This document shows positions 1 through 64,000 of a stretch of DNA of 64,000 nt, piece after piece. How positions within the stretch are numbered: the stretch's first letter is position 1; the number at the start of each line of letters is the position of its first letter. Location: the IMG/VR virus record IMGVR_UViG_3300034691_000069. One strand, written 5' to 3'. This stretch comes from a virus (lineage: Duplodnaviria > Heunggongvirae > Uroviricota > Caudoviricetes). Under the pieces are notes generated by a model that worked only from the letters and a program-made list of their open reading frames with translations, had not been told where the DNA came from and did not search any database. Both the position numbers and the translations under genes were made by a program.

Positions 1-163
1 CGTTGCAGTATTCATGTTAGATCCTCTATGAGATGAGCGAATCCTTTCTGAAAAACTCCCTGTATATGTGATGATTATAGCAAATTTAAGTTTTTTGAGC
101 AACCTTTATTTTGACAATAAAAAAGGCCAGAGTTATCTGACCTTTTTCTGTTTCTGTATTGGG

Positions 164-319
164 TTAATGGTGACTTTTTCGAGAGCATTTTGTATGCAGC
201 AAGCTAAACTTTCTCACTTTGGATTGCGAAGGGCTTCTGTCATGGTGCTGATGATGATCGCCACCACCAGTAAAAATCAATGCAATGTAAATCAGTAACA
301 TTCTTTTCATTTTGAACAT
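164..319 (-). CDS. small membrane/His-rich peptide (about 51 aa; MFKMKRMLLIYIALIFTGGGDHHQHH...)
   Basis: ATG preceded by GGAGA RBS; stop followed on minus strand by hairpin+T-tract terminator (about 125-150); below ORF-track length cutoff; overlaps antisense track ORF 68..298 which contains that terminator hairpin. Confidence 0.4.
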   Translation of the reverse strand: MFKMKRMLLIYIALIFTGGGDHHQHHDRSPSQSKVRKFSLLHTKCSRKSHH

Positions 320-486
320 GTTAATTCTCCTGTCATAGAATAGATTAAGGCATTAGAGCTTTAAGGTATTGAATAGGCAGGTGTTGTTTTTATTTTAAAC
401 CAATTTTATTGTTTCATCTTGCTCACTTCAATGTGCGATTAAGATGAGTAGATTATACACAAAAAACATTTTTCACACAAGCTTTT

Positions 487-759
487 TTACATTTCAAATT
501 CGAAACCACTGTTTTTTTTGGGTTTGCGAAGTTTGCTTTTTTTCTGTCTAACTGGTCGGTCATCCGCCAAATAATCAATATCGCCCATCAGATCAACACC
601 TGTTTTTTCAAAAACCTGTGCAGAATGAGTGATGTTGGCAAAAGCATAACCGCGAGAAATACACCGACTGGTTTCTTTCATATCAGAGTGGATTTGCCAG
701 ATCATACCAATACAAAACAACAGAAACAGACCAAGGCCAATATATCCAAGAATACTCAT
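487..759 (-). CDS. small membrane protein (one TM helix)
   Basis: ORF track; hydrophobic N-terminal stretch; in minus-strand gene array. Confidence 0.5.
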   Translation of the reverse strand: MSILGYIGLGLFLLFCIGMIWQIHSDMKETSRCISRGYAFANITHSAQVFEKTGVDLMGDIDYLADDRPVRQKKSKLRKPKKNSGFEFEM

Positions 760-1229
760 GCTACCTCCATTTCCTGATTGACGGGAATAACAGCAGCCGT
801 CACCAAATTAACGAACTCATCAATTGGCATGATATACTGCGAATAGTCTTTCGAGTGACCATACCAACCAACTTGGGTATAAGCGTGCTTGTTTAGCATG
901 GATTTAACTACATCACGGGCTACCTGACGAACAACACGGCTCTTTTCTTTTGGCAATACCAACCCAACATGGAAACGGACGATAGACAGCAATATAGAGT
1001 TATCAAGACCAAAATACTCAGTATCCGAAGCCTGATAGAAAAGACTATCATCATCACTGTCATAGCTGGACGATTCAAGATAGGTCACGGAAAATAGATT
1101 CTTTTCAAGATCCATTTTCACAATGGCTTTATTAAAATCATAAATCGTAGCAAAAGGATATTGATGCTTGGCAAATTTTGCGGAAGCGGCAGTGATTGAT
1201 TTCAAGTTTTTGTTGATACGCATAATCAA
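756..1229 (-). CDS. hypothetical protein
   Basis: ORF track; 4-nt overlap with downstream gene typical of phage operons. Confidence 0.55.
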   Translation of the reverse strand: MIMRINKNLKSITAASAKFAKHQYPFATIYDFNKAIVKMDLEKNLFSVTYLESSSYDSDDDSLFYQASDTEYFGLDNSILLSIVRFHVGLVLPKEKSRVVRQVARDVVKSMLNKHAYTQVGWYGHSKDYSQYIMPIDEFVNLVTAAVIPVNQEMEVA

Positions 1230-1260
1230 TATCCTTTCAAGATTTAAGATAGGGTTAAAA

Positions 1261-1635
1261 TCAACCCTCGACTAACTCTACCGCAAAGACCTTACCAAAA
1301 ACATCGAAGTAGGAAACATCAACGTCTTCCAAGTTAGCAAAGTAATTGCCATTCGCATCCGAAGGCCATACTTGCAAGCCGGGTTCACTGTATTCACACC
1401 ATTTTGCATAACCTTTGACTTCATCAGGTGCTAGGCCATTTTTTCGAACATAGTCACCAGCTTCGTTCAAGAAGTTTACAAATTCAATCACGTCAGCTTT
1501 TTGACCAACTGAAAACACGGCTGTTTCCGTTGCAGTGATCTCATCATATGGATGAAGAAATGTAATTTCAACCACATACTGATTGGCATAAGGGCTAGGG
1601 CTTTCTTCAAGCACCTTCAGATCAACAATTGGCAT
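1261..1635 (-). CDS. hypothetical protein
   Basis: ORF track; RBS-like sequence upstream. Confidence 0.55.
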   Translation of the reverse strand: MPIVDLKVLEESPSPYANQYVVEITFLHPYDEITATETAVFSVGQKADVIEFVNFLNEAGDYVRKNGLAPDEVKGYAKWCEYSEPGLQVWPSDANGNYFANLEDVDVSYFDVFGKVFAVELVEG

Positions 1636-1685
1636 TAATAAATCCTCTTTTCAATGGCTTATTATACCAAAAAAGAAGGTCTTAA

Positions 1686-2078
1686 TCAACCACCAAAATC
1701 ATAAGCTTTCAATCGGCCTTTACTATCATAACCTACCTGACAGCAATCAATCGACATTACCCAAGTCGGCAAACCCTGCAGTTTTTCTGGCATGGTGAGT
1801 TTTTCTTGAACAACACAATTGAAATCACCCAGAATGACTTTACGACCTTTTGCATAGGCTGCATAACCATCGGAATAACCTTTAGATTCAATCGAATTAT
1901 CCCGAAGGCCATCGAAGTTAAGCGGGAATTTGATAACACAATGCTTGCTGGTGAAGGCTGCACGGTTACGCCCACAAGACGGTTGACCATATTTGGTTTC
2001 AAGACTGGTCAAGATATCCAACGCCAGTGCATTAAGGTTATCACAACCGAAATTGACAAAATTAGCAAGACTGGACAT
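1686..2078 (-). CDS. hypothetical protein
   Basis: ORF track; preceded (gene strand) by TTTTTTGGTATAAT promoter at about 2106-2119 and terminator at 2134-2160. Confidence 0.55.
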   Translation of the reverse strand: MSSLANFVNFGCDNLNALALDILTSLETKYGQPSCGRNRAAFTSKHCVIKFPLNFDGLRDNSIESKGYSDGYAAYAKGRKVILGDFNCVVQEKLTMPEKLQGLPTWVMSIDCCQVGYDSKGRLKAYDFGG

Positions 2079-2105
2079 GGCTAAAATCCTTTAAGATAGG
2101 ACATG

Positions 2106-2119
2106 ATTATACCAAAAAA
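2106..2119 (-). promoter_or_regulatory. sigma70-like extended -10 promoter (gene-strand TTTTTTGGTATAAT)
   Basis: plus strand reads attataccaaaaaa about 27 nt upstream of ATG at 2078; same architecture recurs upstream of dozens of minus-strand genes. Confidence 0.55.
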
Positions 2120-2133
2120 CTTAAAAATAGGCA

Positions 2134-2160
2134 ACAAAAAAGAGATCCGAAGATCTCTTT
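2134..2160 (-). terminator. rho-independent terminator (agagatcCGAAgatctct hairpin + T-tract on minus strand)
   Basis: perfect 7-bp stem, CGAA loop, A-run on plus = U-run on minus; nearly identical hairpin also at about 3903-3920 and 44694-44711. Confidence 0.6.
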
Positions 2161-2318
2161 CTGTAATCAAAACCGTCTTTTGATTGCCTCAAAGGGATAC
2201 TAAACAACACCCGTCAATGTTGAGTCATAGGAGAACGCCTACACCGTGGAACATGGCTCAAAGGCCGACTTAATAACTATAACAAAAGATCCTGAAAAAA
2301 TCAAGACCTTTTCTCATT

Positions 2319-2531
2319 TTAAGTCAAATTCAAAGCAAACTCATACGCCAGTTTAAAAGAAGTGAATTCACCTTGTTCACAGCTTTCGCCGCCATACTGT
2401 GGAATTTCAAATACTTTGAACTGTCCGTCTTGGTGCGTTTCAATATACCAGCCATCCTCAATGTAAGGTGCCCGCTGAGTGGTCAGAACACCTGTTGATT
2501 CATCGAAGAAGGAAAACAGTTGAGTGGTCAT
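2319..2531 (-). CDS. hypothetical protein (70 aa)
   Basis: ORF track. Confidence 0.45.
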   Translation of the reverse strand: MTTQLFSFFDESTGVLTTQRAPYIEDGWYIETHQDGQFKVFEIPQYGGESCEQGEFTSFKLAYEFALNLT

Positions 2532-2555
2532 TTATTCACCTATTGATTATTGACG

Positions 2556-2999
2556 TTATGATTGCAAATCAATCACAACAGAGCCAAAGTGAATTACTTT
2601 TGCTGGTGTGTGAACATAGGCTTCAAGTGTTTGATTACAACCTGTTTCAGCACGGCCTGATTGCTCAAGGTCTGAAAGAACCGAAAGTTGACGGATAAAT
2701 TCAAGAAACCGCTCCAGCTTATATTCTTTACCTTTCAACGGCGTGAAAGTAAGGTTGTTTATGGCGTTAAGGTAAACTTGACCAACAAAATTATTACCAA
2801 GAGGAAAAGCACCGCTGTAAGAATACTCACCATTGACAAAAAAATCCTCATCGGTATTGATTTCGATGAAAAGCTGTTTTACACCAAGATTTCCCTTTGC
2901 ATTCGTGATTTCCTGAATAAGCGGAAAAACCTCACGAATTACAGAGGGATCAGCATTATTGAGAACATTCAAAAGAACAGAAGCAGGTATTTTATTCAT
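2556..2999 (-). CDS. hypothetical protein
   Basis: ORF track. Confidence 0.5.
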   Translation of the reverse strand: MNKIPASVLLNVLNNADPSVIREVFPLIQEITNAKGNLGVKQLFIEINTDEDFFVNGEYSYSGAFPLGNNFVGQVYLNAINNLTFTPLKGKEYKLERFLEFIRQLSVLSDLEQSGRAETGCNQTLEAYVHTPAKVIHFGSVVIDLQS

Positions 3000-3146
3000 G
3001 AGATTATCTCGCTTGGTTTGAAGGTTGATTATAACACATCGGTGATTGAAAAGCTATATTTTGACAATAAAAAACCTGCATCGCTGCAGGTTTGGGGTTG
3101 TATTGCATGAATGAAACCATGCAATCACAAACAGTTGACTAAACAA

Positions 3147-3488
3147 CTAGTCAGTAATTATTTTAGTGATTTCGCTCCTAGATACATAGGTGCGGATGTA
3201 ATGTGGAGGGTTATCATCATCAACAGATATACCATAAACGGTATAAAGCAAAGATCCACTATGGATATCAGTCACACGAAGTATTTTGCAAATTTGACCA
3301 ATAACAAGGCAAGATGAATTTTTGCCTATTGCCACTTTGTCATTTACTGAGATCATTTTTTTTGCCTCAACCGTTGTGTGTTGATTAGGGGTTAATGCGG
3401 TATTCGAGGCTATTACGGAATTCCAGATCAGAACCAGAAACAGTAATCCAACCCACAACGGTTTCAGTATTGACTTGAACTTCACCAC
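3147..3488 (-). CDS. hypothetical protein (track ORF uses GTG start; true gene may begin at an internal ATG with GAGG RBS)
   Basis: ORF track; no RBS at annotated start; followed on minus strand by terminator at about 3075-3100. Confidence 0.35.
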   Translation of the reverse strand: MVKFKSILKPLWVGLLFLVLIWNSVIASNTALTPNQHTTVEAKKMISVNDKVAIGKNSSCLVIGQICKILRVTDIHSGSLLYTVYGISVDDDNPPHYIRTYVSRSEITKIITD

Positions 3489-3552
3489 CAGCCGCCATTG
3501 CCGCCATGAATTCTGGTGACATTACGCCATCTTCTTTGCATACTTCTTTCAT
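3385..3552 (-). CDS. small ORF (about 55 aa, MKEVCKEDGVMSPEF...) in a different frame overlapping the 5' part of track ORF 3147..3488
   Basis: ATG with AAGG RBS, placed about 30 nt downstream of a TTTTTTGATATAAT promoter (plus 3587-3600); suggests the track ORF start is over-extended. Confidence 0.35.
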   Translation of the reverse strand: MKEVCKEDGVMSPEFMAAMAAGGEVQVNTETVVGWITVSGSDLEFRNSLEYRINP

Positions 3553-3627
3553 TTTATGTTACCTTATTCTGTTCGGGAAGGTGTCCATTATATCAAAAAA
3601 TGAACACATTATCAATGTTTTTTAAAT

Positions 3628-3834
3628 TTAAGCACTCATATTACGATAACATTTGAGTCGTGCCTTGGTTTCAACCCGCTTTTTCAAGCGAGCGGCTTTC
3701 TTTTCTTCTGGTGTGCCATTCGCCATGATTTCTTTGTAATTCTTGATACGCTCCAAAGCTTCGTAAGCGATGTTGTAGGTGGAAACACGATTAAGTGCAA
3801 TGAAGAAACTTTTGATTGCCTGAAGAATTTTCAT
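3628..3834 (-). CDS. hypothetical protein (68 aa, basic C-terminus)
   Basis: ORF track. Confidence 0.45.
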   Translation of the reverse strand: MKILQAIKSFFIALNRVSTYNIAYEALERIKNYKEIMANGTPEEKKAARLKKRVETKARLKCYRNMSA

Positions 3835-3895
3835 AAATCACCGAATAGGTCATTAAGATAGATACACAGTATAACAAAATTAAGAATTTTAGACA

Positions 3896-3925
3896 ACAAA
3901 AAAGAGATCCGAAGATCTCTTTTTG
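3896..3925. terminator. bidirectional rho-independent terminator (agagatcCGAAgatctct flanked by A-run and T-run)
   Basis: second copy of the conserved hairpin; flanked by runs on both sides. Confidence 0.55.
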
Positions 3926-4063
3926 TTATTGCTTCCCTTTGGGTGTATACAGCGTTTCGATTCCACTGTATGCCCGCTGGAATTGTTGCGAGGTCAACAT
4001 CACCTACTAAAGCCCGAGGAGGACGCTAATAATATAACAAGAAGCTTGAGATGTCAACAAATT

Positions 4064-4321
4064 TTAGATGTTTTGAGGAACTGGCTTACGCTCAACAAAA
4101 CCAATAATCAAGCCATCTTCGTTGGTCATGTGGACATGAATAGAAGAATACACCCAGAAGGCTTTTACTCGGAAGGCAGTAGACCACTTATTCGATTCGA
4201 TAAAATCCAAAAGGGCACCCATTTGATCAACACATTTAACAGCATTTCGTTCAAGCAATTTGATCAACTCTTCTTTGCTGGATACAGTTGATTCAAAAGC
4301 TGGTTGCTGAACGTTATTCAT
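4064..4321 (-). CDS. hypothetical protein
   Basis: ORF track. Confidence 0.45.
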   Translation of the reverse strand: MNNVQQPAFESTVSSKEELIKLLERNAVKCVDQMGALLDFIESNKWSTAFRVKAFWVYSSIHVHMTNEDGLIIGFVERKPVPQNI

Positions 4322-4403
4322 GATTTTTACTCGTTTTGGTTAAGTGACTGCAGTATAGCAAAATACTGAGCCACTTACAATGGATTTAACAAAAAACAGT
4401 TTT

Positions 4404-4757
4404 TTAAATGTGCTTTAAATAAATTCGATACAAGTCAACAAACTTAATAGTAAAGTTGTACTCTGGATAGTGAGTGTCATAGTAGTCTTGAACTTCATCT
4501 ATACAAGCCTGACCTTTGTTATAAATTTCTTCAGCAATTTCCAAAAACTTCGCCAACGAACTATCAGGAAACAAAACCAGCGTGATTTCATAATGTGGCG
4601 GTTTCGCAACAGCTTCATCAGCAATGGAAGAACTGGTAACTTTCATGTAAAAATATTTCTTATCCTTGCTCATTCGGTAGTTAAACTGCTTCACAAAGGC
4701 AATAAAATCTGGTGATTTTTCATCGACTTCGATTTCTTTTACTTTTTTCTTAGTCAT
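4404..4757 (-). CDS. hypothetical protein
   Basis: ORF track. Confidence 0.5.
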   Translation of the reverse strand: MTKKKVKEIEVDEKSPDFIAFVKQFNYRMSKDKKYFYMKVTSSSIADEAVAKPPHYEITLVLFPDSSLAKFLEIAEEIYNKGQACIDEVQDYYDTHYPEYNFTIKFVDLYRIYLKHI

Positions 4758-4782
4758 ATTCAGTCCTCCTGTTTTAATGAAA

Positions 4783-5166
4783 CTAATCTGACACTACGTT
4801 ATACAAGATGATTTGGCGACCTTCAATTTTGAATGTGTGGTCGCAGGCACACGTTTTTTTATACGACCAAAAAACTTCTAAATCTGAATGGTCACACGCC
4901 ATATACCCGCGATTACATTTAGGGCAAAACACATCAGCTTCTGACTTGTCAACAACCACACCAGCATGTTTTTCTTTGATGTACATTTCTGCGTCTGCAA
5001 CGGTATCAAAGAACGTAAATAAGTGAGGATATTGATTTGTGGTGGCTACCGAAAATCCCTTCCCTTCCTCGGTAAGAGAATCATAGAACGACTGTTTACT
5101 GTCTAATTGATAAACTCGATGGATGTCATTTCCAAAACTCTCTTTAAAGACAATAACATTTTTCAT
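4783..5166 (-). CDS. hypothetical protein with Cys-rich (CPKC...C..C) zinc-ribbon-like segment
   Basis: ORF track; CxxC/CxC motifs. Confidence 0.5.
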   Translation of the reverse strand: MKNVIVFKESFGNDIHRVYQLDSKQSFYDSLTEEGKGFSVATTNQYPHLFTFFDTVADAEMYIKEKHAGVVVDKSEADVFCPKCNRGYMACDHSDLEVFWSYKKTCACDHTFKIEGRQIILYNVVSD

Positions 5167-5279
5167 ATGTCACCTTTTTTAATTGATGTGACAGTATAAC
5201 AAAAAACAGATTTCAAAGCAATCTATTTTTATAATGGAAACAAAAAAGGCACCCTCTCGGATGCCTTTTTTACAGGATT

Positions 5280-5414
5280 TTACTCTGCGTCTTGATGACG
5301 ATTCCGGCGACGTTTCCGAAACTCGCTATCTTTTTTGTGATACTTAGCTTGTTCATTGTCTTTTTTCTTGCCACCGCGAAAACGTTCTTGTGCGTCACCG
5401 AAAGAGCCTTGCAT
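5280..5414 (-). CDS. small basic protein, 44 aa (MQGSFGDAQERFRGGKKKDNEQAKYHKKDSEFRKRRRNRHQDAE), copy 1 of 3
   Basis: ATG with AGGAGA RBS; promoter-like TTCTTGATATACT upstream (plus about 5468-5482); about 88-90% nt identity to copy at 12759-12893; below track cutoff. Confidence 0.55.
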   Translation of the reverse strand: MQGSFGDAQERFRGGKKKDNEQAKYHKKDSEFRKRRRNRHQDAE

Positions 5415-5663
5415 TTTGTATCTCCTAACCTATTAGTTTGTTTGTGTTGTTTCGTTTTGATGGGATAAGTATATCAAGAAGCGGTTTATCGGTCAATCAT
5501 TTTTTTTCAAAAAACTTCAAAACAACTTAACCCGCCACTCGTTCATATTTAACATGATATTCAATCATCGAAGCCGCCATGAAAAGAATCATACACAAGC
5601 CGAAAGAGCCAACAAGCCATAATGGAAAAGCTTCAACTGAGAACCACTCAAAAGGCTTGCACA

Positions 5664-5852
5664 TTAGAGGTCACCATCCGTGCAAAGAGAAGGCTCATCT
5701 TTATTCATCCACGATTCGATTTCTGCTTTGGATTCCCACTTTGAATGACCTTCACAGTCCACCAGCCGAACTTTTTCATCAGTTTGGTCAATAATGCGAA
5801 ACCATGCACCAAGACCATTGACATAAATTTGAGAATTTGGTGTGAACTTCAT
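5664..5852 (-). CDS. hypothetical protein (62 aa)
   Basis: ORF track. Confidence 0.4.
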   Translation of the reverse strand: MKFTPNSQIYVNGLGAWFRIIDQTDEKVRLVDCEGHSKWESKAEIESWMNKDEPSLCTDGDL

Positions 5853-5903
5853 GATAGATCTCCATTAGTAGAGTTTAATTATACCATAAAAGACATTTTT
5901 AAA

Positions 5904-6248
5904 TCAAGCTATCTCACGTTTACTCTTGAAATCGGCCAAGATGTTGTTAAATCGCTCAGATGCTTCTTTAATACCCAGAATATAAACACTGTTCAAGATA
6001 TTATATTCCTCAATAACATCAGACATAGAACTATGCAAAATACGATCACGCAAGAGTTTATAAACAGCAAACTGGTTGGTTCCCAGTTTTACATGGATTT
6101 CATAAGCAACTTGAAAGCAAGCTACTTTAAAATCACCGGGTTTATCTTCCACCAATCGACCAGACAGATCAGAAAAAGTAGCTTCCAACTCATTGGCTGC
6201 ATCATTAACAAAAACCATGTCAGACGGAGATACTGTAATTTCGACCAT
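5904..6248 (-). CDS. hypothetical protein
   Basis: ORF track. Confidence 0.5.
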   Translation of the reverse strand: MVEITVSPSDMVFVNDAANELEATFSDLSGRLVEDKPGDFKVACFQVAYEIHVKLGTNQFAVYKLLRDRILHSSMSDVIEEYNILNSVYILGIKEASERFNNILADFKSKREIA

Positions 6249-6327
6249 GATAACCTCAAATGTAATAGATGGATTTTCTAAGGGTGTATTTTATCACTTT
6301 TTTATTGTTTTTTCAATGAATATAAGA

Positions 6328-6936
6328 TTATATTGAATACATTTTCAAGAGTTCAACATGAGCAATGTCACTCTTTAAAAAATGTTTAAACTGAGAAAAG
6401 TAATCTTCTTCTGGCAAAATCTCTTTCAAATGAGTGTGCGTCATTAAATGATTGAAAACATAAAAAGCAGCACTATTGCTATCATTTAAATTAAATTGAC
6501 AATGCAATGCATCAGAATATAACAAGTAAATCACATCCTCTGAACCATCTGGTGTAATAGATTGATTGAGTATTACCTTATTTAAATCATTGCCAGTAAA
6601 TTCAAACCACAAATTATTACGGTAAAGGTTTCTATGATTCAGTTTTATTGAACTATTGATGGTGTTCAAATCAATAGCATAAGGAATTCTTTTTTTTCCT
6701 TCTTTTATAGAAATTGGCACTCTATTTCGAACAACTTTATTAAGTGCCGGATAACTATCAAAAAATCGCTCATCACCATTAGGCATAGTAATGACACAAT
6801 AACAGCCAACATCATCATAAGCCATTCTCATCGGCTTAAATACAGCACTCACACGATCCTGAAAGAAAAAGGCTTCTTTTTCTAAAAAAGATTCGGCTGA
6901 CGCCAATACATGGTCAGGAATAATGAGATCGCTCAT
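6328..6936 (-). CDS. hypothetical protein (AT-rich, N/K/I-rich composition)
   Basis: ORF track; compositional outlier versus neighbours. Confidence 0.5.
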   Translation of the reverse strand: MSDLIIPDHVLASAESFLEKEAFFFQDRVSAVFKPMRMAYDDVGCYCVITMPNGDERFFDSYPALNKVVRNRVPISIKEGKKRIPYAIDLNTINSSIKLNHRNLYRNNLWFEFTGNDLNKVILNQSITPDGSEDVIYLLYSDALHCQFNLNDSNSAAFYVFNHLMTHTHLKEILPEEDYFSQFKHFLKSDIAHVELLKMYSI

Positions 6937-7038
6937 GATAACACCTCTAAAATTATTCTTAGATTATAGCACACTTATTAAAAACAAAGCAAAAAATCCG
7001 ACAACTAGGCCGGATTATTGTTTGCTGTTTTTTACAGG

Positions 7039-7512
7039 TTATTGTTCTATCTTGTAAACATTATAGGGTTCAGTCGCTCTGAAAGAGCCTTGCTGTTTAA
7101 AGAACTTGAAATATTTTACGGCAATTTTATTGCTGGCCTTATTACTTTCATGAACAATGTAAATAAGGTTTTTGTGAATTTTAAGGAAATGTTCAACCAC
7201 CTGACTGGCATAGCCATTACCACGTTCTTTTTTCGCAATATAAATCATGCCAAGATTGAAATATTCATGCTCTAAACCCAATCTTTTTCTAAGCGAAAAG
7301 TGAACTTCATTGACATTAACAACCCCAACAATTCTATCACCGTCTTTGATGACAGTAACAGGGTGAGTGGTGATAATCGACCGAACTTCTTTAAAGGTCA
7401 ATCCAGCAGGGTCTGAATCTGCAGTGTATTTATTCCGCATGCATTGAAACACCAGTTTTACAATTTCTGGGTTTTCGGCTGGATTAGGATAAAGTTCGAT
7501 AGAAATCATGAT
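7039..7512 (-). CDS. GNAT-family N-acetyltransferase (start moved to internal Met MISIELYP...)
   Basis: acetyl-CoA-binding motif A (KKERGNGYASQVV) and motif B-like region; promoter attatatcaaaaaa at plus about 7538-7551. Confidence 0.55.
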   Translation of the reverse strand: MMISIELYPNPAENPEIVKLVFQCMRNKYTADSDPAGLTFKEVRSIITTHPVTVIKDGDRIVGVVNVNEVHFSLRKRLGLEHEYFNLGMIYIAKKERGNGYASQVVEHFLKIHKNLIYIVHESNKASNKIAVKYFKFFKQQGSFRATEPYNVYKIEQ

Positions 7513-7610
7513 AAACCTGTCATTTGGTTGATGACCTATTATATCAAAAAACAAAAGGATGGGCAATAAAAAACCGTCAAAATGGCGGCTTAATAACAAC
7601 AAAAAACAGA

Positions 7611-7826
7611 TTAATCATTGGCGTCTTGAGCGTCTTCAAAGGATTCGTAATAACCATCAGCCTCAAAAAAATAACAGGCTTGAAGGAAACGATCCTGATC
7701 GGGATAGCTGTAACTACTGATTTCAGCATAACCCATACTGCCATCAGCACGCTTACGGTAATAAGTCTTACGGATTTCTTCATGCATGGAATATAGCCTC
7801 TTTAAATGGTTGACTAGACTTAGCAA
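7611..7826 (-). CDS. hypothetical acidic protein (71 aa)
   Basis: ORF track. Confidence 0.4.
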   Translation of the reverse strand: MLSLVNHLKRLYSMHEEIRKTYYRKRADGSMGYAEISSYSYPDQDRFLQACYFFEADGYYESFEDAQDAND

Positions 7827-8149
7827 TAAGCAAACAAATTTTTGTCGTTTTTAAGTTCGTGCAAGATAAAAAACCGATACTGACTGTCAATACAATTGAA
7901 GAATTCAAGCAAGTTTCGACGGCACTCAATCACAAATTTTTCAGCTAAATGCTCTCCAAGTTGTTTACCAAACAAATAAACCAACAAGTTTCCATTCATT
8001 TTATTAGACAGTTGAAGAAGTTCAACTACTTGGTCAGAATATTGAAAAGAACCATCACCTTTCAGATTTTTCTCATAATCTGGAAAATTGCCTACTGCAC
8101 GGTCTACAAATGTTTGATACCGAGACGACAATTCAACATTATTAGTCAT
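7820..8149 (-). CDS. hypothetical protein
   Basis: ORF track. Confidence 0.5.
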   Translation of the reverse strand: MTNNVELSSRYQTFVDRAVGNFPDYEKNLKGDGSFQYSDQVVELLQLSNKMNGNLLVYLFGKQLGEHLAEKFVIECRRNLLEFFNCIDSQYRFFILHELKNDKNLFAYC

Positions 8150-8365
8150 AGAAAGATTCCTTTTTTGAATGGTATTATGATAACAAAAAAAGTAATTAAT
8201 GTAAAGCTGTATATTTTATAAACAAAAAACCCCGTATCAACGGGGTTTTCATATCATCTTAATTAAATTTTCTGATTTAGTTTAAGGTCATAGCTGCATC
8301 GGTAGTTCACCTCGGGCACTCGATTAGATTATCTAGTGGTTAATGTTATTTTCAATCTTTCAATC

Positions 8366-8442
8366 TGGTGGGACTTACAGGACTTGAACCTGTGACCTGC
8401 CGATTATGAGTCGGTTGCTCTAACCAACTGAGCTAAAGTCCC
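8366..8442 (-). tRNA. tRNA-Met (or lysidine-Ile) anticodon CAU, CCA encoded
   Basis: minus-strand read GGGACUUUAGCUCAGUUGGUUAGAGC...CUCAUAA...GGUUCAAGUCC...AAGUCCCACCA folds as canonical cloverleaf (7-bp acceptor, D-arm, CAU anticodon loop, T-loop UUCAAGU). Confidence 0.8.
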
Positions 8443-8708
8443 GTGGTTGGTGGCTTAGAAACACATCTAAACCACCCAGTATCCTCAATTATATATTCTC
8501 TATTTTAAAATATAAATACCTAGCAATCTATTCCAAGCGACTTCTAATCTCTTTGTCGAAGCCCCTACTTTGGATTTATTTGTCTACCAAAGGTCTTAGG
8601 TTCTGCCTGAATCCGAAGGATGCTAACCTACGAAAATCTCTGTTTATCTCCATCTGATTAAAGTTAGGCTATTTTAAGCCATTCAAGAGCATTGTGCAAC
8701 GTTTAATT

Positions 8709-8792
8709 TGGTGCCCGAGGCCGGACTCGAACCGGCACTCCGTAAGGAAGGGGATTTTAAGTCCCCCGCGTCTACCATTCCACCACTCGGGC
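8709..8792 (-). tRNA. tRNA-Leu anticodon UAA (long variable arm), CCA encoded
   Basis: minus-strand read GCCCGAGUGGUGGAAUGGUAGAC...CUUAAAA...long variable arm...GGUUCGAGUCCGGCCUCGGGCACCA; class II tRNA. Confidence 0.8.
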
Positions 8793-9085
8793 TTAATATG
8801 ATATGGACTACTCTATTTATATCTGCACCGAGTAGTGTTCCATACTTACAAGCTATATTGGTAACCGAAGTTATTATTCCAAAACAAGCTACTTGTAAGA
8901 AGTGCTGGTTTATTCTGGCAAGATGTTTGTTTCTCCGTTTCGTCTTGATGGGGTAATTATAGAGAAAATCGCTGTGAAGGTCAAGCATTTTTTTAGCTTA
9001 TTTTTCAAATACTTACATCAAAAATATATTGACAAAACAAAAAAAAGACCTACTGATATAGGTCTTGATGACATAAAAGAAGGTT

Positions 9086-9997
9086 TCAGTGATAGACCAA
9101 CTCACCGATGGATTTTTTGGTCACTCGGGCATTTACAGGGTTGCCAAAAATATGGATACCACCAATACCTGTCGCAGAGCCAACAATAGATTTTAATGCA
9201 GTCACTTTTACCTTACCGATACCGGACGAAATGAGTGTAACGTTATCCGCTTTCAATCCTTTTGCGTCAACAGATCCTGTGCCAGAAGTAGTCAAATCAA
9301 GGTTTTCGCAAGTTCCATCAAAAGTCGATGAACCCACTGAATCTTGTTTAATTTTGATAGATTGGGAAGCTTCGCCATTGTATTCAAAAGATCCGGTTCC
9401 GCTGATGTTAAAGACCGAGTTCAGAACACGACCAGAAATAAAACAATCCCCAGTGCTTTCTTTATTGACAGTGGCTTCATAGGCATTGATTTTTGCGTTA
9501 AAGGAGCCTGTCCCACGAATATCAAGCAAGATAGTGTCAAAGTCACCCGTCAAAAAACCTTTACCTGTGCCCAATTTCTTGATGTTTATTTTTTCTTGTT
9601 TAAAGTCTTGGATGTCAACTTTACTTGAGCCATTGTGAGCAATGGATTCTAATAGGGGTGCAGTAATGAAAAGCTTCATAACAGGGTTAATAAGAACATC
9701 CTTTTCAACCTTGATTTTAAAACAACCATTAACAGTTTCCACTTTTAAAAATGGAATGAGTTTTTCATTGATTTCAAGTTGAATGGTAAGATTTTCACCT
9801 TTTTGGATGACAGTTTCAAAAGGGCCAACAATACTTACCGAAGAGAAATCTTTAAATTGAACCGGATGGTTGACAACAGGGCCGTAGTCTTCTTTGGGGA
9901 TTTTACCGCCAACAATGGAACCATTGATGATGGTCACATTATTGAAGCTATTTTTTTTCCCGAAAAGCGACTCCATGACATCTTTGAATACGGACAT
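9086..9997 (-). CDS. DUF2807/GIN-domain-like beta-repeat protein (putative adhesin-head-like fold)
   Basis: repeated G(S/T)GS(F/V) / SGIG strands (DIRGTGSFNAK, ISGTGSFEYNG, TSGTGSVDAKG, SSGIGKVKVT) typical of DUF2807. Confidence 0.5.
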   Translation of the reverse strand: MSVFKDVMESLFGKKNSFNNVTIINGSIVGGKIPKEDYGPVVNHPVQFKDFSSVSIVGPFETVIQKGENLTIQLEINEKLIPFLKVETVNGCFKIKVEKDVLINPVMKLFITAPLLESIAHNGSSKVDIQDFKQEKINIKKLGTGKGFLTGDFDTILLDIRGTGSFNAKINAYEATVNKESTGDCFISGRVLNSVFNISGTGSFEYNGEASQSIKIKQDSVGSSTFDGTCENLDLTTSGTGSVDAKGLKADNVTLISSGIGKVKVTALKSIVGSATGIGGIHIFGNPVNARVTKKSIGELVYH

Positions 9998-10123
9998 AAT
10001 CTGTCTCCAAGTAATTGATAAACCATTGTATCAAATTTATATTTTTAAAACAACATTTTTCATTGTTTTTTTTTTGAAAATTGAATACAAAAGATCTATT
10101 GAGCATTCAAATTAAATAGTTTT

Positions 10124-10152
10124 TTGTGGCGAAAATCTTCTATTTTTATAAT
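10124..10152 (+). promoter_or_regulatory. sigma70 promoter TTGTGG-17-TATAAT for plus-strand moron gene 10188..11054
   Basis: -35/-10 with 17-nt spacer about 35 nt upstream of ATG. Confidence 0.5.
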
Positions 10153-10187
10153 GTTGTGATAGAATGTAAAAAAATAATAAAATTTTT

Positions 10188-11054
10188 ATGAAAAAAACAT
10201 TACTATCATTAACGATGGCATTAGCTGGCGGCATAACACAAGCTGAATATGTTGTTAAATTTAACTTAGATGAACCTGTAAGATTTGCCAGTTGGGCTGC
10301 AAATTCTCCATTGTATGGCGATTGGGAAAACACAGGAAGTGTGCATTCATGTCTAAATTGGAGTCCTGCTGTTTCTGCAATAACCATTGGAAATACGTTC
10401 ACACAAACGGCAAACGATTGTAAGCAAGATCAAATAAGATCAGTCCAAGATCGAGAAATTGATAATGTTTCAGGCAGTATTCGTAACATTGGAAATCCTT
10501 ATAATGAATCTCAAAGTATTAACACAACTCAAACACGAAGTGCTGTAGGCACATTAGAAACGTGGGTAGCGATTGCTGCTGATGTCACAACATGGGTTAA
10601 CAGTGGGGGTGTAACAAGCTGCACGAACTGGAGTCCAGCCACATCAACGGTCACATCTGGTCAATCATTCACACAAACTGCCACAGATTGTCAGCAACCA
10701 CAAACTCGCAATAAACAAAATCGTGAGCAAGAAACAACCACACAAGCAATCAGAAACGTGGGTTCAGTTATTATCGAAAACCAATCAATTGCTGCTACTT
10801 CAACGAGAACAAGCGTTGGAACGAAACCAGCTACAGTATGTAACTTCGCATGGGGTTCTTATGAATGGGGTTATCAAGAAGATGAAGGTTACATTACAGA
10901 ATTAACTGTTTTATGGCAAGGTAATATTGTATATAGAAATTATGTCAATCCAGACTACCTAACTAACTATCCAGATGTAAGAGGAACTGATGGTAAACTA
11001 TATAGACGTGGGCCGTATCAGTCAGGCGGATATCAAGTTTGCCAAGTTAACTAA
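10188..11054 (+). CDS. secreted protein with three Cys-containing repeat modules (C.NWSPA.S..T.G..FTQTA.DC.Q.Q.R..Q.RE...IRN.G)
   Basis: signal peptide; internal triplication; own promoter and terminator; member of a 4-gene family in this window. Confidence 0.6.
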   Translation: MKKTLLSLTMALAGGITQAEYVVKFNLDEPVRFASWAANSPLYGDWENTGSVHSCLNWSPAVSAITIGNTFTQTANDCKQDQIRSVQDREIDNVSGSIRNIGNPYNESQSINTTQTRSAVGTLETWVAIAADVTTWVNSGGVTSCTNWSPATSTVTSGQSFTQTATDCQQPQTRNKQNREQETTTQAIRNVGSVIIENQSIAATSTRTSVGTKPATVCNFAWGSYEWGYQEDEGYITELTVLWQGNIVYRNYVNPDYLTNYPDVRGTDGKLYRRGPYQSGGYQVCQVN

Positions 11055-11071
11055 ACTATAATATACAAACA

Positions 11072-11097
11072 AAAACCCCAAGGGCGGGGTTTTTTGT
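11072..11097 (+). terminator. rho-independent terminator (aaaaaccccaagggcggggtttttt)
   Basis: GC stem + T-run directly after stop of 10188..11054. Confidence 0.6.
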
Positions 11098-11129
11098 TAT
11101 TCCTAATATAATCAAAGTTAGCTGAAATA

Positions 11130-11300
11130 TTATTCAATAATAGGAATAGGCTCGCATTCAACGTAGTTGTAATGACCTGATGACTCAAGTTCCTTTTTCA
11201 AGGCTTCTGCCTTTACTTCGTCAAGAAAAACACCCTTCACCTGTTTATCAGCGGTTCTTGGATAATACTGATCCCAAGCATAAACCATATAACCTTGCAT
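11130..11300 (-). CDS. small ORF about 56 aa (MQGYMVYAWDQYYPRTADKQVKGVFLDEVKAEALKKELESSGHYNYVECEPIPIIE)
   Basis: ATG with GGAG RBS; fills otherwise empty 270-nt gap; below track cutoff. Confidence 0.4.
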   Translation of the reverse strand: MQGYMVYAWDQYYPRTADKQVKGVFLDEVKAEALKKELESSGHYNYVECEPIPIIE

Positions 11301-11331
11301 AATCACATCTCCAAAGAAAGGGATTTCGATT

Positions 11332-11616
11332 TTAAACTTCCGAGAAAGTCAGTTTGAATACTGAGTAAGGCACTACCAGTGTTTCGCCGTTTTTCACGAC
11401 AACAAAATCACCAACTTCAATACGTTGCCAGCCAGCATTGGTTTTTACGCCAAAAAACGCATTTTTAGGAGTGCCCATCATATCACCGGGAACCTTGACA
11501 ACTTTGTTTTCATAGCCCATATAACATTTATGAACATGTTCTGCTGCTTCTGTGTCAGTGCCATATTGAGCAGCTTGGCAGGTGATGTTGTCATTACCGA
11601 TATACGTTTTCATCAA
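11332..11616 (-). CDS. hypothetical protein
   Basis: ORF track. Confidence 0.5.
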   Translation of the reverse strand: MMKTYIGNDNITCQAAQYGTDTEAAEHVHKCYMGYENKVVKVPGDMMGTPKNAFFGVKTNAGWQRIEVGDFVVVKNGETLVVPYSVFKLTFSEV

Positions 11617-11631
11617 GTTTAATTCCTATTG

Positions 11632-12021
11632 TTAACCAATGGTGAAAATACAAGCCAATTTTTTATCTGGTTCGATTTCGTTATCCCAAATGTTTTCATT
11701 GTCAAAATGTTTGACGTTTTTCTTTTTCAACAAAGCATGGAGTTCTGTGAAATTGAACTGGTATGGCTTATCCAGTTCGGGTTCAACACAAAACCGTTCA
11801 CCATCCAAATGATAGATGAAGAAATAACCGGGCAAAACAGCCACAAAGGTGATCGTCCAAACCCGCTCATCACCCATAGGTTCATCACAATGAGGGTCAA
11901 CCTCAGACATGTAGGCATATTCGACGCCATTCACAGTCAAGCGTTCTGTATAGGCAGAAGCCTTACGCTCTTTACAGCGTTCTACAATGGCATTAAGTAT
12001 TGTCTGATTGTTGGTCTTCAT
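11632..12021 (-). CDS. hypothetical protein
   Basis: ORF track. Confidence 0.5.
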   Translation of the reverse strand: MKTNNQTILNAIVERCKERKASAYTERLTVNGVEYAYMSEVDPHCDEPMGDERVWTITFVAVLPGYFFIYHLDGERFCVEPELDKPYQFNFTELHALLKKKNVKHFDNENIWDNEIEPDKKLACIFTIG

Positions 12022-12104
12022 GATGAGATACCAAGGCTAACTGATTTGTGTGTATTATATCAAGATAGCCTTGTTGAGTAAAGTAAAAACTCATTTTTGA
12101 TGAG

Positions 12105-12416
12105 TCAAATAATCTGCATAAGAATGTTTTCCATATAGTCACAAAACCCAACTGGACAATCAGAAAACCGTCCTTCCTTCGTGAGAAGAATTTCCTTATC
12201 ATTAAAACGAATGATAATGTCGTTTGGTAACAACTCTGTCTTGAAGACAGCCAATCGGAAATAATCAATAACCAGCGAACTGGATGTATAAATCAAGTGT
12301 TCATCGTTACTATCAACAATATCGGCCACAAATTCAGCGGCTAGTCCATCAGATGTTGGAACACCATGAATAGGATCATAGACCAGAAGAATGCGTGTTC
12401 CGGGTGGAATGTTCAA
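12105..12416 (-). CDS. hypothetical protein, paralog of 32303..32656 (shared YDP..GV.T.DGL ... AFRLA ... GFCD motifs)
   Basis: ORF track; alignable to second copy 20 kb away. Confidence 0.55.
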   Translation of the reverse strand: MNIPPGTRILLVYDPIHGVPTSDGLAAEFVADIVDSNDEHLIYTSSSLVIDYFRLAVFKTELLPNDIIIRFNDKEILLTKEGRFSDCPVGFCDYMENILMQII

Positions 12417-12440
12417 GGTAAATTTCCTTAAATAATTGGC

Positions 12441-12704
12441 TTAATCGCTGATAAGGTCGTCAACATTATCCAGCGTTTTAAACAGTTGAACAATGGCATT
12501 ACAGTAGCATACGACGAAAGCTTCAGCCACCACAACAACACTCAAAGCAACGGCCATAAGGTGAGTGCCCAACCAAATTTGATAAACAACACCAGCCGAA
12601 GTAGACAGAATCAAGATGCTTGCCAAAACAGTCAAGGCAAGTTTAAGATATTTCTGATTGCCGAGAACGCTTTCCGATTGATTTTTCATGATGAAAATCC
12701 TCAT
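12441..12704 (-). CDS. small membrane protein (two TM helices)
   Basis: ORF track; hydrophobic segments. Confidence 0.5.
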   Translation of the reverse strand: MRIFIMKNQSESVLGNQKYLKLALTVLASILILSTSAGVVYQIWLGTHLMAVALSVVVVAEAFVVCYCNAIVQLFKTLDNVDDLISD

Positions 12705-12758
12705 TAAAGAAAGACTTAAGCAAGAAAGCAGTAGACTGGCTACTGCTTAGCTGGTTGA

Positions 12759-12893
12759 TTACTCTGCGTCTTGGTGACGGTTACGACGACGATTTCGAAA
12801 TTCGTTATCTTTTTTGTGAAATTTTGCTTGTTCATTGTCTTTTTTCTTGCCGCCACGAAAACGTTCTTGTGCGTCACCGAAAGAGCCTTGCAT
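12759..12893 (-). CDS. small basic protein, 44 aa (MQGSFGDAQERFRGGKKKDNEQAKFHKKDNEFRNRRRNRHQDAE), copy 2 of 3
   Basis: near-identical to 5280..5414; preceded by conserved 5'-UTR hairpin element (12927-12977) and promoter CTTTGATATACT (about 12988-13000). Confidence 0.55.
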   Translation of the reverse strand: MQGSFGDAQERFRGGKKKDNEQAKFHKKDNEFRNRRRNRHQDAE

Positions 12894-12926
12894 TTTTTGT
12901 ATCCTTTTTGACTGATTTAATTAAGT

Positions 12927-12977
12927 GAGCAATTGCAAGGGTAAAGGCTTACTGGTTTGCTCGACCCTTGCTGCTTC
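12927..12977 (-). promoter_or_regulatory. conserved 5'-UTR stem-loop element copy A (stem GCAAGGGU/ACCCUUGC, 21-nt loop) between promoter and small basic protein gene
   Basis: about 50-nt block about 85% identical to 43332-43383; stem differs by a compensatory pair (U-A versus G-C). Confidence 0.55.
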
Positions 12978-13031
12978 AACGTGGTTAGTATATCAAAGGT
13001 AATGAACCAAGACAAGCTTTTTTAAGAGGTC

Positions 13032-13370
13032 TTAAGAAAAAGAAGATGGTTGCAGTGGCTCAAATGGAACCGACACCACCTTTTTATAAAATAGCACAGT
13101 CAAAAAAACGGCGAAAGCTGCAAATAGGCTAACAAAAACTGCCGAGGCATAATCGACTTTCCAGACAAAAGAACCGCAGACCAACACCAAAAAGGAAGTG
13201 ATCATAATCAAGACTGAAAAAAAGATAAAGTCAATAATTTTTTCTTCACGAAAGCTTTTAAATCTTGCTTTATCAGCTAAATAAATATTTTTTTTATCTT
13301 GTTCTTTCTGCAAAATAATCCAAGACTGAATTGCATTGATTTCTGATTGTGTTTTCATAATTTTATCCAT
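13032..13370 (-). CDS. membrane protein
   Basis: ORF track; two hydrophobic helices. Confidence 0.5.
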   Translation of the reverse strand: MDKIMKTQSEINAIQSWIILQKEQDKKNIYLADKARFKSFREEKIIDFIFFSVLIMITSFLVLVCGSFVWKVDYASAVFVSLFAAFAVFLTVLFYKKVVSVPFEPLQPSSFS

Positions 13371-13379
13371 AGGATTAAT

Positions 13380-13988
13380 TTAAATTTCAGCCAAACCGTG
13401 TTTAAAGTAATTCGAAATAAGCAAAATACGATACAAATCTTTGACTTTACTGTCAGGATCTTTTTGAAGTTCTTCCGTGATCGGTGAATAATCAAATTCA
13501 TAAAATCCCATAGGTTCCTTGGACATAATAACTTTAATCCAACGATAAGCCTTTGGAGCTTTCCGATCAGAAAGGAACAACATAAGTTCATTATCTATGT
13601 TAACAATCGCATCTTTCACTTCATATTTATAAAGATTTGAGATATCCGCAAGCGAATTTTCAGCCGCCGCATACAAACCATCAAGACCGATCATGCCGCG
13701 AAGTTCTTCAAGATGACAAGCATTTTCCAGAAAAGTCTTGTCATGATCCGTAAATTCAGTGTGATGTGAAATAATCGTGGTTAATGCCGCAACTTTATTG
13801 AGCATTCCGCCCATAATAAGGATGCTAAGTTCACCTTTTACCGATTCAATACAATTGCTGAAAAAACTGTTTTTGAGTGGTCGGGTAAAGAATCCATTTT
13901 TTTCAAGGATTTCCCGTGCATCACCAATATCCATGCCAAGTTTGATACCGTAAGAAGAGTATTGGGTCATAATATAAAAAGCTCTCAT
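13380..13988 (-). CDS. hypothetical protein
   Basis: ORF track. Confidence 0.55.
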   Translation of the reverse strand: MRAFYIMTQYSSYGIKLGMDIGDAREILEKNGFFTRPLKNSFFSNCIESVKGELSILIMGGMLNKVAALTTIISHHTEFTDHDKTFLENACHLEELRGMIGLDGLYAAAENSLADISNLYKYEVKDAIVNIDNELMLFLSDRKAPKAYRWIKVIMSKEPMGFYEFDYSPITEELQKDPDSKVKDLYRILLISNYFKHGLAEI

Positions 13989-14051
13989 TGAAAAATATGC
14001 TTGATTATAACATTATTTTTGATAAAAGAAAAGCCCATAAATGGGCTTGAT

Positions 14052-14618
14052 TTAATTACGGTATCGATCAATTACTGGCTTATATTCTGCTTTAATTTCA
14101 ACAAAAACATACCTGTTGTTCATGAGTGCGTTTACTTCAACAATCACATCACCTTTTTTGTATTTTGCCCCTGATGGTTTTGTTAAGTCTTCATACCCTG
14201 CAGCAAGAAGTTCACTTTTCGCTTTATCGTAGACTGAAAGAGCATTTTTATACAGTTCAGCTTTATCAGCTAAATACAGGTCATCTGAACGGTACACATT
14301 ACTAAACGTGTAAGTGATTTTACCACTTCTTACAATTCCATTAATATACTCATATTCGACTACTGGATTAATACGGTCACCTTTCTCTACGACAAGTGTT
14401 TTCGACAGAATACTGTCAGTATCAGTAGAGATATCAGTAACCGTAATTTGCTTACCGTCTTCTGAAGATCTGTAGACTTTGAATGATGGATATTCGCCTA
14501 TCTGTGAAGCCATCTGTGAACCACTGACAGGATAGTTAACAGACAACGGGGTTTCGGCATACACTTGCGAACAAAGTGCCAATGAGAGGCCAATGAAAGC
14601 CAATAAACGATTAATCAT
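14052..14618 (-). CDS. secreted protein (signal peptide)
   Basis: ORF track; N-terminal signal sequence ...ALCSQVYA|E. Confidence 0.55.
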   Translation of the reverse strand: MINRLLAFIGLSLALCSQVYAETPLSVNYPVSGSQMASQIGEYPSFKVYRSSEDGKQITVTDISTDTDSILSKTLVVEKGDRINPVVEYEYINGIVRSGKITYTFSNVYRSDDLYLADKAELYKNALSVYDKAKSELLAAGYEDLTKPSGAKYKKGDVIVEVNALMNNRYVFVEIKAEYKPVIDRYRN

Positions 14619-14683
14619 AAAAAAACACTCCTATAAGAAAATAAAATTTAGAAACAAAAAAGCCCCATCGCTGGGGCTTTATA

Positions 14684-14950
14684 TTACGAACTTTTTACAG
14701 TAAAAGAGTCCGATGTCACTTCTGAACCATCAAGAGAAAGTGCGATTCGATAACCAGAGTAATCGTAATCATAGTAATCTGAGCAACTAAGCTCAAACGA
14801 CACATCTTCTTTGACAATGGACACAACAGCAGCCCTCAACTCAACATCAGCTTCCATCATGCCAACAATGGAGTCTTTCAACAGTTCGGTAACAGCCGAA
14901 CGCACATCAACATCAGTTTGCAGCAAGTGAATCAGTTCTGTTTTGGTCAT
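14684..14950 (-). CDS. hypothetical acidic protein
   Basis: ORF track. Confidence 0.5.
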   Translation of the reverse strand: MTKTELIHLLQTDVDVRSAVTELLKDSIVGMMEADVELRAAVVSIVKEDVSFELSCSDYYDYDYSGYRIALSLDGSEVTSDSFTVKSS

Positions 14951-15081
14951 AATAGTATCCTCAGTAGACTATCTAAACGAAAGCTTGAGGTATTCGACTA
15001 CAGAACGTTAACGGGGATAATGTTAGCAAAGAAAAGAAAGAACGTCAAGATCTTTCGATTCATTGCTATGACAATTGCCTA

Positions 15082-15273
15082 TTATTCGGATTTTTGTTTG
15101 TCGAGAGCTTCTTTTGCATCCATTTCTTCGGCCATACGATCATAGACATCAGCATCTTGATCACCACAACGGCAAATGCAATGAATCACTTCATGAGCCT
15201 CGATCTGAGTGTTACATCCGGGGCAGATACCAAATACTTCTTTAACTGGATTAGGGTTCGGGGCGAGTGGCAT
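15082..15273 (-). CDS. small zinc-ribbon protein (CPGC...HCICRC)
   Basis: ORF track; Cys/His cluster. Confidence 0.5.
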   Translation of the reverse strand: MPLAPNPNPVKEVFGICPGCNTQIEAHEVIHCICRCGDQDADVYDRMAEEMDAKEALDKQKSE

Positions 15274-15422
15274 AATGATAATTCTCCGTTGTTTGAAGTG
15301 TCTATTATAGCACTTTCGGCCAAGATAGACAATGAAAACTTTCCAAAATCAGCCACTTGCAATCAAAAATAACAGGAGTATACTTATAAATTAGATAGCA
15401 AGCTAACAATATAAAAGGTGAT

Positions 15423-15584
15423 ATGATGAAGAAAGAAAACGTGAAAAAAGAAATGACTGGATTGGTTTTAAGCGTGTTTATGGGGTTATTTGGCACTGGT
15501 GTTATGGCCGAAGACAACTCGAAAACAAGTGATATAAAAAGCGAAGCGACCACTCAGATAGATTCTAAAAAGCTTCAAAAGTAA
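15423..15584 (+). CDS. small secreted peptide about 53 aa (signal peptide then EDNSKTSDIKSEATTQIDSKKLQK)
   Basis: ATG with AAGGTG RBS; signal-peptide-like hydrophobic core; plus-strand island; below track cutoff. Confidence 0.45.
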   Translation: MMKKENVKKEMTGLVLSVFMGLFGTGVMAEDNSKTSDIKSEATTQIDSKKLQK

Positions 15585-15594
15585 TAGAAAAATC

Positions 15595-15623
15595 TTGTTT
15601 TTGATTTAAATATTAGGTATAAT
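15595..15623 (+). promoter_or_regulatory. plus-strand promoter ending in GGTATAATAGCCTCAC (14-mer shared with promoter at 40485-40500)
   Basis: TATAAT with upstream TTGTTT; transcript 5' end predicted inside a short hairpin agcctcacaaaccaaagaggct. Confidence 0.5.
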
Positions 15624-15653
15624 AGCCTCACAAACCAAAGAGGCTTTAATATC

Positions 15654-15863
15654 ATGGCAAAGAATCAACTGAACGAACATCCGGTAACAGAACAGATGTT
15701 GGCAGGTTTTGAAGTAGGCCAACCGATTGCCCGCTATTGCTTTTTCGTTAACCTGACCTTTAAAGGCATTGTAGACGGTGAAGTAATTATTGCCGATTGC
15801 AATGGTGATACCAAGAAACATCCGAAATGGCTCTTTTTGAAGCACGCCCGAGTTGCTAAGTAG
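15654..15863 (+). CDS. hypothetical protein (69 aa)
   Basis: ORF track; own promoter; terminator aaaaggcccgcagaagcgggcttttt at 15880-15908. Confidence 0.55.
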   Translation: MAKNQLNEHPVTEQMLAGFEVGQPIARYCFFVNLTFKGIVDGEVIIADCNGDTKKHPKWLFLKHARVAK

Positions 15864-15879
15864 TTTTTCCAACAGTAAT

Positions 15880-15908
15880 ATAAAAGGCCCGCAGAAGCGG
15901 GCTTTTTA
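15880..15908 (+). terminator. rho-independent terminator
   Basis: GC hairpin gcccgc-agaa-gcgggc + T-run. Confidence 0.6.
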
Positions 15909-15945
15909 TTGTCTTAAAAATTATGAATATTTTTGCAGAAAAAGC

Positions 15946-15974
15946 TTGTGCTCATCAGTAGTGTTTGGTATTAT
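15946..15974 (+). promoter_or_regulatory. sigma70 promoter TTGTGC-17-(TG)TATTAT driving non-coding unit
   Basis: good -35/-10 with extended TG; no ORF of significance downstream before terminator at 16133-16160. Confidence 0.5.
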
Positions 15975-15980
15975 AGCTGT

Positions 15981-16160
15981 GGAGATGCGGGATGAGAAAA
16001 AACTCATCTTTCAGGGTTGATGTTTAGCATCCGATGACCATTCAGAGGCTCTGCCGACATGGTAGCTCGTCATACGCTGGTGATGTATGATGGAAAACCG
16101 CACCGCATAAAAGGAGTCCAATCTTCTTTTTGGGAGAGGCTAAATGCCTCTTTTTTTTCG
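15981..16160 (+). ncRNA. candidate sRNA (about 180 nt, promoter- and terminator-bounded, multiple internal hairpins)
   Basis: unit between strong promoter and hairpin(gagaggc-taaat-gcctctt)+T8 terminator; only 11-38 codon ORFs inside, longest runs through the terminator. Confidence 0.4.
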
Positions 16161-16211
16161 TCTATGAAAAGCTAATAAGCATAAAAAAAGCCACACATAT
16201 GGCCTTTTGTT

Positions 16212-16985
16212 TTATGGTAATTGTGAATAATATCTATCAGGATTAATTGACTCAATCAGGTAAATAAACTCTTTTTTACTAGCAATATCACTGGCTTTAA
16301 ATTCAATCAGAAGATTGTCATAAAAATGTTTGTAGTCAGAAACTGATATGAAACGTGTATTATCACTAGTCATTGCCTTGAAAGCTTCCACTGATTTAGG
16401 TAATGGTAATAGATTGATAACTTCACCTATCTTACTATTCCACTTAAAATCCATTTTTTTAATACTATCCATATCATTAGTTATCTTTTTCAATGAGGCA
16501 TAATCATGAGTAGTTAAAGCCTTTGAAAATTGTAATCCAATATCTGATTTTGAAAAAGTTGGATTAGCCAACACTAATTTTTCATAAAGTTCACTAATCG
16601 GCTGATACATGTATTCATCTGTATTCTGATAATTATAAACAAAGAAAACTGCTGGTATCAAGGAAATTGTAGTCATGAATAGTGATTTTTTTAAATTATC
16701 ACGTTTAATCCAAGATAAAACAGTTGCGAGTGTGAATGCAAAATAAGTAAAGAAAAACATTAATGCCATGATGTTGAATGAATAGTCCCCCGGTTGAAAC
16801 AAATTAGCATACGTGTAACCATCACTAATAGCTATTTTATGATTAATCATGTTCATTACAGTCAGTGTTATATAATAGAGTGCCAATGGCACTAAAACAA
16901 TTGACACTAGCACTGCAATTAATTTTTGAACAAGTGTAAATTCAACATTTCTTTGCCCCGTAAGGTCAGATTTATGCTCAGACAT
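16212..16985 (-). CDS. multi-pass inner-membrane protein (4-6 TM helices)
   Basis: ORF track; several hydrophobic helices. Confidence 0.55.
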   Translation of the reverse strand: MSEHKSDLTGQRNVEFTLVQKLIAVLVSIVLVPLALYYITLTVMNMINHKIAISDGYTYANLFQPGDYSFNIMALMFFFTYFAFTLATVLSWIKRDNLKKSLFMTTISLIPAVFFVYNYQNTDEYMYQPISELYEKLVLANPTFSKSDIGLQFSKALTTHDYASLKKITNDMDSIKKMDFKWNSKIGEVINLLPLPKSVEAFKAMTSDNTRFISVSDYKHFYDNLLIEFKASDIASKKEFIYLIESINPDRYYSQLP

Positions 16986-17090
16986 ATAAGACTCCTAAAT
17001 AAATTTCATATATCGTCGCATAAAAGCATAATAAGTCAAACAATAAACAACAAAAAACCCGCCGAAGCAGGTTCTATTTTGTTCTACTAA

Positions 17091-17432
17091 TTAGCAACGA
17101 CGCCCATTACGATGGTCTTTGCCATAAGGCTGTGTAAACTTGTGGTAGTGACGTGCTGCTGGATTTGGTTTTACACGTAGGTCGAAAGCATGACGTTGAT
17201 AAGCTTCCAGTTCAAGGCTTTCATGAATAATAATGTTATTGATTTCATTAATACTCATTGGCCTGCAAAGTTCAGCAAAAAAATCACCAACAGGGCAAGC
17301 ATGCTCATCAACCAACAGGACTTGCTTGCGAGCTTCACGCTCGGTCACAGCAACAATTTTATGATCGGGAAGACGATCCTGCAGAACACGAATGACATCA
17401 ATATCACCACCAACAACAAGAATTTTACGCAT
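17091..17432 (-). CDS. hypothetical protein (start moved to MRKILVVGGD..., GGAG RBS); possible Rossmann-like N-terminus
   Basis: ORF track with internal-start correction. Confidence 0.5.
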   Translation of the reverse strand: MRKILVVGGDIDVIRVLQDRLPDHKIVAVTEREARKQVLLVDEHACPVGDFFAELCRPMSINEINNIIIHESLELEAYQRHAFDLRVKPNPAARHYHKFTQPYGKDHRNGRRC

Positions 17433-17529
17433 TTTTAAAGCTCCGTTCGATGATTTGTTGAAGTAATTATAACACAAATGAAAGGCAAAAAAAAGCCTAT
17501 CAGGCGATAGGCTCTAAAAAATGTTCATT

Positions 17530-17754
17530 TTAAACCGAAGCGTAAAGCTCAGCAATATGCAAATCAAGAGCTTTCTTGGCCTTGTTGAAGTCGTCCCACA
17601 AGCTCGCCAACTTTTGAGCTTCTGGTGTGTCAACCAACAGGTCTTTGGTTGGGAAAGCTGGTTCAACATGTAACAGACCACCAGCTTCATGAAGACGCAA
17701 AACTTTCGCAATGCTCATTTTGTCAGGAATGTTAGTGTGAACAGGCTGGCTCAT
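17530..17754 (-). CDS. hypothetical protein (74 aa)
   Basis: ORF track. Confidence 0.5.
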   Translation of the reverse strand: MSQPVHTNIPDKMSIAKVLRLHEAGGLLHVEPAFPTKDLLVDTPEAQKLASLWDDFNKAKKALDLHIAELYASV

Positions 17755-17819
17755 GGTGTAAACTCCTACAAGGTGTGAAGGTCTTCATTATACAACAAAG
17801 ACCTTGATATTGAAAGCTT

Positions 17820-18422
17820 TTATTGTGCTGGCACCAAACCTTTTGCAATTGCCAGTGAAACCCCGATGATAGCACTGCAAGTGCGAATTTCGCCACTTTC
17901 AATCATCTTCATGGTGTCTTCACGACTGATTTTGATGATTTGAATGTCTTCATCATCAATACCATGCGAACGGTTCAGGTCGAAGCTCGAAGAGTCAACG
18001 TAGGCAAAGTAGGTATGGTGCATTTCGTTCGAGATACCAGCACTGGTGTATCCTTTGCACAGGTAACGAATATCTTCCAACTTAATCAGCATATTGGTTT
18101 CTTCTTCACCTTCACGCTGAGCGGCCAACAGTGGGTCTTCTTTCGGGTCGATATGTCCGGCAACAGGCTCGATAACCCAAGCGTCAGTTTCGTCAGGATG
18201 TTTGAAGGCACCCATGCGGAATTGCTTCACGAAAACGAATTCATCAGTCGCTTTGTCATACAAGGTCAGGCAGATAGCTGAGGGTTTAGTGAGCACATAA
18301 TGATCGATTTCTTTGGTGCCACCAAAAATACTCTCATAGGAGCCTTGCACCTGTTCCACTTGCATAAAGGAACGGTGAACATGAGAAATGATTTTTTTAA
18401 TATTGAATACTGGGATGGTCAT
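17820..18422 (-). CDS. Nudix hydrolase (ADP-ribose/NudE-like pyrophosphatase)
   Basis: Nudix box GHIDPKEDPLLAAQREGEEETN (GX5EX7REUXEEXGU). Confidence 0.75.
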   Translation of the reverse strand: MTIPVFNIKKIISHVHRSFMQVEQVQGSYESIFGGTKEIDHYVLTKPSAICLTLYDKATDEFVFVKQFRMGAFKHPDETDAWVIEPVAGHIDPKEDPLLAAQREGEEETNMLIKLEDIRYLCKGYTSAGISNEMHHTYFAYVDSSSFDLNRSHGIDDEDIQIIKISREDTMKMIESGEIRTCSAIIGVSLAIAKGLVPAQ

Positions 18423-18481
18423 AAAGGTGAAACTCCTGAATAATTATAGTGTCTTGCTAATAGCTATATTCTACACAATTG

Positions 18482-18685
18482 TTACCAATATAGAAAGCCT
18501 TTTCGTTCTTCTTTTGACTCTCGCATGACAGGCAATTTCATGGGTTCGTTATCAACATGCCCACCAAAACCACCACGGGGAAAATCAACATGAAGATCAC
18601 TAGAAACAGCAAACTTAACACTGGAAATTTTACCATTTACTGTAAGATGGACAACACCTTCGCGTTTAACTGTTTTATTGGTCAT
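18482..18685 (-). CDS. hypothetical protein (67 aa)
   Basis: ORF track. Confidence 0.45.
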   Translation of the reverse strand: MTNKTVKREGVVHLTVNGKISSVKFAVSSDLHVDFPRGGFGGHVDNEPMKLPVMRESKEERKGFLYW

Positions 18686-18755
18686 GTAGATGTAACTCCT
18701 GATTGATAAGCTATTATAACCAAAAAACCATGTTTTGGCAACAACTTCCTATGAC

Positions 18756-19562
18756 TTAGATTTCAATCATGTCTAAAAGAAGCTTATCACGCTGAGTTGG
18801 AATGGTAGCGGGTTTAACGCCAGTCATAAAACCAATCAAATCGACAGTCAGATTTTTAAAAAGGTCATCCCGAGTGACGACTTTAAATTTAGTCATCAAT
18901 TCATCAGTTTTCATAGGTGTGACGGTAAAAACAGATCCAGATTCACTGGGATGGTAATTGTAATACAGATTTTCATTGTCATAACCTACAAAAACACTAA
19001 CTTTTTCATTTTCGTAAATCGAACCAACTTCAAAACGGCAAATGAAAATATCATCGTGGCCTTTTCGTTTTAAAATTTGTGTGCAATGATCAAAAGCACT
19101 ATTTTTGTAGTAAGTGCTACGTTGAAATTCATAAACATGATGCAACGTGCCTTTTTTACTTTGAATAAGCCCGATTGAATTATCCATCATGACTGATTCA
19201 TTTTTACTGGCTGGATAGTAATAAGCCGCCATATAAGCCACTTGGAGCACTTGATTGCTCAAATCCAAGAACTTATCAGGATAGGTAATGTTAAGGGATT
19301 CAACATAATTATTATTGAATAGCATGACAGCATCACGCTTATCAGACAAAATGCCAATGTCCTCACCCGCATGACGAAGAAGGTCAAAGTCACTATCAAC
19401 AAAAAAACGATTCCACGTTTTACGGTTAGGCGTGGCCTTCATCATATCCCGCATACACCAAGCCAAACGATTATTGACAGGACAGAGTGCATTGATATAG
19501 AAACTATCAATCTTGTCTGAAAAATATTTTCGCGTTGCGGTAATGGGATTGCTGATAGCCAT
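18756..19562 (-). CDS. hypothetical protein (start moved to MAISNPITA..., strong AGGAGGA RBS)
   Basis: ORF track with start correction. Confidence 0.55.
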   Translation of the reverse strand: MAISNPITATRKYFSDKIDSFYINALCPVNNRLAWCMRDMMKATPNRKTWNRFFVDSDFDLLRHAGEDIGILSDKRDAVMLFNNNYVESLNITYPDKFLDLSNQVLQVAYMAAYYYPASKNESVMMDNSIGLIQSKKGTLHHVYEFQRSTYYKNSAFDHCTQILKRKGHDDIFICRFEVGSIYENEKVSVFVGYDNENLYYNYHPSESGSVFTVTPMKTDELMTKFKVVTRDDLFKNLTVDLIGFMTGVKPATIPTQRDKLLLDMIEI

Positions 19563-19649
19563 AAATCCTCCTAATTTGGCGTAATTATAGCACAAAATTA
19601 AGTTTAATGAAACAAAAAACCGCCAAGAAGGCGGCTTTTGATAGTTTTT

Positions 19650-20144
19650 TTAAGCTGCTGTGGCAACCATTTCGTGTTTTTGCTTCCGTTCTTCTCTTTT
19701 CCTTGCAATAACAACAGGATCTCGACGTTCACGTTTTTTTTGCTTTTTAGCCTCCATTCTTGCCTCAAAATCGAGCATTTGGACGGCCAGTTCATCCAGC
19801 GTGATAACCTGATGACCCTTCGTAGTATTACAGTGGCAGCACATAGGCTGAAGGTTTTCAAGTTCATTGCTACCGCCATTTTTCTTGGCAGTAATATGGT
19901 CAATGGTCATCAAAACCATATCGTCAGTAAACAAGTCCCAATGTCCACCACCTTGGCTATCACGGGAAAAAATCAACCGATTACCCACATTTTGGCAATT
20001 GGGAGTTACACAAGATAAACCTTTATGAAAAAAGACACGAAGGCGACGGTGCTTTTCGAAAGCATGAATACCATCAACACCACGTTCACGCACAAAGAAA
20101 TAACCACAGCCGGGAATTTTTTCGTCTTTTTTGAATGATTTCAT
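19650..20144 (-). CDS. HNH endonuclease (free-standing, homing-endonuclease-like)
   Basis: HNH motif DHITAKKNGGSNELENLQPMCCHCN; basic C-terminal tail. Confidence 0.7.
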   Translation of the reverse strand: MKSFKKDEKIPGCGYFFVRERGVDGIHAFEKHRRLRVFFHKGLSCVTPNCQNVGNRLIFSRDSQGGGHWDLFTDDMVLMTIDHITAKKNGGSNELENLQPMCCHCNTTKGHQVITLDELAVQMLDFEARMEAKKQKKRERRDPVVIARKREERKQKHEMVATAA

Positions 20145-20199
20145 GATGGCGTTGCCTTGTTCTATTGATGTTAAATCTATTGTAACAGAAACCGAAGTC

Positions 20200-20625
20200 T
20201 CATGCTACACATAAATCAGTTTTTTGAGTGAAAAGATAAGGCTCTGCTGTAATTTTAATGATGGTTGAATTCACCAAAAATTTTGCCGTCACTAATGAAT
20301 GACGATGAACAACCACCCCAGAAATGAGGGTGCCACGGTAATTGAAGTCAACCTTTGAGCCTTTTTTCAATGTCGAAAACTCTTGTGCATAACAGGCTTT
20401 AAAATCATCTGGCATGTTATTCAATTGGAGTTTTTTAAACTGCTGTTCGTCAATACGATGGGCATGAATGGATTCTGCTAATGGAGCACAATATTTTAAG
20501 TAATATTTACTATATGCCGTTGCCGGTTTAAAAAGAACAATACGTTCATCTTTAGCGACAAAAGCAAAGTATGAATCACTAAATTGGTGATACTCGAAAA
20601 TATCACCCACCTGCAAAACAGTCAT
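20200..20625 (-). CDS. hypothetical protein
   Basis: ORF track. Confidence 0.5.
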   Translation of the reverse strand: MTVLQVGDIFEYHQFSDSYFAFVAKDERIVLFKPATAYSKYYLKYCAPLAESIHAHRIDEQQFKKLQLNNMPDDFKACYAQEFSTLKKGSKVDFNYRGTLISGVVVHRHSLVTAKFLVNSTIIKITAEPYLFTQKTDLCVA

Positions 20626-21065
20626 TCGGACACCAGAACAGGCCGTTCAAATATTTTGCCCAACCAAAGAGCATTTTTCATGCCGGTATCAACCGATTTC
20701 ATACGGCCACAAGGGCGATACATTTCACGGTTATTGAAAGTTGGACGTTTCTCATGCCAGCTCCAAAAACCATCAAGGCTACCTGTCAAGAAATTAGCCC
20801 ATTCCGGGGCCGATTCCCAACTTGGACGTTGAGTGACCATAAAGAACAATTCTGGATCAAGGTCGAAATACATGTTGGGGTTGTTGAGGATTTCGGAGGT
20901 GAACACTAAATCATTGTCGAGACAATCACGCTTAGAACTATGAAGCAATTTATTGGTGATAGCCTGATGAGGGTAATCTGCAGCCGAAACACGTTCACGC
21001 ACCAGTTTGGCAATTTTGCTAATGTTGCATTCAACTTCGGAAGCGGAAAGGGTCGGCTTGCACAT
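20622..21065 (-). CDS. hypothetical protein (start moved to MCKPTLSASE..., GAGGT RBS)
   Basis: ORF track with start correction. Confidence 0.5.
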   Translation of the reverse strand: MCKPTLSASEVECNISKIAKLVRERVSAADYPHQAITNKLLHSSKRDCLDNDLVFTSEILNNPNMYFDLDPELFFMVTQRPSWESAPEWANFLTGSLDGFWSWHEKRPTFNNREMYRPCGRMKSVDTGMKNALWLGKIFERPVLVSE

Positions 21066-21144
21066 GAGATTAACCTCTGTAAGTAATGACCTAATTATAA
21101 CAGAATAACTGTATTTTTTCAAGATTTACTCGTTTTTTTAAAGA

Positions 21145-21173
21145 TTGTTTTTTATGATCAATTGTATTATAAT
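21145..21173 (+). promoter_or_regulatory. plus-strand promoter TTGTTT-17-TATAAT
   Basis: upstream of 21207 ATG. Confidence 0.45.
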
Positions 21174-21206
21174 AGGTATCCAAAACTACTTAATGGAACC
21201 TTAACA

Positions 21207-21464
21207 ATGAGCACACTTGAAAAAGAAATTCCGTGGCATGAAGCTCCTGCTGGCACCACACACTACGCTCCTGAAAGTGAAGACTTTCAATATGCGGAAA
21301 GCTGGTATCGTTTTGAAAACGGCGAGTGGTATTGTGTCAACACGTATAACGCTTGGCGTGTAGTGAATCGCGGCCTTGAAGCATGGTGTCACCGTGGCAA
21401 GACACTGAAACGTCCAATGACTGATTTGGTTGAACGTGTTACGTCTGTTGAAGCTAAAAGCTAA
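21207..21464 (+). CDS. hypothetical Trp-rich protein (85 aa; track ORF begins at non-ATG codon upstream)
   Basis: plus-strand moron with own promoter and terminator (21478-21506). Confidence 0.5.
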   Translation: MSTLEKEIPWHEAPAGTTHYAPESEDFQYAESWYRFENGEWYCVNTYNAWRVVNRGLEAWCHRGKTLKRPMTDLVERVTSVEAKS

Positions 21465-21477
21465 ATACATCAGAAAT

Positions 21478-21506
21478 GAAAAGCCGGTTAATTCCGGTTT
21501 TTTTGT
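21478..21506 (+). terminator. rho-independent terminator (aaaagccggttaattccggttttttt)
   Basis: hairpin + T7. Confidence 0.6.
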
Positions 21507-21601
21507 GCCTGAAAATAGTTGATTGAAACCTGACTTTTTTAAGACACGAATAAAAAAGGCACTCCATCACTGGAATGCCTTCTAATTAACCAAGTAACTT
21601 A

Positions 21602-22258
21602 TTACTCTTGGCGAGCTTCCATCACATGAATAAGACCACTACCACAAGTTGGGTTAGTGTTGACAACACTGTTCTGAATAAAATTCAGGAATGTCGGATA
21701 TTTTTTACGCAAGTCTTTCGAAAGCGTATTAAAGATCTCATCTTTCAGCGTATTGAAGTGCCATTTATCAGGGTTGTAATAAACGGTGTCACGCTGAGCC
21801 TTGATACTGTAATTCGTGAAGCCAAGCTCACGGTAGACAGCCACCAGTTTGTCATAATCTTCTGGATCGATGATTTTCTTGTTGATGAGCAAAGCGGCTC
21901 CCAAATCGCTCTCAGGGACGCGGATAGCTGCCAAGAAATCTTTGTTCAGTTTTTCAATTTGGCTATAAATCCGAGCGTTGTGATCCGACACTTCGGAAAT
22001 TTTTTCATTAATGATATTGCCAAAACATTCAAGATCAGCAATGAGTTTTTCATGCATAGCAAACGCTTCTGGTGGCATGGAGTCAGTGCTCAACCCACGA
22101 ACAATATCAGCAAGTGAACGACTGTCTTCATGCTCTTCATACCAAATCTCTGGAGAATCAGGAGCACGCTGGATTTTAGCTTGCAGTGCAGCTTTGTCTA
22201 CTTTAAAAGTAGCCGTCAGTTTTTTAATGTCTTCAACAGTTAATGTCATTGTTATCAC
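21602..22258 (-). CDS. paralog family A member 1 (218 aa; conserved LGFT.Y......D.VY(F/Y)NPD block)
   Basis: alignable to 22373..23029, 45720..46352, 48262..48927. Confidence 0.6.
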   Translation of the reverse strand: MITMTLTVEDIKKLTATFKVDKAALQAKIQRAPDSPEIWYEEHEDSRSLADIVRGLSTDSMPPEAFAMHEKLIADLECFGNIINEKISEVSDHNARIYSQIEKLNKDFLAAIRVPESDLGAALLINKKIIDPEDYDKLVAVYRELGFTNYSIKAQRDTVYYNPDKWHFNTLKDEIFNTLSKDLRKKYPTFLNFIQNSVVNTNPTCGSGLIHVMEARQE

Positions 22259-22372
22259 CCTAGGTAGGTTGGATTACTAAAATAATGAGAAATTATAGCA
22301 TTGAAAATCTACAAAATCAACATTCTTAAAAAGAAAAAGGCACTCCACCCGTAATGCCCATGTTTTGTAAAA

Positions 22373-23029
22373 TTAAGATTTTCGAGCGTGAATTACCATC
22401 GACATGCAACCTGTCAATGGGTTGGCGTCTACGGGTTCTTCTTTTATCCAATCCCCAAAATCAGGATAGTTGTGTTGAAACAGTGAGGGTGCATTCAGGA
22501 TTAACATATTTTTCAGGCCATTTAAATCATGCTGGTCTGGGTTAAAATACACAATGTCACGCTGAGTGCCGTTCGTGTAATGAGTTAATCCCAAGGTTTT
22601 GTAAATTTCTATAAGCACGGGATGGTATTCGACAGCAATATTCTTTTTATTAATCAACATCACGGATTTAAGTTTACGCTCAGGAATATCCGTAGCCGCA
22701 AGATAAGCAGCATTCAATTGCCGAATTTCTGCATTAACATTCAAGTTGTTAACTTGTGCGATATAAATTTTTTCATTCATAAGGTTTTGAAATTTAAGCG
22801 TAGCATTGATAGCTTCTTGATGAGCTTCCTTTACATCTTCGGGCATATAAGTGTCATTCATGGCATGAAGAAACTCAACAAGTGTAACCTTCTTTTTAGT
22901 GAGGGCGTCATGAAATTCGGGTCGTAATGGGATGACAACAAACTTTTCTTCCAACTTAGCTTTATCCGCTTTATAGGTGTCGGTTAAAGTTTGAAGTTCT
23001 TCATAGGTCAGATTCATCAAGGTCACCAT
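22373..23029 (-). CDS. paralog family A member 2 (218 aa), tandem to member 1
   Basis: same length and motif order as 21602..22258. Confidence 0.6.
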   Translation of the reverse strand: MVTLMNLTYEELQTLTDTYKADKAKLEEKFVVIPLRPEFHDALTKKKVTLVEFLHAMNDTYMPEDVKEAHQEAINATLKFQNLMNEKIYIAQVNNLNVNAEIRQLNAAYLAATDIPERKLKSVMLINKKNIAVEYHPVLIEIYKTLGLTHYTNGTQRDIVYFNPDQHDLNGLKNMLILNAPSLFQHNYPDFGDWIKEEPVDANPLTGCMSMVIHARKS

Positions 23030-23155
23030 AAGTTGAAAGTTGTTTAAATAGTGCCAACATTATAGCATTTATCGAATTTAAAAACAAGATTTATTGAAAG
23101 CAAAAAAGGCACCCCATCACTGGAATACCTTTTTTATGATACTTGTCGCTGAGTG

Positions 23156-23560
23156 TTAGCGACGAACCCAGCTATTGGCTTCAAACACGGCCATGTGCAG
23201 GGCTTGGATTTTGTTCTGGAAGGAACGAACAACCATTTCGGATTCGCCCATCTGGCAGAAGTAAGCCATCGACTTATCCAGTTCAGCAATCTGATCCAGA
23301 ACCGCACGGTTGACGCTGTGCAGTTGCATTGGGTCAAGTTGAACCGAACGCTCGCCTGACAGTTGAGCAGCCCGCATGGTGCAAACCAGACCATCCAAAC
23401 GGCTAACCACTTCTTTATGCTTGCTGACAAGGCGGTCGTTGGCGTCTTGATCCATCGAAGTGAAATCAGTCACGCTGTCCAGAACATGCATGTTTTTTTC
23501 GAGGGCATTCACTGCTACAACAACAGCACCGATGAGCAGAGTAAGGGTCGAAGTTTTCAT
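23156..23560 (-). CDS. secreted protein (signal peptide)
   Basis: ORF track; N-terminal signal sequence. Confidence 0.55.
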   Translation of the reverse strand: MKTSTLTLLIGAVVVAVNALEKNMHVLDSVTDFTSMDQDANDRLVSKHKEVVSRLDGLVCTMRAAQLSGERSVQLDPMQLHSVNRAVLDQIAELDKSMAYFCQMGESEMVVRSFQNKIQALHMAVFEANSWVRR

Positions 23561-23736
23561 GTTTTTGTTTCCTTGATTGGGTTAAGTGGGATTATTATAA
23601 CAACGAATAGCTTATGAAACAAGCATTTTTTCGAATAAAACTGAGATTTATTGTATTTTTAATGCTTGACAGAGAAGGTTTATTTGAAGTAATAAAAAAC
23701 CCGGAACCAAGTCCGGGTCTTTCGTGAGCCGTTTGG

Positions 23737-24096
23737 TTATGCGGCCATTTTTTTCAGTTGCTCAACAAAGGCTTCCGATTCGAAGCGGTCGATGTCAGCG
23801 AAGTTGTTCTGACCACCAGAATAATCTTTCATGCCTTTGCAAGTGCGGAACAGAACCTGCAGACCACGGCCCGAAGAAGAGTCGGAAATTTGAACATAAA
23901 GGCTTTCGCTGTGCAGGGTAACTTCACCAGAAACAGCAATACCGCCCTTGTTACTGCGAACTTCAAAACCACCGGCTGGCAGATTCAATTTCACAGCCAG
24001 TTCTTTCAGTGCTTTTTTACCGGCACGGTGAAACTGCTCTTTGTTGGTTTCGTTATAGGACATTTCTTTGTTCTTCAACTGTTGAAGAGTAGCCAT
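23737..24096 (-). CDS. hypothetical protein
   Basis: ORF track. Confidence 0.5.
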   Translation of the reverse strand: MATLQQLKNKEMSYNETNKEQFHRAGKKALKELAVKLNLPAGGFEVRSNKGGIAVSGEVTLHSESLYVQISDSSSGRGLQVLFRTCKGMKDYSGGQNNFADIDRFESEAFVEQLKKMAA

Positions 24097-24168
24097 GTTG
24101 ATAACCTCTTATGTATCTGTTTGTGTGTGATGATTATATCAATCAAAAATCACATTTACAAGGAATAT

Positions 24169-24444
24169 TTAAACTTTAAGAGCCAATTTTTGATTAATGA
24201 CTCGAATTGTTTCGCGGGCACGATCTGCATCACGATCACCTTCATCGTTATCAGAATAGCGAAGCCGTTGCAAAAGATCGCGGTGTTCTTTCGCAATAAT
24301 TTCAAAAAAACCAAGTTTTTCACGCAGAGCCAAAACGTCACTGGCGAGAATGACAATCGTCGCATCAGCGGGCATGGTTTTCTGATCAGTGATCAGTTCC
24401 AATGCAGATTTTTTAACAATATGTCGATCAACCATGACGTTCAC
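24169..24444 (-). CDS. hypothetical protein (91 aa)
   Basis: ORF track. Confidence 0.45.
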   Translation of the reverse strand: MNVMVDRHIVKKSALELITDQKTMPADATIVILASDVLALREKLGFFEIIAKEHRDLLQRLRYSDNDEGDRDADRARETIRVINQKLALKV

Positions 24445-24517
24445 CTATTTTCGATTAGGTGACAAGTATATCATCTTTTGAAATACCTGTCACACCATTT
24501 TTAAAGAAAACTAACTT

Positions 24518-24991
24518 TTATGCGTCTTCAAAAGCTGTCTTAAACTTGCTGAAATAAGGCATAGGGAACATGTCTTCTGGAATGCCGATATACGCATAAG
24601 CATCATCAACATAAAAGAAGTAGTCATGTCGTTTAGCCCAAGCTTCAATCAGTTCAGTGGTTGCTGGATCAAAGCTATGGGGATTTTTCTCGTCATACAG
24701 GTAATTCGGGAAGTAGGCGAAACGATAGCCTTTTTTCGGAAGGTTGTTGTAGCCTGTTTCTTGTGGGTCGATTTGAAAGGTTTCAATGTTCCTGATTTCA
24801 CGAATGACTTCTTGCACATTGAACAAATCGTTATGACTAAAAAACTCTTGCAGATTGAGTGAACCAAAGTGTTCCAAAAAAGCCCACGCCATTTCATCTG
24901 GTGTTGGTTCTTGTTTTACAACAACTGGCACTGTCTTTTTTACGGACATTGGTCGTTTTGCTGGTGCGGCGTTCGATTCTTCAAGATACAT
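24518..24991 (-). CDS. hypothetical protein
   Basis: ORF track. Confidence 0.5.
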   Translation of the reverse strand: MYLEESNAAPAKRPMSVKKTVPVVVKQEPTPDEMAWAFLEHFGSLNLQEFFSHNDLFNVQEVIREIRNIETFQIDPQETGYNNLPKKGYRFAYFPNYLYDEKNPHSFDPATTELIEAWAKRHDYFFYVDDAYAYIGIPEDMFPMPYFSKFKTAFEDA

Positions 24992-25055
24992 GATGATTCC
25001 TCAACTGTAATGAATTAATAAGATAATGAAGTATACATCAAAAACTAGATTTTAA

Positions 25056-25838
25056 TCAAGCGGCCTTTGACCGATTCGCAAAAAAATTTAAAATCGACAT
25101 TTTTTTCATAAAATCTTTGACTTTCAGAGCAAGTCGATTCGCTTCTGATTCAAGTTGTCCTTCGGAAATATCCAGCATATTATAGGTAGCTTCGTAGCTA
25201 CTGGTCAATGGGGACTGCTCCAGAATGCCGACAAATTGTCGAATACGTTTTGCTACGTCAATAGGGCCGAAATGAACATATTTTTCATTTTTTACTTCTA
25301 AATTCAAAGTCGTCCAATACACTTCTGGAATTTCAAGAGACTTCAACCAGTGAATGATAGTGTATTTAAAAATACCAAAGTCATACTCATAATTAAGAGC
25401 CGACAACAGATATTTGTAAACCGCTGGATGCAAGCCAAAGAAAACAGACATTGGGAAAAATTTAGTATGAAAAGTGTCTGCTTCTTTTTGTGTAGTGGCT
25501 TCTGGTGCATAGGTCAGCTTATAGAAAGTTTTGAAGTGTGGATAAGGTGTCGGAACAAAATCACGGTCATGAGTACTTTCTTTCGAAGTCATCCAAAGGC
25601 CAATATCATTAAAAGCCTTAGTCTGTGCAGCACATTCAACAATACTACATTCCGTAAGGCTGTCCTTACGACCAGTTGTATCATCACTGATCATATGGGA
25701 TTTAGTGGATATCCGTTTTTCAACCTGATTTTCAATAAAACTAGCCAACATGTTCAATCGAGCAATAGTTTCACTCAAAGGAATGTAAGATTCTTTGTAA
25801 TAAATATCATACACAGCTTTGGCGTTGATAGCAGACAT
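25056..25838 (-). CDS. hypothetical protein
   Basis: ORF track. Confidence 0.55.
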   Translation of the reverse strand: MSAINAKAVYDIYYKESYIPLSETIARLNMLASFIENQVEKRISTKSHMISDDTTGRKDSLTECSIVECAAQTKAFNDIGLWMTSKESTHDRDFVPTPYPHFKTFYKLTYAPEATTQKEADTFHTKFFPMSVFFGLHPAVYKYLLSALNYEYDFGIFKYTIIHWLKSLEIPEVYWTTLNLEVKNEKYVHFGPIDVAKRIRQFVGILEQSPLTSSYEATYNMLDISEGQLESEANRLALKVKDFMKKMSILNFFANRSKAA

Positions 25839-25891
25839 GTTATGGCACCTTAAGACGTTATTGTATAAAATGAATTATACCAAAAAAATGA

Positions 25892-26353
25892 CTAAATGTC
25901 GATAAAAGATTTCAAATTTTTAGTCTTAGTAATCTTAAATGGAAGAAGACGTAATTTTATTTTTTTCAAAAATGACTGCATCAATTTCTCAAAATGACTG
26001 TATTCATACACTGTCGCAGTAACAGAAATACAATGATATTCTTTTTGAAACAAATCAAGCCGAAGTTTATAGATAGTCACTTTTTCTAAAAGAATTCTAC
26101 TTGGAATCCCTTTTCTGAATGTAAATGATTCATCTGATAAATAACCCATACCCTGTTCAGACCGAATACTAATTCTATCTGAAAACTGTCCATCTTCAAA
26201 AGTGATTTCGTCAGGTGTGTAATAAACAACATTATCAGTAACGTCAAGAATCGTTAATGGAGTCGCCTCATCTGAACATTCTGGCTCATCGACGTAGAGC
26301 CACAATTGACCGCTTTCAGGCATTGGCACAGAAGGAATCTGTATGGTTTTCAT
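25892..26353 (-). CDS. hypothetical protein
   Basis: ORF track. Confidence 0.5.
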   Translation of the reverse strand: MKTIQIPSVPMPESGQLWLYVDEPECSDEATPLTILDVTDNVVYYTPDEITFEDGQFSDRISIRSEQGMGYLSDESFTFRKGIPSRILLEKVTIYKLRLDLFQKEYHCISVTATVYEYSHFEKLMQSFLKKIKLRLLPFKITKTKNLKSFIDI

Positions 26354-26507
26354 TAAATGGACTCACAGTGATTTGTCGTAATTTTAGCAAAAAATATAGG
26401 TTTTGTCTATTGAATAAAAGAAAATATGATAATAAATTTCTCAAAATGGCTAATTTTTAAAATAAAAAAAAGACCTATCTCTAGGTCTTTTTTAATGTGA
26501 TGACTGA

Positions 26508-27380
26508 TTAAACAGTCGTAACCATTGACATTTCAGCCACTACCTTTTTGTATTCATCCGAACCATATTTCAAGAAGTAAGCTTTACGAGTGCTACCTTT
26601 GATTTTACTGGTAACAGTTTCAACCAGAACCGCACCCGTCAAGCTGCCTTGAACTTTGTAAAGGCCGTCTTCGAAGCTATCGACATCATGAGTGAAGACA
26701 TTTCGATCAGCACGGTCAACATTGGCCGAAAACATTGTTTGGTCTTTTGGTGCCTTGTGTGGCAGAAAAGCAAACAGTTTATGCTCATTGACATTGACGG
26801 CTTTGAAAGCGGGCAACTTGGCCTTCACTTCAAAGTATTCATCACCCACACGAATGACATCCACAGTAGACAGAGCCGATTTATCGCCTTTGACGTAATA
26901 CAGGGCTTCTGTTTGACTTTGGAAGTAATGCACGCCATCAATGTCTTCGGTCGTGAAAACGCTAAACACCGGGCCTTGGCTGATACGTTTTTCTGGCACG
27001 ATGAAATCAGGATTCATGCTTGCTTCAAAGTTGGTATTTTTTTGCTTTGGCATTTCCAGCAACATTTCTTTCGGAATGATATAGACATTCAACAGGGCTT
27101 CATTTTTGGAAGCTGTTTTCGTGATGTTGAACAACGTGTAGTTGCCTTCACTTTTGTAAGTGTCTTCAACAGACTTCCATTCCACACGGTTGACAGTATT
27201 CAATTTAGAAAGTGCCTGTGCGAAAACTTTTTTATCCAACACCATCGAAGCACGACTATTGTTAACATCACGGAAATAGGTGTTTACGAAATAAACCACA
27301 TCATTGAAGGTCTTACCATGATGAATGATCGCAATCGAAGCAACAGCATTAGGGCGACGGTTTCCGTTGGTATGGAACAT
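26508..27380 (-). CDS. hypothetical protein (290 aa)
   Basis: ORF track; promoter attatatcaaaaa at plus about 27413-27425 and GAGG RBS. Confidence 0.55.
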   Translation of the reverse strand: MFHTNGNRRPNAVASIAIIHHGKTFNDVVYFVNTYFRDVNNSRASMVLDKKVFAQALSKLNTVNRVEWKSVEDTYKSEGNYTLFNITKTASKNEALLNVYIIPKEMLLEMPKQKNTNFEASMNPDFIVPEKRISQGPVFSVFTTEDIDGVHYFQSQTEALYYVKGDKSALSTVDVIRVGDEYFEVKAKLPAFKAVNVNEHKLFAFLPHKAPKDQTMFSANVDRADRNVFTHDVDSFEDGLYKVQGSLTGAVLVETVTSKIKGSTRKAYFLKYGSDEYKKVVAEMSMVTTV

Positions 27381-27508
27381 TGTAAAATCCTCATTCGTTT
27401 TAAGATGTGATAATTATATCAAAAATGGCCTTGGAAGACAACAAAAAACTTATTTTTGAATGAAAAAAGCCCCTGAACTAGTCAAGGGCTTTGGGTTACT
27501 TCGAAAGG

Positions 27509-28129
27509 TTAAACCGCTGCTACCGAACCTTCCAGAGCGGTGGTCATGTCGGCTTCGAAGGCTTCCATTTCGCGTGGGGCAAAAGCGTCAGCAACCACTT
27601 TCACTTCGGCGTTGATGAAGGCACGAACTGCTTTGATGTTGTCGGCTACCAGCACTTTGTTGTCAAGGGTGGCAACATAGAGCTGAGTGTGGTTGATGTA
27701 GTTACGAACAGCGACCAGTTCCAGCGAGCTACCCAGCAGGAAGTCAACAGGCACGTTACCACCGTTGCTCAGCGAGAAACCTACAAACGAGTCGCCGTTT
27801 TCGACAGTGCGTTCTTCGAGGTCAACCACCACAACTTTGCTGGCTTTCAGCGAAGTGATTGGGGTCGATTTGTTCAGGAAAATCGTGCTGGCCTTGGCAC
27901 CCTTCGGTTTGGCGTAGCTGATAACTGCAAAACGGTTGTCGATGATGGTAACCGATTGAGCTTCACCGTTTTTCATGGTGAGCGTCATGACGTTTGGAAC
28001 GTCGGTTTTCGACAGGGTGAATTCTTGGGTCAGCATTTTCGAAACAGCCTTCATGTCTTTGTTGGCGGTGAAGATGCTACGCAGTTTAGCGGACATTGCG
28101 GAGTGGTTGAGAACAGTAGTCTTAGTCAT
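27509..28129 (-). CDS. hypothetical protein (206 aa)
   Basis: ORF track; promoter TTTTTCGGTATACT and GAAGGA RBS upstream; antisense track ORF 27491..28135 looks like a shadow (F/H/G-rich). Confidence 0.55.
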   Translation of the reverse strand: MTKTTVLNHSAMSAKLRSIFTANKDMKAVSKMLTQEFTLSKTDVPNVMTLTMKNGEAQSVTIIDNRFAVISYAKPKGAKASTIFLNKSTPITSLKASKVVVVDLEERTVENGDSFVGFSLSNGGNVPVDFLLGSSLELVAVRNYINHTQLYVATLDNKVLVADNIKAVRAFINAEVKVVADAFAPREMEAFEADMTTALEGSVAAV

Positions 28130-28201
28130 TTTTGATTTCCTTCACTTCGTTGATTTGATGGGTGTAGTATACCGAAAAACTCTTATTTGGACAAGCTTTT
28201 T

Positions 28202-28777
28202 TTACAGTTTTATCAAAAGATTTTCATCTTTATCTACTGCGAAAAGGCTCGAATGTTCGATAACGTCTTTCAAGTGTGCCAATTCGGCTTGAACACGCAC
28301 TTCTGGATTTTCTGGAAGGCGAGTGACGACAATCGAGACAACATCAGTCAAATTCGACCATGCGTTCAGGTGTTCTTGGCCGGGTTGTGCTGGCTTGATG
28401 ATGTGTTTTGCACGAAAACGAACATCACTGCCTTTAATGGTCAACACATCCGATTTCATGCTGTTCAGTCGGTCTGCCAAAGAAACAGATTCCAGCTCAA
28501 CCAGCAGATTGACCTTTTGGAAGTCAGCCAGTTCCAGTTTTTTAAGCTGTTGGCCCAAGTCGAATGTGCCTTTAGAAAGTTCTTCCGTGTTAGGAACAAC
28601 GGTGAAAATCTTGTGACCCATGCGGAAAGTGAACAGGTATTCTTGTGGAACAACCACTGCAGTCTTTTCCAACTGACTCACGGCCATTTTGATGCCAGAC
28701 TTGATTTGTTCAAGCTTGCGTTTCAATACGACACTGGATTTGATTTCAGAGAGATTACCAACATTGATAGTAGACAT
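28202..28777 (-). CDS. paralog family C member (191 aa; ...IKGSDVRF...W..LTD.V.IVVT(K/R)L...), related to 41455..42009
   Basis: ORF track; alignment to second copy. Confidence 0.55.
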   Translation of the reverse strand: MSTINVGNLSEIKSSVVLKRKLEQIKSGIKMAVSQLEKTAVVVPQEYLFTFRMGHKIFTVVPNTEELSKGTFDLGQQLKKLELADFQKVNLLVELESVSLADRLNSMKSDVLTIKGSDVRFRAKHIIKPAQPGQEHLNAWSNLTDVVSIVVTRLPENPEVRVQAELAHLKDVIEHSSLFAVDKDENLLIKL

Positions 28778-28860
28778 TTTTCATTTACCTGTTCAAGTTA
28801 AGATGAGGCTATTATAAAACAAAAAAGATATTTTAGCAACAAAAAGCCGCTAGAAAGAAG

Positions 28861-29511
28861 TTATTTTACTGATTCACCTAGACTGGAATACAAGTCATAT
28901 AATGAAATCGTTGGCTGAGGTGCGAGAGTTTTTCGAATATCCTGAAATTGCATGAAGGTATCAAACCAACGTGGAGAACTCCAACCATCAACTGTGAAAG
29001 CATTATCAGGATCAATTTTATGCTTCATGCTTAATGCAATAATTGTTGATTCAACCAATTCCAGAGCAGCCTTTTTCCAGCTACTTTCAATATAGTCTGG
29101 AATATTCAGAATCAGTGCATTGCTCGATAGTGTATCAAGATGAAAAAGATTCATTTTATCCTGAAATTTGAAATTGTTTTGTGCGAATTCATCAATATTT
29201 TCTTCAATGAATGCTAATTGCATCAATTCCATTTTTCGCTCAATTTTTGGAACATCATAAAAATCAGGGGCCAATTTAAGCAAATCATCATTCATATGAA
29301 GAGGTGCTTCGAGATGCGGAACTTTTGCCATTTTGACTTCTGGATTATTAACAGAATCAATTCCACTAACAACAACAAAACCATCTGCCGTCCAACAAGC
29401 GTCTGGATCTCGAAAGAGAACCTGAATAAGTACATCCAAACGACTTTTGAAAAGTGTAGGATAATTTAACAAATGGTTTTTTACAATAATATCGGCATGT
29501 TCTAGCGACAT
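28861..29511 (-). CDS. paralog family B member 1 (216 aa)
   Basis: tandem duplicate of 29614..30291 (shared ...NIP(D)..E(S/A)SWKKAALE(L/V)VE... block). Confidence 0.55.
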   Translation of the reverse strand: MSLEHADIIVKNHLLNYPTLFKSRLDVLIQVLFRDPDACWTADGFVVVSGIDSVNNPEVKMAKVPHLEAPLHMNDDLLKLAPDFYDVPKIERKMELMQLAFIEENIDEFAQNNFKFQDKMNLFHLDTLSSNALILNIPDYIESSWKKAALELVESTIIALSMKHKIDPDNAFTVDGWSSPRWFDTFMQFQDIRKTLAPQPTISLYDLYSSLGESVK

Positions 29512-29613
29512 AAAATAGCCTCACAAATGGATTCTGGCGTTATTATATAGATTTTTTAAAAAAAGACAACAAAAAAACGCTCGAAAGCGGCATTTTAATG
29601 ATTTTAACTGTTT

Positions 29614-30291
29614 TTATTTGGGATTGACAACCGAATCCCACATGGCCGATATATCGAGAACTGCTCGATTAGACACAGGTGGTGAAAGCTGTTCACGAAC
29701 ATTATGAAACTTTTCATACATGCTGGCCCAATAACCCATCCGCCAGTTTTCAGCTTTCAACGGGTCGTTTTTTTCACCGTTAAGACTTTTCGAAATAAAT
29801 TTTTCATTCTTCAATGCCAAGATAACAGCCTCAACCACTTCCAGAGCCGCTTTTTTCCAACTGGCTTCAACATTGTCAGGGATATTGAAAATGAGTGGAT
29901 TACTGGCATTGGCAGTCAATACTTCTGCTTTCAATCCGGGTTGATGAGACAGGTTCTTTTTGGCATAGATATCAATGTTCTTTTCCATGAAGGCATATTG
30001 CATAATTTCAAGTTCACGCTCTACCAATCTAGCCTCATAGTAATCAGGCATCATTTCCTGAATTTCTTTGTCAATGGCAAGCGGTTTAACCAAATGATCC
30101 GGCATCGACATGACTGCTTTTCGAGGATTGGTGTCTTTTACTTTGTGAATATGAACACAACCATCTTCGCCCCACTGTGCGAAAGGCTCACGCAAAAGAA
30201 TATGAGACAATACGGACAAACGACTTTTTGACGTAAGCGGGCTAGTCAACATGATACGTTTAACAATGATTTCAGCGTGAGTCAATTTCAT
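29614..30291 (-). CDS. paralog family B member 2 (225 aa)
   Basis: tandem duplicate of 28861..29511. Confidence 0.55.
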   Translation of the reverse strand: MKLTHAEIIVKRIMLTSPLTSKSRLSVLSHILLREPFAQWGEDGCVHIHKVKDTNPRKAVMSMPDHLVKPLAIDKEIQEMMPDYYEARLVERELEIMQYAFMEKNIDIYAKKNLSHQPGLKAEVLTANASNPLIFNIPDNVEASWKKAALEVVEAVILALKNEKFISKSLNGEKNDPLKAENWRMGYWASMYEKFHNVREQLSPPVSNRAVLDISAMWDSVVNPK

Positions 30292-30387
30292 TTGCGTAGC
30301 CTCATGGATTTATCTATACGCCATTATACAGATTTATCAAGAATTAGACAACAAAAAACAGCTCGAAAGCGGCTTTTTTTTAATATG

Positions 30388-30702
30388 TTATGCTTTGTGA
30401 GGTCGGATATTACAGTCACCAGAAACAATGAGTTTTTCTTGAGTATCCTGCTCGTAAACATCAATTCTTAGAGTTTGATAGTCAATGCCACGATACAATA
30501 TAATATTTTCATGCTTATAAGTGACAATGCCACCTGAGCTACAAATAATATCTTGCGGGCCGTTATCTCGATAAGTATCAATTTCTTTTTGATATTTAAT
30601 CATATTAGCAGTGCTTGATTGTTCAGCTTTTGATGCTTTCAACTCATCCAAACAACCAGTGAGCAAGAAAGGTATAATCAAAAAACACAGTAATTTTTTC
30701 AT
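30388..30702 (-). CDS. small lipoprotein (lipobox LLTGC)
   Basis: signal peptide + Cys lipobox. Confidence 0.55.
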   Translation of the reverse strand: MKKLLCFLIIPFLLTGCLDELKASKAEQSSTANMIKYQKEIDTYRDNGPQDIICSSGGIVTYKHENIILYRGIDYQTLRIDVYEQDTQEKLIVSGDCNIRPHKA

Positions 30703-30715
30703 GATGACTCCAATA

Positions 30716-31003
30716 TTATTTAAGTTTATGAATAGGTGCTGGCGGTCTTGCGGTTTTCGGTGTAATCAAATCAAATTGAACACGCCCTTTAACAAACCCA
30801 AACACGTCAAGGTCATACTGAGATACACGCGGGTCATCAACAGTCAAATGTTCCAAATGATCAACAAAATCATTGAACTCTTTTACGGTTTGAAAAGCCA
30901 CTTCTGCTGTTTTTGGACCACCCATGTAGTAATGGCCGTGGCTGGATTTGCAGAAAGCATGGGCGTAACCATGACGGTTAACAATGCTTGCAGTAAAGGG
31001 CAT
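30716..31003 (-). CDS. hypothetical protein (95 aa)
   Basis: ORF track. Confidence 0.5.
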   Translation of the reverse strand: MPFTASIVNRHGYAHAFCKSSHGHYYMGGPKTAEVAFQTVKEFNDFVDHLEHLTVDDPRVSQYDLDVFGFVKGRVQFDLITPKTARPPAPIHKLK

Positions 31004-31124
31004 GTAAGTCTCCTGAATAGTTTCAATAGGTGAAGTATAGCAAAAAATACAATATTCGTAAAGCTATTTTTGACTGTAAACAAAAAAGCCCTAGAAAACT
31101 AGGGCCGTTTTATTAAACCGTCAC

Positions 31125-32246
31125 TTACTCGGGGATAGGCACTTGTTTACGAGCAAACACCATGATAGCGGCTTGTTTGTAATCAATTTCATCACCCGAA
31201 AACTTGCTCATCAACACCGACAGAAGCAATGGAGCCACTTCTTTGGCTTTACGAGCGTAATCGCCACGTTCCAAACCTTTATGCTCATCGTAGAAGCTGT
31301 CAACCGTGCGAACAAGGTAATGGTAGCTTTTACGGGCGTAGTCTTCGACTTCATCCAAGCGAGCCAGAATTTCAGCCAGTGGGAAATTATCGCTGTGTGT
31401 CCGGTAGTGATACAACGAACGGATTTCATCCAGAATTTCATGAAGGGTTGCTTCATAAATAACCTGACGTTCCTTCGAACGATCCTGAATGTTGACCACT
31501 GCCGACATTTTCAGGTAAGGAATGGTCTTGACCTTATACATGTCAGGGCCGATTTCAATCACATAACCTTCGATATCGGGGTCATTCACGTTGATTTCAT
31601 TAACGGGAATACGCTTCACCAGATGGGCAGCAATGACCGGATATTCTGCGGCAAATTCTGCCGAACGAATGTCCACATAAGCCCCTGTGTTCATGTCGCG
31701 GGCTTTCAACACATGAACTTCGTAGGTAGTGTATTCGATGAAAACACGGTTTTTCGGCGTGGTCAGTTCCAAGTCAACCGAAACACCTGTGCGGGTCAGC
31801 CGTTCAACGTCTGCGTGCAATTCTGGACTGATAGACTGTTCAACAAGGCCGTAATCAGCAAACGTAGGCTTCTTTTTACTCTTGTAGTAAAGAGTATCAT
31901 TGATCGGAGAAATATAGCTGGTGAGCAACGAGCCATCGGGTTTCAGATAAGCATGGTCGGCTTCTTCTGGCTTCACCTTTTGCGTTTCAGGGGTTTCGCC
32001 CAAGGAAAAGAATTTCTGCATTGGCAATGCCACCAGCATTGGCTCAGAACCGCCCATATAGAACATGACACCACGGCAATCCTTAGCACCCGGAAGTTTG
32101 AATTCGGAATGCTTTGGAATGTCATAGTTGAAGACACGGTAAGTCCCGCCGTCTACCGCCGAGATTTCATCACGGTATTTGAAAGACCCCGGATTAGTCA
32201 CCAGCAGGTGCATCAGTTGGGCATACAGTTCTTGTTGATAAGTCAT
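31125..32246 (-). CDS. rnlA: RNA ligase 1 (T4 gp63/Rnl1 homolog); start taken at second Met (GGAG RBS)
   Basis: similarity to T4 Rnl1 including YR(V/I)F.Y...LP...CRG(V/I)MF, nucleotidyltransferase motif I KPDGSL and motif IV EGYVI; antisense 373-aa track ORF is a shadow. Confidence 0.8.
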   Translation of the reverse strand: MTYQQELYAQLMHLLVTNPGSFKYRDEISAVDGGTYRVFNYDIPKHSEFKLPGAKDCRGVMFYMGGSEPMLVALPMQKFFSLGETPETQKVKPEEADHAYLKPDGSLLTSYISPINDTLYYKSKKKPTFADYGLVEQSISPELHADVERLTRTGVSVDLELTTPKNRVFIEYTTYEVHVLKARDMNTGAYVDIRSAEFAAEYPVIAAHLVKRIPVNEINVNDPDIEGYVIEIGPDMYKVKTIPYLKMSAVVNIQDRSKERQVIYEATLHEILDEIRSLYHYRTHSDNFPLAEILARLDEVEDYARKSYHYLVRTVDSFYDEHKGLERGDYARKAKEVAPLLLSVLMSKFSGDEIDYKQAAIMVFARKQVPIPE

Positions 32247-32302
32247 GTGAATCTCCATGATTAAATTGTCTGAATCTATTATATCAAAAACTGATTTTTA
32301 AT

Positions 32303-32623
32303 TCAAACTTTTCTTCGTGCTTGCATAATTTTATTGAGCATGTCGCCTTGAACATCACAAAAACCTTTCGGCCAAGCAGACAGTTCAAATTTGCTATCCA
32401 TTGTGATATCGGCATCATCAAAGACAAATACAACATCGTCAACACTGATTTTCTTTTCAGCAGCAGCCAAGCGGAATGCTGTGATGACACTGGCCGTCGA
32501 AGTCGTGTAGCTCACATCGCCAAGATGACGCAAAGAAATCAGTTCATCCACCAGACCGAGACACAATCCATCTGGGGTTGCAACACCATTCGTTGGGTCA
32601 TAGGTAATTCGAAATTTAGTCAT
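32303..32623 (-). CDS. hypothetical protein, paralog of 12105..12416 (start moved to MTKFRITYDP..., AGAGG RBS; first ATG of track ORF overlaps the promoter -10)
   Basis: ORF track with start correction; paralogy. Confidence 0.55.
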   Translation of the reverse strand: MTKFRITYDPTNGVATPDGLCLGLVDELISLRHLGDVSYTTSTASVITAFRLAAAEKKISVDDVVFVFDDADITMDSKFELSAWPKGFCDVQGDMLNKIMQARRKV

Positions 32624-32714
32624 AGAAACCTCTGTGGTAATCAGTGGATTATACATGAAATATTGTTTTTAAACAATGAAAAAGACAGTCAAAGACTGCC
32701 TTTTATTTTGATCT

Positions 32715-33098
32715 TTACGCTTTTGCGTCCATCGCTTCTTTCTGTTCAAGATAGAAGACATAAAGGCGAGTGTATTCAATGGTGGCAGAAAAACGCGAAT
32801 AGTTCCGTGGCGGCTCTGAATACGCTTCGGGTTCTTCGGTTATCCACCAAGAGTTGAAAAATCTACGCAGTTTTTGAGCCAGTTCCATCATAACCACCGC
32901 CGAAACGTCTGGAAACATCATGGCAACCAGTTGAAAGTTGGGTGGGCAAGCAATAGTTTCCTCGATACCAGAAGAACCATCTTCAACCAAAGACCAACAA
33001 ACAACAGACGTGTCACCTTTACGGAACCGTGCTATGAAATTCAAAAAATCTGTGTTTGTAATATCTACATCGGCTGCTTTTTCACGAATAGTTTTCAT
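32715..33098 (-). CDS. hypothetical protein
   Basis: ORF track. Confidence 0.5.
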   Translation of the reverse strand: MKTIREKAADVDITNTDFLNFIARFRKGDTSVVCWSLVEDGSSGIEETIACPPNFQLVAMMFPDVSAVVMMELAQKLRRFFNSWWITEEPEAYSEPPRNYSRFSATIEYTRLYVFYLEQKEAMDAKA

Positions 33099-33216
33099 CG
33101 AATAAACCTCTGTTTTGAATAAATTGATTATACATCAAAAACTAAAAATTAACAACCAAAAAATAGATTTTTATAAAAAAGCCCTGCAAATGCAGGGCTT
33201 CTTTCTTCATGCTGAG

Positions 33217-34338
33217 TTAAACGGGAGCGGACAAGTCGCCAAGCTCAATTTGTTCCAACGACCAATCAACCAGATGGTTTTTAGAGTAGTGATACAGGTA
33301 GTCGTTTTTGTGACCACGAATTGCCCCCATAACAAAACCAAAGTGTTTGTGGCCTTTGAGTTGGATTGCTGCAGTTTTCACGTCAACACCTTGGAATGCA
33401 GCAGCAATATCATCAACCTCTTTCGACAACGCTTCAATCGAAGCTTTGATAGCGTCATTGATACGATAAATTTCACTCAAATCAGCCGTTGGCGAGTTTA
33501 GCGACAAATAAGCAATGTAATCATCAAGTTTTTCTTCGACCACCAAACGAGCAATATCACGTTCACGAACAAAGCTAACCGCATGATGGAGATTCATATA
33601 CCATTTGGTTTTGATTTTGATCATGTTACCGTTAACGAATTGAATAACATAGCCTTCAATCCCTTCAACCGTGTTCAGCGACTTCAAAAGGGAAGCCAAA
33701 TCAAATTCTTCACCAAACAGTGGCTTGTTAACAGGAATATCAAACAACAACGCCAGTTGGTCTTTTTCAGCAGGCATTAAGTAATCGCCTGTGATGTTGT
33801 GACGAACATGAAGCAATGTCATGTTGTCTTCGTCATAACGCAAAACGATACGATGCTTTGGCGAAGTGAATTCAAAAATTGGCGTCAGTTGGGCCTGAGA
33901 GCAATATTTGGTGAACTCGTAGTATTTCTGGTTACGAGAGACAAAGCCTTCTGCCGAAACAGCCACATCCGATTTGAAAGACTTCTTGGACTTAGCAAAG
34001 AATTCGCCTTTGAACAGACCTGTGGTAATCATGGAGCCATCCATTTTATCAAACCCGGCAACCATAGTGTTCCAATCCAAAACGGCTGGCTGGACTTCTG
34101 CACGCTCTGCCAAGTTGAAGAATTTGTGCAATGGACGCGACAGTATTTTACCGTTGTCGTCAAAGGTAATACCGCGAGCTTCCTTTTCAACCGGAGTGTT
34201 GAAAGAGTCACCGTTGCTGATGTTGTAGCAAACGATGTCGGCACCGTTATCCTGTTTGTTAACAGAAATATAGGCACGGTCTTTGATATGAGGAATCATA
34301 TCATCAAGGGTTTCAATACGGGGGAAGATGCTGGACAT
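33217..34338 (-). CDS. second Rnl1-family RNA ligase (paralog of rnlA, diverged)
   Basis: EARGITFDDNGKILSRPLHKFFNL (cf. T4 Rnl1 ECRGIMFEMDG...RPMEKFFNL), motif I KMDGSM, motif IV GIEGYVIQF...IKIKTKWY. Confidence 0.7.
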   Translation of the reverse strand: MSSIFPRIETLDDMIPHIKDRAYISVNKQDNGADIVCYNISNGDSFNTPVEKEARGITFDDNGKILSRPLHKFFNLAERAEVQPAVLDWNTMVAGFDKMDGSMITTGLFKGEFFAKSKKSFKSDVAVSAEGFVSRNQKYYEFTKYCSQAQLTPIFEFTSPKHRIVLRYDEDNMTLLHVRHNITGDYLMPAEKDQLALLFDIPVNKPLFGEEFDLASLLKSLNTVEGIEGYVIQFVNGNMIKIKTKWYMNLHHAVSFVRERDIARLVVEEKLDDYIAYLSLNSPTADLSEIYRINDAIKASIEALSKEVDDIAAAFQGVDVKTAAIQLKGHKHFGFVMGAIRGHKNDYLYHYSKNHLVDWSLEQIELGDLSAPV

Positions 34339-34465
34339 GATTCAAATCTCTACTGGTTTGAGTTGGACTATTATATCGAAATACAGCAGTGAAGGCAAGT
34401 CAAAAATGATATTTTTAAAATAAAAAGCAGCCCCGAAGGACTGCTAATTAATAACCTTGTTGAGA

Positions 34466-34807
34466 TTATGCCGTAATCGTCAAACCTGAGTATTCAACTT
34501 CGCGGCAATCAACACTGACCGAAAGGCGGGAACCATCGAAAAGGGTTGGCAGTTTGCTTTCGTCTACTGCACTGTGCAAATAGAGTTCAGCCACACAAAT
34601 TTTACGTTCTTTGTCAAAGCTCAGCACCTGAAACTCATAAACATTCTTATGATAGATTTCAGCATCCAAGTGAAAAAAGTCGTAGGTGTCGTCACGAAGA
34701 ACAGTATCCAATTTGAAAGTGATGGTTACGGTAGTGATGGACATGATGGTAAACCCCTTTGGTTTTAATGGAGCCATTATAACAACGAGTGAAAACAAAA
34801 ACAACAT
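34466..34807 (-). CDS. hypothetical protein
   Basis: ORF track. Confidence 0.5.
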   Translation of the reverse strand: MLFLFSLVVIMAPLKPKGFTIMSITTVTITFKLDTVLRDDTYDFFHLDAEIYHKNVYEFQVLSFDKERKICVAELYLHSAVDESKLPTLFDGSRLSVSVDCREVEYSGLTITA

Positions 34808-34871
34808 TTATCTTAGTTTAAGTCAAAAAAAAGCAGACCCGAAAGCCTGCTTTTCTGACCATCGCTACGGC

Positions 34872-35126
34872 TTAAATCTGGCGGCGAAGGTTCTTCACTT
34901 CTTTATCACGGCTACCCAAAGTCAATTGATTGTCGATAGCATCCAGCAAAACAGCTTTGGCAACAACTTTACCAAGGGCAATATGTGTCGAGGTGTCTTC
35001 GGTGATGTTCAGGGCACCACATTCAACAGCTTTCAGCAATTTAGCCCGAGCGTCGGCCAGAACACGGTCGATCATGTCAGTAGCTTCTTCAATCACGCTT
35101 TCTTTTGGAGTTTGAACGGTAGTCAT
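34872..35126 (-). CDS. hypothetical protein (84 aa)
   Basis: ORF track. Confidence 0.45.
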   Translation of the reverse strand: MTTVQTPKESVIEEATDMIDRVLADARAKLLKAVECGALNITEDTSTHIALGKVVAKAVLLDAIDNQLTLGSRDKEVKNLRRQI

Positions 35127-35203
35127 GGCGAATCCTCTTCGTAAATGTAGGCTGATTATACAATAAAATGTGATTTATAGCAAACACAATTAGGATGATT
35201 TTT

Positions 35204-35231
35204 TTGACTTTATAATAAATAAAAGTATTAT
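35204..35231 (+). promoter_or_regulatory. plus-strand promoter TTGACT-16-TATTAT
   Basis: upstream of 35265 moron gene. Confidence 0.45.
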
Positions 35232-35264
35232 GATATAAGAGAATAAATACAAAAAATACTAAAA

Positions 35265-35684
35265 ATGAAAAAAATAATCATAAGTCTGTCAATTTTGATG
35301 ATTACATCAATATCACTTGCAAGTTATGAAGTGGTAATAAAGCCAGAATCACATCTTAATAAAGGTGATATAGTTTTTATTAATGACACACAAGTTCCAC
35401 CAATTCCACCAATTGTAACGGAACCAACCAAGCCAGATGGTTATGAATGTGATACATATAGTGAGTCAAAAACATGGACAAAAGTATTTAGAAATCATAT
35501 AACTTATGGAAACTCAATTCGATATTTAAGATGGCAAAACAGAATCTATGTAGATTCAGGATATACAAAAAAATTAAAATTCCCACTTACAGCCGAAGGA
35601 TATGTTTATATAACTGGTGAATTAGCTAGAACTGATAGTGCATATGATTACTATCAAGTCTGCAGGTATCCAACTATTAAATAA
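35265..35684 (+). CDS. small secreted protein (signal peptide; AT-rich moron)
   Basis: ORF track; own promoter; terminator aaaaaaggccaactagtggccttttt right after stop. Confidence 0.55.
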   Translation: MKKIIISLSILMITSISLASYEVVIKPESHLNKGDIVFINDTQVPPIPPIVTEPTKPDGYECDTYSESKTWTKVFRNHITYGNSIRYLRWQNRIYVDSGYTKKLKFPLTAEGYVYITGELARTDSAYDYYQVCRYPTIK

Positions 35685-35696
35685 TAATTAAAACAA

Positions 35697-35725
35697 CAAA
35701 AAAGGCCAACTAGTGGCCTTTTTCT
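35697..35725. terminator. bidirectional terminator (ggccaCTAGtggcc hairpin flanked by A-run and T-run)
   Basis: palindromic stem between convergent genes. Confidence 0.55.
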
Positions 35726-35735
35726 TTGTGTTGCT

Positions 35736-36590
35736 TTACTGCTTTGGTTGAACGATGGGCTGTGGAACTGTTACCCCTTGTGGAAGGGAGCCACCACCAC
35801 CCAAGACAATCAACATGTTGACGTTATCTTTCTTTTTGACCGTTTCAACAATCTCACGCTGGTTGTCAATTTCACGACCTCGCAAGTATTGCTCAGGTGT
35901 CATTTTCATTTTGCTCATGTATTCATTGTCAGCAGCAGCTTTGTTGGTTTCAGCTTCTTTTCGCTGAGTTTCAGCAGACGCTCGTTCAATTTCAGTTAAT
36001 GCACGTTGAATTTGAGCTTCTGTCCGAGCAGTTTCTGCAAGAACTTCATCTGGCGGCATAATTGCACCGATAGTTACAGCCAAAATTCGAACCGGAATGC
36101 CTTTTGCTACAACAATGTCAACCATTTTCTTGTAAACATCGTCTTCACCTGAGTCAGTCACTGTCTGTTCTGTAGTGAGTTGCTTCACAGTGTGTTTTCG
36201 AGCAAAGTCACGAAGCATGTTTTGAAAGTCTTTTTTCAAGTTGTTATCATACATTGCATTACCAAAGCTTTCATGGTAGATGTAAGCTTTTTCAGGAATG
36301 ATTTCATAACGAACCACCGCTTTAAAGTCTACAGGAGTCGAGTTAATGGTTGCCAAGTCATTAAACGCCTCTTCTTTCTGAATAGGTTTAATGTCATAGC
36401 GGTGCATGATGGAAGTTGGCGAGATATAATAGCGATCACCACCTTTATAAACTTCTTTCTCTACACCACCAGTGCCGAAGTAGGGGTGTTTTTCAACCAC
36501 ACCGACAAAACCCGCATCTAAGGTTTCAGAACACCCACTGAGGGCAACTGAGGCCAGAAGAACAAGAGAAGCAAAAATCTTTTTAAGCAT
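35736..36590 (-). CDS. SPFH/band-7 (prohibitin/HflKC-like) lipoprotein
   Basis: lipobox LSGC; central SPFH-like region followed by Ala/Glu-rich coiled-coil (ETARTEAQIQRALTEIERASAETQRKEAE). Confidence 0.55.
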   Translation of the reverse strand: MLKKIFASLVLLASVALSGCSETLDAGFVGVVEKHPYFGTGGVEKEVYKGGDRYYISPTSIMHRYDIKPIQKEEAFNDLATINSTPVDFKAVVRYEIIPEKAYIYHESFGNAMYDNNLKKDFQNMLRDFARKHTVKQLTTEQTVTDSGEDDVYKKMVDIVVAKGIPVRILAVTIGAIMPPDEVLAETARTEAQIQRALTEIERASAETQRKEAETNKAAADNEYMSKMKMTPEQYLRGREIDNQREIVETVKKKDNVNMLIVLGGGGSLPQGVTVPQPIVQPKQ

Positions 36591-36668
36591 TGATGTGTAT
36601 CCTTATGTGTTTTAGGTTAGTGAGAAACGAGTGTAACAAATATTACCTTTTAAAACAAGCTTTATTAA

Positions 36669-36902
36669 TCAATAAAGCGGGGTTTGTTCAAATTCATCCA
36701 GCGTCTGGTTAGCCAGATCGAGATCAGCTTTCAGTTGTTCACTGATTTCTTTGCCTGCAGTGTCAGCAGTCACACTTTCAACAAGGCAACCCAACAGCGA
36801 AATAAGACGTTCATTACGGGCCATCAGCATGGCAACCGCCTTGGCTTCGACAGTGTTGTTCGATTGCGATTCTGCTTGGTCTTCTTGAAGTTGGCTTTTC
36901 AT
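36669..36902 (-). CDS. hypothetical protein (77 aa)
   Basis: ORF track. Confidence 0.45.
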   Translation of the reverse strand: MKSQLQEDQAESQSNNTVEAKAVAMLMARNERLISLLGCLVESVTADTAGKEISEQLKADLDLANQTLDEFEQTPLY

Positions 36903-36966
36903 GGTGACACCTCTTAAATTGAAAATTGATTATATCATTGTTTGCAAAACATAACAAACATTTTTG

Positions 36967-37539
36967 TTATTTAAAAGCTTTTTGAAGCTGAACGAAATCA
37001 GTCAAGAATTTATCGTAAAATTCTTCCAAGAAAACACTGTGTTCAGCAATGTTTTTGGCGACTTCTTTGAAAAACTCTTTGAATTCTTTTTGATAAATCT
37101 CGTTACCTTCGGCACCAGTACCCATTTTGAAAGTTTGATCCAATTGGTGTTTGGCTGTGTTGGCGGCTTCGTAGATATTGATGACAGTTACCATTTTCGC
37201 ATGGTTAAAGGCGAAAAGCTTGTCATTTTCAACCTTTGTAGCAACAATCATCGCCATATCGAGAATGGTAGGCACATTGTAATGATCCCACAAATCAAGA
37301 ACACGATCATAGATTCCACGTTGGTTGTCACCATACGAATCATTGAGGTAATCATTCTCACTGTAACCAGCCCGATCAAGTTCAGTATAACCGGAATAGC
37401 CATACGAATCGTAACCCTGATTATCAAATTGCGATTCTGGCATGTGACCATTACCAAAACCACCACCGTTTTTCTCAAACCAGTCTTTATCTTGACTGTA
37501 AGAGCGGCTAACAGTTGGGGAATATTTTCCAACGCCCAT
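36967..37539 (-). CDS. paralog family D member 1 (shared N-terminus MGVGKYSPTVS.SYSQD..W.EKNGGGFGNG..PES..D..G.DSYGY)
   Basis: tandem with 37649..38143; N-terminal 60 aa conserved, C-termini unrelated. Confidence 0.55.
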   Translation of the reverse strand: MGVGKYSPTVSRSYSQDKDWFEKNGGGFGNGHMPESQFDNQGYDSYGYSGYTELDRAGYSENDYLNDSYGDNQRGIYDRVLDLWDHYNVPTILDMAMIVATKVENDKLFAFNHAKMVTVINIYEAANTAKHQLDQTFKMGTGAEGNEIYQKEFKEFFKEVAKNIAEHSVFLEEFYDKFLTDFVQLQKAFK

Positions 37540-37648
37540 GTGTGTATCCTCTTTAATTAGAAGACTATACTATCAAAAAACTGAAAAATAAGCAACCATT
37601 AAAACAAAAAACCTAGCCGAAGCTAGGTCTTTAATTGTATTAACAAAA

Positions 37649-38143
37649 TCAATCGAGCAGCAGGTCAGGATAAGCCTTAGTAATATTGGCTTTCAAACCA
37701 CGCTCAATCTCAGCAGCTTTTCGGAGAATATCTTTAACTTCGGCAAGCTGACGGAAGGCTTCTTGCATTTCTGGATTAGCAGCCGCTTCTTCACGGGACT
37801 TACGCATTGCAAGGATATTGCGGCCACTCCATTCCGATTGAACAGCTTCATGCAATGGATAATACTCGGAATCGTTGTCCCACTGAAAACTGGCAGGATA
37901 TTCATTCTCATGATGACCAGCACGATCACGACCATCGGCGTCATAGCCATACGAATCGAAGCCATCATCATCGTAATCAGATTCAGGGTCTTTGCCATTA
38001 CCAAAACCACCACCATTCTTTTCATACCATGCTTGGTCTTGGCTGTAAGAAGTGCTGACAGTTGGAGAATATTTGCCTACGCCCATTTGTGTATCCTCTA
38101 TAATGTAGAGAGCAATGATATCAAAAAACTGAAAAATAGGCAA
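37649..38143 (-). CDS. paralog family D member 2
   Basis: as above. Confidence 0.55.
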   Translation of the reverse strand: MPIFQFFDIIALYIIEDTQMGVGKYSPTVSTSYSQDQAWYEKNGGGFGNGKDPESDYDDDGFDSYGYDADGRDRAGHHENEYPASFQWDNDSEYYPLHEAVQSEWSGRNILAMRKSREEAAANPEMQEAFRQLAEVKDILRKAAEIERGLKANITKAYPDLLLD

Positions 38144-38181
38144 ACATTAAAAGAAAGACCTAGCAGGAGCTAGATCTTTTT

Positions 38182-38760
38182 TCAATCTTCGATGTAAAGA
38201 CGTTTTAAGTAAGGCCGCACGTTTTTGAAAATAACGTCAGCTTCTTCTACTGAAAAGCCTTTTTCACGAACAATACTTTCGAGTTTTTCAATGCCCTTGT
38301 TATAGACATAAAGCGGCGTGTGCAAATGATTGAAAGCAACCTTCCAGTCAAGTTCTGCAGCTTCTGGATGTTCTTTTGTGAAATTGTGTGCGAATTCAAT
38401 TTCAAGGATTTCGTAAAAACGATGAAAATACTGTTTGGATTGCTCCACGATATCGTCAACAGTAAAAACAGCAACCGGCAACGATTCCGGTGAATTACTG
38501 ACCAAAATGTTCCATTCAGTGAGTGCTGCCGTGGCTGTGATGGCTTGCAAAGCGGCATAGTTCACTGGATTAGCACGAAAGTAGATAAATAGCTTACCTG
38601 ACGCCATTTCGGCCACGACAGTGCCATGTGTCTGCCAAGAGAACAAAAAGGACTGATATTTAGTATTTTGGTGGTCTTTGAACATACTGCGAGCCACCGC
38701 AATACCGACTTCTTGAGCCAATTGTTCATCTTTCGTATTAAAAACTGAATGCTCATTCAT
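38182..38760 (-). CDS. hypothetical protein
   Basis: ORF track. Confidence 0.5.
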   Translation of the reverse strand: MNEHSVFNTKDEQLAQEVGIAVARSMFKDHQNTKYQSFLFSWQTHGTVVAEMASGKLFIYFRANPVNYAALQAITATAALTEWNILVSNSPESLPVAVFTVDDIVEQSKQYFHRFYEILEIEFAHNFTKEHPEAAELDWKVAFNHLHTPLYVYNKGIEKLESIVREKGFSVEEADVIFKNVRPYLKRLYIED

Positions 38761-38874
38761 GATGGATATCCTTTAAATTTTCTCGATTATAACATAACAG
38801 AGCTTTTTTAGGAATCTATTTTTTACAAAAAAAAAGCAACCTATCGCTAGATTACCTTCTTTAAAACGTTCTGA

Positions 38875-39273
38875 TTAATCTTCTGAGTAATTCCACTTTC
38901 CATGATAACGACTCAGTTTTGAGGCCAGATCTTTGAGAATGAAACCTTCCCCTTCACCCTTGTAGTTAACGAGCCAAACATAGGTCGAAACCTTTGCCAT
39001 TGCTTCGGCTTGTTCACGGGTCATGCCTTCATGGATGATTTCCAAGTCCGGGCTGTCAGGCGAGTCAAAAAACTCATCATCATCCAAAAACAACGGGTCA
39101 GCCGGTTGATGCTTATAAATCGGTTCCATGTGGTAAGAAACCAGTTCATCAAGCATTTCTGGGTATTGGTCAAGCGTGAATTCTTCAGCCTTATAGCTGG
39201 ACGCATACACCTGTTCGGCGTAATCCATTGCAGCTTGTCCCATTGGGCTATTTACAAATTCGTTAGTAAACAT
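38875..39273 (-). CDS. hypothetical acidic protein
   Basis: ORF track. Confidence 0.5.
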   Translation of the reverse strand: MFTNEFVNSPMGQAAMDYAEQVYASSYKAEEFTLDQYPEMLDELVSYHMEPIYKHQPADPLFLDDDEFFDSPDSPDLEIIHEGMTREQAEAMAKVSTYVWLVNYKGEGEGFILKDLASKLSRYHGKWNYSED

Positions 39274-39394
39274 TGTCGGTAATTCCTAATTTCGTTTGTT
39301 TATTTTAACAAAGAATGAGGCAAATTACAACAAAAAACTTAATTTTGAATGAAAAAAGCTTCGTAATCACTCACATCTTCTGAAAATTTTACAG

Positions 39395-39586
39395 TTAGTC
39401 ATCCGGTTCATCAACCTTTGAACCCCATGCTTGAATATCGTAATAAGATGAGATTGGTTTGCGACTACCGACTTCAAGAACAAGCATTTCTTTGGATAGG
39501 TAAACAATGTCTTTACTACCAGTCACCGCACGTTTAATCCAGTAATAACCGGGTTCTGTTGGGTGTTCATCTTTCCATACTGTCAT
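39395..39586 (-). CDS. hypothetical protein (63 aa)
   Basis: ORF track. Confidence 0.45.
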   Translation of the reverse strand: MTVWKDEHPTEPGYYWIKRAVTGSKDIVYLSKEMLVLEVGSRKPISSYYDIQAWGSKVDEPDD

Positions 39587-39630
39587 AGCGAGTTCTCCTG
39601 TGCAATGATCAAAAAACCGCCGAAGCGGTC

Positions 39631-40137
39631 TTATTCATCGGTTTTGACAGTGGCGATAGCGTCAAAGAAACCATTGGCAGTCAGCTTTTGAAGAATGACA
39701 TCCCGCGAATCGCGTTGTTCTTTCTGATCCTCACGCACAGCTTGCGGGGTAGAATGACGATAAACCAGACTGGTGATTTCAGCCGGTGTCAGCTTCATGA
39801 TGGCTTCAAAACGAGTATCGTTATATTCCATCACAGCACCAAACGGCATGACTTCTTCGCCAGACACATAGTCTTTGATGACAAGATGGGGCCGGTTAGC
39901 CTTAGAAATGCCTTGAACAAAAAGACCCATGCCAATAACTGGATTAGACCAGTCATTGCCGACTGCAATAACAGGTTTACCTACCAAGACTTCATAAGCC
40001 ACATGGTCAATAGCGTTTTCACGTTCACGCCGTTCTTGCTCAGCCGCGTTCACTGCAGCTTGTGACATCTGATACATCTCAGCCGGAAATAAGGTTTGAA
40101 AGGTCAGGAATACTTTTTCTTTGATGGTAGTCAGCAT
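39631..40137 (-). CDS. hypothetical protein
   Basis: ORF track. Confidence 0.5.
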   Translation of the reverse strand: MLTTIKEKVFLTFQTLFPAEMYQMSQAAVNAAEQERRERENAIDHVAYEVLVGKPVIAVGNDWSNPVIGMGLFVQGISKANRPHLVIKDYVSGEEVMPFGAVMEYNDTRFEAIMKLTPAEITSLVYRHSTPQAVREDQKEQRDSRDVILQKLTANGFFDAIATVKTDE

Positions 40138-40201
40138 GGTAGAACTCCAAAATTTGAATGGATATTTTAACTAAAAATAAGGTTTAAGTCAATCTAAATG
40201 G

Positions 40202-40387
40202 TTAATTAAAAAGACCAAACATGCCGCAAGAAGCAATCAAAAGAGCAATGACAAACAACCAGACCCCAAATTTTTCCTGAATGTACACAGCACCTTTCAG
40301 TGCGGACATGGTGTTCACACACACAGCCTTCTTGTCAGTGCCACCACATTTAACACATTTGCAACTAGCCATGATAACGACCTTCAC
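40202..40387 (-). CDS. small Cys-rich membrane peptide (61 aa)
   Basis: ORF track; CKCVKCGG + TM. Confidence 0.45.
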   Translation of the reverse strand: MKVVIMASCKCVKCGGTDKKAVCVNTMSALKGAVYIQEKFGVWLFVIALLIASCGMFGLFN

Positions 40388-40464
40388 TTGATGATTTCAG
40401 CTATTATAGCAAAGAAAGGCCAAGATAAAAAGGAGTTTTTTTGCAAAAATAAATCAAAAAACGC

Positions 40465-40500
40465 TTTTCAAAGTATTAAAATACTGGTATAATAGCCTCA
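40465..40500 (+). promoter_or_regulatory. plus-strand promoter TTTTCA-17-TATAAT ending in the shared GGTATAATAGCCTCAC 14-mer
   Basis: identical 14-mer to 15615-15628. Confidence 0.5.
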
Positions 40501-40539
40501 CTTAAACAAGATAACCAAACTTATTATTGAGGTGACACC

Positions 40540-40662
40540 ATGAAAGTTCAAAACTTCGTAGCAAAACACATGAACACCGTCAATAAAGCGGCTACTCATG
40601 TTGACAAGAAACGCAAAGACAAAAACAAACGCGATAAGCGTGCTTACCTCAAGGAGATGTAA
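40540..40662 (+). CDS. small highly basic protein, 40 aa (MKVQNFVAKHMNTVNKAATHVDKKRKDKNKRDKRAYLKEM)
   Basis: strong GAGGTG RBS; own promoter; terminator aaaaggtgtcttaggacaccttttttt at about 40686-40712; below track cutoff. Confidence 0.5.
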   Translation: MKVQNFVAKHMNTVNKAATHVDKKRKDKNKRDKRAYLKEM

Positions 40663-40685
40663 TTCTCCGGTAAGTTGAAAAAGAA

Positions 40686-40712
40686 AAGGTGTCTTAGGAC
40701 ACCTTTTTTTGT
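40686..40712 (+). terminator. rho-independent terminator
   Basis: ggtgtcc-uuag-ggacacc hairpin + T7. Confidence 0.6.
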
Positions 40713-40728
40713 GCTTGCATTTTAATCA

Positions 40729-41295
40729 TTAAAACAGGCTAAAAAGCCCTGCCACCGTCCCTGCTGTTCCAATCATGTCCCAAATATCAAGAGAACGAGA
40801 AGTTTCGCCAGCAGATGTTGGGCTGTATCGTGTTCTATCTGGCACACGGTATCCTAACTTGCTTGGAGACAAAACAATCGCCATCCAAAGTTCTCTATCT
40901 TCTTGTTTAGGATCTTTCGATTTACCCAAAATTACCATATCGCCAGCAGAATCCATTGCTCCATTAAGCAACTGAAAATCATCATCAACAGAAAACTTAG
41001 ATTTAAAGTGTTCTGGCATAGGCTTCAATCCTAGCTTGAAAAAGAATTCAAGGTATTTAACATAGATATCATTAATTTTTCCCGCTTCGAAGGATTCGCT
41101 ATAAACAAACATAGCCGTTTGATTAAGTTTATTAGACCCTACCAGAATACGTTCATTATCTTTTTTTAGACTAAACAAATTATAAAACAATCTATTTTGT
41201 GGAAGTTTCTCATAGGTGTAATTTTGAGCTGTTTTTGCCCGATAGATGGCTTGAACATCATCGCCAAGACCTATTTTTCGAATAATAATACACAT
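40729..41295 (-). CDS. hypothetical protein
   Basis: ORF track. Confidence 0.5.
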   Translation of the reverse strand: MCIIIRKIGLGDDVQAIYRAKTAQNYTYEKLPQNRLFYNLFSLKKDNERILVGSNKLNQTAMFVYSESFEAGKINDIYVKYLEFFFKLGLKPMPEHFKSKFSVDDDFQLLNGAMDSAGDMVILGKSKDPKQEDRELWMAIVLSPSKLGYRVPDRTRYSPTSAGETSRSLDIWDMIGTAGTVAGLFSLF

Positions 41296-41454
41296 ATTTT
41301 AAAGTCTCCAATTTTCCAAATTATACAACAAATACATGAAATAAACAACAGATTTTTTAAAATTAGCATAATTCCGTTTTTTTAGGAATATCATAGTTTC
41401 TTATGGACAAAAAAAAGACCGAACTAGTCGGCCTTTTTTCTTATCTTAGAGTGT

Positions 41455-42009
41455 TTAGACTACGGTCAGAACACCTTCTTCGTCAATTGTGTAACCCAAT
41501 TTTGCCACGGCATCAAAAGCTTCTTTCAGTTGACGTTGACGAAATTCCTGATGATCTTCATTAGTCAATTCCAGCTTAGTCACAATGATTTTAACATCAT
41601 CAGTCAAAGTGGCCCAACGTTGGTTTTTGACAGGTTCTTTTGGGTAATAACGAATATCAGAACCTTTAATAACCAGCGTATTGTTTTTCATGTGTTCATC
41701 AATCATGTAATCAAGCGTTGCCGTAGAAATTTCAGCGTAAGGTTTCTCATGCTTGAGTTCCAAAACACCAGCATCCGCCAAACGATTTCCCAAATGACAA
41801 CCTTCCTCTGTCAACTCGGTTGAACTAACAGAGATAGCCATACCAACTGGACCAACAATGTAATTGATCAAGTATTTATAGTGAGGTGCCGCATTAGTGT
41901 GTTGCAAAGCAGCTACGATCTTTTCCAGCTTCAACTGAACCGACAATACCGCATTGACTGCAGACTGAGCATCTTTTGCATTGTTCAAATTGATTTTAAC
42001 TTGAGTCAT
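41455..42009 (-). CDS. paralog family C member (184 aa), related to 28202..28777
   Basis: shared VIKGSDIRYYPKEP...W.TLTDDVKIIVTKL block. Confidence 0.55.
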   Translation of the reverse strand: MTQVKINLNNAKDAQSAVNAVLSVQLKLEKIVAALQHTNAAPHYKYLINYIVGPVGMAISVSSTELTEEGCHLGNRLADAGVLELKHEKPYAEISTATLDYMIDEHMKNNTLVIKGSDIRYYPKEPVKNQRWATLTDDVKIIVTKLELTNEDHQEFRQRQLKEAFDAVAKLGYTIDEEGVLTVV

Positions 42010-42073
42010 GATGGTGTATCCTTTATGTCGTTATGATGGGGTTATTTTACCAAAAAACTGGATTATAGTCTAG

Positions 42074-42484
42074 TCATTTCTTCATTCCATCCAAAACCCA
42101 TTGTTCCCATTTATGGACACGGGGAAGGCATGAAAACAAAGCTTCTCGATAATCTTTATGAGTCAATTCCTGATCGAATCGGACATGAGCCAAATGATTT
42201 AAGTCAATCACGTCTTTTTGAACAATATTGAGATCGATGATGTCACAACCACTGACAGTGAAAACATGCTCTTGATTGCCCACTAAACGGCCACCAAACA
42301 GGTTACGAGCGAGCAAAGCAGCAAACTTACAGCTACCAGAGCGATCACCCGTATAAGTAATACCACGCTCAGCACAGCGTTCTTCCCACATAAAATCCAA
42401 TGCAATATTAGCACGAATCATGTTATGTTCGGTGTAGGCTATTTTAGCTGGATAAACACTGCGAATGTCTTTAACTGTGAGCAT
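42074..42484 (-). CDS. hypothetical protein (possible Cys/His catalytic pair GSCKFAAL...QEHVF; unassigned)
   Basis: ORF track. Confidence 0.45.
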   Translation of the reverse strand: MLTVKDIRSVYPAKIAYTEHNMIRANIALDFMWEERCAERGITYTGDRSGSCKFAALLARNLFGGRLVGNQEHVFTVSGCDIIDLNIVQKDVIDLNHLAHVRFDQELTHKDYREALFSCLPRVHKWEQWVLDGMKK

Positions 42485-42563
42485 TTTAAGCGGCCTTCAA
42501 ATCAATTAATGACTGAATTATACACGTTAGCCCATTAAAAGACAATAAAAAACTTAAAAATGA

Positions 42564-42863
42564 TTACGAATGAACATCCAAAATGGTTTCGCAATCTTTA
42601 ACCATTAACGCCATGTCAGCCTTAATGCTTTCAATTTTGGCGAGATCCTTTTCTTTCACTTTATCGATCCAGATTTCAAAGCTATTGCGATAACTTTTCT
42701 TCAAGCTTTCAAAACCATTCACCAGTTGAGCCAGCGAAAGACCTTTGCGATAAAGGAACAGGCGACCACTCCACTCATAAGCGGTATAACCATTAGCTTC
42801 AAAAACCAGTTTATAGGATTCGTGAATAACGGCTTTGGTGGGTGCTGCAGTATGATAAGGCAT
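42564..42863 (-). CDS. hypothetical protein
   Basis: ORF track. Confidence 0.5.
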   Translation of the reverse strand: MPYHTAAPTKAVIHESYKLVFEANGYTAYEWSGRLFLYRKGLSLAQLVNGFESLKKSYRNSFEIWIDKVKEKDLAKIESIKADMALMVKDCETILDVHS

Positions 42864-42958
42864 GATTGACCTCCAAAATTTGTTAAATTATACCATAAAA
42901 TTTAAAAAAGATAAACAAAAAACCCGCACGAAGCGGGCTTTTTTTAAGCTGTCTACTG

Positions 42959-43297
42959 TTAATAGTAGCTACGGTTATACAGGCGGTTAGTCGTGCGACG
43001 AAGCTGTTCTTCAAACACCCGACGTTGACCACTGGACAAGCAACGGTCTTTGCTGGTTTCGATGCTGGCAATACGCTTTTGGAACATTTGATTGGCTCGC
43101 TGGGCTTCTTTTTGAGAGTCAGCAAACCGAACATCAGTTGCACGGCGAATATAGGCATTTTGAGCTTGTTTGTCCGCATTCACGATGCACTTGCGTTCAA
43201 TTTGACGTTCTTTATAGGAGCCATACTGGCCCGAAGACACACAGCCAGTCATCATTACAAGGGCAAGAGCAGCAAAAACAATTTTCATTACTTTCAT
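42959..43297 (-). CDS. lipoprotein (lipobox MMTGC), basic coiled-coil-like
   Basis: ORF track; preceded by conserved 5'-UTR hairpin element copy B. Confidence 0.55.
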   Translation of the reverse strand: MKVMKIVFAALALVMMTGCVSSGQYGSYKERQIERKCIVNADKQAQNAYIRRATDVRFADSQKEAQRANQMFQKRIASIETSKDRCLSSGQRRVFEEQLRRTTNRLYNRSYY

Positions 43298-43331
43298 GGT
43301 CGTATCCTTCTCGTATCAATTAAGGTCGAAT

Positions 43332-43383
43332 GAGCAACTGCAAGGGGAAAGGCTTATTGGCTTGCTCGCCCCTTGCTGCTTCG
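43332..43383 (-). promoter_or_regulatory. conserved 5'-UTR stem-loop element copy B (stem GCAAGGGG/CCCCUUGC)
   Basis: about 85% identical to 12927-12977; sits between promoter ATTGATATAAT (plus about 43392-43405) and lipoprotein gene. Confidence 0.55.
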
Positions 43384-43408
43384 ATGGAGTAATTATATCA
43401 ATATCGAC

Positions 43409-43783
43409 CTAGATAATCAAGGTTTTTGGTGAACTTCTTTCAATGAGTTCGCAAAAAAAGAAGGTCATAAATTTGAGTTTTTTCCAAAAACCTTTTGGAG
43501 AAAATTGAGAACTGTGATAGGTATACAAAGTATTTCCTTTCCAATGGTCAATCACCATACCACCACGAAAAATCATCAGAGTGACTGAGTTATAATCATA
43601 CTTGTAGTAAGTGACTTTACCAGAAACCGGATGAATGACGGGCTGACTGGTTGATTTGCTAAACTTAATTCTGGCTCCAACTCTATTACATTTATTCTTG
43701 CTGAAATATTCAACAGGCAAAGAATAACCAAGATTCATGCCAACCAGAAATCGCATCAACAAAATTTGAAAGAAGATTAACAT
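43409..43783 (-). CDS. membrane-anchored hypothetical protein
   Basis: ORF track; N-terminal TM. Confidence 0.5.
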   Translation of the reverse strand: MLIFFQILLMRFLVGMNLGYSLPVEYFSKNKCNRVGARIKFSKSTSQPVIHPVSGKVTYYKYDYNSVTLMIFRGGMVIDHWKGNTLYTYHSSQFSPKGFWKKLKFMTFFFCELIERSSPKTLII

Positions 43784-43786
43784 ATT

Positions 43787-44191
43787 TTATTCCTTAATGT
43801 AGCAACGTTTAACGATTTTAAGGGCTTTTTTAACTTCTTTTTCCCATTCTTTATCACTGACCTCAACGAGCGTTCTGACAAAGGCCAGAGCTTTTGTTTC
43901 GTCCAAACCTAACACAAGGTCTTCATCACTTTCATCAAGTGCTACGATAGGTGGATAGGCTCCATCAATGTCGATTTGACAACCATCCAGAGACAACCAT
44001 GCATGTTCGATATTTTTTATCGACAAATCATCTTCTGTGAGAATTTGAATTTCACCGCCAAATGTTCGCCACAAAGCGACCGCCAGAAAAATAGATTTTG
44101 CAGACAGGTATTCTTCTGAGAGTTCATTAGGAACGCTGTCTTTAATTTGTTTAATCATGGGAACACTCCAAGTAGGCTTTGAGTATAGCAA
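43787..44191 (-). CDS. hypothetical protein
   Basis: ORF track. Confidence 0.5.
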   Translation of the reverse strand: MLYSKPTWSVPMIKQIKDSVPNELSEEYLSAKSIFLAVALWRTFGGEIQILTEDDLSIKNIEHAWLSLDGCQIDIDGAYPPIVALDESDEDLVLGLDETKALAFVRTLVEVSDKEWEKEVKKALKIVKRCYIKE

Positions 44192-44206
44192 AACCTTAGA
44201 AATAAA

Positions 44207-44671
44207 TCAATCTTGAACGTAGTTTTTGAAGGGTTTTAGCCTGTCTTTTTGATAATGCTTAAACTTCCCAATAGTAATATGTCCTTGGTCTGTCCCCAAC
44301 ACGTTATAGTATTCACGAATTTTAAAAAACTCGGCTGAATAACAGTTTATCCACACATGGGAATCATTCCAGAACAATTCATGGGTGTAATGCAGTTCAA
44401 CAGGTTGCTGGTCAAGCCAACCCCACGGCTTAGACGTGTCGGTATTGGTATATCCTTTCAGCACTGAGCAATGAACATCCCAGTTAGGCTTATCCAACTC
44501 TATGCCATACCGTTGATAAAACTGATGGCGATAGTAAGCCGCGATATCTGGTTCTATCGTGATAACAGCCCAATGTTCAATGTTTTTCTTCATGGTGCCA
44601 CGGTCGGGGTCGTAAACAATAGTCCCTTCCGTGTTAAATTGAAGACAACGGTGTCTAAGTTGTAAGTTCAT
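44207..44671 (-). CDS. hypothetical protein
   Basis: ORF track. Confidence 0.5.
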   Translation of the reverse strand: MNLQLRHRCLQFNTEGTIVYDPDRGTMKKNIEHWAVITIEPDIAAYYRHQFYQRYGIELDKPNWDVHCSVLKGYTNTDTSKPWGWLDQQPVELHYTHELFWNDSHVWINCYSAEFFKIREYYNVLGTDQGHITIGKFKHYQKDRLKPFKNYVQD

Positions 44672-44686
44672 AATTTCAATCTCAAA

Positions 44687-44712
44687 AAAAAGGAGATCCG
44701 AAGATCTCCCTT
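44687..44712 (-). terminator. rho-independent terminator (ggagatcCGAAgatctcc), third copy of the conserved hairpin
   Basis: stem/loop as at 2141-2158 and 3903-3920. Confidence 0.55.
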
Positions 44713-44744
44713 ATTATATAGATTTTTTACAAAAGCGTCAACTG

Positions 44745-45278
44745 TTAATCTGGCTGGCCGAAGAAGACAGCACTAACATCAAGGGTCAAACCTTTACGTT
44801 CTTTGTTGAGGTTAATGTCAACAAAATTTTCAAGCCATGCTTTGTTGCAACGAGATTTTTGTTCTTGATTAGTATCAACCAAGCGAGTAACAACCAATCG
44901 CATACCCAAGAAATGGGTGCAGATATAGACGCTATCAGCCGTTGCCAGTTCTCGACAGAAAATATCGTAGGCTTCTGCATAGACGGCTGCGTCAATCTTG
45001 TTACCAACATTAGCCGCCAGCTTCACCAATTTAGGTAGCGATTTAGGCAGATCGATTTCATCAATTTCAATAGCCGATGATTTTTCATCTTTAATCGCTG
45101 TCAACAGATATTTACTGAGATTGTTAGCTTTATAAGCTTGCTCGTTAATCAAAAAGCTCAAGCCTTTGATTTTGTTCGTGGCACCTGCAAACAGGTCATT
45201 GAGTTCATCAACAGTGATGTTCTTGTCTTCAATGAGCAATGTTGCTTTGATTGTTTTATTAGCCATGTAAAACTCCAA
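44745..45278 (-). CDS. hypothetical protein
   Basis: ORF track. Confidence 0.5.
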   Translation of the reverse strand: MEFYMANKTIKATLLIEDKNITVDELNDLFAGATNKIKGLSFLINEQAYKANNLSKYLLTAIKDEKSSAIEIDEIDLPKSLPKLVKLAANVGNKIDAAVYAEAYDIFCRELATADSVYICTHFLGMRLVVTRLVDTNQEQKSRCNKAWLENFVDINLNKERKGLTLDVSAVFFGQPD

Positions 45279-45400
45279 AAAATGTGATTATAAGAAAGAA
45301 ACCTGATTATACACCAACCATACAAAACTATCAACAAAAACTGTCTTATATTACGGAAAAATGAAAAAAGGAGCCTAATCCCCTTTAGGTTTACATCCAC

Positions 45401-45712
45401 TCAATCTTCTAATAAATCCACTGCCAATTTAAATTGATTGAGGACTTCTTGTTCAATGAAAACTAGATCAGTAATACTCAGACTGGCGACCAAAGTAGGA
45501 ATACCCATTCCATCGCAATCGTATGAAGTGTCAGATGCCTTGACTTCAATTTTATCGGAATTCAATTTTTTGACAGAAATAGAAAAATCAAAATCAATGT
45601 CTTTACGCAAAGATTTAGGGAACAAATATTCCACTTTTTCTTTAAAGTCAACAGTATTTAAACATGACTTAATTTGATCTAATTGCATAATCTCATCCTC
45701 AAAAATTGCCAT
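45401..45712 (-). CDS. hypothetical protein
   Basis: ORF track. Confidence 0.5.
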   Translation of the reverse strand: MAIFEDEIMQLDQIKSCLNTVDFKEKVEYLFPKSLRKDIDFDFSISVKKLNSDKIEVKASDTSYDCDGMGIPTLVASLSITDLVFIEQEVLNQFKLAVDLLED

Positions 45713-45719
45713 GAATGTA

Positions 45720-46352
45720 TTAACTATTCAAACCAACAACATGCAACAACACATCCATGTTTTCAATACGAGAATTGTCATATTGCACATACTGACTGAG
45801 GGATGGATATTTGTTATCAGTCAAACGATGAAATTCTCTCAGAAACGGTTGACGGATTTCATCAGCTTCTGGATCAAAGTAGATATAGTCACTGATTGGT
45901 TCAATGGAGATATGTTTGAAGCCAAGGTTTCGATAAGCTTCTTTCAAAAGTGGTCGATCTGCTTCTGAAATGATTTTTTTACCAACCCGAAGTTTTCGAG
46001 TCAATCGGCTTTCAGGTACATCACGGATGTTATCCAACAGAGTGGCAGTCAAACTACCTACTTCCAGATCAATCTTTTGGTTATGCAAGGTGACTTTGAC
46101 CTGTTCTTCCTCAACAAGAGCATTCATCTCATTCATGAATGCAATAATCGACTTTTTCAGTTCTTCAACCCGTTTCGGAAGGTTCTGAGTATTGAACTGG
46201 GTAAATGCACGCAGGATTTCTGCAGGCCCAATCACAAAACCATCTTCGGCGTAAATATCCAACACTTCAACAACAGGGAGCCGACTCTCTTGAAGTTTCT
46301 CAATTTTTACTGCTGTGTCTTTGGCAAGTTTTTGAGCTTTTTGGGCGTTCAT
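45720..46352 (-). CDS. paralog family A member 3 (210 aa)
   Basis: NLGFKHISIEPISDYIYFDPEAD block matches family A. Confidence 0.55.
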   Translation of the reverse strand: MNAQKAQKLAKDTAVKIEKLQESRLPVVEVLDIYAEDGFVIGPAEILRAFTQFNTQNLPKRVEELKKSIIAFMNEMNALVEEEQVKVTLHNQKIDLEVGSLTATLLDNIRDVPESRLTRKLRVGKKIISEADRPLLKEAYRNLGFKHISIEPISDYIYFDPEADEIRQPFLREFHRLTDNKYPSLSQYVQYDNSRIENMDVLLHVVGLNS

Positions 46353-46464
46353 TTGGAAAATCCTGTTTATATTTAAGTGAAGCTATTATACCACAAAAAA
46401 ATGGTTTTGTAATCTTAAAAAATATTTAATGAAATGTTGATTTTTTACTGACTTTGTAGTATTA

Positions 46465-47352
46465 TTGAAACTATTTGAGAGGTTGTATATGGACAATAAA
46501 CGAATAGAAAATTACAAAAAGGCGGTAGAATCATATGCTGCTATAATCTACGAAGAAAAAATAAAACTTTTTGAATATGAAGAATTATTAATAGAAAAAA
46601 AACAAGAATATCAAAGAATGTTTTTTCTTAAACGTTTATTGAATAAAAATAAAAAAAATGATATTCAAACTGTAAATGAATACATCAATATATCAACTAA
46701 TCTCATACAAAAAACAAAAAAGTCTTTAGAAAATGATAAAGATATGTTAATCAAAACTTGTATTGATGATTATATTAATGCTGATGAAGAAAGATCTGCT
46801 GAATATCATCGGTTAAAGAATAATTTTAACACTCAAAAATCAATATTTGAAATTATGAGCACTGCTGAGAAACATGGAAGAAAGGCAGTAGAATCGCTCT
46901 ATTCAACCATTGGTGAGATCAATAATATATTAGCCTGTGAAGCATTAACGACGAGTTACGATGACATATTCATACCAGAAATAAATAGACAGATTGTTAA
47001 TACTATTGGTTTTATAGAGTGTTTTAAAAAGAGTGTAACTTATGGAGCAATTCAAGTTAAAGGTGTGAACTCTCTTGAAGATGTATCTATTTGGGAAAAT
47101 ACTTCAAATGTCCTGAAAGACGATAAAAGCCAATATATAACAATAAGAAATTCCAGAAGACAGTTGAAAGCTAACATGGCTGATATTAATACTTCATTAG
47201 CCGTCATGAAAGTCGCACACAATATAATGAATAATGAAAGGAATAGGCTAGTTGAACCCTATAACCTTGCGAACAGGACATTTAATGGTTTCTGGAATGA
47301 AATGACTGCTGCTGTCAAAGATAATTTAGAAAAATATGATGTAAAAGTATAA
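46465..47352 (+). CDS. AT-rich coiled-coil-like hypothetical protein (295 aa); stop codon lies inside (GTATAA)7 repeat
   Basis: ORF track; strong GAGAGG RBS; compositional outlier. Confidence 0.5.
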   Translation: MKLFERLYMDNKRIENYKKAVESYAAIIYEEKIKLFEYEELLIEKKQEYQRMFFLKRLLNKNKKNDIQTVNEYINISTNLIQKTKKSLENDKDMLIKTCIDDYINADEERSAEYHRLKNNFNTQKSIFEIMSTAEKHGRKAVESLYSTIGEINNILACEALTTSYDDIFIPEINRQIVNTIGFIECFKKSVTYGAIQVKGVNSLEDVSIWENTSNVLKDDKSQYITIRNSRRQLKANMADINTSLAVMKVAHNIMNNERNRLVEPYNLANRTFNGFWNEMTAAVKDNLEKYDVKV

Positions 47353-47388
47353 GTATAAGTATAAGTATAAGTATAAGTATAAGTATAA
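47347..47388. repeat. hexanucleotide microsatellite (GTATAA)x7
   Basis: seven perfect tandem units; first unit contains TAA stop of 46465..47352; followed by hairpin ggagccAGTCggctcc. Confidence 0.85.
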
Positions 47389-47413
47389 GGAGCCAGTCGG
47401 CTCCTTAGTTGTT

Positions 47414-47902
47414 TTAAAGGATGACTTGATATAAAGCGGCTTTAAGTTCTGGCGAGTCTTGAATAGCCTCATGAAATTCATTCCTCTCATCATCCAAGAT
47501 TGATTTATTAACACAAAAACTATTGATAAAGCTTAGCTCATCAAGAATAGAATATGCAGAACGGAGAGTAGATTGTCCAGCAGCAACCGTTTCAGCCCAA
47601 ATAATAAGCGATTGCTCGCCTAACTGATATAACCCAACAAAAATCAGATCCCGAGAACCTTCTAAAGCGTTCAAATAAGTATTCGTGGTAAATAGCTTAA
47701 ACACATCTACTGCAATTTTCGAATCAAAGAGTCCCAACATCAAATCATGCGAATTATCTTCATCAAACAGCATCGAAAGGTCTTCAACTGTTTCAATGTC
47801 ATATTCGTTATCTGACAAGTCTCCAATCGCCAAAGACATGTCAGGCTTTTTCAACATGCCCGCGTAACTGGCATTTAAAGGGTTTTGAATAACTGTTAAC
47901 AT
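47414..47902 (-). CDS. hypothetical acidic protein
   Basis: ORF track. Confidence 0.5.
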   Translation of the reverse strand: MLTVIQNPLNASYAGMLKKPDMSLAIGDLSDNEYDIETVEDLSMLFDEDNSHDLMLGLFDSKIAVDVFKLFTTNTYLNALEGSRDLIFVGLYQLGEQSLIIWAETVAAGQSTLRSAYSILDELSFINSFCVNKSILDDERNEFHEAIQDSPELKAALYQVIL

Positions 47903-47929
47903 CGTAAAAACTCCTAATTAAATGTATCG

Positions 47930-48175
47930 TTACAGTGTCGGAAGTTCCAAATCAACTTTTTTAAACAAACCATAACCACCGTTGTCATCAGGAAAAAAGA
48001 ACTGACCTGCAATCACATGCATGATTCCATTTGAAATTTTATGGATGTGTAAAATTGAAAGTTCTGCTTTAAAGTTTGGATCATCTTTTTTAAACGAAAT
48101 ATCGCCATAGAAGTAATATGAACCGACTTCTTGTGGAACAACTTCTGTCCAACCATTATCTGTGTTATCTGACAT
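47930..48175 (-). CDS. hypothetical protein (81 aa)
   Basis: ORF track. Confidence 0.45.
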   Translation of the reverse strand: MSDNTDNGWTEVVPQEVGSYYFYGDISFKKDDPNFKAELSILHIHKISNGIMHVIAGQFFFPDDNGGYGLFKKVDLELPTL

Positions 48176-48261
48176 ACATATCTCCCATTAAGACGTGTAA
48201 TATAACATAAATAAACAATAAAAAAAAGGGCCGAAGCCCTTTAATGGATAAGTGTCTTCTT

Positions 48262-48927
48262 TTATTTAACAGCGGCTTTCTGAATACGTTCAAGGTGGTT
48301 AATAAAGTCAACGGAAGTCACATTCATATAACCTTTTGGATTTACATAGTCAGGAAACCGCACCAAGAAGCGTTCTGCAATAAGATCTCGCAGATAAGGG
48401 CTTACTTTTGGGTCAAAGTAGATCACATCACGGAGTTCTTCCTTCAAGAAGTGAGTAACACCGAGTTCCAAATAAATTTCGAGGAACGCCTTCATGTGTT
48501 CATCTGTAAATTTGAGGGTGTTGATTTGCACTTTCATGGTCAATGCTTTCTCAGGTGCAGTTTCTACAATTTTTTCCATCTTCAGTACTTCAAGACGTTC
48601 TTTGCCATGAATACCGGCATTGTAAGTGCTATTTTCTTTAACACATTCTTCCACTTCATCATTATAAGCTTTCAACAAAGCGACAATTTCATCACGCATG
48701 TCAACAGCTTTGTCAGACAAACCCGAATCATCCGAACAACTCACGGCTTCTGCAATTTCCAGCAAAGAGATGGTGGTGTCTTGATCATCAAAGAACACCG
48801 ACTGAGCATCAGATACTGGCAACAACTGGGATCGGATTTCTTGTTGAGTTTTCTGAGATGCCTGAACAGCTTCAATGATTTGAGTAAGCGACATGAATGT
48901 TTTCCTTAATAAGTTTTGATAACGCAA
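48262..48927 (-). CDS. paralog family A member 4 (221 aa)
   Basis: ELGVTHFLKEELRDVIYFDPKVS block matches family A. Confidence 0.55.
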   Translation of the reverse strand: MRYQNLLRKTFMSLTQIIEAVQASQKTQQEIRSQLLPVSDAQSVFFDDQDTTISLLEIAEAVSCSDDSGLSDKAVDMRDEIVALLKAYNDEVEECVKENSTYNAGIHGKERLEVLKMEKIVETAPEKALTMKVQINTLKFTDEHMKAFLEIYLELGVTHFLKEELRDVIYFDPKVSPYLRDLIAERFLVRFPDYVNPKGYMNVTSVDFINHLERIQKAAVK

Positions 48928-48990
48928 GTATATCAGTATTAGAGACGAAAAAAAAGCCCATTTCTGAGCTTTTTGATTTTATTTCTTAAA

Positions 48991-49218
48991 TCAGTCTTCT
49001 TCGCAGCCGTAAATCAAGTCCATGCCATCATTGGCCCACATGCGATCTTCACACTCACGGCGTTCGATTTCAAGATATTCGTCTTCGTCAAACCATTTAA
49101 TATCGTGAGATTCAACCACTGCAATACTAACGGTTTCATCTTCTTCAATAACACGATAAGCACCGACTGGCAGTTCGTTACGTGCTTTGTAGAATTCGAA
49201 TGAAGTCAATTCTTTCAT
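48991..49218 (-). CDS. hypothetical acidic protein (75 aa)
   Basis: ORF track. Confidence 0.45.
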   Translation of the reverse strand: MKELTSFEFYKARNELPVGAYRVIEEDETVSIAVVESHDIKWFDEDEYLEIERRECEDRMWANDGMDLIYGCEED

Positions 49219-49364
49219 GGTCTTGTATCCTTTGTAGATTTCGTTTAAGTGAGATAATTATAACACTGTCCCACATCATAAACAAGGTTTTTAAAAACAA
49301 AAATCAATCATTTCGCCAAACAGTTTCAACAACTTTAAACAAGCTGGTGATAGTTTTATTTCAT

Positions 49365-49880
49365 TTATTTTTCAATCAAATCGTCAAGTTTGATAACACG
49401 TTCATTGGATTCAATAATCATATTGAGCAATGTGATAACCATATCACTTCCCACAAAAGAAAAGTCTTCAATTTTATTAATAACTGATTTCAAATCACCA
49501 CTTTTACTTGCATAGTGAGACGATTCAATGGCCCGCTCAAAAGAACTCGTACAACGGCCAGCACGAGTAAAAGCAGAAATAACAACGGTAGCCAGAGCCT
49601 GTTGTTGCTCATGCTCGACACAGATCATCACTTTCAAGAGATCTCGTTCAATTTTATCAAACATTTGCATAATGTCTGGTTTTGCTTCAAATCGTTCAAG
49701 GCACGCTTTCAATTCAACAATGTAATCATAAACTGCTTTGAATTCTTCTGCGGCAATGAATGCACGCCATTTAGCAGTTTCCAGAAAGAAACCTTTGAGG
49801 CTAACGCCCTGAATGAGTTCAACAACATTGATGAGTGTCAGAATTTGATCGACATGTTGTTGAGTTTCTTTATTAATCAT
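49365..49880 (-). CDS. hypothetical protein
   Basis: ORF track. Confidence 0.5.
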   Translation of the reverse strand: MINKETQQHVDQILTLINVVELIQGVSLKGFFLETAKWRAFIAAEEFKAVYDYIVELKACLERFEAKPDIMQMFDKIERDLLKVMICVEHEQQQALATVVISAFTRAGRCTSSFERAIESSHYASKSGDLKSVINKIEDFSFVGSDMVITLLNMIIESNERVIKLDDLIEK

Positions 49881-49974
49881 GAGAACACCTCTAAGGATTT
49901 TATTGGCGAAAACTAAACAAGTGAGACAATTATAACATTATCTCACTTTATGAACAACTATTTAAAAGTCTTTG

Positions 49975-50259
49975 TTACATATATTCGCTGTTATCTGCCA
50001 AGTCTTCGTCTTTGAGCATGTATTGACGCATATCAACAAAGTGAAGACGAATTTTGTTAGCAGCGGCTTCAAGGTCTTCAATGACCAGTTTGTCAGCATA
50101 ATCAGGAACAGTTTTGTCAACAGTGTTCAATACCAACTGGCGAATGTCTACCATGATTTGCTGAGTATCAGACATTTCATGGAATTGGTCGCTGGAAACC
50201 TTGATGGATTTCAGTTTGGTTTGGTCAGCGTTTTCTTTGAACTTGATAGTGGTTTGCAT
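49975..50259 (-). CDS. hypothetical protein
   Basis: ORF track. Confidence 0.45.
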   Translation of the reverse strand: MQTTIKFKENADQTKLKSIKVSSDQFHEMSDTQQIMVDIRQLVLNTVDKTVPDYADKLVIEDLEAAANKIRLHFVDMRQYMLKDEDLADNSEYM

Positions 50260-50387
50260 AGTCTTTATTCCGTTTTAGTTAATATCTGAATTATACCGAC
50301 AAACAATCGGATGAACAACACTTATTTTAAATATTTTTATGATTTAGAGGAAAAAACGCCTCGAAAGGCGTCTTATAACAATTTAAA

Positions 50388-50792
50388 TTACAGTCCAAAG
50401 TGTTCAGGAAACTTGTCAACCAGTTCTTCCGCCCACTGGTAGTCTTTGTTCGACGGCCAAGGCGTTTCTGGGCGAGCGTCGATAACTGTGAAGCCGTCTG
50501 TCAAATCGGCGTCATAACGTGTAGGAGCCTGTTCTGTAGGACGAACGCCGTAAATATCAACAGCTTTCCCTTCTGGGTTAATCACATAGCAGTGAACAAC
50601 GTCACCATCAACCATTTTTGCCTTAATAGGCCACTGGGTTTTGTAGTGGAGTGCCAAAGCAAGCATGAAGCAATTACCGCACGTAAATTCGGTTTTAACG
50701 AAGTCATCAACCCCGTTACTGGAAACCCAAGTCTCATAGTCATCGGAAACATTGCCGTGGTCTTGAATGAGTTGGGCGTCTACTGGATGCAT
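50388..50792 (-). CDS. hypothetical protein
   Basis: ORF track. Confidence 0.5.
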   Translation of the reverse strand: MHPVDAQLIQDHGNVSDDYETWVSSNGVDDFVKTEFTCGNCFMLALALHYKTQWPIKAKMVDGDVVHCYVINPEGKAVDIYGVRPTEQAPTRYDADLTDGFTVIDARPETPWPSNKDYQWAEELVDKFPEHFGL

Positions 50793-50859
50793 TGTTGTAA
50801 CTCCTTGATTTTGATAAAGCTATTCTAGCAAAAAAAGCATTCTAAAACAAGCTTTTTTA

Positions 50860-51396
50860 CTAAAATTCTGGTCGAGTGACTTGGTAGATGGCGTTATAGA
50901 CAGTCTTCACCACCTTCCCATTGTTCAGGGTGATAAAAACAGCCCGGTCACTTTTACGACCCAACAATTTTTCCCATAAGTTTTTAGGCAGGTCTTTGAC
51001 TTCGACAGCAGAAACCACACCAACGTCAACAAAACTCTTGCTGTTAACTTCATCAAAGCGTTCATTCAATTTAGAAAAGAATTCACCAGAGTGACCACAA
51101 TGATTACCAACTTTCAGATTTTGAGTGAACTGGTTGCGGACAACAACGGTAGATGGCATCAGCGAGGTCGAATTAAACAAACGTTGACTACCACCATATT
51201 GCTCATTTTCGGTAACTAATCCTTCTGCAATCAAATCTTTAAGGACTTGAATGGTAACAGGATACGCCCGAACACTGGGTTGAGTGTAGTAACCTTTCCG
51301 GCGAAGATGGCTGAGCACATCGCTACGGATTTTCTGATATTCGGCTGTGGTTTCTGTCATGTTAATATTCCGTTTTAAAAGTATGCCTTTCGGCAA
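50860..51396 (-). CDS. hypothetical protein
   Basis: ORF track. Confidence 0.5.
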   Translation of the reverse strand: MPKGILLKRNINMTETTAEYQKIRSDVLSHLRRKGYYTQPSVRAYPVTIQVLKDLIAEGLVTENEQYGGSQRLFNSTSLMPSTVVVRNQFTQNLKVGNHCGHSGEFFSKLNERFDEVNSKSFVDVGVVSAVEVKDLPKNLWEKLLGRKSDRAVFITLNNGKVVKTVYNAIYQVTRPEF

Positions 51397-51487
51397 TATT
51401 TATAGTGGATTTCAATGAGATTATTATACCTAAAAACCATATTTTAAGCAAGAAAAAAGAAGCCGAAGCCTCTTTTTATTTTTTCAA

Positions 51488-52153
51488 TTATGGTGAAACA
51501 GGCTCTCTACATATTTGATTATAGTAGTAATCCAAGCGATTTTGTTCACTAAATGTGTAATTCATCATAAACGTTCCGCGTGTATAAACATAGCCAGCAC
51601 TTACAAAAGTTGCTGTTTTAGGAGATGTTGTTGTTGTTGTTATATTACTCTTGATAGTAGTTCCCTTCCACATGATTAGCGAACCATAAGTAGTAGTGTA
51701 AGCAGGCCAATTAGTTTGAGCAGCGTCAGCCCAAAATGTATTGCCAACGGTATAACCACATTCTTTAACTATTTTAGACCCAACAGCATTAACAGTATAA
51801 GAAGCATCAGTTAATAATTTAGTTTCTTTGGTATCCACAGAATTACGAATAACCCCAGAAACAGTATTTTTTTCTGATGTTGTCATTATTCGCTCTTGGG
51901 CCTGATGACAGCCAGAAAATGTTTTCACATAAGTAATGCCAAGGGGTTGCGTGTTTTCAAGTGGATTTTCACTTCCACAATCATATGGACTGCCAATATT
52001 TAACCAATTAGTGTAGGTAGGTTCATTCTGAATCCACTGACCAAGATTTTTAAAACTAATAGGGACATTTGGATATTGAACAATATAAGTTGCATAAGAA
52101 GATGTACATAATACTGAGAAAATTGATATAGCAAGATTTTTTTTGAAGTTCAT
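51488..52153 (-). CDS. secreted Cys-repeat family protein (one W...SP.DC...P.EN...G..Y.KTFSGC.Q.QER..TTSEK.TV.G.IRN module + C-terminal domain)
   Basis: signal peptide; module matches 52252..53289 and 10188..11054. Confidence 0.6.
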   Translation of the reverse strand: MNFKKNLAISIFSVLCTSSYATYIVQYPNVPISFKNLGQWIQNEPTYTNWLNIGSPYDCGSENPLENTQPLGITYVKTFSGCHQAQERIMTTSEKNTVSGVIRNSVDTKETKLLTDASYTVNAVGSKIVKECGYTVGNTFWADAAQTNWPAYTTTYGSLIMWKGTTIKSNITTTTTSPKTATFVSAGYVYTRGTFMMNYTFSEQNRLDYYYNQICREPVSP

Positions 52154-52251
52154 AGTCTTTTTTTATTTTTGTTGTTATTATTATAATACAAAAAAATTTA
52201 TATTCTGTCAAAGATAAAAACAAAAAGAAGCCTAAGCTTCTTTTCTTTTTG

Positions 52252-53289
52252 TTATGGTGTAACAGGTTCTCTACAGACTTCATAATAGTAGTAAAAAGTG
52301 CGTATATTATCATTATGACCAGATTTCTCTTTAAACGCACCGCGTGTGTAAACATAGCCAGATTTGACATAATTAGCAGATTTTGGATAAGTTGTGCTGC
52401 TGTTTGCAGTGTTAACAAGTGTGGCACCAGCCCATTGTAAGCCCATACCATAAGTAGTTGTATAACCATCATAAGTTGCAATATCATACCATCTAGCAAA
52501 AGCTCCACTTGCTGCTGAATATCCACATTCTTTAACTATTTTAGTGCCTGTCGCATTTGTAGTATAAGTGGCATCAGTAATAAGCTGAGTTTCCTTCGTT
52601 GTTTTCACGTTACGAACATTGCCTGTAACAGTATTCTTTTCAGATGTCGTAACATCACGCTCTTGTGATTGTTTACAACCAGAAAATGTTTTTACATAAG
52701 TTGAACCAAGTGTTTGTGTGTTTTCAAGTGGTGCAGCACTTGTGCAATCATGTGGAGATTCAAGGTTTCTCCAACCTGTATAAACTGGAGCAGTTTCTAA
52801 CCATTGACCAAAATCGGTAGTGCCAATAGCATTTACTTTGTAACTAGCGTCAGTTAACACCTGTGTTTCTTTGGTGCTGACTTGATTACGAATAGCTCCA
52901 GTAACAGTTTGTTTTTCAGAAGTGGTTACAGTTCTTTCTTGGGATTGCTTACAACCCGAGAATGTTTTTTCATAAGACACACCAAGTTGTTGTGTATTCT
53001 CAAGTGGTGCAGCACTTGTACAATCATGTGGAGTTCCCACATTAACCCAAATAGAGATGACAGGATTCGTTGGAACCCATTGACCAAGATCTTTAAAGAT
53101 TACAGGAACATTTGGATATTGTATTTGATATTCTGCGAAAGAATTCATTCCTAACAATGAAAGTACAGGAACTAAGAGTATTTTTTTAATGGACATGATT
53201 TTTATTATTATTATTAATACTATAATACAAGTGGTTTTATATTGTGTCAATTTATTGTTATATAAAATTACTTTTTTTTTACCATACAA
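52252..53289 (-). CDS. secreted Cys-repeat family protein (two tandem modules + C-terminal domain); true start probably internal Met MSIKKILL
   Basis: signal peptide; duplicated 90-aa module; tandem to 51488..52153. Confidence 0.6.
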   Translation of the reverse strand: MYGKKKVILYNNKLTQYKTTCIIVLIIIIKIMSIKKILLVPVLSLLGMNSFAEYQIQYPNVPVIFKDLGQWVPTNPVISIWVNVGTPHDCTSAAPLENTQQLGVSYEKTFSGCKQSQERTVTTSEKQTVTGAIRNQVSTKETQVLTDASYKVNAIGTTDFGQWLETAPVYTGWRNLESPHDCTSAAPLENTQTLGSTYVKTFSGCKQSQERDVTTSEKNTVTGNVRNVKTTKETQLITDATYTTNATGTKIVKECGYSAASGAFARWYDIATYDGYTTTYGMGLQWAGATLVNTANSSTTYPKSANYVKSGYVYTRGAFKEKSGHNDNIRTFYYYYEVCREPVTP

Positions 53290-53312
53290 AAAAAAGAAGC
53301 CGAAGCTTCTCT
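53286..53312 (-). terminator. rho-independent terminator (aaaaaagaagcCGAAgcttctcttttt)
   Basis: hairpin with CGAA loop and flanking runs. Confidence 0.55.
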
Positions 53313-53334
53313 TTTTTTCACAACAAATGTCAAA

Positions 53335-53811
53335 TTAACGGCGGTTGAGCCATTCCTTGATTCCTTTAATGGTCTTACTCACTTTAACACCTTGATTACG
53401 AATGTCGATGCACTTGTTCACAAACGTCAATTCATCACGGCTCATTGGGCGACCAAAGAGCATCTTAGCGTTGTGAGCACTTTGAGCATCAAAAGTGGCT
53501 TTATCGCCATAGTTGGTATTGAACGAGTTCAAACCTTGGACGGTCAGCGAAGCAATGCCATCAACCATGATAGTCACCATGCCTTTGCGTTTCAAGTTGA
53601 GCAGGACGGCATTCACTTGGGCTTTTTTGATGATGTCAGAAATAGTGTGAATTTCCGAGGTTTTAACAGAACGATAACCCAGTTTGGCAATACTGGAGAT
53701 AACTTCGCGTTCTAGCTGAGTAACTTGGGTCATTGTGATCCTTAAAAGAGATGTGGGAGTTAAAAACTCCCAAAGAAGTAGTAGTTTACGCTGTTTCGAG
53801 ATGAGCCTCAA
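53335..53811 (-). CDS. winged-helix DNA-binding protein (likely starts at internal Met MTQVTQLERE)
   Basis: MarR/wHTH-like segment ISSIAKLGYRSVKTSEIHTISDIIKKAQVNAVLLNLKRKGMV. Confidence 0.45.
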   Translation of the reverse strand: MRLISKQRKLLLLWEFLTPTSLLRITMTQVTQLEREVISSIAKLGYRSVKTSEIHTISDIIKKAQVNAVLLNLKRKGMVTIMVDGIASLTVQGLNSFNTNYGDKATFDAQSAHNAKMLFGRPMSRDELTFVNKCIDIRNQGVKVSKTIKGIKEWLNRR

Positions 53812-54178
53812 GCTGCATTTTTTCGAGCAGTGGTGTGCTAGGTGTTGAGTAATATTCTTGCCAAAACTTCATGTTCACAGTGCCTTTATCTTTAAAGACA
53901 TGATTGTAAACTTTTTCAGTAACGTTAGAAGCTGTCGCCTCATCCAGCAGTTGACTGGTATGGCGGAAAATAAAACCACCCCGAACAAGGATAGTGCAAA
54001 AGAAGCGGACAGCAACTTCTTGCTCACCATTTTTTCCATCAACCACGAACTTAGCTGAGTCGTAGTCAACATTGATGACATCGGCAGTGACGATTGATTG
54101 AGGGAACATGATGTATATCCTTGCTCTTGCTGATTGTGTAGATGTATTATAACAGAGTTTTATGAGCGTGGCTATCAT
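53786..54178 (-). CDS. hypothetical protein
   Basis: ORF track. Confidence 0.5.
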   Translation of the reverse strand: MIATLIKLCYNTSTQSARARIYIMFPQSIVTADVINVDYDSAKFVVDGKNGEQEVAVRFFCTILVRGGFIFRHTSQLLDEATASNVTEKVYNHVFKDKGTVNMKFWQEYYSTPSTPLLEKMQLEAHLETA

Positions 54179-54208
54179 TTTCAGGCGAAAACCACACTAA
54201 AAAACAGT

Positions 54209-54451
54209 TTACACCTCGTAAACGTCGATGTAGTCACCATAATGTTTTTCCAAGATAGCAACCAGATGTTCATAGTCACTCGACATCATTTCTTTTGTAA
54301 TCGCTTCGCGTTCTTCTCGCGGAACTTGAAGTTGCTTACCAATGTTTTCAGCAATTGCCATCAAAGAAAAAGCATTCCCTTCTTGACCACGAAGATCAAT
54401 TTGAACTTTTTTAGCCATCTCGGAGCGAGATCGAATAGTCATAATAGTCAC
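54209..54451 (-). CDS. hypothetical protein (80 aa)
   Basis: ORF track. Confidence 0.45.
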   Translation of the reverse strand: MTIMTIRSRSEMAKKVQIDLRGQEGNAFSLMAIAENIGKQLQVPREEREAITKEMMSSDYEHLVAILEKHYGDYIDVYEV

Positions 54452-54524
54452 CTTTTAGGTTTTGATGCCACTATTCTAGCAAGAATATGGTTTTGGGGCA
54501 AGCAATATCGTATTTTTTTTATCA

Positions 54525-54809
54525 TTAAGAAACAAAATATGAAACAATACTTGTCATGATTTTAAAGAAAAGAATAGGCAATATTAAAATCATATAGAAA
54601 CACTGAAAAATGCCTAGACCTATTGAAATAGAAGGATCTTTTTTCTCTAATTTTTTGTATAAATTAACAAAGATTTTATCTTTCATAATTAATATCATCA
54701 TGATAAGATTAACAGAAACCAAATAAAATGCAGCATAATAGTCATAATAAACGATACTTAATGTTAAACTTACTATCAAATAAGATATTAAAAATAAAGA
54801 AAAAAACAT
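54525..54809 (-). CDS. small membrane protein
   Basis: ORF track; hydrophobic. Confidence 0.45.
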   Translation of the reverse strand: MFFSLFLISYLIVSLTLSIVYYDYYAAFYLVSVNLIMMILIMKDKIFVNLYKKLEKKDPSISIGLGIFQCFYMILILPILFFKIMTSIVSYFVS

Positions 54810-54865
54810 AATACTCCAAAATGTTATTACTATAGTTTATGACAATCGTTTAAAAAGTCAATATA

Positions 54866-55321
54866 TTAACGTTTTTCCTTTATTGTAAATCCGAAGTGTT
54901 GGTTAATCCAAGAAACGTCAAGTTTCCACTGAAACTTTGATCGGTCATTAAATAAATTGAAAGCTTTTTCAATATAGCGTTCTGTTTGTCTCATGGGGAC
55001 TTTATTGATAGCTGAGAAGTGAGATTTAGCATGATTATAACGACCAGTCACCATTGCCATGCCGATATGTTTCACTTGATGGCAGGGAGGACAAAGAGCA
55101 ACAGTTCTCACCAGACGTTGTACCTTATTGATATCGTCATATTCCCAAACCTCATGACATTCAACCGGCCACTTGTCACCAACACCATTACAGATTTCAC
55201 AACGATTATCTGCAGCCTTAAATGTGCTGAGTTTGACTTCTTTCCATTGAGCTTCTGTGAGGTGATCCCTCAAATTGGAAAACCAGCAAGATTTAGGTAC
55301 AAGTTCGATAGTTAAAATCAT
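54866..55321 (-). CDS. HNH endonuclease (zinc-finger type, CEICNG...ECHEVW...LCPPCHQVKH)
   Basis: CxxC...H..W + CxxCH..KH HNH/zinc-ribbon arrangement. Confidence 0.65.
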   Translation of the reverse strand: MILTIELVPKSCWFSNLRDHLTEAQWKEVKLSTFKAADNRCEICNGVGDKWPVECHEVWEYDDINKVQRLVRTVALCPPCHQVKHIGMAMVTGRYNHAKSHFSAINKVPMRQTERYIEKAFNLFNDRSKFQWKLDVSWINQHFGFTIKEKR

Positions 55322-55499
55322 TAGACAGCCCCATGTTAATTTAAAAATATTTTAGCCCAAAAGGTTCAATAACGCAACTTTAGACAAAAAATAAGACATT
55401 TGGTTAAAATGCCTTATTCAAAATGGTTGATAATTGAAGATCTCAATCATTTTGGTTGTTGTTTTAGACAACACTTTTTCAAAGTTGTCAAGCTTTTTC

Positions 55500-56372
55500 T
55501 TACCACTGCGGTGTGAACTGATATCCATTGCTTGATTTTGGTGGTGTGTACCATGAAGGCCATTTTGTAGTCGAATCATACAAGATATTAGTGAAATCAA
55601 CATTGGTAAAACTACTCGTACTGAGATCAGCTCCAATCAAATTTGCGTTAGTTAGGTTCGTATTAATAAATGCAGTATTAGTTAATATAGCTCCTGTAAA
55701 ATTTGCATTAGTAAAGTTCGTGTCAGTGACATAGGAAGTATCAAAATTAGCATTCGTTAAGTTAGCATTGGTCAAGTTTGCACCAACAAAAGCAGCATTA
55801 GTTAATACAGCACTTGTTAAATTAGAGTCAGTAAAATTAGTTTTTTCTAAATATGATTTATCCATATAAGCATTTGTTAAGTTAGCATTACTAACATCTG
55901 CATTCGTTAATGCAGTGCTTTCTCCATTTACGGTAAACTGAGTGCCTATTAGGGATGCTCCTGATAGATTACTGTTAGTTAAGTTAGAATTACCTAATAT
56001 AGCTCCATCTAATATTGAATTTGCAAAATTAGTAAAAAGCATACCGGTTTTATCAAGCGTGTAACCAGAAAGATTTCTATTTGAATAATCACCACAACTA
56101 ATGTCATAGTCTCGTATAGGATCAGTCAAAGGGTTTATTTTATTAGGAAACGAACCACATTTAGCTTCATATGCAGCCAATATAGTAGGGTCAGTAAAAA
56201 CTAATCCTCCATCACCATCACCATTACCACCACTACCGCCTGAGCCACCACTGGAAGTGTTATCATTGAAAGAAATTGCATGTTGAATTGGAATATGAAT
56301 TTGATAATCAGCTTGCGATAAAGTGCCTAAACTGGATAGAGCAATTAATGCTAAAATATATTTTTTTGTCAT
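55500..56372 (-). CDS. secreted pentapeptide-repeat protein
   Basis: signal peptide, Gly/Ser/Asp linker (SGGSGGSGGNGDGDGG), then about 30 A(N/D)(L/F)(T/S)N pentapeptide repeats. Confidence 0.7.
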   Translation of the reverse strand: MTKKYILALIALSSLGTLSQADYQIHIPIQHAISFNDNTSSGGSGGSGGNGDGDGGLVFTDPTILAAYEAKCGSFPNKINPLTDPIRDYDISCGDYSNRNLSGYTLDKTGMLFTNFANSILDGAILGNSNLTNSNLSGASLIGTQFTVNGESTALTNADVSNANLTNAYMDKSYLEKTNFTDSNLTSAVLTNAAFVGANLTNANLTNANFDTSYVTDTNFTNANFTGAILTNTAFINTNLTNANLIGADLSTSSFTNVDFTNILYDSTTKWPSWYTPPKSSNGYQFTPQW

Positions 56373-56558
56373 TTTTACCTCAAAATTAATGAACTATTTA
56401 TTTCTTATTAAATAGTATTAAAGTAAAAAGGCAAGCGTAATTGTTAAATATATAATTAATCTAAAAAAAGATATTTTTATGAAAAGTAATTATATAAAAG
56501 TAAAATAAAAAGAAACCATCGCAGGTTTCTTTTTTAAGTTTAGTCTATCAATGAAATT

Positions 56559-56870
56559 TTAAAAGCCAACTTTATCACCCATAGATTCTTTTTTCTCAGC
56601 CATAATAATTTCAAATGTATCTTTTTGGTCATCATTTAAAACTTCTTTAATTTCAGTCGTCAGTCCTTCATCGGTTGTTCTGATTTTTTTTACAATGGTG
56701 GTGTATTGTTCAGGCGTCAAGTTCAAACGAGACACATCAGAGTAAAATGATTCTTTAACCAATGTGGCTAATTGATCATTTCTAGATTTAATGACATCAG
56801 TGGTGTCAGCAATGACAGCAATAGCTGTTAATGGGACTGCAAGTAAACATGCAAACATGATCTTTTTCAT
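56559..56870 (-). CDS. periplasmic CpxP/Spy-like LTxxQ-motif protein
   Basis: signal peptide; LTPEQ motif; small helical periplasmic protein. Confidence 0.45.
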   Translation of the reverse strand: MKKIMFACLLAVPLTAIAVIADTTDVIKSRNDQLATLVKESFYSDVSRLNLTPEQYTTIVKKIRTTDEGLTTEIKEVLNDDQKDTFEIIMAEKKESMGDKVGF

Positions 56871-57063
56871 TATCGTATTCTCCTAATATTTAGTTGTTAA
56901 CAACACAATCTAGATTGCATTAGTTGCTTTAATTATAATGATATAAAGTATTAATAATTTACCACAGTGATGTAAAAAGTCAATAAATAATGAAAATGAT
57001 TATCATTACACAATGTAAAAAAGTAATAAAAAAACCACTCGAAAGTGGTCTTAGTGTATAAAG

Positions 57064-57133
57064 GCTGTATGATGGGATTCGAACCCACGACTACCGTTTT
57101 TCGACGGAGTTCTGCCGACTGAACTACAAACAG
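57064..57133 (-). tRNA. tRNA-like element with canonical acceptor/D/T arms but aberrant anticodon arm (3-4 bp stem, 6-8 nt loop UCGAAAAA); no encoded CCA
   Basis: minus-strand read CUGUUUG-UA-GUUC-AGUCGGCA-GAAC-...-GUGGG-UUCGAAU-CCCAU-CAUACAG; T-loop GGUUCGAAUCC perfect. Confidence 0.45.
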
Positions 57134-57151
57134 CCAAAACTGTAAAATTCG

Positions 57152-57283
57152 TTATTCGTTAACGTGACGATCACGACGCTTCTTTCGCCAGTTCTTGTCT
57201 TGCTCATGAGTTTTTGCTTTTTCTGTGTCACGTTTTTTGCCACCACGGAAACGTTCTGTTGCGTCACCAAATGAACCTTGCAT
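57152..57283 (-). CDS. small basic protein, 43 aa (MQGSFGDATERFRGGKKRDTEKAKTHEQDKNWRKKRRDRHVNE), copy 3 of 3 (diverged); track ORF over-extended upstream
   Basis: homologous to 5280..5414 and 12759..12893; internal ATG with AAGG RBS. Confidence 0.5.
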   Translation of the reverse strand: MQGSFGDATERFRGGKKRDTEKAKTHEQDKNWRKKRRDRHVNE

Positions 57284-57393
57284 AATATAAATACCTTTGT
57301 TTATTAGACTTCTATTATACAACAAAAAACACATTAAGTAAATAGCAAAAATGATATTTTTTTAAAACTTTTTAATGATGCGAAAATATTCCA

Positions 57394-57684
57394 CTATTTC
57401 ATGTATTTTTCAAGCTCATGGCACATTGCCACACCTTTATCAGTCAAGTCAATTGACGGCGTAAACTCGGTGCCATCTGGCATCGGATCTTCGATGGTTT
57501 CATAGCACAGATCTTTCTTAATCAGCTTGTTAAAAATACTATGACCCGGAATGATAGTATTCATGCAATCCACATACGATTTGTCCTCAATCTTGTCGAT
57601 AGATATGGACTGTTTTTGACGCAGGATGCACATTGCGTTGTATTCAGATTCTGTCAACAGTGGAAATTCGTATACTTGGCTCAT
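57394..57684 (-). CDS. hypothetical protein
   Basis: ORF track. Confidence 0.5.
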   Translation of the reverse strand: MSQVYEFPLLTESEYNAMCILRQKQSISIDKIEDKSYVDCMNTIIPGHSIFNKLIKKDLCYETIEDPMPDGTEFTPSIDLTDKGVAMCHELEKYMK

Positions 57685-57798
57685 AAGTCACCTATCTGAT
57701 TGATAAACTATTATACCAAAAGTCATCATTAAAAACAACATTTTTAAGAAATAAAAAAGGCCACTGAAGTGACCTTTATAGAAAGTTTTGTTACTTTA

Positions 57799-58251
57799 TT
57801 ACATGAACTTTTCACGAAGTGACTTTTCAAAAGCAGCAGTAGCGGCTTTAATTGCAGCTTCATTGCCCTTCATTTGTTGGTTAACCCGAGAAGTGCTCAG
57901 TTCAGTTTCTCGGGGATAGTCATCATCCAGAAAAGTATCTGCGGCATACTGAGCCAGTTTGTTGAGTTCAGTGGTTTCAAGAGCCACTTTGTCAAAAATG
58001 ATTACATGATCAATTTCCATGATGAATTCCATCAGGTTTTGCAAATGTTCTTTGCAAGGATCAGAGATATAAGCTTCCGCCACTTCTTCCAGATCGGCTT
58101 TAATCAAGTCTTCACCAGTATCTGGCAGCAATGAAGTCAGTCGTTCAATAAAACCTTCGGGGCTTTCTTCTAGTGCCCGTTTCAGTTTATTGACGTTTAC
58201 AATGCAAGCATAGATGTTAGTAGCAGTAATAAGGTTTTGATGTTCTTTCAT
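57799..58251 (-). CDS. hypothetical acidic protein
   Basis: ORF track. Confidence 0.5.
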   Translation of the reverse strand: MKEHQNLITATNIYACIVNVNKLKRALEESPEGFIERLTSLLPDTGEDLIKADLEEVAEAYISDPCKEHLQNLMEFIMEIDHVIIFDKVALETTELNKLAQYAADTFLDDDYPRETELSTSRVNQQMKGNEAAIKAATAAFEKSLREKFM

Positions 58252-58376
58252 GGGTAAAGCCTCTTTAAATTATGAAATGAGTATAGCACAAAGTGGTTTC
58301 AAAAAAAAAGGATTTAATTCATCTGAATAGAAAAAACCTCCGAAGAGGTTTCTAAAGATAGCGTCTTAATGTAGTT

Positions 58377-58964
58377 TTACTTAACAAAAAAGAACTCTTC
58401 ATAGATTTTGTATTCGGCAATAGACTCTTTAATATCTTCAAGTCCACGGTGTTTTTCTTGCTTCTTAACCATCATGCCTACTTCTGGTTTTACACGCCAA
58501 ACGATTTCTTTGAGAGTGCTTACATCAATGATGCGGTAATGCAAGATGCTGGCAAAGGTTGGCATTTGGGCCATGATAAAGTTGCGATCCAGCGAAACAC
58601 TGTTACCACAAATAGGGCTAGAACCGGGGGCAATATTGAACTGAGCGATATACGCCAAGATCATTTTCTCGGCTTCGGCCAATGAAACAGGAGAGGCATC
58701 CACACGCTCCCATAACCCACTGGTGATGTGCATGTTACGGACGTAATCATTAGCCAGTGCTTTGGCTTCTTCAACGTCATGATGAATAACCACTTCAAAG
58801 CCTTCATCAATGATATTGAATTTCGAATCGGTAATATGAATACCGACTTCAAGGATTTTGTGATACTGAGCACCCGACAACTTGTCAGCAATATCTAAGC
58901 CAGTCGTTTCAAGATCCACCCAAATAAGTAGGTCTTTGCGAAGTTCAATAGCCGTCATAGTCAT
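58377..58964 (-). CDS. orn: oligoribonuclease (DEDDh 3'-5' exonuclease, Orn family)
   Basis: LIWVDLETTGLD exo motif I, full-length collinear similarity to bacterial Orn (…SPICGNS…DR.F…HYR..DVSTLKE…). Confidence 0.8.
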   Translation of the reverse strand: MTMTAIELRKDLLIWVDLETTGLDIADKLSGAQYHKILEVGIHITDSKFNIIDEGFEVVIHHDVEEAKALANDYVRNMHITSGLWERVDASPVSLAEAEKMILAYIAQFNIAPGSSPICGNSVSLDRNFIMAQMPTFASILHYRIIDVSTLKEIVWRVKPEVGMMVKKQEKHRGLEDIKESIAEYKIYEEFFFVK

Positions 58965-59022
58965 TACCTGTCACTCCTGATTTGATTTAAGAAACCCCAA
59001 TAAAGGGGTTATTTTTCCGTTA

Positions 59023-59784
59023 TCACTCTACCAAACTAAGGTTGCACAATGGTTTGATATGATTGATGAACTCTGCAATACCGTTTTCAGTGCCTGCATT
59101 GAATTCAAACACAAAGTCATTCAAGCCAGCTTCTTTGGCCGCGTCAAAGTATTCATACATTTGTGGCACGTTGGTGCCCGTGGTGTAGACATGAACAATC
59201 GAACCGCCATTTTCTTTGAATTCAGTGAATACCTTGATCAAATCGTCTTTACTGAACTTGTGAAGGTTCAAGATATAAGAGTAATTCGGATCTCGTTCAC
59301 CCAAATACTGGCGTGTGCGTTCTTCCAGTTCTGGATCATTTTCCAGATTGATATATTGAGTGTTTTCATTGACGGTGTAAGTCAACTGAAAGCCTGTTTC
59401 AAAGGCTTCTTCCGACAGAATGGAAATATCGTCTGTCATGTAGCAATAGCCACCCAACGGGTTAACCAGAAGCTTTTTGCCTTGGGAAATATTATTAGCC
59501 ATGTTCAAAAACTTTTGCTGAATGATTCCGTCCATTTCAATCAATGGGCTTTTGCCGTGGGCTTGGCAATAGATGATGGAAGCGGCCAAGATACTGCCTT
59601 CTGGTGTGCGAGTGATCATATGATCCCACCGCTCAGGTCCAACCTTGCTTCTCAAGAGGCGAGTAATTTGCTGAACAACACGGCCCGAAGTGAACTCCAT
59701 GTATTCAGTCAACTCATTGAATGTTTCCAAAAGCAGCCAAGTACCTTCAATGTATCGGCCCTGAATGGTTACGTTACGAAGCAT
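59023..59784 (-). CDS. hypothetical protein (253 aa)
   Basis: ORF track; antisense 252-aa track ORF is a shadow. Confidence 0.5.
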   Translation of the reverse strand: MLRNVTIQGRYIEGTWLLLETFNELTEYMEFTSGRVVQQITRLLRSKVGPERWDHMITRTPEGSILAASIIYCQAHGKSPLIEMDGIIQQKFLNMANNISQGKKLLVNPLGGYCYMTDDISILSEEAFETGFQLTYTVNENTQYINLENDPELEERTRQYLGERDPNYSYILNLHKFSKDDLIKVFTEFKENGGSIVHVYTTGTNVPQMYEYFDAAKEAGLNDFVFEFNAGTENGIAEFINHIKPLCNLSLVE

Positions 59785-59813
59785 GATAAGTCTCCTAAGA
59801 AAATGATTGCTGA

Positions 59814-60080
59814 TTAGCTCGGATTATGATTGCTCAACCAGCTATTGATGTTGACGATGGCGGATTCGACGCTATCAAACTCTTTGATAATGTCGCTGTT
59901 ACCATTGCTACCGATAACCAAAACATGGTTCTGCTGAATCGGCTTATTATACCCGATAGTCGAGAACGAAATCAAGTGCCCACGGTAAATGAAGCTAGCA
60001 TTAGCCTCAACAAAACCGGTATTGTCACAAATGCTGTAGTGTTGACTGTTTTGAAAAGCGTCTTCTGATGTGCGGGGCAT
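59814..60080 (-). CDS. hypothetical protein (88 aa)
   Basis: ORF track. Confidence 0.45.
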   Translation of the reverse strand: MPRTSEDAFQNSQHYSICDNTGFVEANASFIYRGHLISFSTIGYNKPIQQNHVLVIGSNGNSDIIKEFDSVESAIVNINSWLSNHNPS

Positions 60081-60233
60081 TTTATTGTATCCTGTGTATT
60101 TTTAGTAGGTGTATCATATCAAAAAACAGATTTTATGTAAAGGTGTTTTTTATTTTTTCCTCGATATTAAAGAAAATAAATAAATATATATACTATAATA
60201 CTTGAAATATATTGTTAAAAATATTAAGATATG

Positions 60234-60241
60234 TATAAATA
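60234..60241 (+). promoter_or_regulatory. T4-type late promoter TATAAATA
   Basis: exact octamer 19 nt upstream of ATG of plus-strand gene 60261..61289 in a very AT-rich spacer. Confidence 0.5.
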
Positions 60242-60260
60242 ATAAAAACAAAAGATTAAC

Positions 60261-61289
60261 ATGAATATGACAAACAAGAAGGTAAAAGTATTATCAATGG
60301 CTTCACTTGCTCTTTTTTGCGGAATATCTTACGCAAAATACGAAGTAATAATGGGCACTGTCGAAATAAAATTCAAACAAGTTGAGTGGTTAGAAATTGC
60401 ACCTAAATCATTAGGTTTAGTTGATTTGCCAAAAGACGATCCATTATATAGATACGGTTGTACAAATTGGGCACCATTACCAGCAGATGAGTTGATCAAT
60501 ACAACCTACACTCAGACCGCAACAAACTGTAAGGGTATGAAATATGAAAGTTATATCAAGCAAGAAAAAAATGCTGTAACGGGTGAAATTCGTGATAAAG
60601 GTGTTGCTTATAACGATGAAGCATCGGGTAAAGAAATGAGCAACTTGACGAATACCAAAGAGGCAGTGGGAACGGCTACAAGTTATCTAATGATCATGAA
60701 TCCAATTGCAGGACAAAGTGGTATCTATGACATTACTGATGGTTTAGGTAATAAAGCTAAGGCTTATGTTGATATGAACACTGCAGGAGGTAATTGGATA
60801 TTGGTAGGTCGTTGGACACAATTACCGGCTGGCTCTACTAAACGTAACTTCCAAGATATCGCAATGAAAACGGGTAAAATACTTAGTTATTCAGATAATA
60901 CAACAGCGTATCCAGTAATACCAAGTGGTTCGGTAAATATAAGTTCTGCTATGATGGTAAAGAATGCTAACGCAACATGGACTAGTATGTTTGGTGCTTG
61001 GCAAACATTCAGCACCTTCAACAAAGGTCAAAACATTGGAGGTGGGTTCACAGTAAATACACCTATTGGGTCTAAAACACTTTACCCAGAAGCTGCTGGT
61101 TGGATAGGTTTAAGACCTACTGATATGACAGACACCTTTGGATTATGGCCTGTCGCGGGTGCTGGTGGGCCTTGTGGTGGTCAGGGTATAGCGGGTGGTA
61201 ACAGAATCTGTCCAAGCTTCTCTTATGCAACGGCTCCACATTTCGATGTGAGCAGCTTGAAAGAAATTTATGTGAAGTCAAAAAACTAA
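60261..61289 (+). CDS. secreted Cys-repeat family protein (N-terminal C.NWAP...YTQTATNC...EKNAVTGEIRD module) fused to a Gly-rich C-terminal domain
   Basis: signal peptide; module shared with 10188/51488/52252 genes; plus-strand moron with terminator at 61304-61330. Confidence 0.6.
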   Translation: MNMTNKKVKVLSMASLALFCGISYAKYEVIMGTVEIKFKQVEWLEIAPKSLGLVDLPKDDPLYRYGCTNWAPLPADELINTTYTQTATNCKGMKYESYIKQEKNAVTGEIRDKGVAYNDEASGKEMSNLTNTKEAVGTATSYLMIMNPIAGQSGIYDITDGLGNKAKAYVDMNTAGGNWILVGRWTQLPAGSTKRNFQDIAMKTGKILSYSDNTTAYPVIPSGSVNISSAMMVKNANATWTSMFGAWQTFSTFNKGQNIGGGFTVNTPIGSKTLYPEAAGWIGLRPTDMTDTFGLWPVAGAGGPCGGQGIAGGNRICPSFSYATAPHFDVSSLKEIYVKSKN

Positions 61290-61303
61290 AAGATGAAAAC
61301 AAC

Positions 61304-61330
61304 AAAAAACCAGCCGAAGCTGGTTTTTTT
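61304..61330 (+). terminator. rho-independent terminator (aaaaaaccagcCGAAgctggttttttt), bidirectional-capable
   Basis: hairpin with CGAA loop, runs on both sides. Confidence 0.6.
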
Positions 61331-61342
61331 ACAACTGTTCTA

Positions 61343-61717
61343 TCATTCACCATCCGTAAACATAAATTCATATTTAGGGTGAATTTTGCTCAATTTAAAA
61401 CGAGTTTCATTGCGTTTACTGCAAACCCGAGGCGTCATTTCTTTGCCTTTATTGCGGAGTTTGTGACTAAAATTCAACCAACGATCTTTCTTTTCAGAAG
61501 CTGCAGTAATCATGGAGAGTTCATTGAGAAACGATTCCATTTCATCGGAAGTAATGCTACCAGACCGATCAATATCAATGACAACACCGGGTTGCGACAA
61601 CAATGAAGACAATGCCGACTTGTCTTCTAATTTTACAATTTCGATCAACTGCGTCATGTTGAATACTCCACTTTTTTGAATGTAAGTTAGTATGACACAA
61701 TCATTATCCAATGACAA
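61343..61717 (-). CDS. EF-hand calcium-binding-motif protein (likely starts at internal Met MTQLIEIV)
   Basis: canonical 12-residue EF loop DIDRSGSITSDE. Confidence 0.5.
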   Translation of the reverse strand: MSLDNDCVILTYIQKSGVFNMTQLIEIVKLEDKSALSSLLSQPGVVIDIDRSGSITSDEMESFLNELSMITAASEKKDRWLNFSHKLRNKGKEMTPRVCSKRNETRFKLSKIHPKYEFMFTDGE

Positions 61718-61957
61718 CGATTGTTAAAAATTTTTACCCCTCGACCTGATTCCGCAGGTGCGTTTAACTGGCGGGTCGCCAGAGCCATTTGTCTCAACAG
61801 AGTTACACAAGGCTTATTGTCCTTGTGACATATCATTGGGATTCGACACCCAACTCCCTTCACAATAGTCCTCGGCCAACGAGGTGGAATTCCGCCACCA
61901 CTGCGAAAAATTACTTCTCAATAATTTTTCGCAGAAGTGCTAAAATTCGTAGGTAGT

Positions 61958-62008
61958 ATAGCGTAAAAAACAACGTATGTAAAATAGCGTAAAAAACAAC
62001 GTATGTAA
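61958..62008. repeat. two direct repeats of about 24 bp (atagcgtaaaaaacaacgtatgtaaa) followed by inverted partner tacatacgt
   Basis: read directly from sequence; on the minus strand forms ACGUAUGUAGG...ACAUACGU hairpin + U-run (terminator of 62044..62409). Confidence 0.7.
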
Positions 62009-62043
62009 ACAAAAATTTGCCTACATACGTCACATATGAACGA

Positions 62044-62409
62044 TTAAACGACCAGAAAAGAATCCTGATCAACACGTTCAACCATTAATTCATCACGGGC
62101 CGACATTTCAACAATACGGCCATTTTTAAATTTAATAGCAATAGGTCGATCACTATCAAGACAACCTTGAAGTGATTGTGGCGTTGACAAAAAAGCCGTC
62201 ATACCTTCACTGTATTTGATGAAAGCCTCATTTTCACCATCATCTTCTTTATTGAAACAAAGGTAGGCTTCTTCAACGATGTCACCAAAAACAGATTTCG
62301 CACGCTGAGTGAGTTCTTCATTTGCAAACAAGTGACGAATAATTGCAGCCATTTCTGTAATCCTCTTAAATTGAGCCATAATTATAGCATCAATGAAAAC
62401 CAACCACAA
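62044..62409 (-). CDS. hypothetical protein
   Basis: ORF track. Confidence 0.5.
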   Translation of the reverse strand: MWLVFIDAIIMAQFKRITEMAAIIRHLFANEELTQRAKSVFGDIVEEAYLCFNKEDDGENEAFIKYSEGMTAFLSTPQSLQGCLDSDRPIAIKFKNGRIVEMSARDELMVERVDQDSFLVV

Positions 62410-62447
62410 TCAAAAAATACAATTGTGATTGGTTATTTTGTTAACAT

Positions 62448-63695
62448 TTAAACAGTTGCCATTTTAAAAACTTCAAGCTGTCTTGATGTGATAACATCTT
62501 CTGTGTTAGAGATCGTTTTATTAATTAATTTTTTAATCTCCATCAAAAGAACATTATAGATATAATCAATATCATTGGTGAAATATTTAATAAATTTATC
62601 ACCCGGCTTAGGGTCTTTATGTTCGATATCAATTAAAAAATTATAAAGATAACCATTTTCATTTTCTTGATCAATGATGTTCTCATAAATATCATTGTAT
62701 TCATCATTAGGCTTCAATTGATGACCCAAAGTAATATTTAGAATATCTGAAAAATTCAAATAGCAATAATCAAAATCAAGAGTTGCAGAAGGAACCAAAC
62801 TAGTTTTTGAAAATTCTTTAAATGTAATAGAGCATTCACTCTTAGTGGATGTTAAATAATGATAAAAAGAAACCAAATTAATGAGTTGATTAATTTTTTT
62901 ATCACTTCCGGGTGATTCTATTAATTTATTAATGGCTTTGGATAAAACAGATATCATGTTAGTAGGTATTTTCATATGTTGAGTAATATTCTTATTATCT
63001 TTATTGTAATTAAGCAAATCATCTAAGTTTAAATTCAAATCAGAGCAGGCACTCAAAAGTAATGCGTTTTTATTAATGTAGTTAAAATTTGATCCAGAAA
63101 AATGTTCAATTAATAGTTCATCCGTTGACTTGTTCATAAAATCAATAACTTCTTCTGAATCTTCTGTGCAATTAAAAAAGCCTAATGCATTCAACATATT
63201 AGGGATTATTAAATCGAATGCTGCATTTAATTTATCTTCAAGCTTGTCAGCACCAGAATAAGCCACAGTTGAATCATGTTTTTGCATCATAACTGAAACA
63301 ACGATTTCATGATCTTTTAACTCAATGACAAAAGGTGGTAAGCCAGCACCAATGATTGAAAACTCAATCCCTTTATCCTTAATGAGTTTAATTTTTAAAC
63401 GTTTATGACTACCCACATGATGACTACTACCATAAAAACCAAAGCAAAATGTCCTGATTTTGTTTATCTTATTAATGGTTTCATCCTTTAGATTTAAGAA
63501 TCTTTCAACAATGTTTAAATCTTCATGTGCAATTAAATACACATCCATCGTATTCATTTCGGCCAAAACACACTGGTTTTGATCATCCAGTGAGGTTACC
63601 TTTGTATGTTTGGTATTAAATATTGGAATGTTCTTTTCCAAGGTAAATGATGTAATGATTGATTTTAATTCATTGATACGTTCACTTATAATCAT
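62448..63695 (-). CDS. large AT-rich hypothetical protein (415 aa; N/K/I/L-rich)
   Basis: ORF track; strongest compositional outlier in window. Confidence 0.55.
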   Translation of the reverse strand: MIISERINELKSIITSFTLEKNIPIFNTKHTKVTSLDDQNQCVLAEMNTMDVYLIAHEDLNIVERFLNLKDETINKINKIRTFCFGFYGSSHHVGSHKRLKIKLIKDKGIEFSIIGAGLPPFVIELKDHEIVVSVMMQKHDSTVAYSGADKLEDKLNAAFDLIIPNMLNALGFFNCTEDSEEVIDFMNKSTDELLIEHFSGSNFNYINKNALLLSACSDLNLNLDDLLNYNKDNKNITQHMKIPTNMISVLSKAINKLIESPGSDKKINQLINLVSFYHYLTSTKSECSITFKEFSKTSLVPSATLDFDYCYLNFSDILNITLGHQLKPNDEYNDIYENIIDQENENGYLYNFLIDIEHKDPKPGDKFIKYFTNDIDYIYNVLLMEIKKLINKTISNTEDVITSRQLEVFKMATV

Positions 63696-64000
63696 AATAA
63701 CCTCGAAATGTTTGGACTATAATATCATAAATTGCTCAACAATGATAGATATAATGAAAAAGAAGATAGCAAAAAAGGGCCGAAGCCCTTTCTTTATTTT
63801 GAGAACATTCTTGTTATTGAATGCCAGTCCACTGAACCGTTTTTCCTTCAAGATTGAAGATGTTTCCACGGCACTTGTTGACTGCTGGTGCTTTCCAACC
63901 GGCTGACATCAACAGCGTGCCAAATGGGAACTTCTTGTGGTTTTTGGTGTTTACGATAAAGCCAAGGCACATACGTTGGCAACTGGTTTTGTAGTAGAGG

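Follow-up and report, generated by a model that had tools for sequence, protein, structure and literature searches.

Introduction

Several described systems resemble, in part, the genes reported here. Arginine-rich-motif RNA-binding peptides include the N-termini of the lambda and P22 N proteins as well as HIV Rev and Tat, the motif of Rev being RRNRRRR. Each bacteriophage T4 head contains about 1000 molecules of packaged internal proteins, and the capsid-targeting sequences of these proteins are N-terminal propeptides of 10–20 amino acids that form their sole conserved part (PMC3012670, PMC5694885). The site of the T4 prohead protease is (L/I)-x-E, and that of the giant-phage enzymes is A/S/G(/T)-x-E (PMC5694885).

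Here we describe a phage-specific family of stand-alone proteins of 41–45 amino acids, each encoded in its own compact cassette, starting from three genes in a 64,000-nucleotide stretch of DNA from an uncultured huge phage (the window). Like T4 IPI, IPII and IPIII, the family comprises several basic paralogues with a common N-terminus of about ten residues ending in x-E, and in both cases the genes are served by separate sigma-70-like promoters of the T4-early type and lie on the same strand around a tRNA cluster. However, the T4 internal proteins are 95–193 amino acids long, against 44 for the family, and show no sequence similarity to it; only their tag is conserved, and it is shared by dissimilar bodies, whereas in the family the whole body is conserved and the tag is found on one body. 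The T4 ORFs trna.2, trna.3 and trna.4 are likewise small protein genes situated between an early-type promoter and same-strand tRNA genes, but they are unrelated in sequence, single-copy and 0.1–1 kb from the first tRNA, whereas the family gene recurs in five lineages 7–32 nt before a tRNA, and these tRNAs differ. With arginine-rich-motif peptides the family has in common a short helical arginine-rich stretch (RKRRRNRH) preceded by an aromatic residue, and both are likely to be disordered until bound. It is not homologous to these peptides, its motif being C-terminal in a free-standing 44-residue protein with an extra invariant N-terminal block. Finally, the family is similar to small basic ribosomal proteins (bL34, and the bS21 that some huge phages encode) in size (44–46 amino acids for bL34), basic charge, high-expression signals and translation-related neighbours, although it has 8 acidic residues where bL34 has essentially none. 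An assignment to bL34, which has the same length, an M..[ST]F start and RRR near its end, was rejected, as hhalign against E. coli bL34 gave a probability of 0.07% and Pfam and NCBIfam gave no match at E<=10.

Results

An earlier note on this DNA had reported three minus-strand ORFs that fall below a 60-residue ORF cutoff. Their coordinates, strand and translations were all exact, and they are real, overlooked small protein genes. Copy 1 (5280..5414, minus strand, 44 amino acids plus stop) encodes MQGSFGDAQERFRGGKKKDNEQAKYHKKDSEFRKRRRNRHQDAE; its assignment draws on the translation, on the orthologues L001b and L010, which have the same flanks, and on a pN/pS well below 1. Copy 2 (12759..12893, minus strand, 44 amino acids plus stop), identified by its translation and by the orthologue L001a, with flanks in common, differs from copy 1 at 3 residues. 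Copy 3 (57152..57283, minus strand, 43 amino acids plus stop, from its translation) shows about 68–70% identity, and an identical protein is present on 7 metagenome contigs. We place its start at 57283 rather than at an in-frame upstream ATG at 57334 because all homologues begin MQGS and because 57334 falls within the promoter. Searching the window with tblastn gave only the three copies, with E-values of 1e-17 to 1e-28, the next matches having E>0.1; the similarity of the three is far above chance. The count of three is correct for the window but too low overall, since a syntenic 1.85-Mb contig places two more copies just past the window's left edge.

A HMMER profile search, which the same note had advised, returned a family of small proteins and no known domain family. 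Metagenomes yielded 26 and later 79 homologue clusters (about 80), all of the same stand-alone form apart from miscalled N-terminal extensions, and the family follows the pattern MQGS[FYH]xDxxE[RK]F...[FW]RxxR[RQ]NRH. An exhaustive HMMER search of 1.84e9 representatives gave 19 matches, comprising 17 small family proteins and 2 unrelated repeat proteins. Nothing meaningful was found in Pfam, PHROGs, NCBIfam or PADLOC scans at E<=10, the PADLOC anti-defence and defence HMMs giving no match to the family at that threshold, and a PDB profile search gave no match. Pfam, NCBIfam, PDB and hhalign comparisons gave no sequence similarity to known RNA-binding or ribosomal proteins. No homologue was found with tblastn or blastn against 50,697 phage records, where only chance matches of 30–46 nt appeared, and none was found in cultured phages. 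Among the 185,579 species representatives of GTDB there was a single match, on a phage-like contig of 46.5 kb that had been binned with a Flavobacteriaceae MAG, which is weak evidence on the host. For the metagenome samples, the literature gave an origin in one case only, Lake Mendota. The idea that the copies are fragments of a gene that is longer in relatives was checked and rejected, as every homologue found is stand-alone and none is longer than 41–45 amino acids. Versions of 56–78 residues are gene calls that read through the conserved leader (the same frame is stopped by a TAG in copy 1), and P0034 and P0039, which are long and had been grouped as 'cluster members', proved to be unrelated.

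The phage had been called T4-like, a label that holds only loosely. The window does contain T4-type accessory genes (two Rnl1-type RNA ligases, and matches to endonuclease VII and NudE-like proteins, with Y00F present in relatives) and T4-early-like promoters, but no GenBank phage matches it at the DNA level. The best cultured-phage protein match was to a Ralstonia jumbo phage, at 41.7% identity, and related contigs, among them Ga0308158_10000001, Ga0308423_1259934, Ga0247725_1000001 and the IMG/VR records 3300024308_000302 and 3300031133_000383, are 0.29–0.68 Mb or larger.

Copies 1 and 2 are identical at 122 of 135 nucleotides (90.4%), close to the 88–90% first estimated. This identity had been said to include synonymous sites, which is not the case: 13 codons differ, 10 of them synonymously, and 44% of synonymous sites have changed compared with 3% of non-synonymous sites (pS 0.44, pN 0.03; dS 0.66, dN 0.03). 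The nucleotide identity of around 90% is accounted for by constraint on the protein, that is, by purifying selection acting on a short sequence. Each copy is closer to its orthologue elsewhere (dS 0.19 between copy 1 and L001b, 0.36 between copy 2 and L001a) than to the other copy, and the duplication is therefore older than the split of these genomes, which contradicts the recent duplication or ongoing gene conversion proposed before. For short paralogues, high nucleotide identity is not proof of recent duplication.

Across the family the mean pS is 0.66 and the mean pN 0.19 (210 pairs). The sense frame is open in 21/21 homologues, whereas the remaining frames are open only in some; antisense ORFs such as 5292-5468 on the plus strand are composition artefacts of this kind. 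We conclude that purifying selection on the family is strong and that the ORFs are genuine genes. It is barely credible that the copies are young, effectively neutral duplicates homogenised by gene conversion, or chance ORFs in non-coding spacers. The 90.4% identity of copies 1 and 2 could be read in that way, as could the relatives L024 and L025, which encode identical proteins and resemble each other only over the 231 bp that comprise leader, CDS and terminator, a duplication of the cassette. However, L024 and L025 differ at 22 of these 231 nucleotides and still specify the same protein, dS between copies 1 and 2 far exceeds dN, both have closer orthologues elsewhere, and start, length and stop are all kept in the homologue clusters. 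The paralogues are old and kept across genomes: at least five copies are present on one 1.86-Mb contig, four on a 678-kb contig and at least four inside 31 kb of the syntenic contig, and related genomes have at least 4–5 paralogues.

Each of the three copies has a Shine-Dalgarno-like sequence and a sigma-70-like site, in line with the ribosome-binding site and promoter previously assigned to each, the promoters being consensus matches only. All of the elements described below are on the minus strand. The promoter-like site of copy 1 (5468..5507) reads TTGACC-17-TATACT at 5496-5468, matches the consensus at 10 of 12 positions, includes the TG in (TG)ATATACT and has an A8 tract (5500-5507) directly before the -35 element; this tract and (G/T)CTTTACA or TTGACC are kept in orthologous loci. 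The leader (5415..5462; CAUCAAAACGAAACAACACAA ... GGUUAGGAGAUACAAA) is conserved, CA-rich, unstructured (MFE -0.6 kcal/mol), C-rich and G-poor, carries the SD sequence AGGAG at 5422-5426, and its motif occurs only once in the window. Leaders of this type have a mean pairwise identity of 80% over 10 loci, compared with 55% for CDS third positions and 50% further upstream, so that their conservation exceeds the neutral expectation. Downstream of the gene is an intrinsic terminator hairpin (5241..5272; AAAAAAGGCAUCC-GAGA-GGGUGCCUUUUUU; MFE -19.4 kcal/mol, z = -5.1), the stem of which is kept in L001b, L005, L008, L010, L011 and L024. As this hairpin occurs once in the window, it was rejected as a recurrent protein target.

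The region upstream of copy 2 (12894..13015) has a promoter-like site, TTGTCT-17-(TG)ATATACT at 13015-12987, AAGGA at 12902-12906, and a leader of roughly 95 nt that is structured (-18.8 kcal/mol, z = -2.0) and common to L001a. Rfam at gathering thresholds gave three tRNA matches only and no family for the leaders. A weak hairpin (12726..12748) is located 3' of copy 2, and the gene for an 82-residue membrane protein starts about 70 nt past the copy 2 stop; since this gene is without a promoter-like site, it is probably co-transcribed with copy 2. It is not a conserved partner, as in two contexts a family gene is followed by an 82-residue gene and these two show no relationship. Copy 3 has a promoter-like site and a short leader (57284..57342; TTTACT-17-TATAAT at 57342-57314, AAGGT at 57293-57297), and its promoter block ATATCATTTTTGCTATTTACTTAAT is kept in L012 and L017. 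The terminator at 57031..57052 ends a unit containing copy 3 and a tRNA-like element.

Codon usage in the family is strongly biased. Arginine is encoded by AGA or AGG in 0 of 145 cases against 19% in the background, 98% of glycine codons are GGT or GGC, and 92% of glutamine codons are CAA. Together with the T4-early-like promoters, some of which have A-tracts upstream, the conserved unstructured leader, the strong SD sequence and the strong terminators, this bias points to very high expression.

Copy 3 had been described as diverged and as adjoining an aberrant tRNA-like element. It can be seen that its stop codon is 18 nt from this element (57063..57133, minus strand; identified by ARAGORN and by the Rfam tRNA model at 44 bits), which has a 6-nt anticodon loop and lies within the copy 3 transcription unit, but tRNA linkage is not peculiar to copy 3. 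It is a family-wide property, new in this analysis: a tRNA or tRNA-like gene is found 7–32 nt downstream of 7 of 30 distinct family genes, in 5 lineages, compared with 4 of 756 other ORFs. A same-strand tRNA lies within 5 kb of 17 of the 30. In relatives the family gene thus appears repeatedly as the predicted 5' cistron of tRNA or tRNA-like transcription units, the downstream genes being tRNA-Arg(TCT), tRNA-Leu(TAA) and tRNA-like. In the window, tRNA-Leu(TAA) and tRNA-Met(CAT) (8366..8792, minus strand) are situated between two of the copies, copy 2 lying 4 kb upstream of them and copy 1 lying 3 kb downstream. The L012 orthologue of the tRNA-like element has a compensatory change in the anticodon stem. 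In L017 the copy 3 cassette is present without the element, indicating that the element is an insertion between stop codon and terminator. RNA-repair genes are also among the neighbours, namely the two Rnl1-type ligases of the window and Tpt1 (PTS_2-RNA) in L005. T4 cef was considered as a tRNA-processing analogue; it was sought in two T4 regions and not found.

With a pI of about 10.3 and a net charge of about +6, the protein is indeed very basic, as had been pointed out together with its nucleic-acid-binding look; it plausibly binds nucleic acid, and this is probably the function of the family. Two AF2 models predict a single long, highly charged alpha-helix spanning residues 5-38/42 with pLDDT 72–76, and conservation has a 100-degree periodicity with p about 0.05. 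The N-terminal block, MQGS-aromatic-x-D-x-x-E-[RK]-F, is near-invariant, and the C-terminus carries the arginine-rich motif [FW]-R-x-x-R-[RQ]-N-R-H, of which residues 33–40 (R-x-R/K-R-R/Q-N-R-H) are near-invariant and helical in both models. Conserved residues include F12, D19, D29, R33, R36, N38, R39 and H40. An RGG box was rejected, as the GG at residues 14–15 varies across the wider family.

Discussion

We tentatively favour, as possible though short of probable, a role as an arginine-rich peptide that is abundant, binds RNA and is linked to the tRNAs and translation of the phage. Each cassette combines a predicted promoter of host type (T4-early-like) with a leader, a strong SD sequence, the CDS and a terminator, and its transcripts would start near CCCAUCAAAA and stop at the terminators. 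The peptide would be made in very large quantity from the start of infection, and the several copies would provide both dosage and a differently regulated supply. It may then work in trans as an arginine-rich-motif RNA binder whose target would be a structured and conserved RNA involved in translation, namely a tRNA of phage or host, or the ribosome; the peptide would, for example, chaperone or shield phage tRNAs, or bias ribosomes. The placement of the genes next to tRNA genes and tRNA-repair enzymes fits this proposal, as does conservation that is tighter than expected of a generic DNA counter-ion. No boxB- or RRE-like target of the family was found, the candidates by proximity only being the tRNAs and tRNA-like elements and the family's own terminator hairpin. 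Several points count against RNA binding. The tRNA adjacency can be explained with no functional link, as tRNA genes that have no promoter may just settle in the 3' UTRs of those short units that are strongest, and L017 has the cassette without the insert. The different kinds of tRNA downstream argue against a specific tRNA partner. The conserved acidic residues and the invariant MQGS are, as sequence features, atypical of arginine-rich RNA-binding peptides.

There is a slim chance that the family is a dedicated 'tRNA-operon protein' of huge phages, that is, a helix deliberately co-transcribed with phage tRNAs and tRNA-like decoys that would bind these or the ribosome and form a tRNA-protection module with the neighbouring RNA ligases and Tpt1; in a variant, translation of the ORF would gate maturation of the tRNA 7–32 nt downstream. 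If this is true, the module would be a previously unrecognised one, acting for instance as a shield against host anticodon nucleases or in the delivery of phage tRNAs to the ribosome.

The main rival to RNA binding, itself unlikely, is a head peptide similar to the T4 internal proteins, in which the decapeptide MQGSFGDAxE would be a capsid-targeting sequence into the prohead core, cut by the protease after Glu10, leaving a remainder of 33–34 residues and net charge +7/+8 on the packaged DNA to be injected. Positions 8–10 are [A/S/G/T/M]-x-[E] in nearly all members, which establishes presence of the motif and not cleavage, and they fit the sites at which prohead proteases of giant phages cut, A-X-E, S/A/G-X-E and S/A/G/T-X-E (PMC5694885), although a few members have D or Q as residue 10. 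The T4 capsid-targeting tags are also N-terminal and 10–20 residues long, and T4 ipII and ipIII start MKTYQEFIAE, likewise a 10-mer with a final x-E. Without residues 1–10 the family protein has a net charge of +7/+8 and a pI of about 11, and many paralogues and high expression would suit a stoichiometric virion component. In T4 the tRNA cluster has ip genes on both sides, all on one strand, with ipI 1.06 kb upstream of it and ipIII/ipII 4.5 kb downstream; a scan found TTTACA-17-TAnnnT sites at ipI and ipII, and GTTTAC...TAGTAT was read from the sequence upstream of ipIII, so that neither a promoter of sigma-70 type nor nearby tRNA genes would be at odds with a head protein. However, the tag is found on no other protein body: about 0.5 Mb of related sequence contains 42 ORFs that begin with MQGS, and all 42 are family members. 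Conservation runs beyond residue 10 (R11, F12, G14, K16, D19) and the C-terminal motif is conserved as much as the N-terminus. Internal proteins of T4 evolve fast, whereas the family is tightly constrained, and no similarity to any internal protein was found in PHROGs or with tblastn against the 50,697 phage records. Neither the window nor the related loci that were retrieved contain capsid or protease genes.

It is rather improbable that the peptide is histone- or protamine-like and binds DNA in the cell, coating or compacting a very large replicating phage genome or disrupting the host nucleoid. The high positive charge, predicted long helix, very high and early expression signals, large size of the related contigs (0.29–0.68 Mb or more) and multiple paralogues, which suit a need for dosage, would all be accommodated. 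Generic DNA-coating proteins tolerate change, though, while here polar and aromatic positions are near-invariant among genomes saturated at synonymous sites; the tRNA linkage is left unexplained, and nothing similar to HU, IHF, TF1 or another nucleoid protein came up in Pfam, PHROGs, NCBIfam or PDB. A cis-acting leader or arrest peptide is very unlikely. In this reading the act of translating the short ORF, perhaps with ribosomes slowing at RxxRRNRH, would control the downstream RNA by way of tRNA maturation, read-through of the terminator, or the access of Rho to the unstructured, C-rich leader. The position of the ORF as first cistron 7–32 nt before tRNA or tRNA-like genes in 5 lineages speaks for such control, as do its tightly held length of 41–45 residues, the conserved basic RxxRRNRH 4–5 residues before the stop codon and the C-rich, G-poor, unstructured leader. 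On the other hand, the distance from stop codon to structure is variable (7–32 nt for tRNAs, about 9–25 nt for terminators), and many of the copies, copy 1 among them, form closed monocistronic cassettes that contain nothing such a peptide could regulate. Selection acts at the amino-acid level on the whole peptide, with the N-terminus equally conserved, and several paralogues, codon bias and a strong SD sequence are more usual for an abundant product.

Huge phages are full of tiny unannotated genes, very few of which can be picked out as clearly functional. The family gene is among these, and it stands out by its strong purifying selection, at least four old paralogues per genome, all the sequence hallmarks of very high expression and its fusion to tRNA units in five lineages. 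A 60-residue ORF cut-off conceals some of the most constrained genes in huge-phage genomes. At 44 amino acids the family is a well-defined and cheaply synthesised candidate for how very large phages may handle tRNAs, ribosomes or packaged DNA.

Three copies of a basic protein gene lie in the window

An earlier note, made from the sequence alone, had proposed that a small arginine/lysine-rich protein gene is triplicated on the minus strand, and the three open reading frames were found exactly where it placed them. Copy 1 (5280-5414) encodes MQGSFGDAQERFRGGKKKDNEQAKYHKKDSEFRKRRRNRHQDAE, copy 2 (12759-12893) encodes a protein with three substitutions relative to copy 1, and copy 3 (57152-57283) encodes the 43-residue MQGSFGDATERFRGGKKRDTEKAKTHEQDKNWRKKRRDRHVNE. 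When each peptide was searched against the window with tblastn, matches were obtained at these three sites only (E 1e-17 to 1e-28); no further copy was detected, all remaining matches having E>0.1. As the note had described, every copy has a Shine-Dalgarno-like sequence upstream (3/3) and its own sigma-70-like site on the minus strand, in each case a consensus match: TTGACC-17-TATACT for copy 1 and TTGTCT-17-TATACT for copy 2, both with TG, and TTTACT-17-TATAAT for copy 3.

The three transcription units end differently. A strong hairpin (-19.4 kcal/mol, z = -5.1) terminates the copy 1 unit, copy 2 runs on into the gene for an 82-residue membrane protein, and 18 nt beyond copy 3 lies the aberrant tRNA-like element (57063-57133, minus strand) that the note had seen beside it, with a terminator after the element. 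Copy 2 also has a structured leader of ~95 nt; a hairpin, CAAGGGU...ACCCUUG (-18.8 kcal/mol, z = -2.0), lies in this long leader at 12894-12980 (minus strand), a region common to the copy 2 orthologue L001a (two sequences only) and without a match in Rfam. The original observation is real but under-described.

The copies are constrained protein genes and old paralogues

Copies 1 and 2 are 90.4% identical at the nucleotide level (122/135), close to the 88-90% previously estimated. This identity had been said to include synonymous sites, and to reflect recent duplication or ongoing gene conversion. However, 10 of the 13 differing codons are synonymous, and the Nei-Gojobori method gives pS 0.44 against pN 0.03 (dS 0.66, dN 0.03), which indicates that the identity stems from strong protein-level constraint acting on a short gene, in which synonymous sites are few. 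Moreover, a related metagenome contig of 1.85 Mb carries orthologues of both copies: L001b, which is far closer to copy 1 (dS 0.19) than copy 2 is, and L001a, the orthologue of copy 2 (dS 0.36). Judged from these sequence comparisons, the duplication predates the divergence of the genomes, and the earlier evolutionary reading is wrong. Across 210 pairs drawn from 21 homologues, mean pS was 0.66 and mean pN 0.19, and the sense frame is open in 21/21 while other frames are open in some only. By these measures the copies are real protein genes.

The family is unannotated and stand-alone

Searched with a profile, 5.8 billion clustered proteins yielded 26 homologue clusters, and 79 when the alignment was broadened; exhaustive HMMER searching of 1.84 billion representatives gave 19 hits, 17 of them family members. 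Every member stands alone as a protein of 41-45 residues, which disposes of the possibility that the copies are fragments of a gene that is longer in relatives. The rare longer gene calls arise by translation of the conserved leader, a frame closed by TAG in copy 1. No match to the family was found in Pfam, PHROGs, NCBIfam, PADLOC or the PDB, and no member among cultured phages in GenBank; the family is unannotated and confined to a clade of uncultured huge phages. A likeness to ribosomal protein bL34, spotted by eye, was ruled out on profile comparison.

The family consensus is MQGS[FYH]xDxxE[RK]F..(K)K.D.........D..[FW]R..R[RQ]NRH...., with M1, Q2, S4 and R36 invariant and G3, D7, E10, F12, D19, R33, R39 and H40 nearly so. 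The product is very basic, as had been noted (pI about 10.3, 13-14 K+R against 8 D+E). AlphaFold2 predicted, with moderate confidence, one helix spanning residues 5-38/42, whether 3 or 25 sequences were aligned. Column conservation has a periodicity peak at 100 degrees (p about 0.05), a faint hint that one helical face may be conserved.

Expression signals

The leader of copy-1-type genes is unstructured and unique within the window. Between the putative start site and the ATG its mean identity across 10 loci is 80%, compared with 55% at third positions of the coding sequence and 50% further upstream, and it contains two invariant blocks, CCCATCAAAACGAAACAACACAA and GTTAGGAGATACAA. In several family promoters an A-tract lies directly 5' of a TTGACC or (G/T)CTTTACA -35 element, an arrangement that has the form of T4 early promoters such as those upstream of ipI, ipII and ipIII. 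Arginine codons AGA/AGG are absent from 21 homologues (0/145), compared with 19% in other window genes, and GGT/GGC account for 98% of glycine and CAA for 92% of glutamine codons. The protein is probably very highly expressed, going by these signals.

The motif TATAMT-N4-CCATCAA, which joins a -10 hexamer to the start region, is present 17 times at up to two mismatches against 5.2 expected, with minus-strand sites at 5457-5473, 8945-8961 and 28155-28171 plus near-matches; one occurrence is upstream of tRNA-Leu. T4 ipI has the similar TACTAT-TACCTCATCAAAA. The motif suggests a putative phage-specific consensus for an early promoter and initial transcript.

Family genes are linked to tRNA genes

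Downstream sequence was sufficient for 30 distinct family genes; seven of these, from five lineages, have a same-strand tRNA or tRNA-like gene 7-32 nt downstream, compared with 4/756 other ORFs of the same loci. Copy 3 and its orthologues precede the tRNA-like element, whose anticodon loop has 6 nt; L018 and, in a separate lineage, the family genes L046 4543 and L050 4776 precede tRNA-Arg(TCT); L046 3001 precedes tRNA-Leu(TAA); and L050 6001 precedes another tRNA-like element ('ga' type, about 6134). A same-strand tRNA lies within 5 kb of 17/30 genes, a count that includes copies 1 and 2, which flank tRNA-Leu and tRNA-Met. This linkage is a new finding.

ARAGORN assigns the window's tRNA-like element the anticodon 'aa', and it scores 44 bits with the Rfam tRNA model. 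It recurs in relatives (L012 5148-5218; L026 2859-2929). Since locus L017 has the promoter, gene and terminator of the copy-3 type in an otherwise identical cassette that lacks the element, the latter is an insertion between stop codon and terminator. It is probably functional, because it is conserved in the L012 orthologue, where a C-G pair of the anticodon stem has become U-A, a compensatory change.

Paralogue types and megabase contigs

Multiple copies are found elsewhere: at least five different ones over 285 kb of a 1.86-Mb contig, four on a 678-kb contig, and at least four in 31 kb of a contig syntenic with the window, two of these just past the window's left edge. Their flanks define recurrent paralogue types, each present in several genomes: the copy-1 type is marked by a CA-rich leader, the copy-2 type by a structured one and the copy-3 type by a conserved promoter block of its own, and there are several more. 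In a relative, loci L024 and L025 (both 4945-5175; about 56 kb apart on Ga0308157_10000028) encode the same protein, and their DNA similarity is restricted to a 231-bp block from leader start to terminator end (90.5% identical), which points to a transcript-sized cassette as the conserved, possibly duplicating unit. No conserved protein gene accompanies the cassette.

Family members and phage-like gene arrays syntenic with the window were also seen on metagenome contigs of 1.54-1.92 Mb: Ga0308423_1259934 (L001/L047; 1,851,360 bp), Ga0308158_10000001 (L010-L012, L015, L023; 1,859,102 bp, copies spanning at least 285 kb), Ga0247725_1000001 (L041/L050) and Ga0310131_000001 (L053), both of 1,539,155 bp, and ERZ27281805 k141_522346 (L056; 1,843,594 bp). 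The identical length in two samples, with different coordinates, suggests that the 1.54-Mb contig is a closed replicon. Among published phage genomes, the largest found is one of 841 kb (bioRxiv 10.1101/2025.01.14.633092). The megabase contigs may come from bacteria that carry a very large phage-like region, or may be phage-like replicons far beyond that size. The related 1.85-Mb contig also carries a chemoreceptor-like gene for a 438-residue product (PAS and MCPsignal domains; L001 17940-19256, minus strand; L047 1-123); it is on the opposite strand, and its flanking genes adjoin small ORFs in the window, where the syntenic interval (about 3000-4060) has no ORF that large.

Genomic setting

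About 120 small genes are packed into the window at a coding density of 82%, and 102 of them are on the minus strand. Its 84 proteins of at least 95 residues match only 12 Pfam families, including HNH, NUDIX, RNase_T, GNAT, SPFH, pentapeptide repeats, DUF2807 and two T4 Rnl1-type RNA ligases (PF09511; 31125-32258, E 2e-7, and 33217-34338, E 3e-27; minus strand, 1 kb apart); PHROGs of unknown function account for several others, and one protein gives an endonuclease VII hit. Among cultured phages, the second ligase is matched best by Ralstonia jumbo phage RsoM2USA (41.7% identity). This content, with no DNA match to phages in GenBank, marks the window as an accessory region, early in appearance, from a huge phage that is uncultured. 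Its supposed T4-like nature holds for the accessory genes and early-like promoters but not for taxonomic kinship. Relatives carry Tpt1 (L005 189-833), two thymidine kinases and Phage_T4_Y00F.

IMG/VR relatives are contigs of 64-437 kb, and a Lake Mendota co-assembly is one sample with the family. The sole hit among 185,579 GTDB species representatives was L059 (DJWL01000096.1), a 46.5-kb (46,511 bp) phage-like contig binned with the 'Flavobacteriaceae bacterium UBA6231' MAG. It has the promoter and Shine-Dalgarno style of the family, and tRNA-Leu(TAA) and tRNA-Arg(TCT) 0.5-1.4 kb downstream of the family gene. It is probably a phage contig binned into a bacterial MAG, and as host evidence it is weak at best.

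Possible roles of the protein

The closest known kind is the small basic phage peptide, such as T4 internal proteins and arginine-rich-motif peptides; homology searches placed the family in neither. Constraint far tighter than expected of a generic polycation implies a conserved, structured partner. Our tentative preference is for an RNA-binding peptide of the arginine-rich-motif kind, whose target would be tRNA or the ribosome, given this constraint, the strong tRNA linkage and the tRNA-repair enzymes near family genes (the two Rnl1 ligases, and Tpt1 in L005). A weak point is that the linkage could also arise if tRNA genes just hitch-hike on whichever short transcription units are strongest.

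The main rival, a head peptide resembling T4 internal proteins, appears unlikely. The invariant decapeptide ends in [A/S/G/T/M]-x-E, fitting the sites at which giant-phage prohead proteases cut (A-X-E, S/A/G(/T)-X-E), and its length fits T4 capsid-targeting sequences of 10-20 residues (PMC5694885, PMC3012670); T4 ipII and ipIII begin MKTYQEFIAE, and the T4 tRNA cluster is flanked by ip genes, each with its own early-type promoter motifs. However, the N-terminal tag was found on no other protein body in about 0.5 Mb of related sequence, the C-terminus is as conserved as the N-terminus, and T4 internal proteins evolve fast. We give a histone-like DNA-binding role somewhat less credence still, and a cis-acting leader or arrest peptide is improbable, since the spacing to downstream structure varies and closed monocistronic copies exist. 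Whether or not RNA is the partner, this is a small, basic, helical protein, constrained, present as multiple paralogues and probably very highly expressed, whose cassettes double as tRNA transcription units.

Follow-up and report, generated by a model that had tools for sequence, protein, structure and literature searches.

The hairpins that bind the N protein of lambda (boxB), the coat proteins of MS2 and PP7, and the RegA protein of T4 are short hairpins whose loops are conserved for recognition by a protein, and boxB lies just downstream of early promoters. Phage early mRNAs also contain RNase III sites, such as R1.1 of T7 and the site in the lambda N leader. The 5' hairpin of the T7 gene 10 mRNA belongs to another class, the stem-loops that stabilize an mRNA. 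That 5' stem-loops guard bacterial mRNAs from 5'-end-dependent decay is established (reviewed in PMC3997798; see the ompA and papA papers cited there). Finally, T4-type phages carry PeSL cassettes, in which a strong sigma-70-like early promoter and a stem-loop precede small accessory genes in plastic regions (PMC4122927, PMC2839356). PeSLs have many copies, which are scattered over hyperplastic regions and flank indels between close relatives. The stem-loop of a PeSL immediately precedes the promoter and terminates transcription (PMC4122927), with a G/C stem and then a T-run.

The hairpin that we describe here was found in the window, by which we mean the whole stretch of 64,000 nucleotides of viral DNA that was analyzed. 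The G+C content of the window is 37.9%. It carries three tRNAs and, on the minus strand, about 100 small genes, most of which have their own promoter and their own terminator. Two of these units, A and B, contain the hairpin. Both are monocistronic and have their own terminators, and their features are:

12987..13015, minus strand: sigma-70-type promoter of unit A (from a consensus scan), with -35 element TTGTCT, a 17-nt spacer, and extended -10 element TGATATACT

12928..12975, minus strand: hairpin copy A, with outer helix AGCA/UGCU, a 3-nt bulge, and an inner helix that pairs 12971-12964 with 12942-12935

12963-12943, minus strand: apical region of hairpin A, 21 nt, with a possible GAG/CUU helix

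12759..12893, minus strand: gene downstream of hairpin A, for the second of three paralogues of a 44-amino-acid basic protein, with Shine-Dalgarno sequence AAGGA about 22 nt past the hairpin

12726..12748, minus strand: terminator-like hairpin that closes unit A, conserved in two related contigs (L006 and L013)

43392..43420, minus strand: sigma-70-type promoter of unit B, with -35 element TTGATT, a 17-nt spacer, and extended -10 element TGATATAAT

43333..43380, minus strand: hairpin copy B, with the same architecture as copy A and an inner helix that pairs 43376-43369 with 43347-43340

42959..43297, minus strand: gene for a putative lipoprotein of 112 amino acids, served by hairpin B

42917..42943, minus strand: strong intrinsic terminator at the end of unit B, after which a new promoter serves the next gene

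The initial annotation had described two hairpins with 8-bp stems and 21-nt loops, immediately downstream of minus-strand promoters, one ahead of the second copy of the 44-amino-acid basic protein and the other ahead of a lipoprotein gene. We agree with all of this: reading the minus strand of both copies gives the same coordinates, stems, and loop, a consensus scan places a sigma-70-type promoter before each hairpin, and the downstream genes are the ones that were named. On the minus strand, the inner hairpin of copy A (12971..12935) is GCAAGGGU-CGAGCAAACCAGUAAGCCUUU-ACCCUUGC and that of copy B (43376..43340) is GCAAGGGG-CGAGCAAGCCAAUAAGCCUUU-CCCCUUGC, so that the 8-bp inner helix pairs GCAAGGG(U/G) with (A/C)CCCUUGC. 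Two parts of the structure were absent from the earlier description: an outer helix of 3-4 bp (AGCA/UGCU), which is set apart from the inner stem by the 3-nt bulge, and a possible extension of 3 bp (GAG/CUU) within the 21-nt "loop." The layout is then 3-4 bp, a 3-nt bulge, 8 bp, a 1x1 mismatch, and 3 bp, or about 15 interrupted base pairs. The folding z-scores of the 58-nt hairpins are -2.7 to -2.8.

Self-BLAST aligns the two copies in one 71-nt block (12996..12926 versus 43401..43331, minus strand) with 84.5% identity, as compared to an earlier estimate of about 85%. The 5' limit of the block is the extended -10 element and its 3' limit is just past the hairpin; self-BLAST found no similarity between the flanks of A and B outside of the block. 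Within the 52-nt hairpin there are five differences, of which two form a compensatory pair, two are in the loop, and one is in the bulge. A degenerate pattern for the hairpin matches the window at exactly two places and did not match any of 100 shuffled sequences, and two covariance models with filters off found only these two copies in the 64 kb. The weak matches to the models in the window (45228-45257, 38413-38466, 2123-2199, and 106-165) and in a related contig (L029, 14851-14932) were coding, were not conserved, or folded no better than shuffled sequences, and we rejected them as copies. The model also weakly picked up the terminator hairpin after the second 44-amino-acid paralogue (E = 0.08), which has the sequence AAGCAGUAGCCAGUCUACUGCUU and lies at 12726-12748 on the minus strand and at 2136-2174 in contig L013. 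It opens with GAAGCAG, as does the base of the 5' hairpin, and this likeness is probably a coincidence.

Some simpler accounts of the hairpin can be set aside. It is not an intrinsic terminator or attenuator, as there is no U-tract 3' of the stem on either strand (the next letters are CACUUAAUU in A and CAUUCGACC in B) and the stem is missing from the list of a terminator scan. A UUG-initiated frame of 20 codons runs through copy A, and its start is missing in copy B (TCG), so we rejected a leader peptide. We also rejected a trans-acting antisense partner, as the complement of the loop is absent from the rest of the window. At gathering thresholds, Rfam 15 finds only the three tRNAs in the window, and around both copies there were only chance matches at E ≤ 10 (all with E ≥ 2 and far below gathering scores).

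The window has few links to catalogued phages. Only about 8 of its 106 predicted proteins match Pfam and about 98 do not; the matched proteins include two T4 Rnl1-type RNA ligases, RNase_T, NUDIX, HNH, GNAT, Band_7, pentapeptide, and DUF2807. None of the 10 largest proteins in the window matches PHROGs, and INPHARED contains no phage that is close to the window. The only link at the protein level to a catalogued phage is the T4-type RNA ligase, whose best match is from the Ralstonia jumbo phage RsoM2USA (42% identity). The two RNA ligase paralogues are neighbors (31125-32258 and 33217-34338, minus strand). One of them is much more divergent (Pfam E = 2e-7 versus 3e-27), and the pair is kept in related contigs (L029).

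Homologues of the 44-amino-acid protein and of the lipoprotein were found in metagenome assemblies only. The syntenic metagenome contigs, which are from independent assemblies (JGI 3300034157 and 3300028584; ENA ERZ27281805 and ERZ27247443), are 1,281,823, 1,843,594, 1,851,360, and 1,917,244 bp long; the labels L006, L011, L012, L018, and L030 stand for regions on them. Their genes are phage-like and nearly all of them cannot be annotated. If these contigs are true single replicons, then they are far above any described phage genome in size; alternatively, they are small bacterial chromosomes that carry huge islands of ORFans. More distant relatives are viral contigs of 64-290 kb from IMG/VR.

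Searching metagenome contigs with a covariance model that was built from the first six sequences gave nine further distinct variants of the hairpin, or 11 with A and B. The hairpin is at the orthologous site upstream of the 44-amino-acid gene in L006, L010/L011, and L013/L014, and it is upstream of the lipoprotein gene in L015/L016, L030, L022-L027, L018-L020, L028, and L029. There is also a third locus, in L007, where the hairpin precedes a gene for a protein of 182 amino acids that has no homologue in the window. So the same hairpin precedes three unrelated genes. There are two copies in the 64 kb of the window and one per 20-kb flank in the relatives. Where the hairpin is kept, the identity of the flanking proteins falls as low as 86% at locus A and 71% at locus B; at more distant 44-amino-acid genes (56-68% identity) the hairpin is missing. 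Scans of viral, metagenome, and genome contig collections with loop and stem patterns found nothing or, as judged by eye and by the model, chance matches without stems.

The initial annotation had pointed out that a recent segmental duplication might explain the two copies. This is not the case, because the similarity ends at the 71-nt block and both loci have kept the hairpin while the flanking proteins diverged. Concerted evolution of A and B within a genome is not supported either. The window's copies are alike in their G-C basal pair and in having AAGCC in the loop, but the two copies in the 1.92-Mb contig (L011 versus L030) differ at both the basal pair and the loop feature.

Alignment A4 contains the 11 distinct variants, whose source genomes are close relatives of each other. 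Standard pairs fill 97% of the pair cells, and sliding the 3' partners lowers this to 59% or less. In the 8-bp helix, G-C, G·U, and A-U all occur as the basal pair, and U-A, G-C, G·U, and A-U as the top pair. These two pairs, at the ends of the helix, are the only ones with true, double-sided covariation. Five other pairs vary by wobble only. Each of three internal G-C pairs becomes G·U in one lineage, and an A-U pair of the outer helix becomes G·U twice. The earlier argument for selection was a change from U-A to G-C between copies A and B. That compensatory change is present, but a single pair is not sufficient by itself to claim selection; the further homologues supply the additional covariation. 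The covariation score is 0.188, as compared to 0.126±0.018 for shuffled alignments, and was reached by 1 of 500 shuffles, which is supportive and is not a probability, as the sequences are related.

The substitutions also indicate which strand is structured. Read as the gene strand, the alignment has 105 Watson-Crick pairs, 10 G·U pairs, and 5 mismatches, while the opposite strand has 105 Watson-Crick pairs, 1 G·U pair, and 14 mismatches. Roughly 8 of 10 one-sided changes in the stem, counted as events, keep the pairing (p = 0.003), and among 9 transitions, 8 are those that produce G·U when the gene strand is read (p = 0.02). The mean minimum free energies of the two strands are equal (-15.9 versus -15.7 kcal/mol) and are uninformative, so the assignment to a strand rests on the pattern of substitutions and on the position of the promoter.

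Among six orthologues at locus B, 65% of the hairpin is invariant. For the downstream gene in the same six, the corresponding values are 66% at codon position 1, 76% at position 2, and 26% at position 3. Hardly any position of the bulge or of the two flanks is constant among the variants, whereas across the apical region 14 of 21 positions are invariant and 7 vary, which leaves the invariant motif GAGCA..A.UAAG.CUUU. Preserved pairing, the G·U bias towards the gene strand, and purifying conservation all bear out the central proposal of the initial annotation, which was a shared cis-acting RNA structure under selection. We are confident that this is a real RNA hairpin in the 5' leader and that it is selected.

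The hairpin is tied to the promoter. The TTG and the extended -10 element of the unit A promoter are kept in its orthologues, and six orthologues of unit B have an unchanged -10 element. This element is followed, after about 10 nt, by the stem-loop, and none of the 11 variants has an insertion or deletion between them. By contrast, the distance from the hairpin to the ATG differs among the three loci, and the gap between the hairpin and the Shine-Dalgarno sequence is variable (about 20-25 nt). Taken together, the conservation, the pairing, and the fixed spacing to the promoter imply a selected RNA element that is tied to the 5' end of the transcript, rather than a recent duplication.

From the position of the -10 element, we predict that transcription starts near 12980 in A and near 43385 in B (the A of CCATC). 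CCATC at the expected start position is common after promoters in the window, and so the predicted start leaves 3-5 unpaired nt ahead of the stem. Where another sigma-70-like promoter in the window precedes a gene, the leader is about 25-35 nt long and folds with about 0 to -10 kcal/mol. In this survey of promoters, the two leaders with the hairpin have the greatest stability (-18.2 and -21.0 kcal/mol) and are about 55 nt longer. At neither A nor B is there a terminator between the upstream gene and the promoter, so transcripts that read through from upstream would contain the hairpin internally.

There is a second shared type of leader directly after the -10 element, which is C/A-rich and unstructured, with sequence (T)AYCCCATCAARACGAAACAACAC (5420-5467 and 8910-8955, minus strand). 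It is also found at 2955-3000 in L007 and in L012, L048, and L051, and it is kept in distant relatives. It serves a 44-amino-acid paralogue that lacks the hairpin and one or more further genes, and may be a widely used module, either of the initially transcribed region or for enhancing translation.

The 44-amino-acid protein has three copies in the window (12893..12762, 5414..5283, and 57283..57164, minus strand), and only the one at 12893 has the hairpin, while the other two have short unstructured leaders. The protein's motif is MQGSFGDA.ERFRGGKKKD...RRRNRH; its N-terminal 19 residues are near-invariant in all homologues, it does not match Pfam, and a single 290-kb contig from IMG/VR has four copies (L048-L051). 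Directly 3' of the third paralogue in the window is a tRNA-like gene (57063-57133, minus strand) that scores 44 bits against the tRNA model of Rfam. ARAGORN gives no anticodon for it (it reports "aa" at position 33), and so the anticodon loop may be aberrant. The 112-amino-acid protein has a signal peptide and a lipobox with its cysteine. Pfam gave no hint of a function for the proteins downstream of the hairpins.

Our preferred explanation, which we offer tentatively and would not yet call probable, is that this is a 5'-terminal stem-loop that governs the stability or processing of monocistronic mRNAs made from host-type (sigma-70-like) promoters in a very large phage-like genome. If transcription starts about 7 nt after the -10 element, then only about 3-5 unpaired nt would precede the stem. 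The stem-loop could then control the entry of machinery for 5'-end-dependent decay or processing (of the RppH or RNase E type), and this would determine the lifetime of these particular mRNAs. The apical motif would be the probable surface for recognition by a protein from the phage or the host, which could make the effect specific or regulated. There are three difficulties. About 5 unpaired nt at the 5' end is borderline for a protective hairpin, any read-through transcripts from upstream would have the hairpin away from their 5' end, and stabilization alone leaves the invariant apical sequence unexplained. Because a plain stabilizer needs no conserved loop, we think that the apical motif is probably recognized by a factor.

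The main rival to a 5'-terminal stem-loop differs from it mostly in emphasis: the hairpin would be the operator of a small regulon, and a dedicated RNA-binding protein from the phage or host would read the apical sequence and co-regulate translation or timing, with any effect on stability being secondary. It would account for invariance at two-thirds of the apical positions (14/21) while the bulge and flanks are free to vary, for the presence of one hairpin before three unrelated genes, and for its presence at just one of three 44-amino-acid paralogues, which suggests differential regulation. Nevertheless, we are doubtful. A variable gap of 18-24 nt separates the hairpin from the Shine-Dalgarno sequence, which makes direct occlusion of the ribosome-binding site unlikely; the extra GAG/CUU helix may explain part of the invariance of the loop; and we did not find a candidate binding protein in a window where about 98 of 106 proteins do not match Pfam. 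The broadest version of this idea, for which we have similar doubts, is that the hairpin is the RNA operator of a novel post-transcriptional regulon in a giant phage-like lineage (the syntenic contigs of 1.3-1.9 Mb), in which a dedicated RNA-binding protein or nuclease reads GAGCA..UAAG.CUUU at the 5' end of selected early mRNAs and times or protects their expression. The initial annotation had listed a translational operator, an RNase processing site, and a binding site for a phage RNA-binding protein as potential functions. Of these, an operator at the ribosome-binding site is the least favored, as the hairpin's position is fixed relative to the promoter and variable relative to the Shine-Dalgarno sequence.

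Cleavage by an endonuclease, either of the RNase III type or from the phage, is improbable. In this scenario, cutting would trim the leader or sever read-through transcripts and so activate or inactivate the downstream mRNA. A long and irregular hairpin does recall the RNase III sites of phage early mRNAs, and since the upstream genes lack terminators, read-through transcripts would need processing. But the hairpin has only 15 or so interrupted base pairs, where classic RNase III substrates have roughly two helical turns, and a processing site does not require strict spacing from a promoter. It is quite improbable that the element acts as DNA, with the inverted repeat at about +10 to +50 being the operator of a dimeric DNA-binding protein or some other promoter-proximal signal. 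The fixed distance directly downstream of the -10 element would fit, the arms are an inverted repeat, and the double-sided changes are as symmetrical in DNA as in RNA. The one-sided changes are not: they are strongly biased towards G·U on the gene strand, which would be C·A mismatches under the symmetry of DNA (10 versus 1 cell, p ~ 0.02 by events). Also, an asymmetrical conserved spacer of 21 bp is atypical for the operator of a dimer. We give even less credence to a nascent RNA that acts on RNA polymerase, by antitermination like that of put or nut sites or by promoter-proximal pausing. In its favor, the RNA is structured and is made right after an early-type promoter, at a fixed distance. 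Yet unit B is one gene followed by a strong terminator and then by a new promoter for the next gene, which leaves no terminator that would need to be passed. Furthermore, the hairpin has no similarity to Rfam families even at E ≤ 10 and no pattern like boxA or boxB. Least probable of all is a non-functional remnant, that is, a promoter cassette that was spread by recombination or duplication and has not decayed yet. The hairpin must have moved at some point, given its three unrelated loci, and the more distant relatives of the 44-amino-acid gene lack it. However, its conservation equals that of codon positions 1 and 2, whereas neighboring synonymous sites, the bulge, and the flanks have diverged, and the changes in the stem preserve pairing.

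The hairpin gives an experimentally tractable handle on gene regulation in a lineage where about 90% of the predicted proteins lack a recognizable family. The handle is an RNA of 50 nt whose structure is defined, whose loop is invariant, and which has three target genes. A specific binder, if there is one, could be isolated by means of the motif. If the hairpin is purely a stabilizer, then giant phages reserve protection of the 5' end for a few mRNAs. In both cases, the hairpin is a candidate for a new RNA family that can be searched for in complete genomes.

Compared to phage RNA operators, the hairpin is similar in that it has a conserved loop sequence. But the loop has 21 nt instead of 4-7 nt, there is no similarity in sequence or in Rfam, and the hairpin is clear of the start codon and has no antitermination context. 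Antitermination RNAs of the nut and put type differ in that unit B has no operon that would need read-through. RNase III hairpins of the T7 R1.1 type have about two helical turns of mostly continuous double-stranded RNA, often with an internal loop where they are cleaved; the approximately 15 bp here are in three or four segments, which the 3-nt bulge and the 1x1 mismatch interrupt, and are shorter than classic substrates. The stabilizing stem-loops of E. coli, such as hp1 of ompA and that of papA (PMC3997798), are hairpins a few nt from the 5' end, as is predicted here, and like our hairpin they lie in single-gene leaders, apart from the ribosome-binding site. Stabilizers have about 4 or fewer unpaired nt at the 5' end, and we predict 3-5 nt here, with the start placed from the -10 element. 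Known stabilizers are largely independent of sequence, though, while this hairpin has a large invariant apical region that is common to unrelated genes, which implies specific recognition.

The nearest phage precedent is the PeSL. PeSLs differ in that their defining feature is an upstream terminator, whereas our stem-loop is downstream of the -10 element, inside the transcript, and lacks a U-tract; it also has a long conserved loop and just two copies in 64 kb. What they have in common is a conserved composite of a stem-loop and a strong sigma-70-like promoter, and both of our units have such a promoter. The hairpin is best filed as a new, lineage-restricted RNA motif of 5' leaders, of a kind that is already known.

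Follow-up and report, generated by a model that had tools for sequence, protein, structure and literature searches.

The locus lies at 15380–16165 of the window, the 64,000-nt (64-kb) stretch of DNA that was analysed, which derives from a huge-phage-like genome of an uncultured phage. Here a plus-strand island is set inside a minus-strand array: the minus-strand ORFs stop with the one at 15082–15273 and restart at 16212–16985, and all credible features between them are on the plus strand. The strand flip of about 800 nt between two minus-strand genes, which had been proposed from the sequence-only reading, was thus borne out (gap 15273–16212). The island consists of three units, each bounded by a predicted promoter and terminator; as judged by sequence comparison, two of them encode genuine small proteins and the third is an RNA gene. 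The elements listed in the earlier reading were each found where it had placed them or a few bases away, and all but one are kept in relatives. The features are as follows.

15357–15384, plus strand: predicted sigma-70-type promoter of the 52-aa gene (TTGCAA, 16 nt, TATACT), from a consensus scan
15426–15584, plus strand: ORF53/52, 52-aa protein; RBS AAGGTG at 15415–15420; only synonymous differences relative to close relatives
15595–15623, plus strand: predicted promoter of the 69-aa gene, read from the sequence (TTGTTT 15595–15600, 17 nt, TATAAT 15618–15623)
15654–15863, plus strand: ORF69, 69-aa protein; RBS AGAGG at 15639–15643; dN/dS 0.07–0.24
15886–15907, no strand assigned: terminator T1 by sequence (GCCCGC-AGAA-GCGGGC) with A-run and T-run flanks, invariant in relatives
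15946–15974, plus strand: predicted promoter of the RNA gene (TTGTGC 15946–15951, 17 nt, extended -10 TGgTATTAT 15966–15974)
about 15981–16162, plus strand: structured non-coding RNA of ~182 nt, 5' end predicted
15984–15988 with 16027–16031, plus strand: helix P1' (GAUGC/GCAUC), compensatory changes
15989–15996 with 16003–16010, plus strand: helix P2, compensatory changes
16037–16041 with 16059–16063, plus strand: helix P3, compensatory changes
16067–16076 with 16084–16093, plus strand: helix P4, compensatory changes
16132–16162, plus strand: intrinsic terminator T2 of the RNA, GGGAGAGGC-UAAAU-GCCUCUUUU (hairpin 16132–16154, U-run ending at 16162)
16185–16208, minus strand: terminator of the convergent 257-aa membrane-protein gene, the right border of the island

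At the left border, the promoter of the 52-aa gene sits back to back with the promoters of the minus-strand 63-aa gene, and the segment 15350–15400 showed 86–98% identity in the relatives L024, L025, and L028. T1 is bidirectional by its sequence and is predicted to end the ORF53 and ORF69 transcripts; the strong terminator that had been noted after the 69-aa gene was confirmed as its hairpin (15887–15902) plus T5, conserved in relatives. At the right border, the 16185–16208 terminator read on the plus strand forms a second hairpin and T-run after T2. The region had no DNA similarity to known phages or plasmids, and the wider region gave tRNA matches only. Rfam 15 at the gathering threshold returned only three tRNAs in the whole window. 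Among the neighbours of the island, searches of Pfam, PHROG, NCBIfam, and PADLOC found no match except one NUDIX hydrolase.

The first unit had been described as a 53-aa ORF at 15423–15584 with an AAGGTG RBS and a signal peptide. The gene and its RBS were retained, but the start was moved to 15426, giving a product of 52 aa, because relatives encode K, R, or G at the first ATG. ORF53 showed 0 nonsynonymous against 5–6 synonymous differences relative to L001, L003, and L012. Its layout begins with a charged N-terminus (MKKENVKKEMT) and the hydrophobic segment GLVLSVFMGLFGTG, which does not vary; a (V/A)(M/I)A site and a variable linker follow, and the tail (KSEATTQIDxKK) is again conserved. By inspection, this resembles a Sec-type signal peptide, with a positive n-region, a hydrophobic h-region (mean Kyte-Doolittle value 1.89), and small residues at -3/-1; the small-residue site (VMA, AIA, VIA, or AMA, followed by E, D, or G) is kept in 12 sequences. 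The signal-peptide reading is therefore plausible from the n-, h-, and c-regions and the conserved AXA site, but the product is equally compatible with a membrane-anchored small protein, because amino-acid changes are much rarer in the hydrophobic segment (dN 0.03) than in the "mature" tail (dN 0.26–0.33). The ORF53 family consists of eight clusters confined to this phage clade, without a significant match in Pfam, PHROG, NCBIfam, or PADLOC. In the L016 lineage ORF53 is deleted, and the rest of the island, the RNA included, is intact.

The second unit proved to be a real gene with its own predicted promoter, as had been proposed: besides the low dN/dS, the TTG and the -10 hexamer of its promoter are kept in all relatives, even in homologues at 56–57% identity. 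They are also kept in the distant L030 and L027, in which the gene stands alone. A hairpin had also been noted at its predicted +1. The pairing AGCCTC/GAGGCT is present in the window; however, it is broken in L001, L016, L024, L025, and L028, and the "+1 hairpin" therefore carries no weight. The ORF69 family contained 22 clusters of 56–77 aa, none with a Pfam domain on record, and represents uncharacterised small phage proteins; ORF69 itself had no match in Pfam, PHROG, NCBIfam, PADLOC, or PDB sequences. One of five AlphaFold models was confident (pLDDT 85.8) and depicted a small beta-barrel, and Foldseek gave only weak SH3/Tudor-like (small-barrel) matches, so that a small beta-barrel is weakly predicted.

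In the third unit, the promoter TTGTGC-17-TGgTATTAT and the hairpin/U-run terminator that had been read from the sequence are present, and both signals are conserved in relatives; each of the two paralogues described below has a predicted promoter and terminator of its own. The promoter hexamers and their spacing are kept while the spacer sequence diverges. T2 is invariant within the window's clade, where a U-rich stretch, absent in L025, lies just upstream of it; the size of the discrete RNA was estimated at about 150–185 nt. The view that this unit holds no plausible ORF also stood up, since the internal ORFs (among them one of 11 aa and one of 38 aa) are frameshifted or vary from 16 to 48 aa among relatives. 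ARAGORN found no tRNA or tmRNA at the RNA locus, and no paralogue of the RNA occurs elsewhere in the window. Rfam 15 assigned it to no family, either at the gathering threshold across the window or at E up to 10 on 15300–16300; the permissive scans (the latter interval, and the L056 copies at E up to 1) returned sub-threshold, terminator-driven matches only. By these comparisons it is a new structured RNA, without a match among known RNA families.

The RNA was found in every relative whose sequence reaches that position. The identity of its centre was 98% in L024 and 82% in L025, against mostly 40–80% in neighbouring segments and a dS of about 1 for ORF69. Within the window's clade the 45-nt centre is essentially invariant (two single-base variants) while synonymous sites are saturated. 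However, identity in these mosaic genomes jumps sharply between about 100% and about 50%, and part of the extreme RNA identity among such close relatives may reflect recombination rather than selection.

Two diverged tandem paralogues of the RNA, A and B, were found in L056, an IMG/VR phage contig of 290 kb. This contig came to light only with a two-block pattern; exact-pattern IMG/VR scans with window-specific 24–28-mers found nothing. The bit scores of copies A and B were 57.8 and 32.5 with covariance model R1 and 125 and 91 with model R2, whose search covered the fetched loci. Their surroundings differ from those in the window: the adjacent genes share their strand, and ORF53 and ORF69 are both absent. 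Each paralogue has its own promoter, with the same layout as in the window, and its own terminator, which is followed by a new promoter; the terminator hairpins are unrelated to T2. A small signal-peptide-like ORF adjoins the copies, but it had no detectable similarity to ORF53 (best tblastn match E = 6.5). Since the RNA is present in L056 without the two neighbouring proteins and ORF69 occurs alone elsewhere, the RNA probably does not depend on either of them.

In the model, the RNA folds into three hairpin domains (P1'/P2, P3, and P4) separated by invariant single-stranded linkers (CGAUG, AGCUC, and GGAA) and followed by the intrinsic terminator. The chosen fold paired 99.7% of 598 cells, and six pairs were changed on both sides within the window's clade, in an alignment made up mostly of close relatives with mosaic genomes. 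In a shuffle test (n = 500), two shuffles matched the number of pairs changed on both sides, and none of the 500 matched the covariation score, the number of double-changed cells, or the percentage of cells paired; the covariation statistics also exceeded those of all slid controls. The MFE z-score was -2.47. Once copies A and B of L056 were added, compensatory changes were found in all four helices. The copies contributed three positions in P1', two in P3, and further changes in P4, the P3 covariation relying on one sequence, copy B, which was aligned by hand. The MFE/RNAalifold fold, with a closing stem AUGCGG/CCGCAU and a local hairpin at alignment columns 42–54, was replaced by the P1' pairing (GAUGC/GCAUC). 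The replaced fold paired 96.9%, with one helix at 85%, and was rejected because its local hairpin is disrupted by one-base changes in L001, L016, L025, and L028 and because the closing stem fails in L025 and in L056 copy A.

The island had been interpreted as a moron cassette. Its three units do have their own promoters and terminators, and the third is non-coding, but the idea of one acquired cassette was not sustained. Composite terminator-plus-promoter modules are repeated many times in the window as the general architecture of the genome, so that possession of these signals does not set the island apart. Of the hallmarks of a moron, the island shows the promoter and terminator of its own but neither sporadic distribution nor atypical composition: the GC content of the island is 0.384 against 0.379 for the window, and every relative fetched, even at saturated synonymous divergence, carries the island in the same syntenic place. 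Gain, loss, and replacement of modules were seen between relatives. That the three units form a single horizontally acquired host-interaction or regulatory cassette, or in an arbitrium-like variant that a secreted peptide, a regulator, and the RNA cooperate, agrees with the conserved signal-like N-terminus and AXA site of ORF53, with the adjacency and common orientation of the units in all close relatives, and with the signal-peptide-like ORF beside the RNA copies of L056. We nevertheless consider it improbable, given the genome-average GC content and deep synteny, the loss of ORF53 alone in the L016 lineage, the solitary ORF69 of L030 and L027, and the L056 RNAs, which lack both proteins and whose adjoining peptide does not detectably resemble ORF53. 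Moreover, neither an AimR-like receptor nor any larger regulator is present in the island.

The reading we prefer, with a probability of roughly 0.55, is that the island comprises three autonomous early-type units, two for small proteins and one for an RNA that is most likely trans-acting, recognised by protein, and independent of the two proteins. The RNA would be made by the host RNA polymerase, as the sigma-70-type promoters suggest, and, stably folded and probably protein-bound, would act in trans, for example as a scaffold, sponge, or decoy; it would not work through long antisense pairing. This view is based on the kind of selection seen, which keeps the helices, the short linkers, and a fixed 21-nt spacing (GAUGACC-N21-GGUAGCUC) while the terminator and the 3' linker are replaceable, and on the lack of an extended complementary target in the 64-kb window, where complementarity reached at most 12–13 nt, the level expected by chance. 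A base-pairing sRNA, of the Hfq type or similar, would instead use a short seed to alter the translation or stability of host or phage mRNAs, with hairpins serving mainly for stability and chaperone binding. The stand-alone unit with its sigma-70-type promoter and its intrinsic terminator with a U8 tail, the U-rich stretch before the terminator in the window's clade, and the invariant linkers CGAUG and AGCUC as potential seeds all suit such an sRNA. However, the conserved part is a structured core of about 110 nt with fixed spacing rather than one seed, L025 and the L056 copies do not preserve the U-rich 3' module and the terminator, and within the window the complementarities are at chance level and the duplex scan singled out no translation-initiation region; we regard an sRNA of this kind as possible but rather unlikely. 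A similarly low probability is given to the proposal that this is the first member of a functional class of RNA confined to very large phages. The RNA could then be, for example, a subunit or decoy in a ribonucleoprotein interaction between phage and host, either as an anti-defence decoy or by regulating RNA-repair enzymes or an RNA-binding protein of the host; it would be more strongly constrained than all the protein genes around it, and some lineages would carry it in duplicate.

Other readings deny the RNA a function in trans. As a cis element, a riboswitch or attenuator would gate read-through of T2 as antisense RNA into the convergent minus-strand genes, and alternative pairing with the 3' arm of T2 is conceivable because AGAGGCU, a motif of the RNA centre, recurs in the 5' arm of T2. 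Yet no plus-strand gene lies downstream in any relative, the next gene being convergent, and any read-through would meet the second hairpin and T-run. In L056, the central AGAGGCU is lost from both copies, the terminators are unrelated, and the RNAs are co-oriented with their neighbours, each ending at its own terminator before a new promoter, which makes a cis element very unlikely. A role for the DNA itself, as a recombination linker, protein-binding site, or origin, could draw on the mosaic genomes, with their switches in identity, and on the abundance of repeated terminator-promoter modules; but double substitutions that keep Watson-Crick or GU pairs in four helices are not expected of a DNA site, both lineages keep promoter and terminator on a single strand, and the conserved block is not repeated elsewhere in the window, so this reading too has a very low probability. 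Hardly credible is a small mRNA in which translation of a short peptide would start at AUG 16059, separated from AGAGG by a 10-nt spacer. Its SD-like motif matches that of ORF69 in sequence and spacing (AGAGGCU-N8-AUGG), and the ORF from AUG 16059 is open in all variants of the window's clade; however, it ranges from 16 to 48 aa with frameshifts and inconsistent stops, several variants run through the terminator, and substitutions at second codon positions are compensatory at the RNA level. In addition, L056 copy A lacks the SD and copy B the AUG, and both elements are predicted to be sequestered in the P3/P3a structure.

Three further candidates were rejected. The clustering of AGAGGCU, with three of the six window copies in the island, had been considered as a terminator/antiterminator or protein-site signal, but it is not conserved in the L056 copies. 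A mimic of the translation-initiation region of ORF69 (AGAGGCU-N8-AUGG), or a small peptide made from it, fails at the family level. As for a type I toxin-antitoxin pair, ORF53 and the RNA have no overlap, the duplex predicted at the initiation region of ORF53 is one of the weakest (-18.5 kcal/mol; mean -28.3), and one lineage deletes ORF53 yet retains the RNA.

The trans-acting RNA of the preferred reading was compared with known systems. T4 rnaC/rnaD (stable RNA species 1 and 2) and the sRNAs of virulent Pseudomonas phages are, like this RNA, discrete, stable-looking structured RNAs of 120–190 nt from large phages of the virulent type; for rnaC/rnaD, too, no role has been assigned, and the present RNA similarly adjoins a tRNA-like gene in some relatives. 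T4 rnaC/rnaD are processed from the tRNA cluster transcript. They differ in that the T4 record puts them directly beside tRNA genes, whereas this RNA has its own promoter and terminator, and they share no sequence or structure kinship with it: a search of T4 68–76 kb with model R1 and filters off overlapped rnaC with 5.2 bits at best (E 0.44), and homology was rejected. The phi29 pRNA (RF00044) is a phage-encoded RNA of about 174 nt with an early promoter and multiple helices, whose structure is conserved above its sequence, and it belongs to small phi29-like phages with protein-primed genomes. It resembles this RNA in size, phage coding, early promoter, and helices more conserved than sequence; however, there was no Rfam match at E up to 10, and nothing ties this RNA to a packaging motor.

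CsrB/RsmZ, 6S RNA, and the Y RNA-like YrlA are likewise multi-hairpin RNAs of 150–200 nt in which helices and short single-stranded motifs are conserved, and by analogy they would share the mode of action proposed here. Unlike them, this RNA has no repeated GGA-in-loop array, central-bubble rod, or tRNA-like module, and no Rfam match. In the arbitrium system of SPbeta-like phages (aimR-aimP-aimX), a signal-peptide-bearing small ORF lies near a non-coding RNA unit, and a small signal-like ORF is also close to a non-coding RNA unit here. However, the hydrophobic N-terminus of ORF53 is its most conserved part, rather than a C-terminal peptide alone, the components are separable, and no ORF of the size and type of an AimR-type TPR receptor was found in or beside the island.

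The closest parallel for the architecture is the promoter-early stem-loop (PeSL) of T4-type phages, in which small ORFan genes each lie between a stem-loop terminator and an early promoter of the sigma-70 type, and in which such terminator-promoter modules mediate module shuffling (PMC2839356, PMC4122927). The composite motifs of the window are PeSL-like in being repeated many times, with modules gained, lost, or replaced. PeSL differs in being an architecture around genes, with no structured RNA product; the T1-promoter junction of the island is a looser version of the motif, and the RNA core is not repeated. Exotic-looking "islands" in such genomes can thus be ordinary PeSL-like products, which helps in annotating other windows.

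Huge phages are known almost only from metagenomes, and to our knowledge their non-coding RNA content is essentially unexplored. An RNA that is better conserved than the surrounding proteins, with a four-helix fold backed by covariation and with recognisable signals, offers a concrete, synthesisable object for study. The long contigs with relatives of the island measured 0.68–1.86 Mb. If these are genuine phage replicons, the lineage itself would be remarkable: the phages that carry the RNA may have replicons of about 1.85 Mb, which, if true, would exceed the largest phage genome in the literature consulted for comparison by a factor of more than two.

The flip of coding strand described in the sequence-only reading was borne out: between the minus-strand ORFs at 15082-15273 and 16212-16985, the credible features were exclusively on the plus strand, and the earlier observation of the island (15380-16165) was confirmed. 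The island and its two neighbours were organized as follows.

15082-15273, minus strand, 63-aa protein divergent from ORF53, with a CPGC...HCICRC cysteine pattern
15357-15384, plus strand, unit 1 promoter TTGCAA-16-TATACT, from the sequence
15415-15420, plus strand, unit 1 ribosome-binding site (RBS) AAGGTG, from the sequence
15426-15584, plus strand, unit 1 ORF (ORF53/52), 52 aa, from the alignment of relatives
15595-15623, plus strand, unit 2 promoter TTGTTT-17-TATAAT
15654-15863, plus strand, unit 2 gene ORF69, with RBS AGAGG
15887-15902, unit 2 terminator (T1), followed by T5
15946-15974, plus strand, unit 3 promoter TTGTGC-17-TGgTATTAT
16132-16154, plus strand, unit 3 terminator hairpin (T2), with the U-run extending to 16162
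16212-16985, minus strand, convergent 257-aa predicted membrane protein, hypervariable

The first ORF had been read as 53 aa (15423-15584). The ORF and its AAGGTG site stood, but relatives have K, R or G at the position of the ATG at 15423; the start was therefore placed at 15426, which makes the product 52 aa long. The 69-aa ORF had its own promoter and terminator as proposed, while the predicted +1 hairpin of this unit failed comparison, being broken in most relatives. The promoter and the hairpin and U-run terminator of the third unit (16132-16162) were likewise recovered, and its lack of a plausible ORF held, since internal ORFs were frameshifted and of inconsistent length: the 11-aa and 38-aa ORFs were frameshifted in L016 and in L012/L015, and the frame opened by the AUG at position 16059 ranged from 16 to 48 aa among variants, with inconsistent stops. 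The idea of an acquired moron cassette was retained only in part. The modules of the island are native and syntenic, and they can be separated from one another.

Relative loci (L numbers) were collected through one 90% cluster of ORF69 with 15 members (syntenic loci L001-L023), a 20-mer from the RNA (L024, L025, and L026), a profile search with ORF69 that gave 22 clusters of 56-77-aa proteins (L027-L032), and a search with the 52-aa protein (L033-L039). All relatives in the window's clade carried the island at an identical position, L024 and L025 included; in these two, ORF69 was 67-71% identical and synonymous sites were saturated (dS about 1).

The valuable part of the island is the structured RNA family of unit 3. 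The analysis demonstrated that this RNA is an autonomous gene. Its promoter hexamers and their spacing persisted while the spacer sequence diverged, which argues that the promoter is real. Sixteen distinct variants were collected. In the window's clade, both the terminator and the 45-nt centre (UAGCAUCCGAUGACCAUUCAGAGGCUCUGCCGACAUGGUAGCUC) were essentially invariant, with one centre base changed in L012 and one in L025. In a 3-kb comparison with L024, the centre was the identity peak (98% vs mostly 40-80% around it). None of the RNA copies matched an Rfam family, and the RNA differs from T4 rnaC/rnaD, to which no relationship was found.

Selection on the structure of the RNA was also demonstrated. 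The MFE and RNAalifold folds were rejected; among their elements are a closing stem (93% paired) and a local hairpin that pairs columns 42-46 with 50-54 (85%), and single substitutions break both of these. The replacement model contained the helices P1' (GAUGC/GCAUC), P2 (GGGAUGAG/CUCAUCUU), P3 (ACCAU/AUGGU), an inner CAGA/UCUG, and P4 of 10 bp; 99.7% of 598 cells were paired, and six pairs had both sides changed. Of 500 shuffles, none attained the covariation score, the count of double-changed cells or the paired percentage, and 2 attained the number of double-changed pairs. When the 3' partners were slid by 1-3 columns, 36-58% of the cells were paired.

A two-block pattern scan of IMG/VR returned 30 loci, of which one was genuine (L056, a 290-kb contig). 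The RNA, single-copy in the window, was duplicated there in tandem; copy A scored 57.8 and copy B 32.5 bits with the covariance model R1, and 125 and 91 bits with R2. The copies had one promoter each, laid out as in the window (TTGCGT-17-TGaTACTAT and TTGATC-17-TGtTATTAT), and their own, unrelated terminators. They lay on the strand of their neighbours. These neighbours had homologues (57-59% aa) in the window at 54-60 kb, a neighbourhood other than that of the island; a P-loop AAA_33 kinase gene was located downstream, and no homologue of ORF53 or ORF69 was found in L056. The RNA is demonstrated to be independent of the neighbouring proteins. With both copies included, compensatory changes were present in every helix: P1' became GUCGC/GCGAC in copy A and AAUGC/GCAUU in copy B, P3 became ACCUC/GAGGU, and P4 had seven variable positions with pairing kept in almost all. 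The family core consisted of a 5' UUGS, P1' enclosing P2, the linker (C/G)GAUG, P3 at fixed spacing (GAUGACC-N21-GGUAGCUC), AGCUC, P4, and GGNA. An ORF of 36-45 aa lay between the two copies, preceded by a perfect TTGACA-17-TATAAT promoter and followed by a terminator; its similarity to ORF53 was not detectable.

L056 3214-3351, minus strand, 36-45-aa ORF with a signal-peptide-like N-terminus (MFFVRHSLLSLLAFGNLLNHSA / DSHSDGIYLDHWVL)

The RNA is a previously undescribed, covariation-supported structured family in a huge-phage lineage and falls within the phage-encoded small non-coding RNAs; the probability that it forms a new functional class is modest. Host sigma-70 RNA polymerase would transcribe it, presumably early in infection, and it probably acts in trans as a folded molecule. 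Cis-regulatory, peptide-coding, and DNA-element readings were each contradicted by specific observations, and no regulated gene was present downstream of the RNA. At the family level, mimicry of a TIR and a peptide were ruled out because copy A lacks the SD-like AGAGGCU and copy B lacks the AUG. A classical seed-pairing sRNA, which may have targets in the host, is less favoured; no long antisense target occurred in the window. Recognition by a protein, with the RNA as scaffold, sponge or decoy, is favoured because the helices, short linkers, and fixed spacing are conserved, whereas the 3' linker and the terminator can be exchanged.

ORF69 was under constraint of dN/dS 0.07-0.24. No member of its family had a Pfam domain on record, and searches of PHROG, NCBIfam, PADLOC, and PDB sequences gave nothing. 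Of the five AlphaFold models, one was confident (pLDDT 85.8; the others 41-49); it was a small beta-barrel with only weak SH3/Tudor-like structural matches, a predicted fold that may serve as a lead only. In the more distant phages L030 and L027, ORF69 stood by itself on the plus strand behind a promoter that shares the TTG and -10 elements, and neither the RNA nor the 52-aa gene was found at these loci. In P0019 (145 aa), the ORF69 domain was tandemly duplicated within one protein.

ORF53/52 showed 0 nonsynonymous and 5-6 synonymous differences from L001, L003, and L012; against L024 and L025, dN was 0.03 in the first 28 residues and 0.26-0.33 in the tail. In the alignment, NVKKEMTGLVLSVFMGLFGTG was invariant; after it came a maintained small-x-small site (VMA, AIA, VIA or AMA) and a variable linker, and then the conserved stretch KSEATTQIDxKK. 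The N-terminus fits a Sec signal peptide, in line with the signal peptide proposed earlier, but secretion is no better a fit than a membrane-anchored micro-protein, because the hydrophobic segment is unusually conserved. In the L016 lineage, the gene was deleted, leaving a 3' remnant.

The genomes are mosaic. Recombination adds to part of the RNA identity, because L028 combined an ORF69 of 61% identity with about 98% identity in the RNA and 94-100% in flanking segments. The 257-aa membrane protein had just 42-51% identity in L001, L016, L024, and L025, and its gene had about 30-78% DNA identity to L028 between flanking segments of 94-100%; sharp identity switches along the alignment indicate mosaic recombination. 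The 63-aa protein was 69-98% identical among the relatives compared; a family search gave no match, and its cysteine pattern is suggestive of a zinc ribbon. L026 (JAZBLF010000044.1, 672 bp), with the RNA and a partial ORF69, was binned in a 'Bacteroidota bacterium' MAG. This is probably an artefact of binning, because the island has sigma-70-type promoters and Shine-Dalgarno sites, which speak against a host among the Bacteroidota.

Relatives of the 13-19 kb region sat on metagenome contigs of 1,851,360 (L001), 1,859,102 (L024), 834,842 (L003), and 677,834 bp (L025). The contigs of the diverged relatives L001 and L024 were of nearly equal length, about 1.85 Mb, and carried the island at positions that differ. 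In the literature consulted, no phage genome exceeds the 841,704 bp of BF3 (55% GC), which is unrelated; the long contigs (0.68-1.86 Mb) may be replicons of phages, small chromosomes with a prophage, or concatemers.

The window had 38% GC, with nearly all ORFs of the 64 kb on the minus strand. Recognisable genes were three tRNA-type genes, two RnlA-like RNA ligases, a NUDIX hydrolase, and pentapeptide-repeat and DUF2807 proteins; the rest were mostly ORFans. Against 50,697 phage records, the window had no DNA match except tRNAs. The nearest RNA-ligase homologues were in jumbo and T4-like phages of Ralstonia, Xanthomonas, and Stenotrophomonas (34-42% identity), the closest being the Ralstonia jumbo phage RsoM2USA (42%). 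A composite motif of a stem-loop terminator, a T-run, and TTGnnn-17-TATAAT occurred in many minus-strand copies (families D3-D5, D8, D10, and D13-D17). It resembles the promoter-early stem-loop (PeSL) cassettes of T4-type phages, in which this architecture occurs in hyperplastic regions and the cassettes mediate module shuffling (PMC2839356, PMC4122927). The window genome is built from terminator-promoter-bounded modules.

31125-32258 and 33217-34338, minus strand, T4 RnlA-like RNA ligase paralogues, about 1 kb apart
2091-2167, 3853-3929, 37558-37632, 38106-38179, 42887-42943, and 51423-51479, minus strand, example copies of the terminator-promoter motif
57063-57133, minus strand, tRNA-like gene with an abnormal anticodon loop ('tRNA-???', anticodon 'aa'; ARAGORN)
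L001 10349-10422 and L003 3348-3421, minus strand, tRNA-like genes with an abnormal anticodon loop (ARAGORN)

In L001 and L003, as in the loci closely related to them, an insertion absent from the window, a different tRNA-like gene with its own promoter and terminator, lay between T1 and the RNA promoter.
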